Source: Neoechinorhynchus agilis
Lineage: Eukaryota > Animalia > Acanthocephala
Assembly: GCA_051530055.1 (NCBI GenBank)
Contig: CM121341.1
Coordinates: 6,736,784-6,800,783 of the forward strand
Reading direction: 5' to 3'
DNA: 64,000 nucleotides
Of the stretch, positions 1 through 64,000 are shown in pieces (the first letter of the stretch is position 1; each line of letters begins with the position of its first letter). Made by a program: the position numbers and the translations under genes. The notes under the pieces are model-generated. The model searched no databases. It was not told the origin of the DNA and saw only the letters and a list, made by a program, of their open reading frames with translations.

Positions 1-452
1 ATTGTTTTGGTCAAGCAGACTTTAAACTTACAAGCAATTCTGAGGAATAAAAACTAAATTATTTTCTTTATTTCGCCTTGAAAAACAGAAAAAGGTAATG
101 ACGACCTTTTTTATAATTCAGGTCAGAAAGCGCTACAAAGAATGAACAAAGAAAAGTTTTTCATCTTTTTGACCGACAATTTTAGTAAGAACGGCAAACA
201 TTTTATATTTTTCTAACGTATGAGAACTCTATTTCTCGATGCTCCTTTCGCAGTGGACGCTTCGTTACCTTTCTGGAATTAGTCAAATAACCTTGATAAA
301 GGCATGCGATTGTGCTCAAAAAAACGGATTCAATAAATTACTTCAATTTTCCACACCATATAAAACCAAATGGTTAACTACAAGTCAAAAAAAGCATTTG
401 GTATGAAAAGTGATCGAGATGTAATTTCGAGTTTTAAGGATTTGATACCTAC

Positions 453-3400
453 CTCCATCTTATCAGCGTGCATTCTGTAGAGTTTTGCGATCTTTGTTCG
501 TTTCCTGGTTCTCACGTTATGTACGTATTGATTTTTGGTTAAAACACCTTGGTATATCCGAAGATAGGTCAATTGCCCGAATTTGCCAAGCTTCGTGGCA
601 AAAAAAAGAACTTGAACGCCATCAACTAATGTAGACTGGTTACCTCGAGTTTAAAGGCGAACGCCAATAACGGAGAGTCGGCCTCTCTGGAGGAATTGCA
701 ATTCACGTAAACCTTTTTATCATCACTACACAACCCCAAAGATAAGTCGTAATCGTCTTAACGATAAACTCACGTGCTTGCGTTATTATCGATAGCCTGA
801 TTGATTCGTTCGGAAGGATTAGGAAGAAAGTCGATAATCCCATTTAAGACGCATTGAACTCCTTTGTTCTTCAGCGCAGATCCAACGAATACTGGTACGA
901 ACTGTTGAGCAATGACGCTACGCCTGATGCTAGTTTTTAACCGATCCGTTTCCGGTCTGGTGTCATTTAATACCATTTCTCCGATTTCTTCGTCCGTCTC
1001 AGCGACGTGACCTACACTCGTTCAAATGGTTCATTGTTTTTAAGGAAATATACCTATCAGGTCATCTAACATATCACTCGCCTTCTCCCGGTATTCCAAT
1101 GGAATATCGTCCTCGACAATCTCTTCCCTTTCAAAAAACAAATCGTCCGAATATACATTAGAACTAGACTTTAGTACCCATATTGCCCTTTGAAATACAT
1201 CGCGCACTGCCTGATGAGATCAATAATCCCTGTTATCTCGCCCTCTTTTCCCATCAAAATGTTCATAAGCGCTACGTTTTTGTTCAAACGTCCCCTATAA
1301 AAATAGACATGTATTAATTAATCGATTGCGTATTTGACGGACTAAAGCCGCAAATTGAAGCAATTATTCTTAGTGAAATTGTGAAGAGTTGCAAAAAGGC
1401 GAAAAACGGCTATTTTAGACTCGAAAAATTGATCCGACATTTTTATAGCACTCTAGGGATTTTCAAGAATAAATTCTTTCAATTTTTCGAGCATAAAAAC
1501 ATGAACAATTACATCTTCAAACAATTTTAAAAATCGTGCGAACCTTATATCTCTCATCGTCCTGTTTACACTCGCATTTGGCCTGTCTAACTTATTGATG
1601 AAAATAAGGTGCGGAATAGAATATCGTTGGATTTGTCGGTGCACCGTCAATGTCTGACATTGAACTCCACTCGTTCCACAGACCACAAGAACGGCACCAT
1701 CCAGTACCCGCAAAGCCCGTTCGACTTCCACAGTGAAGTCCACGTGTCCAGGAGTGTCGATCAAATTAATGTTATGTTTCATCCATTCCACTGAAGTGGC
1801 TGCTGATTGAATGGTTATGCCACGTTGCCTCTCAAGTTCCATCGAGTCCATGGTGGCACCGACGCCATCCCGCCCTTTTACCTTCATGAACGAACAATTA
1901 AAATTTTGTTATTTTTTTGCTCTTCAACATAATTTCGAGGAAATACAAGGAGGTACAAAGGAGGGATGTAGTCTACGATGTTTCTTGTACCAAAAATGCA
2001 ACAGCAATTACATTGGACAAATAGGTCAGAATCTGAAGACGAGATTGGCGAAACATGAACGGTGGTTCATGACGACGAGGCTGGTACAAACTTTCCCTCA
2101 ATATCTAACGCAAATCTAAAACATGGTCGACCATGCGCTCTTGTGAGCGTAATGATCGGTTTATCCGCTAAAACTGATCACTAACCCGACGAAATTCGAA
2201 ACGTCTTCAACCTTCTCCACAAGACGAATACTAAAAAATATAAGTCAATTTTTTAACACTAAAAACAAATCGATCACGAACGAGACGAGGTTTGAAAAAT
2301 TCCTTTTTTACAAGATTTTCTCCACAGGACGAAGACGAAAAACTTTAACCAGCTTTTTAACACTAAAAACAAATCGATCGCGAATGAGGCGAGGTTCGAA
2401 GCGTCTTTTTTACAAGACGTTCTCCACAGGACGAAGACCAAAAAATATAAGTCAATTTTTTAACACTAAAAACAAATCGATCACGAACGAGGCGAGGTTC
2501 GAAAAATTCCTTTTTTACAAGACGTTCTCCACAGGACGAAAAACTTTAACCAGCTTTTTAACACTAAAAACAAATCGATCGCGAATGAGGCGAGGTTCGA
2601 AGCGTCTTTTTTACAAGACGTTCTCCACAGGACGAAGATCAAAAAATATAAGTCAATTTTTTAACACTAAAAACAAATCGATCACGAACGAGGCGAGGTT
2701 CGAAAAATTCCTTTTTTACAAGACTTTCTCCACAGGACGAAAAACTTTAACCAGCTTTTTAACACTAAAAACAAATCGATCGCGAATGAGGCGAGGTTCG
2801 AAGCGTCTTTTTTACAAGACGTTCTCCACAGGACGAAGACCAAAAACTTTAACCAACTTTTAAACACTAAAAACAAATTGATCACGAACGAGACGAGGTT
2901 CGAAAAATTCCTTTTTTACAAGATTTTCTCCACAGGACGAATACTAAAAAATATAAGTCAATTTTTAACACTAAAAAAACCGATCACGAACGAGGCGAGG
3001 TTCGAAAAATTCTTTTTTTACAAGGCGTTCTCCACAGGACGAAAAACTTTAACCAACTTTTAACACTAAAAAGAAATTGATCACGAACGAGGCGAGGTTC
3101 GAAAAATTCCTTTTTTACAAGACGTTCTCCACAGGACGAAAAACTTTAACCAGCTTTTTAACACTAAAAACAAACTGATCACGAACGAGACGAGGTTCGA
3201 AGTACCACTTACAAGACTTTCTCCACAAGACGAAGACCAAACCATCAAATTTTAGAGCTCTACTGACCTCGTGGATTTCAGCTATCCGACCGGCGTAAAA
3301 CAAGATCCGTTCGCTCAATGTAGTCTTTCCGGAGTCGATATGAGCACTCACTCCAACGTTGCGTATTAATTCAATAGGATATTGTTTCTGGAAGAGAAAT

Positions 3401-3501
3401 TAAATTTAAACAATCACTAATTAACTCACGTCTGAACGTATGTAAAAGTTCCTAACGAGCTTGAGCGTTCTTTTGAAATAGTTCACAAGCACAACATTCA
3501 T
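453..3501 (-). CDS. GFM1: Mitochondrial elongation factor G, 5' half (G domain and domain II); multi-exon, remainder not found in window
   Basis: Spliced translation: [19 protein letters not shown] (presequence-like), [63 protein letters not shown] introns located at 1129-1177, ~1012-1053 and 1295-1543, plus a ~1.4-kb repeat-filled intron. Confidence 0.93.
1960..2210 (+). mobile_element. Decayed Penelope-like element fragment (GIY-YIG endonuclease), antisense in the EF-G intron
   Basis: Frameshifted [11 protein letters not shown] / [22 protein letters not shown] matches the PLE GIY-YIG pattern; followed by CTGATCA...CGAAACGTC. Confidence 0.7.
2212..3240. repeat. Tandem satellite, ~100-bp monomers alternating as a ~201-bp dimer (~10 monomers)
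   Basis: ATGAGGCGAGGTTCGAAGCG recurs at ~2384, ~2585 and ~2786; ACACTAAAAACAAATCGATC recurs about every 100 bp. Confidence 0.95.
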
Positions 3502-3864
3502 CGATTCGACTTTTTGAAATTATATTAGAATCTTCTTTTTTTCGTCTGAGATGTATGAGTCTTTCTTATTTTTCCATTGATGTCATTAATGCCCGGTAGT
3601 TTAAAGGTCTGGGTCCCCATTCGGTTCTTTTGGTGATTTCGTGGTCCGTTCTTAAACTCTGCGACAAATTGGATCGTTCGAATGAACAAAGCGACCACCA
3701 CAGCAGAAGGACTTTCCTCAGAGTATAAACATGGAGGATATCTAGCGATCGACTGCGAGTTGAGTGTCGTGATTGATACTACGAATATAATTAAGTTATT
3801 ATTTTTAATAGAAAATCGTGGCAGAAGAGATTCATTTTAGCAGTTATTCAGATTAGCAGGTTGC

Positions 3865-4125
3865 TCAAAATACAGGGAGCTAATCCGAGACTACCATTTT
3901 GTCCCCTTCGGTGTGGAAACGCACCTTGGGAGGGTCGCCCGTGGCCCTCCCGAAGGACTTGGGGAAACGAATCAACGCGGCGACTGGAGAGCCAAGATCG
4001 ACTTCGTTCTTGGCGCAAAAAATAAGCATTGCGGTGCAGCGGGGCGATGCGGCTAGCATTTTCGCCAGCGCCGATGAATGGGAGCGTTGAAGAAACTATA
4101 AATTATGTATGCTTGCTTAAAAAAA
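3865..4125 (+). mobile_element. 3' fragment of a CRE-type (restriction-like endonuclease) non-LTR retrotransposon with an A-rich tail
   Basis: KYRELIRDYHFVPFGVET, frameshift, then KDLGKRINAATGEPRSTSFLAQKISIAVQRGDAASI; A-run at ~4118. Confidence 0.8.
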
Positions 4126-4459
4126 ATTAAGTTATTTGTGTTTTGGTTTTTTATGAAAATTGAGACTTATTAATTCCCAATATTTCGTCGGACTTCAGGT
4201 TGCTTGTAAGTTTTTAAATATGTGAGTTCGTGACTAAAACAGTATTTTTATAGTCACCAAAGAACAAATAAACAACTTCTTTATGAAGCAAGCCGCAAAG
4301 TAGTTAAATCTTTTCTTGGCAAGAATTACACTTTGGATGAAGATTTCGTTCAAGCGTTTATTCTTTAGTGTAAAGATTGGTTGCAAACAACCCTTTTGGG
4401 ACTCACTTCTGGTAGCGAGAATTCAGAGCTCTTTAATTTCAGATTCTCGTAACCTGGCC

Positions 4460-5115
4460 AACTGAACTCGATTGGCGGCAGTCTATACAAGAGAATCTAA
4501 TGCTTGGCTCAACGCTATCCCGAGCGCTTCTATGGGTACCCTCCGACGAGATAGTAAGGATTACAGTGTCCCTGAGACTCGGGGTACCAACATCCAATCG
4601 CTGCTGTTACGGAGCGATCGTGGAACCGTCGGGACGTCATGGTCTCGTCGGTCGGCAATAAGGCGGAAGGTACTGACGATACGCCGAAGTGAACGAAATT
4701 CTTAGCCGTGCCCTGAATACTGTGAATGCGCCCAACATCCCATAACCGAACAATCTTTGCCGACTCGATGGCCGTCGACCGGAAGGTGTCACAGAATTCC
4801 CGTGGCGAGGGTGGAAAAGTCCTTCTCTCGGACGCCATTCGCAGCCATCAACATAAAATTCGCCACTATTCAACCAGGGGAAGCACCAACAGCCGCGGAA
4901 CTTGATTTGAAATCATTATTTTGTTCCTTTTGGCATCGAGACACTCGAGTTGTTTGATAGCGCGGCTTAAGAACTGGTCAATCAATTGCCCAGGAGATTG
5001 AGACGAACCACTGGCGATTAGAGGACAGGAGCACTCCTACTAAAAATAAGCCTGGCTCTGAAAACGAGAGGGAAGACTGCATCCGTCCTTTCGACCGTTA
5101 CAACAGTACGGCAGC
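4460..5115 (+). mobile_element. Second, divergent CRE-type non-LTR fragment (zinc knuckle plus RLE), with stops and frameshifts
   Basis: ESNAWLNAIPSASMGTL; GRHGLV..RYAEVNEILSRALNTV..LCRLDGRRPEGVTEFPW; FVPFGIETL; KISLAL..RGKTASVLST. Confidence 0.8.
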
Positions 5116-6066
5116 TGAGTGATATGTTTGTAATTATTTTTTTGATTATTGTAGAAATTTGTTCAAAAAATTCGAAAAAAACAGTTAATGGATGGAGATA
5201 TAAAAATGATAAAGACGGTTTTACCAATTCTCGTCCAATTTTTTTATATTAATTAACATTTTTTCCTCTGTTTTTTTGTGATAAGAAGAATAAAGATTGA
5301 TTTATTAATTTCCAATATTTCGTCCGTCCCGACGAGAAGGACGAAATATTGGGAATTAATAAATCAATTTCTCCAATCTCTATTCTTTTCATTACCAAAA
5401 ATACATATATATGAACAACTTCTTTACAATTCGGCATAGACTTCGGGGATTAGTTGGCGAACTAGAGCTAATTGTCGTTTGTTCGTAACTTATTTTACGC
5501 GCATTTCTAAAATTATTTATCAATCGAGATCTTTGACTACCATTTTTAGTCAAAAGTTGAAGGATCTCGACTAACAAGACATTTTAGCCTCGACGATATA
5601 TCACTATCAAACATCTCTTCTCTCTTGTTCACATAAATTTTCAATTTATATTCAAGTTTAAGGACTCTAAAATTCCGAATTTCGTAATCATTCATGTTGA
5701 ATACTCTAATGACCTACAAAATTACTGAGACATTATTTGATAGAGTTGAAAGGATGCGATGATCATAATTCTCGTGTCCGGATAAAACGCATATTTTATT
5801 GAGATATTGTTTTTGCCTCGCGAAATACCCGGACACCGGATCAACTCTATCATCCCGAAGGATATTTTCTCCTCGTGATTATATGATACATCTTCTTATC
5901 TTGCTTTGACAAAAATAGCGATCTGAAATGCTAAATATTTTCGAATTATACACCACTGCCGCTGATCCGAAATGATCGAATGTCTTAATTCAAACCTTTC
6001 CCACTTATGCGTCTCGTGATTTATTCCAGACAACACTATTTTCTTGTATAATAGTTTGTTGCAATA

Positions 6067-6518
6067 TCAGTAACGGGGCCGGGGCTTGTGATAACCATCC
6101 GAATCACTATCACTTTCTGGGTCGCATCTTATTACTTTTTGAACATACTCTTCAACATGTAAAGCCTCGAGAACAGATCGGCCTTCTTTATATTGCTGAT
6201 CGATCTGCTCAGCGTATTCATACTTCCAACCAACTTTCTCTTTACAAATCGTGCAATAAACTGCTCTAATCAGAAACGCGCCTGTCATCATTACCTGAGA
6301 AAATTAATATTATTTCGATAAGAAAACACAAAAAAGTGTACCATTTTCTCCATTGACCCTGTTACTGAGTTATAAATTCTCTTTATAAAATAAGCCTCAC
6401 CAGTTTCTCCTCTAAAGTCATGACATATCACATCTCGATGTTTGGCCAACGGTGTTGAGCAAGTACTGCACAAATAGATTTTTGCGGTACTTAACTGCCT
6501 AATATATCTTCTACCCAT
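6067..6518 (-). CDS. YPEL: Yippee-like zinc-binding protein (2 exons; 47-nt intron 6295-6341)
   Basis: MGRRY..IYLCSTC..FRGETGEAY..|VMMTG..VYCTICKEKVGWKYEYAEQIDQQYKEG; two CxxC pairs. Confidence 0.93.
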
Positions 6519-7393
6519 TTTGTGCTACAAGAATTCGAAACCAAAAACGTAAAATGGTTCAAAACATATTTAGCTAAACGACACCAGAGGTGTATAAAAT
6601 TAAACATTTTAGTCGTCATGTGACAAAATCGATTGAAATCCAGCGAATTTTTGTGTATTTTATTCCTTTTTTTTATTAATTACAATAATCAATATCTCGA
6701 TTTTATTATCGATACATTTCTTTAAACATACCCTCCCCTGCAATAGATGATAGAAATAGTTTGTGACCGGACCAAACTTTGTACCGCCGCAAAAAAAAGT
6801 CGATCAAATGAGAGTAAACAAAATTAGGGTCCTCGCACGTCCCGTAGAAAAGGGTTTATTACGGACGTTTCGACCCTCGTGGTGTTCATCACCAGTTTGT
6901 TAACTCGTCTTTTAATAACTATTAAGCTGATGGTGAGTCCGACGAGGTTCAGACATTTTGAAAGTCACGGAGTCCGTCATGAGCGTTACTGTCCTTGCTG
7001 TTATGTTGATCAAGGAATCCAGTGAAAATAGCTTTCGTAGTGGGTCAAATCCGCTCATTTATTTAATAGCACAGTCCCATCGCATGTAGTTGATCGAACT
7101 TTTTTTTCAGTTTCCGGTATCGAATTAAGTCGACGTTCCATGTAAAATTTATGCCGTTTTTTCTGCTGCATAATATTATTGCAATTGCAAACCAAGTGAG
7201 TGCAACGCTACGAAGACTAATTACTTGTGAGCAGGATAGAAAGTTGAAAAACAGGAATCTTAACTTTCTTTTAAATATAAACTGTTTATTTTTAAGTGTG
7301 GCCTTTTTCACGGCTGATAATTTTTCCTTGGGCACACAACTCATCGATCAGGGTCCGGGAAGTGCACGAAATCACACTTAATATTCTGATTTG

Positions 7394-7685
7394 TACGGTT
7401 GCGAGTTTATACATCTCTCCGGATCATCAGATATATCCCGAGGAGACCCCTTCATCGGTACTCCCAACCTCCATGTACCTACGCTTGTATGTGGGTTAAA
7501 AATTAATTGTTGTTCTCTCATGTATTCTAGCAAGCCGGTTATATAAATTAAACGGTTTTTGTAGAACATCCTTTACTCGGATTTTTCCTTTAGGCGCTCA
7601 TGCAATCGATATTTTGGATCAGGAAAGTGATTGAATCATTACGATTGCGAGCTTGTACCCTTCTCCGGATCCTCAGATACATCCC
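7394..7685. repeat. Dispersed repeat family (copies at 7394-7440, 7562-7685 and 35376-35460)
   Basis: Shared TACG(G/A)TTGCGAG...CTCCGGATC(C/A)TCAGATA, and TAGAACATC.TTTACTCG...TTTTCCTTT shared between the 7.56 kb and 35.38 kb copies. Confidence 0.75.
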
Positions 7686-7746
7686 AAAGAGGCTGAACTC
7701 ATCAGTGAGTTTTCTCCCAACTTCAACGAGGTATTTCCGTAGTTGT

Positions 7747-7802
7747 GCCGAGGTGGTCAAGTGGACTAAAGCTTTGAGTCAAAAGGTTCGAAACCGTTAC
7801 CA
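7747..7802 (+). pseudogene. tRNA-derived Pol III head (A and B boxes); not an intact tRNA
   Basis: TGGTCAAGTGG (7754-7764) and GGTTCGAAACC (7785-7795) lie only 20 nt apart; no acceptor stem found. Confidence 0.4.
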
Positions 7803-8304
7803 CTGATTGAACAACTTCTTTACAACATTATCTTATTGTTTCTATAATCAAAAACGCTTATTATCATAACCACGATTGCTGTTTTTTCAAAAAAACCATT
7901 CCGATTGTCTACAATGGAGTGCAGATTTACACTTGTATTGAGTTTAAAGAACGTCGGGGTCACTTGAACTTACTTTTTTATTTGAAATAATAACAATTTA
8001 TTTTTGCCTGCTGCGCGCTCGCTGAGCAAAAGGAGTAGTAGACGCCTCCTAGTGTATAACGTGGGAATCAATACCCTTCCGATAATAGAGATTTGAATGC
8101 GTCACAGTAAAATACTCACAAAAAAGAGATGCCTACTTATCTATAACAGTGATTTAAAATCCTTTATATAAAAGTCGTTTTCTGGTGTCATGCGAGCAGA
8201 GCAACAACGAAGTAAAAATGCAATAAAAAGAAGTTTGTTTGCGTTACACTTACATACCGACAAGAAGGTGAATATGTCCTTAATGTATCCGCCCAATTAA
8301 AAAC

Positions 8305-8703
8305 CCTTAATATAAAAGAGATTTGCTTACGTCAGACATAAAAATTAATCAAGACAATCGCATATGTGAAAGTGGGGAAAAATATGTATCCAAGAATCAC
8401 GACGTTTCACAATCAGGCAAATCACTATGAGGATATACCGTATCGTTTTTGCCGAACATGTAAAACTGCACAATATCGGCCAAACCAGCAGGTTTAGAAG
8501 CCTAATCACGTAAAACTGGGACTTAGTCTTCAAATAAAAGAGATTTACTGACGTCACATTCACAGATTATCATTAATGGGAAGATGCACAGTTCCGTCAT
8601 TTGAAGCCCTTAATATAAAAGAGATTTGCTTACGTCAAACTCAAAAACAAAATAGGAGGATTAGGTACCTAGTCTTCAAAATAAAAGAGGTTTGCTGACG
8701 TCT
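8305..8703. repeat. Four copies of a ~24-nt motif ATAAAAGAG(A/G)TTT(G/A)CT(T/G)ACGTC, arranged as a duplicated pair
   Basis: Copies at 8311, 8533, 8614 and 8680. Copies 1 and 3 are preceded by CCCTTAA; copies 2 and 4 by AGTCTTCAAA. Confidence 0.7.
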
Positions 8704-8749
8704 CATTCGCAGACCAAGAAATTTTAATTAACAACAAATATTAATCGTT

Positions 8750-11700
8750 TCAACAACCGTCGAAGCAATTTTGTTGCCTACATCTACTTCTAATAAGTTC
8801 TTTATAGTTATCTTCAGGGCAACACTGTCTTGGAAGGTCTTCATAGCATCCATCATAGTCACAAGCGTCAAAAAAATCATTGTCCAAATCGAAGTGTGTA
8901 TAATAGCTATCATGGACATGTTCAAAATCGTAGGTCACCCTTCTGACAACTTCGAGCTCAGCCATGCCTACTTCAAAATCAAGTGTATCAGACATGTCAG
9001 ACTTATCAACCAGCTTTTGAGATTTCTCAGTCATTAGCTGTCCATCGTTACCTATAGTAGGTTCCAAGTGCTCCGTTTCAAAGTGAAGCGAAGTGTCATT
9101 AGAAAACATATCCTCTTTAGAATTAATTAGAGGAGCTCTTGTGGTTACAGTAGAAGAAATATTGCATAATTCAAACCTCGAATGTGGTTCGGTATTAAAC
9201 GATTTAATATAATCTGTGAACAGAGGTGCCGGAAACTCCGTGGATGTTATTTTTCCATCTACAGTTTCGTCTAAGATTTTATGTGAATCCTCTGTAACCA
9301 CAGACAATATAGGCTCACTGACTGCGTCAGAATCCATCTTAACTTCCGACACTGCCTCTTGGGCGGGAATCCCGGATACAAAGGAGTTATTTATGTTTAA
9401 ATTGGATTCCGACGTCTCCTTCGTGTATTTTTCTGCTGCAACCGTGGTGGTATCGTCAAGAACTTCAGGGGACGGAATATTGTCAAATCCAGTTTTTAAC
9501 CTTGATCTTAACCCCAGTGGTTTCTGCAATCTACCGCACACCTCTAAACAATATTTTACGCAATTCAACCAATGCTCCATAACCATGTCGTGAACTTGAA
9601 GTTCTTGAAATTCCCGATTGCACTTAGCCTGGCAATAATACCGACAGTAACGACGCTTTTTCTTAATATAGAGCTGCATTTTATCAGTCGTTTTTGCTGG
9701 ATGCTCAACAGAATGATTGAACGTTGGAGTAGAAACATTATTATAAACGGACTTCATTCCATCCTCAACAGGCGCAGGGTACAATGAAGCATTTTCCATA
9801 TTTTCAACCTGCGACCTATTTTTTTTATTAAATACGATAGAGATGTTTTCAATTTCAGGAGATGCGGTTGTTTCGGAAGTTTCCGATTTCGAGGATGTCT
9901 TATAAACCTCAACCGGAAGAGTGTTTTCACTACTAACTACTCCGTCACTAAGGGCGTTTTGAGTTATTGCATCAGCTGAACTTCCCGGATTTCCGATTGT
10001 TTCTGAAGTTGCAGAAGTCGACGATGTCTCAAAAACCTCAACCGGAAGGGTGTTCTCGCTGCTGAACATTTGGCCCATCACGGCTTCTTGCGTGAATAAA
10101 TCAGCTGAGCCTTCCAGATTTGAGGTTGTTTCTGAACTTACAGAATTCGAGGTTGTCTTAAGAACCTCAACCGGAACTGTCGTTTCACTGATGACCATTC
10201 CGTCACTCACGTTCGTTTGAGTAGATCCACCAGCTGAGCTTTCCGGAATTGCGGTTGTTTCTGAACTTACAGAAGTCGATGTTGTCTCATAAACCCCAGC
10301 CGGAAGGGTGTTTTCGTTGCTGAACATTCGGCCCATTACGGCTCTTTGCGTGAATAAATCAGCTGAGCTTTCCGGATTTTCCGTTGTTTCTGAACTTACA
10401 GAATTCGAGGTTGTCTTAAGAACCTCAACCGGAAATGTCGTTTCACTGTTGACCATTCCGTCACTCACGTTCGTTTGAGTGGATCCACCAGCTGAGCTTT
10501 CCGGATTTGCGGTTGTTTCTGAACTTACAGAATTCGAGGTTGTCTTAAGAACCTCAACCGGAACTGTCGTTTCACTCTTGAGCATTCCGTCACTTACGTT
10601 CGTTTGAGTAGATCCACCAGCTGAACTTTCCGGATTTGCGGTTGTTTCTGAACTTACCGAAGTCGATGTTGTCTTAAGAACCTCAAATGGAACAGTCTTT
10701 TCACTGTTGACCATTCCGTCACTAACGTTCGTTTGAGTAGATCCACCAGCTGAGCTTTCCGGATTTGCGGTTGTTTCTGAACTTACAGAATTCGAGGTTG
10801 TCTTAAGAACCTCAGCCGGAACTGTCGTTTCACTGTTGATCATTCCGTCACTTACGTTCGTTTGAGTAGATCCACCAGCTGAGCTTTCCGGATTTGCGGT
10901 TGTTTCTGAACTTACAGAGGTCGAGGTTGTCTTAAGAACCTCAACCGGAACTGTCGTTTCACTCTTGACCATTCCGTCACTCACGTTCGTTTGAGTGGAT
11001 AAACCAGCTGAGCTTTCCGGATTTGCGGTTGTTTCTGAACTTACAGAGGTCGAGGTTGTCTTAAGAACCTCAGCCGGAACTGTCGTTTCACTGTTGACCA
11101 TTCCGTCACTTACGTTCGTTTGAGTAGATCCACCAGCTGAGCTTTCCGGATTTGCGGTTGTTTCTGAACTTACAGAATTCGAGGTTGTCTTAAGAACCTC
11201 AACCGGAACTGTCGTTTCACTGTTGACCATTCCGTCACTTACGTTCGTTTGAGTAGATCCACCAGCTGAGCTTTCCGGATTTGCGGTTGTTTCTGAACTT
11301 ACAGAATTCGAGGTTGTCTTAAGAACCTCAACCGGAACTGTCGTTTCACTGTTGACCATTCCGTCACTCACGTTCGTTTGAGTAGATCCACCAGCTGAGC
11401 TTTCCGGATTTGCGGTTGTTTCTGAACTTACAGAGGTCGAGGTTGTCTTAAGAACCTCAACCGGAACTGTCGTTTCACTGTTGACCATTCCGTCACTCAC
11501 GTTCGTTTGAGTAGATCCACCAGCTGAGCTTTCCGGATTTGCGGTTGTTTCTGAACTTACAGAATTCGAGGTTGTCTTAAGAACCTCCACCGGAACTGTC
11601 GTTTCACCCTTGACCATTCGCACTCACAGAGGTCGAGGTTGTCTTAAGAACCTCAACCGGAACTGTCGTTTCACTGTTGACAATTCCGCCACTCACGTTC

Positions 11701-14700
11701 GTTTGAGTAGATCCACCAGCTGAGCTTTCCGGATTTGCGGTTGTTTCTGAACTTACAGAAGTCGAGATTGTCTTAAGAACCTCAACCGGAACTGTCGTTT
11801 CACTGTTGACCATTCCGTCACTCACGTTCGTTTGAGTAGATCCACCAGCTGAGCTTTCCGGATTTGCGGTTGTTTCTGAACTTACAGAGGTCGAGGTTGT
11901 CTTAAGAACCTCAACCGGAACTGTCGTTTCACTGTTGACCATTCCGTCACTCACGTTCGTTTGAGTGGATCCACCAGCTGAGCTTTCCGGATTTGCGGTT
12001 GTTTCTGAACTTACAGAATTCGAGGTTGTCTTAAGAACCTCAACCGGAACTGTCGTTTCACTGTTGACCATTCCGTCACTTACGTTCGTTTGAGTAGATC
12101 CACCAGCTGAGCTTTCCGGATTTGCGGTTGTTTCTGAACTTACAGAATTCGAGGTTGTCTTAAGAACCTCAACCGGAACTGTCGTTTCACTGTTGACCAT
12201 TCCGTCACTCACGTTCGTTTGAGTGGATCCACCAGCTGAGCTTTCCGGATTTGCGGTTGTTTCTGAACTTACAGAGGTCGAGGTTGTCTTAAGAACCTCA
12301 ACCGGAACTGTCGTTTCACTCTTGACCATTCCGTCACTCACGTTCGTTTGAGTAGATCCACCAGCTGAGCTTTCCGGATTTGCGGTTGTTTCTGAACTTA
12401 CAGAAGTCGATGTTGTCTTAAGAACCTCAACTGGAACTGTCGTTTCACTGTTGACCATTCCGTCACTCACGTTCGTTTGAGTAGATCCACCAGCTGAGCT
12501 TTCCGGATTTGCGGTTGTTTCTGAACTTACAGAGGTCGAGGTTGTCTTAAGAACCTCAACCGGAACTGTCGTTTCACTGTTGACCATTCCGTCACTTACG
12601 TTCGTTTGAGTAGATCCACCAGCTGAGCTTTCCGGATTTGCGGTTGTTTCTGAACTTACAGAGGTCGAGGTTGTCTTAAGAACCTCAACCGGAACTGTCG
12701 TTTCACTGTTGACCATTCCGTCACTCACGTTCGTTTGAGTAGATCCACCAGCTGAGCTTTCCGGATTTGCGGTTGTTTCTGAACTTACAGAATTCGAGGT
12801 TGTCTTAAGAACCTCAACCGGAACTGTCGTTTCACTGTTGACCATTCCGTCACTCACGTTCGTTTGAGTAGATCCACCAGCTGAGCTTTCCGGATTTGCG
12901 GTTGTTTCTGAACTTACAGAAGTCGAGGTTGTCTTAAGAACCTCAACCGGAACTGTCGTTTCACTGTTGACCATTCCGTCACTCACGTTCGTTTGAGTAG
13001 ATCCACCAGCTGAGCTTTCCGGATTTGCGGTTGTTTCTGAACTTACAGAGTCGAGGTTGTCTTAAGAACCTCAACCGGAACTGTCGTTTCACTGTTGACC
13101 ATTCCGTCACTCACGTTCGTTTGAGTAGATCCACCAGCTGAGCTTTCCGGATTTGCGGTTGTTTCTGAACTTACAGAATTCGAGGTTGTCTTAAGAACCT
13201 CAACTGGAACTGTCGTTTCACTGTTGACCATTCCGTCACTGAAGTTCGTTTGAGTAGATCCACCAACTGAGCTTTCCGGATTTGTGGTTGTTTCTGAACT
13301 TACAGAATTCGAGGTTGTCTTAAGAACCTCAACCGGAACTGTCGTTTCACTGTTGACCATTCCGTCACTCACGTTCGTTTGAGTAGATCCACCAGCTGAG
13401 CTTTCCGGATTTGCGGTTGTTTCTGAACTTACAGAATTCGAGCTTGTCTTAAGAACCTCAACCGGAACTGTCGTTTCACTGTTGACCATTCCGCCACTCA
13501 CGTTCGTTTGAGTAGATCCACCAGCTGAGCTTTCCGGATTCGCGGTTGTTTCTGAACTTACAGAATTCGAGGTTGTCTTAAGAACCCCAGCCGGAAGGGT
13601 GTTTTCGTTGCTGAACATTCGACCCATTACGGCTCTTTGCGTGAATAAATCAGCTGAGCTTTCCAGATTTAAGGTTGTTTCTGAACTTACAGAATTCGAG
13701 GTTGTCTTAAGAACCTCAACCGCATCTGTCGTTTCACTGTTGACCATTCCGTCACTCACGTTCGTTTGAGTAGATCCACCAGCTGAGCTTCCTGGATTTT
13801 CGGTTGTTTCTGAACTTACAGAATTCGAGCTTGTCTTAAGAACCTCAACCGGAACTGTCGTTTCACTGTTGACCATTCCGCCACTCACGTTCGTTTGAGT
13901 AGATCCACCAGCTGAGCTTCCTGGATTTTCGGTTGTTTCTGAACTTACAGAATTCGAGCTTGTCTTAAGAACCTCAACCGGAACTGTCGTTTCACTGTTG
14001 ACCATTCCGCCACTCACGTCTGTTTGAGTAGATCCACCAGCTGAGCTTTCCGGATTTGCGGTTGTTTCTGAACTTACAGAATTCGAGGTTGTCTTAAGAA
14101 CCTCAACCGGAACTGTCGTTTCACTGTTGACCATTCCGTCACTCACGTCTGTTTGAGTAGATCCATCAGCTGAGCTTTCCGGATTTGCGGTTGTTTCTGA
14201 ACTTACAGAATTCGAGGTTGTCTTAAGAACCTCAACTGGAACAGTCTTTTCACTGTTGACCATTCCGTCACTCACGTTCGTTTGAGTAGATCCACCTGCT
14301 GAGCTTTCCGGATTTGTGGTTGTTTCTGAACTTACAGAAGTCGATGTTGTCTTAAGAACCTCAACCGAAAGGGTGTTTTCACTATTGGCCCTTCGCTCAC
14401 TCGCGGCGTTTTGAGTTAATGCATCAGCTGGGCTTTTCGGAGTTGAGGTTGTTTCTAAAGTTTGCAATGTCAAAGATGTCTTAAAAACCTCAATTTCCGG
14501 CGAATGGGAAACAAAATCGTCCCATAGGGGAATAATCGCAGCTTCCGTAATAGCTTTTTCAGCTGAAGAGTTTTGGTTGTTTGTTTTTAATTCCTGTTGA
14601 TTCATTGAATTTGTCTCATTCGCCATTTGACTATGTTTTCCATCCTTATTTGCTCGTTCATTACAATCGCCATTGCAAGCTCGTAAACATTTATGCCAAT

Positions 14701-17383
14701 TAAATCGCTTCCTTGTAGATTTATCACGATTGATATATTTTAAATAGCATTTTGCTTGGCACCGCGTAGGACAGTTTAACATTGCGGCATCTTTTTTCCA
14801 AAGTTGGTAATCTTTTATGGTCGGTTCTTGATTTTGAACTTCATTTTCCCTGCCTTTACATAATCTTCTACATGGCTCGACACAGTCATGGAAATTGAAT
14901 TTATCCTTTTCCGGCTCATCGACGGCTTGATATTTTCTATTGCATGTAAGCGTACATTTGCGATCACATCGCTGTGATGGATTATAGAAAAAGTTTAGAT
15001 ACATCTTTTGTTTTTTTGACATTGAACTAAATTCAAATCCGCGACTTACGATTTCTATTTCATTATTTAAATTCTCCATTTGACTATGTTTTCCATCCTT
15101 ATTTGCTCGTTCATTACAATCGCCATTGCAAGCTCGTAAACATTTATGCCAATTAAATCGCTTCCTTGTAGATTTATCACGATTGATATATTTTAAATAG
15201 CATTTTGCTTGGCACCGCGTAGGACAGTTTAACATTGCGGCATCTTTTTTCCAAAGTTGGTAATCTTTTATGGTCGGTTCTTGATTTTGAACTTCATTTT
15301 CCCTGCCTTTGCATAATCTTCTACATGGCTCGACACAGTCATGGAAATTGAATTTATCCTTTTCCGGCTCATCGACGGCTTGATATTTTCTATTGCATGT
15401 AAGCGTACATTTGCGATCACATCGCTGTGATGGATTATAGAAAAAGTTTAGATACATCTTTTGTTTTTTTGACATTGAACTAAATTCAAATCCGCGACTT
15501 ACGATTTCTATTTCATTATTTAAATTCTCCATTTGACTATGTTTTCCATCCTTATTTGCTCGTTCATTACAATCGCCATTGCAAGCTCGTAAACATTTAT
15601 GCCAATTAAATCGCTTCCTTGTAGATTTATCACGATTGATATATTTTAAATAGCATTTTGCTTGGCACCGCGTAGGACAGTTTAACATTGCGGCATCTTT
15701 TTTCCAAAGTTGGTAATCTTTTATGGTCGGTTCTTGATCTTGAACTTCATTTTCCGTGCCTTTGCATAATCTTCTACATGGCTCGACACAGTCATGGAAA
15801 TTGAATTTATCCTTTTCCGGCTCATCGACGGCTTGATATTTTCTATTGCATGTAAGCGTACATTTGCGATCACATCGCTGTGAAGGATTATAGAAAAAGT
15901 TTAGATACATCTTTTGTTTTTTTGACATCGAACTAAATTCAAATCTGCGACTTTCGGTTGCCAGATATCGTGGATCTCTTTTCTCGTTAAAATCCTGCTC
16001 TTCTAATCCGCTTTCGCAGCGGCGATTGCACGGTCTTATACAATTGCTCCATTGGAATGCACTTCTTCCTTTTTCATCCATGCTCCACCATTTCTTGTCA
16101 CAGTATTTTTGGCAGTCGCGATTACATCTATACGTTATAGATTTTCTATTGTCAACTTGACGGTCACTGGATTCTTTGTTTACTATTTGATTTTCATAAT
16201 CATGTTCCTCATTTTTCTCAAACTTTAATGATTTGTAACTTGGGATGCAATCTCTTAAGCAGTCATTCCATACCAACGCGCTCCTTTGCCTTTCGTTTAG
16301 CGTTAACCATTCTCTATAGCACCTCTCATGGCATTCTATGTAGTGGTCATCCGAGTGGAACATTGATTTTTTAACATTTTTTGAATCTTGTTTTCCTGCA
16401 TCTCTAAATCTCTGCACAGTCTTTGGTTCCGTGTCCTCGACCATTAATGTAGGCGCTGAGCTATCTTCATTCCATTCCTGATGATCGATACCGCTAGAAT
16501 ATACAAATTTTCCGCTTTTGGCCAATTTAGGGAAACACTTTTGCATACATCGTTGCCGGCAATCTTGAATTATATTTTTCTCATTGCGATGGTTTTCCAA
16601 GGGACAGTCGGATGTACAAGTTTTATAACATGCAGAACGTTGATTGCTTTTTAAATCGAATGAATGATTTTGAGACTTCGGTAGTGTTATGTAGCGTTTT
16701 CCCATCATTTCAGAATTTTGCTTATGTTTTCCTCCTTTGTACCATCTGCTCCAGCTTTCCTTGTAGCTTCCAGTTCGATAAATATACTCATTGTCTTTAG
16801 TTTTGAACTGTGCAATACAATCATCAGTACACGGAGAAATACATCTATGCCAGTTGAACAGTTTCCTTTGCTGCTTTGGTAATTTATCGTATTTATTCGA
16901 ACAACTATCGCTACATCTCTCATCGCATGATTGAATCAACATTTTCTCTGAATTTTTAAGCATATCATTGTTATCAGCGCTTTCTTTGCTCACAGTACCT
17001 CGGTGTAATTTTTGGCCGTTAAACTTTTCCTTTAATTTATAACAGTTTCCTTCTTTACACTTTTCAACACAGTCTTTAAACTTAACTTTGTTTTCTATAC
17101 CGTTTATTGACTCTCGACATTGTTTATCGCATTTTTCATGGCATAAATCGGTCGTTTCATTTGCATTCTTATGTTTGCTAAAAGTATTTGATTTTTGCTT
17201 TATGTAATCTTCTTGCCAGGATGTTCTTTTACAATTCGTTGCATTGCAACTTTTGAATGCTTTTCGATTATGATATTTGGAATCTCTATTACCATATTCT
17301 ATTGTATAAGATCTTCCATTTGCAAGTTGAATGGTCGGTCGTATTACTATAATCACAAACAAAGTCAAAACGCCGAAATTCAT
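8750..17383 (-). CDS. Giant intronless secreted protein (~2,880 aa if two frame breaks are repaired): signal peptide, Cys-hairpin modules, Ser/Thr-rich 43-aa repeats, Cys-rich C-terminus
   Basis: First ATG at 17383 (MNFGVLTLFVIIVIRP; the ORF-track start at 17410 is TTG). Three ORFs abut with breaks at ~13049 (1-nt loss) and ~11627 (partial unit). Confidence 0.88.
9880..14440 (-). repeat. Coding tandem array, 129-bp (43-aa) unit, ~35 copies including degenerate ends
   Basis: TGTCGTTTCAC at 11081 and 11210 gives a 129-bp period; unit VNSETTVPVEVLKTTS(T/N)SVSSETTANPESSAGGSTQTNVSDGM. Confidence 0.97.
14620..15960 (-). repeat. Three near-identical 453-bp (151-aa) coding repeats, each carrying two 6-Cys modules
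   Basis: GACAT.GAACTAAATTCAAATC at 15018, 15471 and 15924. Confidence 0.95.
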
Positions 17384-17804
17384 GGGAAGTACTGGGACTT
17401 TGTGCTTCAACTTTGTTATATATTTCGTTAATTAATCGCCGTTGAACAAACGGCGTTGCTTTAGTGACGCTGATCGATATAAGCAATCATTCACTGTCAC
17501 TATGGTCACAGAAACTTAGTTTGTGTAAATGCTTATATAGTGCAGAATTTTTTAATTTCAGTAGTGAAAAACCTTTCAATTTTACATTAGACGACGTATA
17601 TTTAAAATTTCAATGAGCATTTAATATGTTTTAAGCATATATATCGTCTATCTAATCACAATACGTTCACATTTAACAAAATTGCGATAAGACGCGCAAA
17701 TAATTCATTTAAATACCACAAATTAAAAAGTACAATTTTTCTATTAGCTACGTGAGTATTTAAAGTGTGAAACCAGTCGACTAAAGGTGATTACCATCCA
17801 CGTT

Positions 17805-18160
17805 CATAATCCTCCGGATCCGCCCTCCACCACTCCGGATCCGTCATCCACTCCAAATTTCCGGATCCGTCATCCACCACTCCGGATCCGTCATCCACTC
17901 CAAATTCCGGATCCGTCATCCACTCCAAATTCCTGATCCGTCATCCACTCCAAATTTCCGGATCCATCATCCACTCGAAATTCCAACTCCAACATCCACT
18001 CCAAATTCCGGATCCGTCATCCGCTCCGAATTTCCTGATCCGTCATCCACCACTCCGGATCCGTCATCCACTCTACTCCAAATTTCCGGATCCATCATCC
18101 ACTCGAAATTCCAACTCCAACATCCACTCCAAATTCCAGATCCGTCATATACTCGAAATT
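17805..18160. repeat. GC-richer minisatellite of ~21-25-bp units (CCGGATCCGTCATCCAC[CAC/TCCAAA])
   Basis: Repeated CCGGATCCGTCATCC core; variable unit length breaks any reading frame. Confidence 0.9.
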
Positions 18161-18739
18161 CAGGTGATCACGAGGACCCACAGGTACACGGTTCCTCTTC
18201 TTTATCAAAATAAAACGTGTTATTGTACTGAGAAGAAGTAAATCGGTTTAAATATTTTTCGAATTACACATAATTGAAATTTTGTGCTTTTATAAGATTC
18301 AATGGGTATTGCGTTTGTTAATCATGGCACTCATTATCAATGATATCCTTAGAGCAAGATGCGGTTTGAATCTTTTGAGTCAGATTTTCTCTTTTAAAAT
18401 TTTTTCAAATTAATAATTAATTGCGCGACGATTTAGAAGATTACAGTAGAAACTTCTATGAGCGAACAAAACAGATAACACTTAATAGTGGAGGCGAAAA
18501 CGACAACAGGCCTACAGTTCCGCTTGAAGATTGTATGATTGCCCCGAGATTCAAAACATGGACGTTAAATTGCTAAACTTTTGTTCATACTAAAACGAAA
18601 CTGCACTTCTCTTAATCCAACCGATCAATCTTTACTATTGTTTGGAATAAAATATTTGATTCTATTTCATCGTTTTAAAGATATTTGCCAGGAACGCTAA
18701 TTTTTTTATAAAAGTTAATATACGAGCGAAGGAGCATCT

Positions 18740-19150
18740 TTATCTCCCATTACCTCGAAAATGCAGCATTTCCTTTCTGAATTGCTGATTGTCTGATAAA
18801 AATAGTTGGCTGTACCCTTTGATGTTATTGCGATTAACCATTTTCGGTCCGACGGTACCATTTGTCTCAATGGCGAGAGGTTTGAAATTGTAGAGCGACG
18901 GATCGAGGCATTTATATTTGTCCCTTTCCGCCACTTCGCCGGCTCTTGAAACTGTAAGCATTCGGGTCTTATGGAATCGCAGAGATTGAACAAGCCACCT
19001 GGAAGCCTAGTGCCGAAACGAGACCAAAGGAGCGGTCATCCGTTTTAATACCAATCGACGGTACTGATGTATCCATTGAGACAAGCAGTTCGAGTTTTTG
19101 CTCGAGCATTCAATTGCTAATCGATAGAATTGGTCATTAATTCCCGATCG
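18740..19150 (-). mobile_element. Third decayed CRE-type RLE fragment
   Basis: AGEVAERDKYKCLDPSLYNFKPLAIETNGTVGP, then frameshifted SAIQKGNAAF. Confidence 0.7.
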
Positions 19151-19481
19151 GCCAGATAAAAATGCTGATAAAATTATAGTAGTAAAGCGGCTTGTTCGGG
19201 ACACGAATGAGCCAAAGACTGTTATTGAACTGAAATCACTTTGTTATACTAATCGTATTTTTCACAAGAATTCTCTTATATAATAATTTCTCGCTTCAAA
19301 TATCTGTGTAGCCTCAACTTAAAGATTTTGGAAATAATTAGCAATCAATGCAGAAAAGTATGGACCAAAGGTTTTCTCTCATGTCTCGACCATAGCTCAA
19401 GCACTGAACGGTCGCAAATGAACTAAACACCATGGCAACGAATATAGGAGATGTTATCTGGAACAGCAATAAGCCAAACTA

Positions 19482-20015
19482 ATGACCTATGAAAGTCATT
19501 GTATTGCTGAAGTAAACTATGAACTTTGTATTTCACCCAAAAACTTTATCAGAAAATTAAACCACCGCTGTCGAATTTTCGAACGTAGCGAAGTGAAACT
19601 TTTTATTCATCGAATAATGGACGACTTCTACACGGACAAAGCAATTTCGATGATTTTAAACGATTGCAATGTTGTAGTTACAGCCCGGCGGCGGTCCGAT
19701 GGACGCTTAATCGGTATTTTGCTATCGGACGGCAAAAATCAATTAAAATTCAATTCCTTCTATGTTGCATTTGTTGGCGTGGACGAATATTATCGAAAGC
19801 AAGGAGTAGGCACTGAAATGTTTCAACTTCTTTTCTCGAAATCGGATGCATTACGTCTTCACGTGGCTACATCGAACAGTAGCGCCGTACGATTTTATAA
19901 GAAATTAGGATTTGTAGATTTGGCAATTGAATACGATTACTACAAAAACCAGAATATTGCTAGACCCCAGTGGTGCGATGCGTTGGTAATGGGATGGCGT
20001 CGGAACATTCCTTAA
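19482..20015 (+). CDS. GNAT N-acetyltransferase (NAA50/ARD1/RimI-like), single exon
   Basis: Motif A VGVDEYYRKQGVG; LHVATSNSSAVRFYKKLGF..YY..DALVM. Confidence 0.85.
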   Translation: MTYESHCIAEVNYELCISPKNFIRKLNHRCRIFERSEVKLFIHRIMDDFYTDKAISMILNDCNVVVTARRRSDGRLIGILLSDGKNQLKFNSFYVAFVGVDEYYRKQGVGTEMFQLLFSKSDALRLHVATSNSSAVRFYKKLGFVDLAIEYDYYKNQNIARPQWCDALVMGWRRNIP

Positions 20016-20579
20016 ACTTTAGATCTTAATAAATAGCGCTATTTAGGGAAAATTTGAATGAGGAAAGATCCGTTTTAAGGTGTAAATATGATAGGAAAAA
20101 GAAATCTCAGCACATGGAAAAGTAATGCAATGGAGCGTGTTTTCCTGCTAATGCAAATTAGCATTCAATATTTTTGATTTGTATTACAGTTAACAATTTT
20201 TGGAGCTGTTATTTGGGTCACTTGTCTACACCCGAGAAAAGGGATCATTAAAGACAATGTTTTTACGGCATGAGCTATTTTTGATGGGTAATTTTAATTT
20301 AGAACTTTGAAATTCGAGTAATCCATTTGCAGCTAAGTTCCAAGACATTTTCAACGAAAAACGGAGAACACTAACCCACTCATTATTGATTTACCGCTTA
20401 TAGCGTCCTAAAATGAATTCAGGGAAACAACCACAACGCAAGTCTTTTGAAAGGCCCTTTGACTCATCTGAAAATATCACAAAAAGTAACAAAAATGACT
20501 AATTACTATCGCATTTTAAAGTATGATTCATTGAATTTCACGTCCGTAAAAAGGTATAATCCACCATCTTTGTCAAATA

Positions 20580-20891
20580 ATGCACGTTTTCATCTACTTT
20601 GTTACGTTCTTAGTCTTCGTAACAGCTCCGCCGATCTATATACAAGAAAGTAATATTTCAACTGACACTCAAATAGTAGAAAGATTCGCCGTTATCAAGG
20701 AAAGTTTTCTTTTCCCATCGCTAAATGTGGACAGATGTGGTACTCCTTTCCGAATACAAAAAAAGGAACATACGACACTTAATTCACCCATTTTGGGTCT
20801 TCATCAAATGAATAATATCTACGTGGAGGCTGAGCGAGATTATATTTTGTCTGAAGGTTACCTTAATCACGTTACTTCGCTTGAGGCTTGA
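20580..20891 (+). CDS. Hypothetical ORF with a hydrophobic N-terminus; possibly part of a decayed secreted-protein gene extending to ~21260
   Basis: MHVFIYFVTFLVFVTAPP; additional open frames at 20930-21260; no homology recognised. Confidence 0.25.
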   Translation: MHVFIYFVTFLVFVTAPPIYIQESNISTDTQIVERFAVIKESFLFPSLNVDRCGTPFRIQKKEHTTLNSPILGLHQMNNIYVEAERDYILSEGYLNHVTSLEA

Positions 20892-21893
20892 GCTTTCATA
20901 TTGTGGGTCGAAGTTTCCTTAAAACGCTCAAATCTCATCTTATTCAATAGACACCACAAAAGACTGGCGAATCAATTATATAAAAGCTGATGTAGGTCAG
21001 AATGGAGTATTTGTTTACCATCAGGACAATTCGGTTGCATTTAAACAGGATAGCGGCCTCCTCTCGCCATTATTGGAAATATGTGCACATTTCTCAATTT
21101 TCTTAATGCCACAAATCATTGTCCACGGATTAAATTTGATTGTACGTTGGCGAGTCATTTATTTTCGAGAAATATCTCACAAGGTTTTAATTGCTTCTTC
21201 AGTCGCTATTGTTTGCAAATTGCAAGGAAAACCTTGCGAAATATTTCTCGAAAATAAATGAGTATCGATAACACCGGGGACAGGATTCGCCAACGTACAA
21301 TTTCTCAATTTCATTGGTTAAAACTTGAAAGAGATTGAGAAACGTACACTCACGTAATTTCAACACATTCAGGTACCTTCTAGACATTTGCTTGACAAAA
21401 TTTAGGCGATCATTTGTTATGCCTGAGTCTCTATTGAGAAATCGAACGACTTCATGCAGCGGTTTAAAACGAATTGACGAAAAAGACCATTATAACAACG
21501 AATAATTTTTCTTTTAAGTAATAATTTTGTTCTTCATCGCATGTTCGGCGATATGATAAATGGTTCAGAGAGAAATAGCGTAAAAATAATTGAAATTCAA
21601 AATCATAAAACGGTATTAACGTGAATTACAAATTTAGAATGGCAATTATTCCACGTTTTTTATATTTTAACTAACGTTTGAAACGTATACTAAAAATTAA
21701 AAATGTAGCACACTAATTAGAATTGCGGCATAAAACGTTTAGTCGAATTACGATATTTAAAAACTTCTTAAGATTAGTTTTTCTGTAAAGTTTAAATAAA
21801 TATGTAACTCGATAAAATCCATTGATAGACTTAAGCGGTTAGCGCGTTTACTTCAAATTCAATACCAATGCTGATATTTTTCATACATGAACT

Positions 21894-23410
21894 TTAGTGA
21901 TGAATCAGATCTTCTTTTCCATTAACATCCGAATCCGCAACGAATCCTGCAACGCCGAACGGATCAACCATTGCGCAATAGCAAAAGGTATACGGTCGAA
22001 TATAAGGTTCCTTAGGCTTAAACATATCTTCGATTTCCCACATATATCTCTCGTGTAAGCCTAGATCAGAAAGTTTAGCGCATATCTGCTTTGGAACTTG
22101 TCCTGAAACCCTCGCGAAAAGAACAGCAATCTTTGTGTGGTTATTTTTTGAAGCCAATTGTTTAGTCCATATCTCGTAATCATCGTCAATATGAACAGCT
22201 TTTCCCATTGAACCGAAGCTGTCTTGATTAACACGTATCAGAGGCAAATTTGTGAGAACTTGCAACGATTCCAGTGTAAGCTCATCTAGCGATTGTAATC
22301 AGACGCCATTCTGATTACAATTCAATATATCATTAGACATTATCAACGGAGCCGACCACATTGACCAAATAGCCATTTGATGAAGCTCTTGACTATGAGT
22401 CAATTTACCTAGTCCCACTAGTAGCATATCAGGATCATTCCAACTTCCAGGTCCATGAAATCGATTCAATTCGTCGTAGTGTGTTGTGTAGTATTTCTTT
22501 ATTCTTTTAACACTCTCCCAGTTCGATGATATATCGTAAAAGTTGCGCCATTGGTTGCAATATTTAGAGATTTGCTTATAGTTTATTTTCTTTCCATGGT
22601 CGAGTTGATAAATTGGCCAACTGCAAGCAAAAATAATTGGTCGTCCTGTGGCGTTAAGTTCAACGGAAACATTGCTGCAAATGAGTCCCTGTGCTAACTC
22701 GATAAGGAAAAATGCTATTTACTAGGGAGAGACAATTGTAAAAACCACCAATTTTTACCCGAGACATTCAAGTTTTACAACGACATGAAAAACTTTGTAT
22801 TCCGAATTGAATTTGTAGTTTCGGATGATGGTAAACCCGAGAAATACGAAATAAAAAATCATTACTTTCAGGGAATCACCTGGTCTTTAGGATATCCAAC
22901 ATCAAAAGACTCTGGATCTGCGAAACAACCGTCCATTTTTACATAATCCACACCCCATTTTGCAAAAGTTTTCATATCCAAATGTACATTCATAAGACTT
23001 CCTGGATATCCTGCACAAGTAAAATTTCCATAATCGCCATAAATTCCAAACTTCAGACCAAGTGAGTGAACATAACTGGAAAGGTCCTTTATCCCATTAG
23101 GAAAACGTTTATGATCAGCCTTCAACTCGCCTGTTTCATCGTCTCTCGTCTTTTCTGACCAACAGTCATCAATAATAATGTATTTGTATCCCGCGTCGGC
23201 CAAGCCAGTTCGGACAAGTCCACGAGCCTGTCGTCTAATCAATGCATCATTCAGACAGTTATCTGGATCTCGCTCACAATCGGTATGACATCCATAGCGT
23301 TGCCAACTAAGCCATCCCATCACCGGTGTTAATGCCAGACCATTATTCATGCATTTCACGGAGTATAAGAAGACGAATAGGAGTGTAAAACCCGATTTCA
23401 TCTGAAACAT
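21894..23410 (-). CDS. NAGA: GH27 alpha-galactosidase / alpha-N-acetylgalactosaminidase (3 exons)
   Basis: NGLALTPVMGWLSW, IIIDDCW, YVKMDGC, LNATGRPIIFACSWP, CNQWRNFYDI, GSWNDPDML, APLIMSND, VNQD. Introns from 22879 and at 22286-22318. Confidence 0.93.
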
Positions 23411-23598
23411 AATAGCATATTTTTCAAAGTTTTGCCTCGATACCTCATTTTTGCAGTAAGGAAAAACAAATATAGACGAAAAAGTGCACAATGACAATTA
23501 ACATAAAAGATCCATTAAGAAATTGCGTTTTTACGACACTATAGGAGTATATTTTTGCGGAAAATAATTCAATAAGAACTGTTTTCAGGAAGATCCCG

Positions 23599-25116
23599 AT
23601 GAAAGTGAAGTTTAACGATGAGAACTCTAAAGAACCAATACTAGTTCCAAAGGCGGTCATCGATATATCGAACACGAAGAAGATAATGACCTTTATTGAA
23701 TTTCAGCCGGTTGTTTTGATAACCGTGACTGCTCTCAGTATAGTCGTCATGCTGGTCGTCCTCTTCTATAGTTTTGTCACTTATAGTCGCCGAAACGTTA
23801 ATTATTTTTCAACTCATATCCCGTTAGAACACGATTTTCTGTTTTGATTCTAAGAAAGTCGTGTCGTTGAAGATGTCCATCGGTCAAAGTGTGCTTTAGT
23901 TAAGATTGGAGCTCTTAAATGCGAAGAAAATGAAAGTATAGTTCCAATTTGGTGGCATGTTTGTAAAATGAGGAGGCATTTCGGTGAGACAAATGTACAA
24001 GCAATAAGCTCATGTGCCCAGTTTACGATGAAGGTGAGAATACGGGCAGCTGAAAACAATCATTTAATAAAAAAAACCACGAACGACGATAAAACGGGCT
24101 CCAATTAAAATCTTTTTCCCTAATTGGGCCATATTTGAAGGTCTGTAGAATGTTAGCAAATTTCGTATCAATTATAGTGGGCTCTTTTTTATGGTTTAAG
24201 CAAAATCCAACAATTTTCAACCCTTCTTTAGCGATTCCGCAAGGCAAGGGATTACGAACGGGAAAACGCGACTGTTTTATCACTCCAACATCATCCATCA
24301 ATAATAAAATTGGCTAAAGTATCAATTCACACAGAATTGTCCCAATCACTACATCACTATCTTCTTTACAAATACTACCCACATGGAAATCTTCGACAGT
24401 TCCTGGTAAAAAATGAGCTATCTAACGGATTCTGAAAAATCTCGTATTTCAGAATCTGTTAAGTAAACGTAAATACAACCATCGATTTATCGCTTTCGAT
24501 TCTCGAAGGTTTACAGTACCTTCATCTCTCGAAGCTTTCGCTGCGATCTATGACATCCGGTCGAATATTCGTTTCCGATAGAATGACCTGTGTGATTGCG
24601 GGTGATTACATGCTGGCCACGAAATCCGATGCGAACCAAAAAGAAGGTACTGGCGATCGTGAGTATCGATATTTCCCACCGGAATGTCTGCGCGCAGTAG
24701 ATATAACGGATCCATCGACCAATAAACTTAATTCCGAGGCAAATGACATTTACAGAATGAGCCTTGTTCTCTGGGAGATCTGGATGAGATCGTCTTTCTT
24801 GTGTTCCTTCTCCCCAGTACCTGAGGCTAAACTTCCTTACAGCGAGTTCATGAGCGAAAACTCGGTTCCGACATTTGAAACTATGAAGAAAATTGTTTAT
24901 GATGGGCGGCAGAGGCCGTCCTTTCCTACCTGTTGGGATTGTGATGATTTCCTTGTTTACAGCATTGTTACAACCTTGAAAAGTGGATGGGTTCATGAGT
25001 GGCGAATGCGCCCAAGTTGCAGTTGCCTCCATGGACGACTCAAGACCGTTACAGATTGTATTTTGGATAAATATAAATCATTGACAGGTAACTATGAAAA
25101 TTATGACGACGAATGA
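23599..25116 (+). CDS. TGF-beta/BMP receptor-family transmembrane pseudokinase lacking a Cys-rich ectodomain (multi-exon; one junction near 24406-24480 unresolved)
   Basis: TM helix VVLITVTALSIVVMLVVLFY; FTMK|RFRKARDYERE (intron 24034-24231); YYPHGNLRQFL; GLQYLH; RYFPPECL; DIYRMSLVLWEIWMR; LPY..PTFETMKKIVYDGRQRPSFP..W. Confidence 0.8.
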
Positions 25117-25492
25117 TTTGACGATTTATTTTTTAATAATTGCTACAAAATAATAAGAATCGACGAAACAGACCTATTTGAGTAGATACAACCGTGCCCA
25201 AATGGAAGGTCTTTAAGGCTATGCGCTCGTAGCGATGAAATTATCGACGATAACAGCACATCCAAACCATTTAAAAAACTAAGACGAACTTTTTACCTGA
25301 ACAGCAATGCACGGGATCAATCGCTGTTCCTACATTGATCTTTGAATTCCATTTTATATGATATAAATATAGAATTTTTTAACTATTGACCAAAATCATT
25401 TTTAAGCGTCACCTCGCCATTATTCACTAACTACAACAACCCACATTTGCAGGATCAACGAGTGCTCGGATATAATTTCATACGAAATGAGA

Positions 25493-26795
25493 TCAGATAT
25501 CGAATGCTCTGACCGTCTTATAAAATCCAGATTCATCGAATGATTGTCTTTCAACAAGGAATATCTTGTCAACCTTCACCTTCCCAAAATCAAACCCTCC
25601 AAACGTTTGAAGAATATTGCGTGCATCAAACGCAAGTCTCTTTCCTAATCCATCTTTACCCCTCACCGCGAATGAACTGTTCATCACGGTCGCATGAAGC
25701 TTTACGCCCTCTGGTGACGACTGTGATTGAGACTTTCTGTATCCCAAATCAGCAAATCGATCGCTGATAGCTTCAGCCAATACCTGAATTCTAAGACGAC
25801 CCTTAACGGGTTTCTCCGACACGATTCCGTACAGAACATGAACTTCGCCCGGGTCACTGTTCATGTAATCTAAACCGCAAATTGATATTTCCGACTTCTC
25901 GTCGTTGTCTACATTCCAATCGAGTTCGGTTTGGACTTCTTTAATTACACGCCCAATGTGATCTTCGATTTCAGCCAATTCGTCTGAGTCGTTATTTGTT
26001 ACGCAAAGTGGGCAGAGTGTCAGATGAAATCTCTCGGGCTTTTGGAACAGTCGCTTGTCATATTCGGCACCTATTCTAACGATTCTCATTTAGTTTTGAA
26101 GAATTTGAGACTGTCACTTTGGGGATTCCATGTAGAAAAATCATATAAATTTTAAACCTGAAAAGGTGGGCTCTGCATTTCGATTAGGACGTATAACCTG
26201 GGAAAATCTTTTTGAATTAAATGTGACCTTGGATATTTAAAACCCAAACTGGATCTTTAATTTTTCAATTTTCTTCACTATCTAAACTTTTTTCAAAGGA
26301 TCTATAAACCGAGAACCGTGCGCAAACGCTTTCGGTGAATTTCGTGAGTGAATCCTTTAAAGCTACAAGACTGATTGCGATGAAATGGGTAACCGGTCTT
26401 GCTGTTCGGACACTGGCCACTTTGATAAGAATCCTCAAACCGGCCGATTTTACAGCATCATTGCTCTTCCCTGTTACATGTACGTGGAGCTGCCTTCGAA
26501 TGGACTCGGTCTTGATTGTTGCTCCAGTATTGCGCTCAATCATTGCAAAGTTTTTGAACTTGGCACCTGCGACTCTTCCCACTATTCCCGAGTTAATCTT
26601 TAGTTTCCATTGAAATTCATTGTTATCTGTTTGTGTGATATTTATGACACCAGTATAAGTTGGACTCCTTTTACTCCGACACGTTTTCTCATTGATTTGG
26701 TTCGAAATCTCAATATCACTTGATTTTGTAGTACTAACGTTAAAAGTACTAGTGCAAATAGATATCTGTTCTGCCTTTTCTTTTAGTTCGTTCAT
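25493..26795 (-). CDS. ASCC1: ASCC1-like protein, copy A (KH exon plus 2H phosphoesterase exon)
   Basis: KH-like segment GIVGRVAGAK..IERNTGATI, THFIAISL, FQKPERFHLTL and LHATVMNS (two HxT motifs), FDARNIL..FG.FDFG. Confidence 0.85.
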
Positions 26796-28240
26796 CGTAA
26801 ATCTAAAATAATTGATTCCGTGTGTGTGTGCGAAAGCTTTTCAATGGCTAGCAGGTTTAAAGAATCAATACTTTTGTTGACAACAGTGAACAAGGAAACG
26901 TTATGTTTAATAATTCCGCACAACTCCAAAAGTATCTGGAATTCTTGGGCCATTTCAGGACTAGTCTTCTATTCGAGACCCCCTAGCACTTTCTTTGAAG
27001 CTTTGAGCAAACTCCCTTACTCCTGGATACACAACGACGACTGGACTAAAAAAGCACAAAAATGGACAGCAATGATCTGAAGGCAACTACTTGATCACAG
27101 GTTTCACACCATTTAACTACGATCCTTACTGTCTTCCTCGAATAAATATTATTATTATGTTTAATAAAACTGCGATCATGGTGCAAATTCATAGAAACGG
27201 CCCAAAATCCGAAGATTCGAGTGCTTTTACAACAAACCACTTTCTTACCACCATTATTTCTTACATTCTCATATTAAACTAAGTTGCTTACAGCCTTTTG
27301 TGGACAAATACCGTTACTTTTGTTTAACGGAATTCGAACACTTCAATTTGGCAATAAAATTTAAACGACCCTGTCGAAACTTAGAATGCAATGCTTGGTA
27401 TTTTCTAGTGAGTAAAGAACATTGGTTACAAGTTATTTCTTTTACAATTGAATCAAATGCATGATGAATTAACATTGTCAGAAAGCATCTCAATAATAAC
27501 TGTCGTCTCCGATCACAAAACATTTAACATCGATTTCTACCTCAGATATTATTTGCGATCGTATTCGTGGACGCAAATGAGAGCAGTCGGTTGTTGTTTT
27601 TGTGGTGCCAGCGACTTCCAATTTTGATCAATAACAGGTTGTATTTTAAATTGTTCGATTTTCGCAAATATGACTTGTTGAGAAATACATTGCAGTACTA
27701 CATGCTACAATCCCGTACACTGAGGATTTTTCGATTGAAACTCGCTTTTTTACTCCGGAAATCTTCTTAATCGAGTTTATGTTAACCTTTGAGCCATATC
27801 GCAATATTCCAATTGACACTATAAAATCTTTATCAGAGAATTCATTACGATGATTAAAAAATATGCCTTCAAGCAGATCCCGGCCAGTTGAGGCAGCCTA
27901 CAAGTAAAAACTTCGATATCGTAAGAGCAATGACTCGTTTCTTTTGACAGTTCAAAACAAAGGGAAAAGGTTCAAAGACAGCTACAGTCATGGTTAAACC
28001 CGGAATCGACTGTATATACAGATTAGGTGTGTTTTACTTTCAAAACAATTCGGCAAAGTGAACGCGGGCGCATTTTTTTTGAAACAAATAATTTCATAAC
28101 TCATTTTGTTTTTATTAGAATCCCGAAAAAGAGATCAATCGTAGAAGTTGCTGATTGCGAGAAAATTATAAACAGTCCATTTTAGAGTAAAACAACAAGT
28201 ACGAAGTGTCTTCATTGACATTCATAAGACGTTTTAATGA

Positions 28241-28564
28241 TCAGCTTTTCAATTGATTTTTTTTCATTGTTAGTGTGGGTGTACAAATCATCATAATAAT
28301 TGAAACGAACTTTGAGAAAATGTCCGATTTAAAGCTTCTTGTTAGCGACGATTTTATGAAATCAATCATGCAATTAGGGAAGGACTCACTATCGTGGTAG
28401 TAGTTAGGAATCGAAAAGATACCGTCAGTAACCAGAAACAACACATAGCCATTGAAGGTTGTGATGATCCAAAAGTTGCATATGAAACACAGAATGCTTA
28501 TCCTCGCGTCCCTTGTTTTGCTAGCAACATCTTCAAATTCGAAGGAATGGGGATTAGCGAACAA
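28241..28564 (-). CDS. Hypothetical small membrane protein
   Basis: 107-aa ATG ORF with hydrophobic stretches, starting 76 bp after the ASCC1-B stop; no homology recognised. Confidence 0.3.
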   Translation of the reverse strand: MFANPHSFEFEDVASKTRDARISILCFICNFWIITTFNGYVLFLVTDGIFSIPNYYHDSESFPNCMIDFIKSSLTRSFKSDIFSKFVSIIMMICTPTLTMKKNQLKS

Positions 28565-28639
28565 AAAATTAGTATGATATTAACCACCCACATTTGCAGG
28601 ATCAACGAGTGCTCGGATATAATTTCATACGAAATGAGA

Positions 28640-30102
28640 TCAGATATCGAATGCTCTGATCGTCTTATAAAATCCAGATTCATCGAATGATTGTCTTTCA
28701 ACAAGGAATATCTTGTCAACCTTCACCTTCCCAAAATCAAACCCTCCAAACGTTTGAAGAATATTGCGTGCATCAAACGCAAGTCTCTTTCCTAATCCAT
28801 CTTCACCCCTCACCGCGAATGAACTGTTCATCACGGTCGCATGAAGCTTTACGCCCTCTGGTGACGACTGTGATTGAGACTTTCTGTATCCCAAATCAGC
28901 AAATCGATCGCTGATAGCTTCAGCCAATACCTGAATTCTAAGACGACCCTTAACGGGTTTCTCCGACACGATTCCGTACAGAACATGAACTTCGCCCGGG
29001 TCACTGTTCATGTAATCTAAACCGCAAATTGATATTTCCGACTTCTCGTCGTTGTCTACATTCCAATCGAGTTCGGTTTGGACTTCTTTAATTACACGCC
29101 CAATGTGATCTTCGATTTCAGCCAATTCGTCTGAGTCGTTATTTGTTACGCAAAGTGGGCAGAGTGTCAGATGAAATCTCTCGGGCTTTTGGAACAGTCG
29201 CTTGTCATATTCGGCACCTATTCTAACGATTCTCATTTAGTTTTGAAGAATTTGAGACTACGCGAGTTGCTACTTTACGAACGAGCTAAAGAAAAAGCGA
29301 TGCAAGCAGACTGAATCCAATGTTAAACTTTGCTATCCAAGTGATATTCTTCTTTTAATATGGTTACCCCAAAGTGACCTTCATAATAATCTCAGGGAAA
29401 TGTTTAACAAAGAAAACTTCTAAAATCTAGTGAGCTACAGATAAACCTTTGCTGATTCTAAATGGCCTAAATAAGAATGGTCTGTTAATCGCCTCACTGA
29501 TGATTGAAACCTAAGTTTCATTATTTCCAAAATATGCTTTACTACTTAAATTTTCTTGAGCGTTATCTTTTAAGGACGAAAGCTGCCTTGTTAACTTATC
29601 ACGAGCCAATGCAAAATGAGAAACGCTTGGGCACATCGTCCGAGAATTTCTCAAGCTTATCCTTCAATGTTGCCAAAGTAATTGCAATAAAATGAGTAGT
29701 AAATCCGATCGTTCTAACGCTAGAAACTTTCGCAAGAATTCTCATAGCCGCAGACCTTACGACTTCATCGCGGTCTCCGTTTATGACAACTTGAAGACCT
29801 TTGCGAATGGACTCGGTCTTGATTGTTGCTCCGGTATCGCGCTCAATCATTGCAAAGTTTTTGAACTTGGCACCGACGACTCTTCCCACTATTCCCGAGT
29901 TAATTTTTAGTTTCCATTGATATACACCATCGTCTTCACGGCTTATACTAATCAATCCGTCGTAATTTTGACCAACTTCATTTGAAGAAACTACATCAAG
30001 TGATGTGTCCGGTATTGGAAAGTCGTTCGATTTCCTTCTACGAACCTTGTAGGCCATGGTACGAACATGAATGAGTTTCGTCTTATATAGCGAAGTGTCC
30101 AT
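28640..30102 (-). CDS. ASCC1: ASCC1-like protein, copy B
   Basis: Same architecture; 2H exon almost identical to copy A (offset 3147 bp), KH exon diverged. Confidence 0.85.
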
Positions 30103-30473
30103 CTAAAACGTAGAAGGATTCGTCCGGAATTGAAAAGCCTTTCCTCTTTTAATCTAAAAAAATCGTTCTATGATGACGAGCGCTTCGAGGATAAGTCTAA
30201 AACGATCGCTAGGTTTGGGGACGGTAGGAGCTTCGGTATATTGGATTTATGGAAAAATCTTCGTTTCCTTCATCTAGAAGGTAGAATAATGTAATGGCTT
30301 CTTAGGTTAAATGAAAACCCTGATGATCAAGAACCTTTTTAATGTTACATTGACGTTATGTACACTTAGATGATACAAATTGTATTTTGTGGTTTCAAGG
30401 ATGTAAAAAAAGCATGGGTCAAAGTTCCACTCCCTTTTTCCCGATCTCTGACTTATTTAAAAAACCAAAGTAC

Positions 30474-31088
30474 TCACATATCCTTAACAGTCTCGAGCAT
30501 GCTTAATACCTCACTACCTTTGGCAATAGCTCTTCGGTGTGCCAACAGAATTCTCATCAGTCTTTCCCGTGTTGTGATCCACTGATTTGTCAATTGAATG
30601 TACGTTTGACAAATCCGCACAATCCTATCCCTCTGTTCATTCAACATTTCAAGGACAGATCGCTCAAATGTGCCAACATCTTGCTGGTAAGATTCCCATA
30701 AAGCCGTGAGACTGCTAATGGCTCGTTTCGCCTCATCAATCGTCTGTTCATAATTGTGAACCTCATTCGAAGCTTCAGTCGGATGAAGTTTTACTAATAT
30801 CTTATCGGATTGATGAGCTACCATCAGTTGAAGAATATCAATATCTGGCTGCTGCTGTAAAATGTCCACAAGTGTTCGTTCCCTTTCACGAAGAATATCC
30901 TTTGTGTCCTTCATTAAATCGATTCTTATAGTCAGTTTAAAATTTGAAAAGAGAGAAAGAGCGGAGGCATAAGAATCGATTTCTAAGAGGTCTACAAGTG
31001 AGTACCTTTCAGATTGACCAATAACTTGTTCAAGTTTAGAAAGTCGGGATTCAAGGGAGGTGAGAATCGATTCGCTAGATCTTGACAT
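30474..31088 (-). CDS. Coiled-coil protein, possibly dynactin p24/p22 (DCTN3)-like
   Basis: 204-aa single ORF; N-terminal LESRLSKLEQVIG resembles the DCTN3 start; similar length. Confidence 0.4.
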   Translation of the reverse strand: MSRSSESILTSLESRLSKLEQVIGQSERYSLVDLLEIDSYASALSLFSNFKLTIRIDLMKDTKDILRERERTLVDILQQQPDIDILQLMVAHQSDKILVKLHPTEASNEVHNYEQTIDEAKRAISSLTALWESYQQDVGTFERSVLEMLNEQRDRIVRICQTYIQLTNQWITTRERLMRILLAHRRAIAKGSEVLSMLETVKDM

Positions 31089-32466
31089 TTGTTAAATTTA
31101 TCTGAAACTACGAGGAAACAAGCGAACTAATGATCTTTATAGATGTTTAGCAACGGGTTTTACCAAAACAGAAATTCAGAGTATAAATAGTCAATGGTTC
31201 TTTGAAATACCGGCCTTAACGTTTCCCACTCATTTATTCGAGTATTTGAGGGGGTTTTGTTGGTAAATAATAACTTATATCTAAAGTATCTAAAATTGGT
31301 TTATATTCAAGAAGTTTTCAATGTCAGATATTGAAATTTTAAAGATTTGAATGTGGCATTCAATATCAAACATTTTTAGTTCGATTTATATGACTTCAGA
31401 AGAGCAAAAACCCATCGAATGATAAACCATTATTGAATGATCAAACTTTTTCGAGTCCACCTGATCCAGATAAGTTCGCTGCTCTCCGTTTGAAGCTTAA
31501 ACTTTTTACTAGAACTGCCTAAGAAGGAATTCCGAAAGCCCACAGGCCGTCGGACCAAACACCGCCGAATTTTTAATCAATGTGTTTGAAAATGGTTTGC
31601 CACAACAACAACCAAGGGTGGTGCCAACAAATTTCTTTTTCTATTGAAAATCAGCGATTTAGAGAGGGAATGCTGCATTTTGGAGGCAATAGAGGATGAA
31701 AACCTTTTATAAATTCGCTGTGGTGACCTTATGGAGCATGTCGCTGGGATATGTCGCCAGGATTTGTATTCTTTCAGAGGCATTATTGAGGCTATAAAAC
31801 CTTTTCTTCCTTAAGTTCTATAACGATTAAACCCGTGAGTTTGCCTCCTGAATTTCAAATCCCAATTCATTTCATACTTTCAGCAACTTCTCCCCTTTTC
31901 CATACTGTCAAATCTTCTTGGATATCAAGACTCGAAATGAACATGAGGAAAGACCGAAGCTCTCTTGCATACAATAACATCAATCTCCGTCCGAACAAAT
32001 CTTCCAACCCGACCGAAACTGTAATCCACTCCAAAATCGACATCCGCATTCATTGAACAAATCTAAATCCGAGTTTTTTGAGGACCCAAAGATACATGGG
32101 TCTCTTTCTTTGTTAATTAACAAATAAACGCGTTATTATTTATAAGAAGGCGTTGTTGGGCAAACGACAACCATCTCTCGAACTTCCGAGTGAGATGGAA
32201 AGATCCAGAAGAGTCCCGGTTTATGGAACCTTTAATTCGGTCGTTATGGTCTCTTCTACGCTACGGTTGACGGGCCGGTCTGCTGGAAACCCTGAACATT
32301 AGTAGACAAAGTGCCGCTATTCAGAATCAGCTACTTCGGGACTCGACAAGCTGGAAGTCCAGTGACCACTGCAACCATCGATTGCTCACCATCGTCTTAA
32401 CTTCTAATTTTGCCATGAACTACGCGGATTTTCGGTGGCTTAGGGTTCTTGTTCCCTTCTGTTCTT

Positions 32467-32790
32467 TTATGATGAAAAGCAATACAATCGATGCTTTTTT
32501 ATGGCGGAAAATTGAAAGAATTTATTAAATTTGGTTAGTTTGTTGCTTATAGCAATGACTAAAGCAACAAACTGTGCCAAATTATCGGATTTAATAAATT
32601 CCTTCAATTTTTCCATCATAAAAAGAACGTGAACAATACGATCGTCGAAAACACACATTTGGCCCGACTGTGCTCGCATCATAGCCAACAATTGGATTGA
32701 TTTCACACTCGAAAACTCATTTTGAGGAATACTAAGACGGTTAGATTCACTCGAAAAACCCGACATGAAATCTAAACTTAATTTTGCCAT
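32467..32790 (-). CDS. Hypothetical protein starting 28 bp downstream of the LIG3 stop
   Basis: 107-aa ATG ORF; may splice to a short exon ending near 32400. Confidence 0.3.
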   Translation of the reverse strand: MAKLSLDFMSGFSSESNRLSIPQNEFSSVKSIQLLAMMRAQSGQMCVFDDRIVHVLFMMEKLKEFIKSDNLAQFVALVIAISNKLTKFNKFFQFSAIKKHRLYCFSS

Positions 32791-32817
32791 TTAATGGCCG
32801 ACTTGCTTTGAAATAAT

Positions 32818-35174
32818 TTAGAGATTTATTTTCTTCGATGAGTGTATATGATTGAGAAGCTCATCAATCGCTAAATATCTCTTTCGATTTTCTGAATTTG
32901 GTGCGTTTTTTCGAACAACATAAATCGTATCGTCTTCGTTCGGCATTTGATTCCTAGGCTGAACAACACAACCTCCATAAGCTACGATTTTTCTTTCCAG
33001 CTCCAGCTGTTCATTAGCACTTAGTTGGGCATCGATTTCGAATCGTTTTCCCATGAACAAGTCAGGAATTTTAGTCAAAGTTAACTTCGATCTTGTATTC
33101 GTCTTTGATTTCTCGAACATTTGAGTCAGATACTTTAGAGATGTTGCCTCTAGCCACGACTTATCGTCTCTTATCCTAGTTACACGTGGAAACCGGATTG
33201 ATATTCCATTGGCTGTGTGTTGTTTCGACGTGGAGAACTCTGCTCCAGATACTTCAAGAACCAATGAGCGTCGAGGATTTTCCACAATAAAATCTGGAAC
33301 ATACATTCGCTTACAATTTAACCAATGTGGCAGTTTTCCCTTGTCGTTTAATTTATCCATTCGAATTTGAGTTTGAAGTTGGTCGAGATCGTCGTCCGTG
33401 AATCCGTTTCCTACCTTTGTTACGGTGCACCATTGTTCCGTGTCCTCGTTGTAGCAACCCATCAAGAACACTGACTTCATTCCAGCTTTTGAACCAGTTC
33501 CATAGTAGGCACCAAGGACGACAAGATCGGCGCTATCGGCCATGGACCCGTCTGCTAAATAATCCTTTTTGACCTTTAACCAATTTCGTTTGCCAGGTTC
33601 GTAATATGAATTGGCTCTTTTGAGCACGAGGCCTTCAAGACCATCAGCGATTGCATTATCAATTAGATTTTTCAAGTGACTAGAATCGGTGACTTTGACT
33701 TGCCGAGAGAGCATTATGCGACCATCTTGTTCTACCATGTAACTCTCTAAAACTCTCCTTCGTTCTTCTATGAGTGCAGTCTTTTTCGATTTTTATCTTT
33801 TATTTTAAAGCAATGAACATTATTCGTAGTTAGAATTGTGGTTAAAATGCGGTTAAGAGGTATTTTCGGGAATAGCGATCTGCCGGATACCCGAGCCATA
33901 TAAAACAACCAAAAATCGCTTTAGATTACCGAATGTGGCTTACTCTTTCGAAATATCACTCGATTTAAAATACGTCTTGATCGGGAAAATCTTAACAAAA
34001 CGCATAATTATTTCCGTTGGGCGTAGTAGCGGAAAAACTAGCTCTCTCGAATTTCAAATTTATATCTATAAGAAAAAGACTGCACACGTAAACTCGTGTT
34101 TATTAAAGTTTTTCCATTGTAGAAAAGGCAATCAAAGACAAATAAACAAGGGTTTACTGTTTTTGAGGCCGTTTTCGCTTCTTGGGCTTTTCGCCTGCCT
34201 AAAGTTCCAAACGGTAGCGGTTTCTTTGTTTTCGTGTCATATAGGAGTACTTCACAATCCAAAATGACTTCAGCCACAGAAGGCGGAAAGGCAGTGGTCA
34301 AAAGTTCTCTAAAAGCGGATACTTTATGTTCCTGTACGGCTTTAAGACTTCTACTATAAAAGGCATAATGCCCGTTCTGTTGATGAACTTGAACTCGTTC
34401 TCCGTCGTATTTAGTCTCAGCGTACAGATTATCAGTAGTGCTGTCAAAATTCATTGCATTTTCAACTGACCTGCATGGTTGGGCCAACATTGGGGCAACT
34501 GGGCTCATTACATCGATTTTCGCACTTATTTGCCTTCCAAGCTTCTTGTGATGATTGCTGCACAAGCGTTCCGCGACCACCTTTAGACTTTTACATTGCT
34601 GATAAGCATTGTAAGCGTTAAGACCGTCCAAAATGACCTTCGCGCCCGCTCCATATCGCATATCTTTCTTTATAAGTCTAACGATTGTACGCAGTTCCTC
34701 GGACCTTGTGCATCTCACATAGATTTTCTTTAGTGCTTTTAGTTGATGTTCGTTGGTGCTACTGTTCGTTGATAGGTCTTCTAGAAGACAATCCACATTT
34801 ACACAGGTGAGTTTACCAGTTTTAGTAGTGGTTGACTTTTTAGTCCAGAAATATTCAATAGTGAGACTTGCGTCGCCCGACACTCCATTTAAATGATCAA
34901 ACATTTCGTTAACGTTACATTCGAGGATTTCGGCGAAGTGTTTTAGCAGTTGTCGATTGTCCAGTTGGTATTTTCGACTACTATTAATCGGATCAGCCGC
35001 TTGAGGAAGAAGGAATCGGAGCACAATGTACAAATCTTCAAACATTTGTCTCAGTGAGTGTTCATTTACAAACTCTTCAACGCTTGCACTCTTGGGCTTC
35101 TGTTTAGTGCCAGCGGACGAGATTTTATCGCACAGTTGTACGAAATCAATAAAAAAAAGCCGTTGAACACTCAT
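32818..35174 (-). CDS. LIG3: DNA ligase III (DBD, adenylation, OB and BRCT domains), 2 exons
   Basis: ETKYDGERVQVH, FYSRSLK, ILDCEV, GLEGLVLK, YEPGKRNWLKVKKDY, WCTVTKVGNG, SIRFPRVTRIRDDK, C-terminal BRCT-like IPDLF..IVAYGG. Intron ~33769-34086. Confidence 0.93.
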
Positions 35175-35612
35175 TAGAGCGATGTTTGTTGTTGGCGTAG
35201 ATATGTCAGCGAAGGTTTGCACCGTGAGTATAGCAACAAACGCACACCGTAAGCAACTTTCTCTTGTCTATACGTGAGAAATGCAAGTAGGATTTTTAGC
35301 TCGAAAAAAAGAATTTCTATTTTTTTTTGAGATGTGCTTAATGTTAAACGTAGTCTTCTTTTTGTTTAAAGTCTTTAGAACATCATTTACTCGACCTTTT
35401 CCTTTTTTAGGCTACGGTTGCGAGTTTGTTGTACCTTTCTCCGGATCCTCAGATATCTCTCGATCATATTCGCCTACACAACTTTATGCAATTTGAATTG
35501 ATTACATTTTATATATCACGAATTGTTCTTTTTGAGTTAAGGAAATGCGAAAACTTATGAAGAAATATTGTGGTTTTTGTGCGTCAAACAACTTTCATCC
35601 GAAAAAAAATTT

Positions 35613-38251
35613 GCTACAAAAACAGTGAACATAATTGAACGCGATTCGGTAGTGACGATAGCCCGTTTTGTGCTATTTTTAATATTTAAAATGAACAAAA
35701 AATCAATTACTACTATGAAGTTAACGCCAGGCGAAAAATATACCGCATTCTACATCGCACAAATGTTTTCCGTTCGTGGATTTGAGCTTTCAAACGAACA
35801 TTGTAAATGTGCAGAAATTATAGAGGTAAGCTGTGTTGCAAATTATATACCGTTTTTAGTACCATTGTTATTAATAATTGATAGATTTTCTTGCTAGGAT
35901 TTTAAATATTTGAATTTGAACTAATCTTTTCGTGACAATATCATAGTAAAGATATCATGAAAAATAAATGTTAAAGTGGTGGCTGCTTTTCTTCAGAAAT
36001 ATTTATATCTAAAAGAATTGAATCTTGATTTAATCGCCTTAAAATTAGCCGGGGCTACAAAAACAGTGAACATAATTGAACGCGATTCGGTAGTGACGAT
36101 AGCCCGGTATTTTTAATATTTAAAATGAACAAAAAATCAATTACTACTATGAAGTTAACGCCAGGCGAAAAATATACCGCATTCTACATCGCACAAATGT
36201 TTTCCGTTCGTGGATTTGAGCTTTCAAACGAACATTGTAAATGTGCAGAAATTATAGAGGTAAGCTGTGTTGCAAATTATATACCGTTTTTAGTACCATT
36301 GTTATCGATAATTGATAGATTTTCTTGCTAGGATTTTAAATATTTGAATTTGAACTAATCTTTTCGTGACAATATCATAGTAAAGATATCATGAAAAATA
36401 AATGTTAAAGTGGTGGCTGCTTTTCTTCAGAAATATTTATATCTAAAAAAGAATTGAATCTTGATTTAATCGCCTTAAAATTAGCCGGGCTACAAAAACA
36501 GTGAACATAATTGAACGCGATTCGGTAGTGACGATAGCCCGGTTTGTGCTATTTTTAATATTTAAAATGAACAAAAAATCAATTACTACTATGAAGTTAA
36601 CGCCAGGCGAAAAATATACCGCATTCTACATCGCACAAATGTTTTCCGTTCGTGGATTTGAGCTTTCAAACGAACATTGTAAATGTGCAGAAATTATAGG
36701 TAAGCTGTGTTGCAAATTATATACCGTTTTTAGTACCATTGTTATCGATAATTGATAGATTTTCTTGCTAGGATTTTAAATATTTGAATTTGAACTAATC
36801 TTTTCGTGACAATATCATAGTAAAGATATCATGAAAAATAAATGTTAAAGTGGTGGCTGCTTTTCTTCAGAAATATTTATATCTAAAAAAGAATTGAATC
36901 TTGATTTAATCGCCTTAAAATTAGCCGGGCTACAAAAACAGTGAACATAATTGAACGCGATTCGGTAGTGACGATAGCCCGGTTTGTGCTATTTTTAATA
37001 TTTAAAATGAACAAAAAATCAATTACTACTATGAAGTTAACGCCAGGCGAAAAATATACCGCATTCTACATCGCACAAATGTTTTCCGTTCGTGGATTTG
37101 AGCTTTCAAACGAACATTGTAAATGTGCAGAAATTATAGAGGTAAGCTGTGTTGCAAATTATATACCGTTTTTAGTACCATTGTTATCGATAATTGATAG
37201 ATTTTCTTGCTAGGATTTTAAATATTTGAATTTGAACTAATCTTTTCGTGACAATATCATAGTAAAGATATCATGAAAAATAAATGTTAAAGTGGTGGCT
37301 GCTTTTCTTCAGAAATATTTATATCTAAAAAAGAATTGAATCTTGATTTAATCGCCTTAAAATTAGCCGGGGCTACAAAAACAGTGAACATAATTGAACG
37401 CGATTCGGTAGTGACGATAGCCCGTTTTGTGCTATTTTTAATATTTAAAATGAACAAAAAATCAATTACTACTATGAAGTTAACGCCAGGCGAAAAATAT
37501 ACCGCATTCTACATCGCACAAATGTTTTCCGTTCGTGGATTTGAGCTTTCAAACGAACATTGTAAATGTGCAGAAATTATAGAGGTAAGCTGTGTTGCAA
37601 ATTATATACCGTTTTTAGTACCATTGTTATATAATTGATAGATTTTCTTGCTAGGATTTTAAATATTTGAATTTGAACTAATCTTTTCGTGACAATATCA
37701 TAGTAAAGATATCATGAAAAATAAATGTTAAAGTGGTGGCTGCTTTTCTTCAGAAATATTTATATCTAAAAAAGAATTGAATCTTGATTTAGCCTTAAAA
37801 TTAGCCGGGGCTACAAAAACAGTGAACATAATTGAACGCGATTCGGTAGTGACGATAGCCCGTTTTGTGCTATTTTTAATATTTAAAATGAACAAAAAAT
37901 CAATTACTACTATGAAGTTAACGCCAGGCGAAAAATATACCGCATTCTACATCGCACAAATGTTTTCCGTTCGTGGATTTGAGCTTTCAAACGAACATTG
38001 TAAATGTGCAGAAATTATAGAGGTAAGCTGTGTTGCAAATTATATACCGTTTTTAGTACCATTGTTATTAATAATTGATAGATTTTCTTGCTAGGATTTT
38101 AAATATTTGAATTTGAACTAATCTTTTCGTGACAATATCATAGTAAAGATATCATGAAAAATAAATGTTAAAGTGGTGGCTGCTTTTCTTCAGAAATATT
38201 TATATCTAAAAAAGAATTGAATCTTGATTTAATCGCCTTAAAATTAGCCGG
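35613..38251 (+). repeat. Six tandem ~440-bp units, each containing an exon-intron-exon-like structure
   Basis: GCTACAAAAACAGTG at 35613, 36054, 36489, 36929, 37372 and 37810; GAG|GTAAGC...TTGCTAG| in each unit (donor altered to TAG|GTAAG in copy 3). Confidence 0.95.
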
Positions 38252-38429
38252 CGAAAACGTTGTGCTCTAAAAAAATGTTCAATTTTTTGTAAGTGAGCAA
38301 GCTTTTGAGAGGTTAGATTGTTGCGCTTCATCTCTAGAATTCAAATTTATATCATCAAATAATTGATTCATTTCATATTTTTCGACTTTCGCGTAGACCT
38401 TTTTCGGCCTATCAAAAGAAAGGGAGCAC

Positions 38430-38830
38430 TCAATTTCGTTTATCCGGTGGTATCCTTCAGATTGAGTGTTTAAAATGCTTTGTTGGCCACAAACGTATCC
38501 GTTTTTTTATCATACTGGTCGAGTACCATCAAAATTAACCTTGTGCTCACGGGACACCATTGTTAAACTCAGTATTCTTTAAGGCTGCACTTCGGTGCTC
38601 AGCAATCCTTCTTTTTAGATTGTTCGTTTTTCCCACATATTAGATAGATTACAGTTGGAACATGGGATCTTGGTGACCCTCATTCTTCGGTCGAAGTACT
38701 GTTTGGAGAGTTTTGCCCTTCCTGTGGTTATCAATCTTTATGATCAGAACTTCCATTTTTTTAGTTCCATAGACCACTGATGAATGGTGCCTCAATGAAG
38801 TGCTTCTTTTCTTGCTGTTGCGATAATTAT
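38430..38830 (-). mobile_element. Decayed Penelope-like GIY-YIG fragment
   Basis: KIPCSNCNLS, frameshift, YVGKTNNLKRRIAEHRS. Confidence 0.7.
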
Positions 38831-39435
38831 GAACTTAATATAAAATTGGTAGAACGTTGGTTTATGTAATCAAAATGTCTTCGAAATACACCGGTTATTA
38901 GTGAATTTTCAAAAAATAACCAAAATCGGTGCAACGGATAACACAATTCAGGTTTTTTAAATAAGTTTTAAGAAACTGGTTGATCCAATTCAACGTTGAT
39001 CCGGTCGATATAATCGTAAATAAACGATGTTGTCCGAAGTCTCACTTTAGAACTCCTAATTTTCTAAAATGTTTAAATATTCATTAACGTTTTTCTTAAA
39101 GATTTTCAATAGATTTTAGGCCATCGACCTCGTCTATATACAATTATTGGCTATTCTATATCTCTATAAAACACAAAAATCCCAATTTTAATTGTTCCTC
39201 CGTAGACTCAATTCGTCCGAAATACGATCTAAATCGAAGACAATGACGCTCAAGTGCCTACAAAAAGGTTTACTAACCCAAGTTTGTCACCGGAAACGCT
39301 ATAAAGCAAAAACGGGTCGCGCCCACATTGCATTGTTCAGCCTCAAAGGAAATGTTCTGACGAAACCGGTGCACGCCCCATAAATTTTCCAAGAAAAAGA
39401 GTAACTTTACAAAAAAAGGCCTCCGTGGAGAAATT

Positions 39436-42400
39436 ATGTCTTCAAGTGTCAAGCAATCTCTTACGCCAATTGTTCCTAAAAACAATCGAAAGCAGTATGA
39501 GATCGTAGTGTGCAGCAATGGCTGCAGAATCCTGCTAATTGCCGATCCTAAGACGGAATTTGGGACATTTGCACTAAACACGGGTGTTGGATCTTATTGT
39601 GAACCAATTCCTCGGTTAGTTGCTTTATTGCAATCAATTTTGCTTAATGTTGAGGTTAGACATTTTTGGATTTTCGAAGAACATAAAACTTTCTTTATCT
39701 AGCCCAGTAGTGATGTGCCCTCATTGGCTACATTCATTGAAACAAGTGAAGGGTCAGGAGGATCAATAGTACATAATGATATTGGAATTATTAGTTTTCA
39801 ATGCCCTCATGAGATATTCCAGGATGCAGTTCATATGTAAGTAAAAGCATCTTGTTTTCATTGACTTAACGCACAAATGTGTGATAAAATTTAAATTCTG
39901 AGGTATCGGTTATTGAGTTATTGTCGTACACAATCGATTTACATTTCAAAATTTTCCACGTGAAATAAATTAACGAATATTTGTGAATACTAAAAATATT
40001 TATTATTTTTAAAGTGGTATAATTTTGGAGGAAAACTTTAGCCGTCCTCCGTGTTGTCTCTCAGCACGGCGATGGTGAATTGACCTGACCTTGCAACAAA
40101 TCTATTTTGAGCATCTTCCTTGATAAATTTTTCTCTGGTGACTATTATTAAGATATACTCACCTTCTGCTAAATATTTGCAGGTTCCTACGATTCCTCTG
40201 CTCTCCGCGATTCGATTTAAATTCCATAGAGAAGGAAATTCTCTTTATTGACAGTCTAGTGACTGCAGAGAAGAACAATGAGGATTGTTTACTTGAGGAC
40301 ATAATCAGAAGTCAAATGAACCCCTCCCATCCAGCATCTCAACCCAAAACTAGAGTTACGCCCGTGTTCGACATAGCCAAAGACAAACTATGCGACTTGT
40401 GCCGTAACTTTTTCGAAAAGGAATATTCTTCAAATCGCATGTCTATCGCAATCCAATCGAAAGGTTTTTGTTAAACAGATATCAAAAAGTATTTCTTAAC
40501 GCATTACAAATATAGGTATGATCGAGCAACTGAAGTCTTGGCTCATTCCCTTGGCTGAGAATATCCCGAACCACAACCTCGACTTTGCTACATTCTCACC
40601 ATCCAACCCACTTGAGGGATATTCCCAAAATAAATTCTACCAGATCATTCCCCAGAAGGACTACAACGCCCTGGTGTTGGAATGGGCTACGCCGGACCTT
40701 ACAAAGGAATATAAAGCCGATCCATCTGGATACATTGATTCCCTATTACAATACGGACACTCCAAAGGTCTACTTGACTATCTAAAAAAGCGCGAATTTG
40801 CGTACAACGTTAGCCTTTCGGTTCCACTATCAATCCGAGGCACTCACATTTCAACGATTCGTGTGCTGCTCACTGAGAAGGGAGTAGAAGAATACATGAA
40901 AGTACTAGAAGCTATTTTTAAATATCTTGGCTTAATTAAGCGCATGGGATGCGAGAAGTGGAGGATGACGGAGTATAGTATCCGAAGTGAGATTGAGTTT
41001 GATCTTGAAGAGAGAAGTAGTCCTTTAAACGAAGTACACACTCATTCGCTCACATATCGATCTTATTGCTGTGAACAAATGTAATAATGGCTGCTGTTCC
41101 CATTATGGATAGAATTGACTTAAAAGATGTTGCACGAGTTGGTGTCTTGATGGAGATAAAACCGGATATCATGCGAACTGTCCTAGACGCGATGAACCCT
41201 GGACTCTGTGCTGTGTTTTTGATTTCACGTAAATTAAAGATTGAACATAACCATATCAGTGCAGATGGAATAAAATATTCAATAGATAAACTTTCGAAAG
41301 ATTGTTTGGATACGTGGACTTTGTTGTCTGAAAACCCACGAATCGATCAAGATTTTGTTCTGCAATTACCTTCAAAAAATGAATACGTTCCAAATTTGGA
41401 CGAGGTAATAGCACCTAAAAGTGCTGATAATGTTCCAGTTTTGGTCAACGAGGTAAGGCTCCCTATCAAGTAATAACATTTTAACTTCATGAAAAGGAAT
41501 CTGGCTTCCGATGTTGGCACAAGTACGAAAATTGTAATAAAAGAGTCGGAGTAAAAATTATGTGTCAACTTCCAGAAGACGAACTATGGAACGCTCAAAA
41601 GGCTGTAGCTATTGATATTGCCTTCCAAATTATTGTAATGAAAACCAAGGAACGAATGTTAAATGCATTGTGCATGAAGTATGTATTTGTCGAAGAAAAG
41701 GAAACTCGGAGAATGACCGTGAGTTTCAATTTATATAAAACGGAAAAATTTGCACTTCTCTTTGGAAGTTTTACCTTGAAGGCTTTACTGACAAAATGGA
41801 TACGTTTGTGGAAGAAATGTTGAAGATTGTAATCGAGGTGAAGAATGATGCAGAATGTTTTGAGAATGCCAAGGATGCTCAAATCATGACCTATATTGAG
41901 CCGATTCGTGATACACAGTTCGTCTGCTTCCAAGAAGCTTGGAACGTGGCTGGCATTGGCATTAATTTTTGCAATGAAAATTTGTTAGAGCAAGCAAGCT
42001 GTAAGTAAAAAAATCGGGCTGAATATCCCCTAAAAATCCTAAAGTTTTTACTGTTTCTTGTCAAATTCAAACTCTTTCAAGTAAAATATCGACATTTTAC
42101 GCCCTGAATCTGGGTTATTCAAGAGAATCGGGAATTTTGATAGTCATGTTCGACTTTTATCCGCCATTTATTGTGCTTCTTTGTCTAATATAAATTCGAT
42201 TTTAAAACAAAACGTTCCATTAAAACGAAAGTATAAAAGCATAATAGTGAAACCAGTCAGTCCGGCGCATGTTGTTGTAGCTCGACTCGTACTTCTGGGT
42301 CCCCGTGAACACTCGAACCAAATGATAGGTAGTCCAGTTGAACGAGTGAAAGTTGTTGGTTATTGGCGTAGGTTGAGCACAAAAACACCGCTTAGCCATT

Positions 42401-43498
42401 TTCAATAGCGATGTTTCATACAAAAAATCGTTATTTGCTTTTTTTATGGAGCATTTTCAATACCATAAAAGGCTCCTCTGCAGATCATGCACTATGATGG
42501 CTTGCAAAAATATTTAAATTGTTTTGAATCGAACTAGTTCCTAGTTAAATTTATGGTCTTTTAGATTTGGAATACGAAATCTTCAAATCCACATGGAATG
42601 ACCTGTTCAAAAGGCAAAGTTGTGATGTCTACATCATAGGTGAAGTCGAAAAAGAACAAGCCGTGAAAATTTCAAAGACAGTGTACGATCACTTTAAGGA
42701 ACTCGGAACTATTCAACCAACGAAAAAAATGAGGGAAATTGTATTTAAAACCAAAAGCAATTTAAGAAAACGTTTTATTAGTACAAACGTATTTGAGAAT
42801 TCTATTCTTCTTCTCTTTCAATGTGACCGAAATACGGTTTCACACTCAGCTTTATCAAATATTTTTGTTCAGAGCATTAAGGAGAACTTTATAGACTTCG
42901 TGATGATGAACGACGAGACAGGTAAGTAGGATACTAAGTAAAGATTCGTCAAAGAACTATTTTAGTTTCGTCAATTTTTACTGGAAGTGTTGATCAAGGC
43001 AAATCTATTTACGTTTACTTTTTTGAGCAGTCAAGACAATCGTGTGAATACTCTGATGCCAGTGCAGAACTTTTCTTGGAGGACGTCTATGATGCACTGA
43101 AAACAATGACCGAAGAAGATTTAGACAGAGTAAAGACTAAAGTAATCATACAACTGAAAGATGAAGGAGAAACTTTGACTGAAAAGCTCGATTACTGGTC
43201 GGCATTTGTGGACGAATACGGAGCTAATTTCGACAGAAAAACGAAACTAATCAAAGAGGTCGAAAGTACATGCAAAAAAGATCTACTTGAATTTTACACT
43301 AAGTTCATCCAAAGGAGTAGCAATAGCAGAATAAAATTAGCCACTTATCTGAGTCCAATCAATGCTCCCGTGGAGACGTACCAAGAATTTGGCTTTCTTA
43401 AAATTAGCGAATATATTAATTCGGCAACTGAGATAGAAGATACAATGGTATTTCTGGAAGGTAAGGAGAGGTTGGATTGTAGCTTGTCCGTTCTATAG
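39436..43498 (+). CDS. M16A (insulysin/nardilysin-like) peptidase homologue without zinc ligands; ~8 exons
   Basis: NNRKQYEIVVCSNGCRILLIADP, GVGSYCEP, MNPSHP, YSSNRMSIAI, LEWATPDL..YKADPSGYI..LL, PSKNEYVP. HxxEH position reads ALLQS. Confidence 0.85.
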
Positions 43499-43756
43499 GA
43501 AAACGATTCTCTTGAAAGAAACTCTATCTTTGACTTAAGTGAACTAAAGTTTCGGTAATGGTTTTGATTGGAGTGCTCTTAGAATTAAGGACCTGCTTTC
43601 TATACGAAATCTTTAATGCTTTTTGGAAAAACACTGGTATGTCAATTTATATCGAGCTCGGGGAAGTTCATAATAGCAAAGCGTAAGGGACGTGAAGAGG
43701 GAAGGTCACACTAAAGAAGACAATGGTGGTTAATTTTTTAAAGGTTTCCTTCTCAA

Positions 43757-44302
43757 TTAGTGTGGAACGTCTGTGGATTTCCAGTATACCATCATAAATT
43801 CGAGAATTAGTAATCCGATGTGTTGGTATGCGTATTTGTTATATCGAAATCGATCGTAGTTTTGTTGAATAGGACAGATTTGCCAATGAAATAAAAGGAT
43901 CACTTTAAAGGTAACGCAATAAAAAGTAATTAGACACTTGAAAATTGTACTTTCCGGCAAAATTGGATTTATAATTCGGCGATAGAATACATCAATATGG
44001 TAATAGGAGAACAATGATACCTTCCGCTCATGGATCTTAACGTCCGAATGTTTAAATCAATTCAATATTTATGAACAACAATTGAACGAAAGGCTATTTA
44101 GCTCAAACAGAAAAACAATGGATATGTTTACGTGCTCGGGAGTATAAATACGAGCCATTCGTTCATTCAAGACAGTTCGCGTATAGAACCTTTTAGTCGT
44201 CTCCAACATTTCTGTCGAATCAACCGATCTATTCAATGTGCATTTCAGTTGAATTAATTCCCGAATTTCTTTTTTAGATGTCTCATCTAAGGAAAATTCC
44301 AC
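43757..44302 (-). CDS. Hypothetical 2-exon protein, divergent from the FoxO plus copy
   Basis: Two ORFs joined in frame by a GT-AG intron (TPEH|IHERKVSLF); start codon not defined. Confidence 0.3.
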
Positions 44303-44369
44303 CTATTCTCAGGAATATAAAACGGACCACTGAAATGGCAATAAGGAGCCAGCGAAGAATCGATTGTTC

Positions 44370-44873
44370 ATGTTCCGGTATAGGGTCTACGCTGATTTAA
44401 TCAAGAAAGCAATTAATAGTAGCCCGGAAAAGAGGCTGAAACTACGAGAAATTTATTCGTGGATCGAGGATAACAATGTATATTTTAACGATCCAATGGG
44501 AGCCGTGGAAAGTAGGCCTTGGAAGGTAAGCTTCCCTTAACTTGCAAACTTTATAGCCGGTGATAGTGTTCTTTTGAATGCGATAAGACATAATTCTTCG
44601 CTCCGCAAAATCATTAAAATAGAGCAAGATGATGGGCCGAAAAGATCATGGTTACAAATAAACTTGAATTATAGGGATCCAGAGCGCAAAGATCCAGGTC
44701 GGAAACGAGCAAATTTGAGATCAATAAACGACGATCAGAATAAGCATGCCCGGTACTCAAACGAACCGAGAGATCCAGTCATTGCAGTACATCGTGAATT
44801 TAAAATGACGGTGGAAATCGTCAAAACCAATAATCCGGTGATTGTTCACCAATTGCAACTTTTCATCCTGTAA
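44370..44873 (+). CDS. FOXO: FoxO-like forkhead protein, copy 1 (intron 44526-44576 ends in TG, not AG)
   Basis: YADLIKKAINSSPEKRLKLREIYSWI..WK|NAIRHNSSL..KRSW; intron at the WK|N position typical of FoxO genes. Confidence 0.75.
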
Positions 44874-44880
44874 ATATTCA

Positions 44881-45345
44881 TTAAGTGTTACAACTCCTAA
44901 CTGTTGGTTCTGATTTCCAATATCGATACTGTCCTATTAAATTCATGGGGTGCTGTATTCTCGGTTCAAATGAGGACCGGACACGTTTGTTCCGATCTTC
45001 GTTTATTGATCCAAGATTTGTACGTTTTCGGCCCGGTCTTTTGTGTTCTGGCTCTCTGTAATTCCGGTCAATGGTCCACCATGATCTTTTCGGCCTATCG
45101 TCTTCCTCTATTTTAGCGATTTTTGCTGAGCGTAAGACTATGTCGAATTGCATTCTACATACAATATCAACGGCTATAAAATTGTCAAGTTAAGGGAAGC
45201 TTACCTTCCAAGGCCTACTTTCGACGGGGCCCATTCGATAATTAAAATATAAATTGTTATCCTCGAGCCATGAATAAATTTCTCGTAGTTTCAGCCTCTT
45301 TTCCGGGCTGCAATTGATTGCTTTATTGATTAAATCAACGTAGGG
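44881..45345 (-). pseudogene. FOXO: FoxO-like copy 2, inverted; +1 frameshift in an A5 run and an upstream in-frame stop
   Basis: YVDLINKAINCSPEKRLKLREIYSWL..WK|NAIRHSLTL; canonical 50-nt intron 45155-45204; extra base at 45120-45124; TAA at 45346-45348. Confidence 0.75.
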
Positions 45346-45931
45346 TTAATTCGTTGACCCTTTACCAGAACATACACATTCGATTCAGCAGATCCGTTGA
45401 CAACAGAGAAGAAATGGTGGAAATTTGAATTATGGCAATACAGCGATTCTCCAAAGCGGACCAGATATTCAAACTAATCAACGAGCCTATAACAAAAAGC
45501 CAGCGAACCGCATATTTTGTCTCTTCATTATTTGAGAGAAGCCGAACCACTCACACTAAATATCACAGTGAATCCTTGTGCCGTTTTGAAAATACGCGGC
45601 CAAATAAGAGCCTTAAACGCAGGAGTATTAATGTTGGAGCAGCATAGCCGCCATTCACCAGATAACAATCGATTCAATCTGACCGGATTGGAGTTTGCCG
45701 GACGATAGTTGTGATTCTCAACAGCAGTCGACTATTAAAGATACAGTCAATCGTCGATCATAGTGACCTAATGCCGCAAATCGATAGACTGAACAAGGAT
45801 CTAAAAAAGAACAAAATAAAACTGGTGAAGGTTTTAAAAGGGATATTTACGAAAAAGAAGAATTCGGGCAATGGAAACAGTCTTTATATATTTAAACGAT
45901 GATTATCGAGCTGCGATGATTTCCTTTCTAA

Positions 45932-46464
45932 TTGGTTCGCGTAAATGAATTTAAGGTTGCGTTAGGAAAAGTTGAGATTTTTCGTCTTATTCCCGCCGCC
46001 ATGAATACACATTACGAAAATGATTTTCTCGAGGGGGACGATAGGACACTGTTTGATCCTCTAGACCCATTCGAACTGCTTTCATTGATGCCTCAAGACC
46101 TTCTTACTGCTCGATATTTGGCAAGTAATTGCAGTCTACAGAATGCCAAGACGGATGCGGTGATTGAAACTGCTTTGGATTTCGAATCTGGAATACTTTA
46201 AAGTCCGATATCCTGCATGGAATTTAAATAAAAAAAGTAGCAACCGCTAAGTTTGGAAGCGAAACAATTTCACTTGTTTTCAAAAGTCTACAAAAATTAA
46301 ATATGATTGGCGACAAACTGATATGGGTCGATCTTTATGTTTACGATTCCTTAGAAAACTATGGGAAGTATAAAGATTTGCTAAATGTTGTCAAGACGGT
46401 GAAAAACATTGCTGATAATTTGTCGTTAAGACCGAACTTGATGTGCTATAGATGTTGGGAATAA
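45932..46464 (+). pseudogene. Glutathione S-transferase-like gene, broken by two apparent frameshifts (~46190 and ~46230)
   Basis: GKVEIFRLI..YENDFL..PF..TARYLA..DAVI..D; C-terminal IGDKLIWVDLYVYDSL..RPNL. Confidence 0.55.
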
Positions 46465-46745
46465 TAAAGTCTAAGGAAATTGAAATACAATTCGCATTCT
46501 TTTAATTACGACGGTAAGATTCTCTTGAAAGTGTTTGAACATTCCCAAAGTAATGTAAACATTATTATCCATTTCGAGAAAGCACTAAAACTTGAGTATA
46601 ATTTTGTGTTAAAAATTGTGATAGCTACAATGTTCCTTTGCACGAACCATTTGATTCATTGATTCCAAAAGAGGGGCAGTTATTGTAGAATTAGAGATTT
46701 TCTAAGTGCATTCGTTATGTAGATTTTGGAATCCCCTTCGAAAGT

Positions 46746-47690
46746 TTACTTTGTCAATTTAGAATTAACGCTCTTGCACTCATTGATCAAATCGGACAAT
46801 TCTCGGATAGTGCTTTCTACGGCCAAAGAACCAGTAATGCTGTTTTCCTTCACAAATTCCTCTATTTTCTTGACAATAGCGCATAGTTCATCCTCATTGA
46901 ACGTACGCTTCGATTTGGTATCTTCGTTTTGGACTTTTCGTCGACAAATTCGTTCTGCACTTATGATCGAAAAATTTTTGTCATTTAAGTCTATTAGACG
47001 TTTACAACAATCGATCCTTAATTCATCCAATTCAACCTTCTGTTTCACAAATTCAACCAATCCGTTGTAGCCGTTAATCATAGTCTCAGTAAGGTTTCGA
47101 ATTTTGCTTAAAAGATCATCCAGTTTTGACAAGTAATTTAGTAGATCATTCGGAACACTTACAGTGCCGCTGCTGCTTTTGTCGCTTTTTATGCGGTCTA
47201 CACGGACAAGCGCTGTGGTTATTATTGAATTCAATTGTACGGAAATATCGGTTAAATGCTCAAAGTCAAACCAAAATCCATTCTCCAGGTTCGATACTTT
47301 ATCAATTAGTCCTTCACACATTCCACCCAATTCGCCTGAGAAGACACTTTGATCCAATTCCTTGATTAATTCTAAACTCTTTGCCTTTTCTTTGTCGACC
47401 ATTGCAAACACATTTGACCGTTTAAGATTCTCTGCAATTTGATCCGTCTGTCTTTTCTTCGATTCCAAAACAAAGTCGATTCTTGTTATAAGACCACGAA
47501 GAACGTTGTGATCCGTTATAATTGAAAGAAGAAATTTAACGATGGGATTTGAAAGTTTGAACTGACGAGGAGAAGCTCGTAACTCGTCCAATCCATTAAA
47601 TCCACTCAGTCGAAGAATCCACTCAAGAAGAGTTATAGTCGATCGATCGAAATATTCTATTTTATCCTGATTCATCTCGATTGGACACAT
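46746..47690 (-). CDS. Coiled-coil protein, HAUS1 (augmin)-like
   Basis: 314 aa; LLEWILRLSG..F.L..IVKFL..I...N and C-terminal SLAV..REL patterns resemble HAUS1. Confidence 0.45.
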   Translation of the reverse strand: MCPIEMNQDKIEYFDRSTITLLEWILRLSGFNGLDELRASPRQFKLSNPIVKFLLSIITDHNVLRGLITRIDFVLESKKRQTDQIAENLKRSNVFAMVDKEKAKSLELIKELDQSVFSGELGGMCEGLIDKVSNLENGFWFDFEHLTDISVQLNSIITTALVRVDRIKSDKSSSGTVSVPNDLLNYLSKLDDLLSKIRNLTETMINGYNGLVEFVKQKVELDELRIDCCKRLIDLNDKNFSIISAERICRRKVQNEDTKSKRTFNEDELCAIVKKIEEFVKENSITGSLAVESTIRELSDLINECKSVNSKLTK

Positions 47691-48712
47691 CTAGGGAATT
47701 TATAGAAATTATGTTCGTTCTCAATGATAGACGGCTAAATTTAGGATTATCAATCATGCGTATTTTTCTTTTAAAAACTCGGAACTATTTAAAGTTTAGA
47801 TCAATATACATAAAAACATTTCCTCGAAAATGTTTGAGTTCGAACTTATTTTTTCAATTAGATCAATAGAGTTCAATCTATCAGTTTTCGAATTTGGACT
47901 TTGTGCAAATCGAATTTTCATCTCTACTAGACAAAAGTTCTCTTATTGATTTTAGATGATTAATTTTGAAGAGGTAACGAAATTTCGTTAATCTTAAATT
48001 TATCTTGTGCATTTCTCGCAATCGATTTTCCACTAAAATTACACAACGGAAATAACGAGCAAATTTAATGAATTCCTAAAATTTCAAACGTAGTAATAAT
48101 AAGTCAATCGAGAAAATGCATGAAATCCCGTTTGAAAGTGACATTTTAAACAAAATGCCAACATATTTCTATTTTTTTACCATTGCTTGGATAAATTGAA
48201 AAAGGATTAGTGAATGTAATTAACTTAAATTCATTATGGAATAATATAATTCAAGAGAATGAGGGAAACCGTTCGATTTTTTGGAATTTAAAAAAATTGA
48301 TTATCAAACCAATTATTGATCGATTTTTCGGTCAATATTGCGGTCCATCAAGTTCTTATGCGGTAAAATTCCCAAACGTATTTCGATCAAATTAGTGTTT
48401 CTGAGCACATCTTAGAAAATAATTGCGAATCAATGAGTGGACAATGAAAAGAAAACGTATTCTTATACCAAATAAACAAGAACATGGTAATTTTTTACAG
48501 TAAACAACAGAATTCTTTTTAATGTATCTTTAATAGCCTAAAAATTATTGCATTTTTTAAAAGCTTCGTCCTTTTTCGTTATGGACAGGTGACATACCAA
48601 AAGAGTTAAGATTTGAAATCTTTTTTGTAGTTTATGGGACAACAAGTGAAAAAAGCAATACAAACACTCACGCAAATTCAATTTAGCTGCCAATTTCTGT
48701 TTTATTAAGGGA

Positions 48713-64000: not shown

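What the first reader, a model, noticed from the sequence alone, without database searches (positions are those of the whole stretch)
14620..17383. Giant secreted protein built from an unfamiliar C-x3-C-x3-C-x19-C-x3-C-x3-C module
Seen: after a signal peptide there are ten 6-Cys modules and one 4-Cys variant, and one more 6-Cys module lies beyond the mucin array. Nine of the eleven 6-Cys modules have exactly 19 residues between the Cys triads, usually with an aromatic (F/V/H)-x-(W/F) or HW motif just before the second triad (e.g. CDERCSDSC-SNKYDKLPKQQRKLFNWHR-CISPCTDDC; CRYYCQAKC-..EHWLN-CVKYCLEVC). Established: C-x3-C spacing puts Cys on one face of a helix (helical hairpins), and cnidarian minicollagen/NOWA CRDs use C-x3 spacing to polymerise by disulphide reshuffling. 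Inference: a lineage-specific disulphide-crosslinked wall, coat or adhesive protein (spore valve or polar capsule if the organism is myxozoan). I do not recognise the module as a named domain.
Basis: partly seen in the sequence, partly recalled or inferred. Interest (0 to 1): 0.82.

Follow-up and report, generated by a model that had tools for sequence, protein, structure and literature searches.

The report
Orphan disulphide-hairpin mucin of a thorny-headed worm

Summary
On the minus strand an ATG at 17383 opens a signal peptide, then ten 6-Cys modules and one 4-Cys variant. A 43-residue Ser/Thr-rich array of about 36 units follows, then a twelfth module and a Cys-rich tail, with the stop at 8750-8752.

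Three caveats:
- Six of the ten modules are three 99%-identical copies of one 453-nt two-module unit, so only eight modules are distinct.
- The first module's second triad is irregular (C-x3-C-x4-C).
- The roughly 2,880-residue protein exists only if two frame breaks in the array are assembly errors. That is plausible for an ONT-based assembly but not shown.

No Pfam family matches. A profile of the module, searched against 1.84 billion representative proteins, found credible relatives only in N. agilis: a twin pair with three modules plus a CAP domain, and one single-module protein. AlphaFold2 predicts a helix-loop-helix. The Cys pattern equals the published plant "6C alpha-hairpinin" motif, which I read as a structural analogue, not a homologue.

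RNA contigs of four runs cover both ends of the gene at high depth, and the transcript ends 44 nt after the stop.

My reading is a lineage-restricted secreted coat, gel or adhesive mucin. Tissue, sex bias and function remain untested. The organism is an acanthocephalan, not a myxozoan. Earlier scan notes on this genome describe other Cys-rich and mucin genes, none with this module.

The parts
17533..17539 (-). TATA-like box (TATATAA) about 150 nt upstream of the ATG
   Evidence: Read directly from the sequence. The transcription start site was not mapped.
17315..17383 (-). Start codon (17381-17383) and predicted signal peptide of 23 residues, with a hydrophobic core and an A-x-G cleavage-type end
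   Evidence: Translation. Judged by eye; no signal-peptide predictor was available.
17042..17143 (-). Module A: C-x3-C-x3-C, 15 residues, C-x3-C-x4-C (irregular second triad)
16817..16927 (-). Module B: canonical 6-Cys module with a 19-residue spacer
16535..16630 (-). Module C: 6-Cys module with a 14-residue spacer
16247..16333 (-). Module D: 4-Cys variant (C-x3-C, 19 residues, C-x3-C)
16016..16126 (-). Module E: canonical 6-Cys module with a 19-residue spacer
14618..15953 (-). 2.9 tandem copies of a 453-nt (151-residue) unit, each carrying modules F and G. Copies differ at 2-7 positions. F and G are canonical x19 modules at 15764-15874, 15569-15679, 15311-15421, 15116-15226, 14858-14968 and 14663-14773.
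   Evidence: Tandem Repeats Finder, pairwise differences, pattern scan
9863..14456 (-). Mucin-type array of about 36 units of 129 nt (43 residues; 21% Ser, 19% Thr, 14% Val; pI about 4)
13043..13050 (-). Frame break 1. One T is missing from a TT inside a 128-nt unit, which creates TAA at 13043-13045.
11578..11645 (-). Frame break 2. A truncated 67-nt unit has lost 62 nt between two GT(A/G)AGT motifs that lie 60 nt apart. With break 1 the loss totals 63 nt, so the first and last ORFs share a frame.
9536..9646 (-). Module L: canonical 6-Cys x19 module beyond the array
   Evidence: It is covered by RNA contigs, and one contig carries a synonymous change in a Cys codon.
8753..8863 (-). C-terminal Cys-rich tail: 7 Cys in the last 37 residues, including a CC pair. 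The stop TGA is at 8750-8752.
   Evidence: No Pfam family and no homologues.
8706..8749 (-). Short 3' UTR with ATTAAA at 8723-8728. RNA contigs of two runs end at 8706.

Best explanation
This is one intronless, highly transcribed gene of the acanthocephalan Neoechinorhynchus agilis, spanning about 17.5 kb to 8706 on the minus strand. It encodes a secreted mucin-type glycoprotein with four parts.

1. Head: after the signal peptide comes a basic region of about 950 residues (pI 9) built from eleven small modules separated by flexible linkers. Each module is a helix-loop-helix in which the two Cys triads lie on facing sides of antiparallel helices. They most likely form a ladder of three intramolecular disulphides, extended by an aromatic pair (Y/W/F four residues after Cys3, W/F three residues before Cys4).
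2. Middle: an acidic 43-residue Ser/Thr repeat of about 36 units that would be densely O-glycosylated and extended.
3. One further hairpin module.
4. An acidic C-terminal region ending in a Cys-rich tail.

I read it as an extracellular coat, gel or adhesive protein. The stapled hairpins would give a compact, protease-resistant cationic head. The glycosylated array would give a hydrated bottle-brush. The C-terminal cysteines, and attraction between the basic head and the acidic array, are the likeliest means of assembly between molecules.

Shown here: the anatomy, the transcription, the predicted helix-loop-helix secondary structure, and the finding of credible relatives only in N. agilis. Inferred: the disulphide pairing, the glycosylation, the reading through both frame breaks, and the function.
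For: Anatomy and statistics:
- Searches give 19 triads against 0.30 expected.
- All N-terminal cysteines but two lie in modules, and the Cys count is even.

Fold:
- AlphaFold2 on an 8-module alignment gives helices at residues 13-27 and 38-56, carrying the two triads. 27 of 59 residues reach pLDDT 90 or more, and the mean is 77.
- The two-module unit gives two separate hairpins with a linker below pLDDT 50 and pTM 0.38, i.e. beads on a string.
- The same Cys motif is a solved three-disulphide helix-loop-helix in the plant peptide nigellin-1.1 (paper PMC11591084).
- The only Foldseek PDB hits are two alpha-hairpinins, both weak.

Family:
- The profile search of 1.84 billion representatives returns N. 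agilis secreted proteins as its only credible hits: P0001 (its near-identical twin P0004 shares the cluster) with three modules plus a CAP domain, and P0002 with one module.
- The module is therefore a reusable extracellular unit.

Expression:
- Contigs of four RNA runs hold 72-85% of the sampled words of 15954-17500.
- They cover 8706-9900 at word depth 165-470. The adjacent intergenic stretch, about 8629-8705, is uncovered in all four runs (8542-8655 in three), so DNA carry-over is unlikely.
- Contigs of two runs end at 8706, 17 nt after ATTAAA.

Composition: head pI 9.0, repeat pI 4.05 with 40% Ser+Thr, C-terminal region pI 4.8.
Against: - No experiment or tissue- or sex-resolved expression supports any function.
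- The model coordinates could not be inspected, so the disulphide geometry is unverified.
- Two frame breaks interrupt the array. If they are real, the product stops after about 1,446 residues and lacks the twelfth module and the Cys-rich tail.
- No VWD, CTCK or other known mucin polymerisation domain is present.
- The assembly mechanism is conjecture.
Confidence: 0.55

Rival explanations
1. It is a sex-specific reproductive matrix protein. One option is the male copulatory cement (cap). The other is an egg-envelope or fibril component made in females. This is a special case of the structural reading rather than a contradiction of it.
For: - Word depth is very high in whole-worm poly-A RNA.
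- Established knowledge, not tested here: the mating plug of C. elegans is built from a mucin (PLG-1), acanthocephalan males seal females with a secreted proteinaceous cement, and acanthocephalan egg envelopes are described as disulphide-rich.
- A paralogue carries a CAP domain. In other animals that family is frequent in reproductive-tract secretions.
Against: The sex of the four RNA runs is unknown. The N. agilis transcriptome paper does not mention mucins, or cement or eggshell proteins, among its results.
Confidence: 0.3
2. It is a polyprotein precursor. Like the multi-module precursors of plant alpha-hairpinins, the head would be cut into single hairpin peptides that act as protease inhibitors or antimicrobial peptides in the fish gut.
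For: - The Cys motif and predicted fold match 6C alpha-hairpinins. According to PMC11591084, some of those are trypsin inhibitors or antimicrobials.
- The head is strongly basic (pI 9).
- The worm lives bathed in host proteases and microbes (established biology).
Against: - No conserved processing site flanks the modules. The unique 613 residues hold only 4 R-x-x-R and 17 dibasic sites, and none recurs at module borders.
- The modules are fused to a mucin array and, in the paralogue, to a CAP domain. That fits a structural module.
- No sequence homology to any alpha-hairpinin was found.
Confidence: 0.1
3. The frame breaks are real. The gene is then truncated or decaying: translation stops at 13043, giving about 1,446 residues (head plus about 12 repeats). 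The remaining 4.3 kb, including module L, would be untranslated.
For: The assembly as given carries a 1-nt and a 62-nt loss inside the array.
Against: - Downstream of the breaks, 460 and 957 codons stay open in the repeat's own frame. About 370 of those codons are unique, AT-rich sequence ending in a proper stop, a poly(A)-type signal and the transcript end.
- The assembly rests on ONT R9.4 reads from a pool of about 50 worms, polished with short reads (PMC12690905). Short reads cannot be placed in 36 near-identical units.
- The second break looks like an in-frame 60-nt unit-internal deletion plus two single-base losses, which is typical of residual long-read error.
Confidence: 0.2
4. The cysteine triads bind metals as thiolates instead of forming disulphides. 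The protein would then contribute to the well-known heavy-metal accumulation of acanthocephalans.
For: The head is 6.9% Cys, arranged in regular triads. Acanthocephalans accumulate metals (abstracts).
Against: - A signal peptide sends the protein through the oxidising secretory pathway.
- The i, i+4, i+8 spacing on two facing helices is the geometry of disulphide-stapled hairpins, not of metallothionein-type C-x-C or C-C clusters.
- The Cys count is even and modular.
Confidence: 0.04

Closest known systems
Plant alpha-hairpinins of the 6-Cys class (for example nigellin-1.1, PDB 2NB2; vicilin-buried peptides such as the Pis v 3 leader, PDB 7UV4)
   Same: - The cysteine motif is identical in form: CX3CX3C-X(4-20)-CX3CX3C.
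- Both are helix-loop-helix. The plant fold is solved, and the one here is predicted.
- Both occur as several modules in one precursor.
- They are the only Foldseek PDB hits of the model.
   Different: - There is no detectable sequence relationship (nigellin E = 2.5), and the Foldseek E-values of 6-8 are not significant.
- The loop here has 19 residues, whereas the commonest plant spacing is 10.
- The host here is an animal.
- The modules are embedded in a mucin of about 2,880 residues, or fused to a CAP domain, with no conserved processing sites.
- Convergence is the most likely explanation.
Twin CX3C / CHCH disulphide-stapled helical hairpins (small Tim proteins such as Tim9)
   Same: Cysteines spaced i, i+4 on two antiparallel helices staple a hairpin. 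Tim9 is the top, non-significant, PDB sequence hit.
   Different: Those are proteins of the mitochondrial intermembrane space, with two disulphides and no signal peptide. This module has three disulphides, is secreted and is tandemly repeated.
Pfam PF02363 C_tripleX (nematode C-x3-C-x3-C cysteine-rich repeat)
   Same: Both have the C-x3-C-x3-C spacing and occur in secreted invertebrate proteins. It appeared as a weak lead in the atlas and AFDB searches.
   Different: The HMM score is 8.8 bits against a cut-off of 22.9. C_tripleX is a short continuous repeat, not two triads separated by a 19-residue aromatic-bearing loop.
Cnidarian minicollagen / NOWA cysteine-rich domains
   Same: Both use C-x3 spacing and belong to extracellular structural proteins.
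   Different: Those domains pack six Cys into about 20 residues ending in CC, are not helical hairpins, and polymerise by disulphide reshuffling. Here the two triads are 19 residues apart and all Cys can pair within a module.
Gel-forming mucins (VWD-C8-TIL head, PTS repeats, CTCK tail), and the C. elegans plug mucin PLG-1 as a functional analogue
   Same: The overall plan matches: signal peptide, Cys-rich head, long Ser/Thr tandem-repeat centre in one large exon, Cys-rich C-terminus.
   Different: No VWD, C8 or CTCK domains are present, and TIL scores only 11-13 bits against a cut-off of 24.5. The head is built from an unrelated module.

Membership tests
alpha-hairpinin (6C class) | Cys motif CX3CX3C-X4-20-CX3CX3C | tested here: met
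   Regex scans against the motif definition in PMC11591084. Ten of the eleven 6-Cys modules fit, with spacers of 14 or 19 residues. Module A does not, because its second triad is C-x3-C-x4-C.
alpha-hairpinin (6C class) | Helix-loop-helix fold stapled by disulphides | tested here: inconclusive
   AlphaFold2 predicts helix-loop-helix with the triads on the two long helices. The coordinates could not be inspected for S-S geometry. Foldseek hits to 7UV4 and 2NB2 have E = 6-8 only.
alpha-hairpinin (6C class) | Sequence relationship to known members | tested here: not met
   Module profile against PDB sequences: nigellin-1.1 at E = 2.5, 11 bits. The 1.84-billion-protein search returned no plant hit.
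alpha-hairpinin (6C class) | Small plant defence peptide released from a precursor | tested here: not met
   The gene belongs to an animal. The modules sit inside a giant mucin or next to a CAP domain, and no recurrent processing sites flank them.
Pfam C_tripleX (PF02363) | Score at or above the Pfam gathering threshold | tested here: not met
   Best score 8.8 bits against 22.9. It is absent from the whole-head scan.
Minicollagen / NOWA CRD | Six Cys within about 20 residues, CX3CX3CX3CX3CC | tested here: not met
   The triads are separated by 14-19 residues and no module contains CC.
Gel-forming mucin | VWD/C8/TIL assemblies and a C-terminal cystine knot | tested here: not met
   Pfam gives no VWD, C8 or CTCK. 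TIL scores 11-13 bits against a cut-off of 24.5.
Gel-forming mucin | Long Pro/Thr/Ser-type tandem-repeat domain | tested here: met
   About 36 units of 43 residues with 40% Ser+Thr. Glycosylation itself was not testable.
Twin CX3C small Tim (PF02953) | HMM match and intermembrane-space localisation without a signal peptide | tested here: not met
   No Pfam hit. Tim9 scores E = 1.4. A signal peptide is present.
New N. agilis hairpin-module family (this gene, P0001/P0004, P0002) | C-x3-C-x3-C, aromatic at Cys3+4, W/F at Cys4-3, C-x3-C-x3-C, in proteins with a signal peptide | tested here: met
   Profile hits P0001 at E = 6e-11 (three stretches) and P0002 at E = 1e-4. Alignment of 12 modules. Source names and genomic loci.

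The most novel reading that the evidence does not exclude
The module is a new animal extracellular domain family that arose independently of the plant 6-Cys alpha-hairpinins. Arrayed on a mucin stalk, it would give the gutless parasite either a cationic protease-inhibiting or antimicrobial armour at the host interface, or the structural protein of the acanthocephalan copulatory cement or egg fibrils. No gene is known for either of those materials.
Probability: 0.15. Interest if true: 0.7.

Novelty: new variant of a known kind. Interest (0 to 1): 0.45.

Why it matters
- It defines an expressed domain family with credible hits only in N. agilis. I found no description of it in the databases and papers searched. 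There are twelve distinct modules in three kinds of N. agilis secreted protein.
- It appears to be an animal example, probably convergent, of the triple-disulphide alpha-hairpin known from plant defence peptides.
- No product of this locus appeared among the profile hits, although the annotated paralogues did. The published annotation may therefore miss the gene, possibly because of the frame breaks.
- Acanthocephalan surface coats, egg envelopes and copulatory cement have no molecular description. A highly expressed giant secreted mucin is a concrete candidate for one of them.
- The small, probably very stable module is easy to express and to solve.
- It does not open a long-standing general question, and the function is still unknown.

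Tried and rejected
Sequence searches that found nothing:
- Pfam scans of the head, the single modules, the C-terminal region and the paralogues gave only sub-threshold noise: ARM_CUL7_CUL9 with no stretch passing on its own, plus TIL and C_tripleX.
- Word-indexed searches of 5.8 billion protein clusters found no relatives. I tried the head, the N-terminal half of P0001, which found only itself, and the C-terminal 368 residues.
- P0003, an ENA metagenome repeat protein with single CRSAC-type triads, is most likely a spurious profile hit.

Fold and feature searches that gave only generic results:
- AFDB clusters, the ESM Atlas shape search and the VIA-align wide PDB search returned only generic helical hairpins, all at Z 5 or less or E above 2.
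- Atlas feature searches scored no higher than 0.66. Their weak leads were C_tripleX, Ole e 6 and ShK. ShK for the C-terminal tail was not backed by Pfam.

Other dead ends:
- Six-frame scans found no further modules within 10 kb on either side of the two paralogous loci, nor elsewhere in the window.
- Literature searches on acanthocephalan mucins, cement and egg envelopes found no molecular candidates.
- The idea that the two frame breaks mark an intron, because every unit contains GTAAGT, was considered and could not be tested. Contigs cannot resolve the array.
- The sex and tissue of expression could not be determined. Run identities were coded, and each read tool allowed only one call.

Full report
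**What is in the sequence**

The finding lies on the minus strand. One ORF runs from 17410 to 13043 (1,455 codons). Its first ATG is at 17383, about 150 nt below a TATATAA box. It opens a 23-residue hydrophobic N-terminus with an A-x-G end, which I read by eye as a signal peptide.

A regular-expression scan places 6-Cys modules at ORF residues 90, 162, 261, 429, 513, 578, 664, 729, 815 and 880. A 4-Cys variant sits at residue 360. Eight of the ten have exactly 19 residues between the triads. The module at 261 has 14. The module at 90 has 15 and ends C-x3-C-x4-C.

Two further ORFs in the same direction continue the Ser/Thr array: 12986-11604 and 11623-8750. The last one carries a twelfth canonical x19 module at 9536-9646. 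It then has an acidic region of about 260 residues and a tail with 7 Cys in 37 residues before TGA at 8750-8752.

**Is it more than chance?**

Shuffling the 943 mature head residues 20,000 times gives a mean of 0.30 C-x3-C-x3-C triads (maximum 5), against 19 observed. It gives 0.00015 exact x19 modules against 8 observed. In the non-duplicated 613 residues the figures are 11 against 0.18 and 4 against 0.

The six-frame translation of the whole 64-kb window has the pattern only in this gene. All 66 head cysteines but two (a C-x4-C pair near the N-terminus) belong to modules.

**Important qualifications**

Residues 513-916 are 2.9 tandem copies of a 453-nt unit that carries two modules. The copies differ at only 2-7 positions. 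The gene therefore has eight distinct modules: seven 6-Cys and one 4-Cys.

The array consists of about 36 units of exactly 129 nt, with two exceptions:
- A 128-nt unit has one T missing from a TT, which creates TAA at 13043-13045.
- A 67-nt unit has lost 62 nt between two GT(A/G)AGT motifs that lie 60 nt apart.

The two losses total 63 nt, so the first and last ORFs are in the same frame. Between them the repeat reads correctly only in another frame.

The published assembly rests on ONT R9.4 reads from a pool of about 50 worms, polished with short reads (PMC12690905). Single-base losses in 36 near-identical units are what such an assembly leaves behind. The 1,417 codons beyond the first break stay open. 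About 370 of them are unique, AT-rich sequence ending in a proper stop, an ATTAAA and the transcript end. I therefore think the full-length product of about 2,880 residues is real (about 0.8), but this is not shown. I searched the pieces separately and never joined them.

**Organism**

Earlier notes of this scan name the genome as Neoechinorhynchus agilis, a thorny-headed worm of mullets. This fits two results here. The two credible profile hits outside the window (P0001 and P0002; a twin, P0004, shares P0001's cluster) are NCBI proteins of N. agilis. RNA contigs from 2025 runs also match the window at 99% or more.

**Expression**

Contigs of four RNA runs hold 72-85% of the sampled words of 15954-17500. 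I laid the same runs on 8200-9900:
- They cover 8706-9900 and run on into the array, at assembler word depth 165-470.
- The adjacent intergenic stretch, about 8629-8705, is uncovered in all four runs (8542-8655 in three), so the signal is unlikely to be DNA carry-over.
- A separate weak transcript at 8226-8628 (depth 3-10) has its own GT-AG intron.
- Contigs of two runs end at 8706, 44 nt after the stop and 17 nt after ATTAAA.
- No joints or indels were seen in the C-terminal part.
- Four contig variants were seen. Two are synonymous, one of them in a module Cys codon, and two are conservative or non-conservative replacements. That is too few for any test of selection.

Both ends of the gene are thus highly transcribed in the same worms, as expected of one mRNA of about 8.8 kb. 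The run list appears capped at four per study and the identities are coded, so nothing can be said about sex or stage.

**Relatives**

Pfam finds nothing real in the head, the single modules or the C-terminus. C_tripleX scores 8.8 bits against a cut-off of 22.9, and TIL scores 11-13 bits against 24.5. Word-indexed searches of 5.8 billion clusters found nothing.

A profile of the eight distinct modules (alignment A1) was scored against all 1.84 billion representative proteins. It gave three hits at E of 0.001 or below:
- P0001 (405 residues, E = 6e-11, three matched stretches) has a signal peptide, three modules (spacers 19, 12 and 19) and a CAP domain (PF00188, E = 3e-17). One search shows a 98%-identical twin, P0004, in the same cluster, encoded elsewhere on the same scaffold.
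- P0002 (145 residues, E = 1e-4) has a signal-like N-terminus and one x19 module.
- P0003 is a metagenomic repeat protein with lone triads, which I regard as spurious.

No product of the window's own locus appeared among the hits. The gene may therefore be missing from the deposited annotation.

Aligning all twelve distinct modules gives four invariant and two nearly invariant Cys. W/F three residues before Cys4 is conserved in at least 70% of them. By eye there is also an aromatic four residues after Cys3, which continues the i+4 stripe of the first helix. The module is thus a lineage-restricted, reusable extracellular unit, as far as present databases show.

**Fold**

AlphaFold2 on alignment A1 gives mean pLDDT 77, with 27 of 59 residues at 90 or more. 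It predicts helices at 13-27 and 38-56, carrying the two triads, joined by a loop with one short turn.

The 138-residue two-module unit gives two such hairpins (pLDDT 76-82) joined by a linker below 50, with pTM 0.38. That means independent beads on a string. I could not inspect the coordinates, so the 1-6, 2-5, 3-4 disulphide ladder is inferred from the geometry and from the analogue below.

Foldseek against the PDB returns only two hits, both alpha-hairpinins: the Pis v 3 vicilin leader 7UV4 and nigellin-1.1 2NB2, at E = 6-8. The profile search of PDB sequences is likewise non-significant, topped by Tim9, nigellin-1.1 and Ole e 6. The other structure libraries give only generic hairpins.

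**Comparison with what is known**

The paper PMC11591084 defines a plant "6C alpha-hairpinin" motif, CX3CX3C-X4-20-CX3CX3C. It cites nigellin-1.1 as a solved 6-Cys helix-loop-helix, and it notes trypsin-inhibiting and antimicrobial members. Its commonest spacer is 10 residues.

The worm module meets that motif (spacers 14 and 19) and the predicted fold. It fails on sequence relationship, taxon and context. I file it as a structural analogue, probably convergent, and not as a member.

It is also not a member of C_tripleX, minicollagen/NOWA CRDs, twin-CX3C Tims or the gel-forming mucin domain set, although the overall plan (Cys-rich head, Ser/Thr repeats in one exon, Cys-rich tail) parallels gel-forming mucins.

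**How it most likely works**

The head is basic (pI 9.0; 12% Lys, 8% Arg). The repeat is acidic (pI about 4; 40% Ser+Thr), and so is the C-terminal region (pI 4.8).

My reading, with the function part at about 0.5, is as follows. Intramolecularly stapled hairpins make a compact, protease-resistant cationic head on a long O-glycosylated stalk. Assembly into a coat, gel or glue would use the eight non-module C-terminal cysteines, or head-to-array charge attraction, or both.

Which matrix it builds is open. The tegument surface coat, the egg envelope and the male copulatory cement are all candidates. Sex-resolved counts from the existing 66 libraries would decide between them.

Rivals are a processed precursor of inhibitor or antimicrobial hairpins (no conserved cleavage sites), a truly truncated gene, and metal binding.

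**Verdict**

The finding is real, expressed and correctly described. It is wrong on the organism, and it goes too far in two places: calling the cysteine pattern unfamiliar, and proposing intermolecular cross-linking.

I rate it a new variant of a known kind, a disulphide-stapled alpha-hairpin used here as a tandem animal extracellular module. Interest is moderate because the function is unknown.

Noticed in passing
window 17813-18161: About 13 degenerate tandem copies of a 25-nt unit (TCCGGATCCGTCATCCACTCCAAAT) lie roughly 400-800 nt upstream of the mucin gene's ATG. No ORF of 60 codons or more overlaps them. They could be a promoter-proximal satellite or a regulatory repeat.
   Followed up: no
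window 8226-8628: A separate, weakly expressed transcript (word depth 3-10 in three runs) lies just downstream of the mucin gene. It has a 51-nt GT-AG intron at 8265-8315. By eye the region also holds three direct repeats of about 70 nt, each containing GACGTCAG.
   Followed up: partly
window 13043-13050 and 11578-11645: The two frame-breaking losses in the mucin array (1 nt and 62 nt) add up to 63 nt, so the flanking ORFs share a frame. Every 129-nt unit also contains GTAAGT and GTGAGT, which resemble splice donors. Whether this is an assembly artefact, an allele or something spliced could not be resolved.
   Followed up: partly
window 2384-2863: The plus-strand ORF here is made of about 2.3 tandem copies of a unit of roughly 66 residues. 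It is probably a non-coding tandem repeat that happens to be open.
   Followed up: no
L001 10001-11218 (CM121341.1 of GCA_051530055.1): This single-exon gene encodes a secreted protein with three hairpin modules fused to a CAP (SCP/CRISP-type) domain. A 98%-identical twin (P0004) lies about 15 genes away by locus tag on the same scaffold. All seven differences between the twins avoid the cysteines.
   Followed up: partly
window 1453-1887: A minus-strand ORF fragment looks like the GTP-binding domain of a translation elongation factor G-type GTPase, probably one exon of a larger gene.
   Followed up: no
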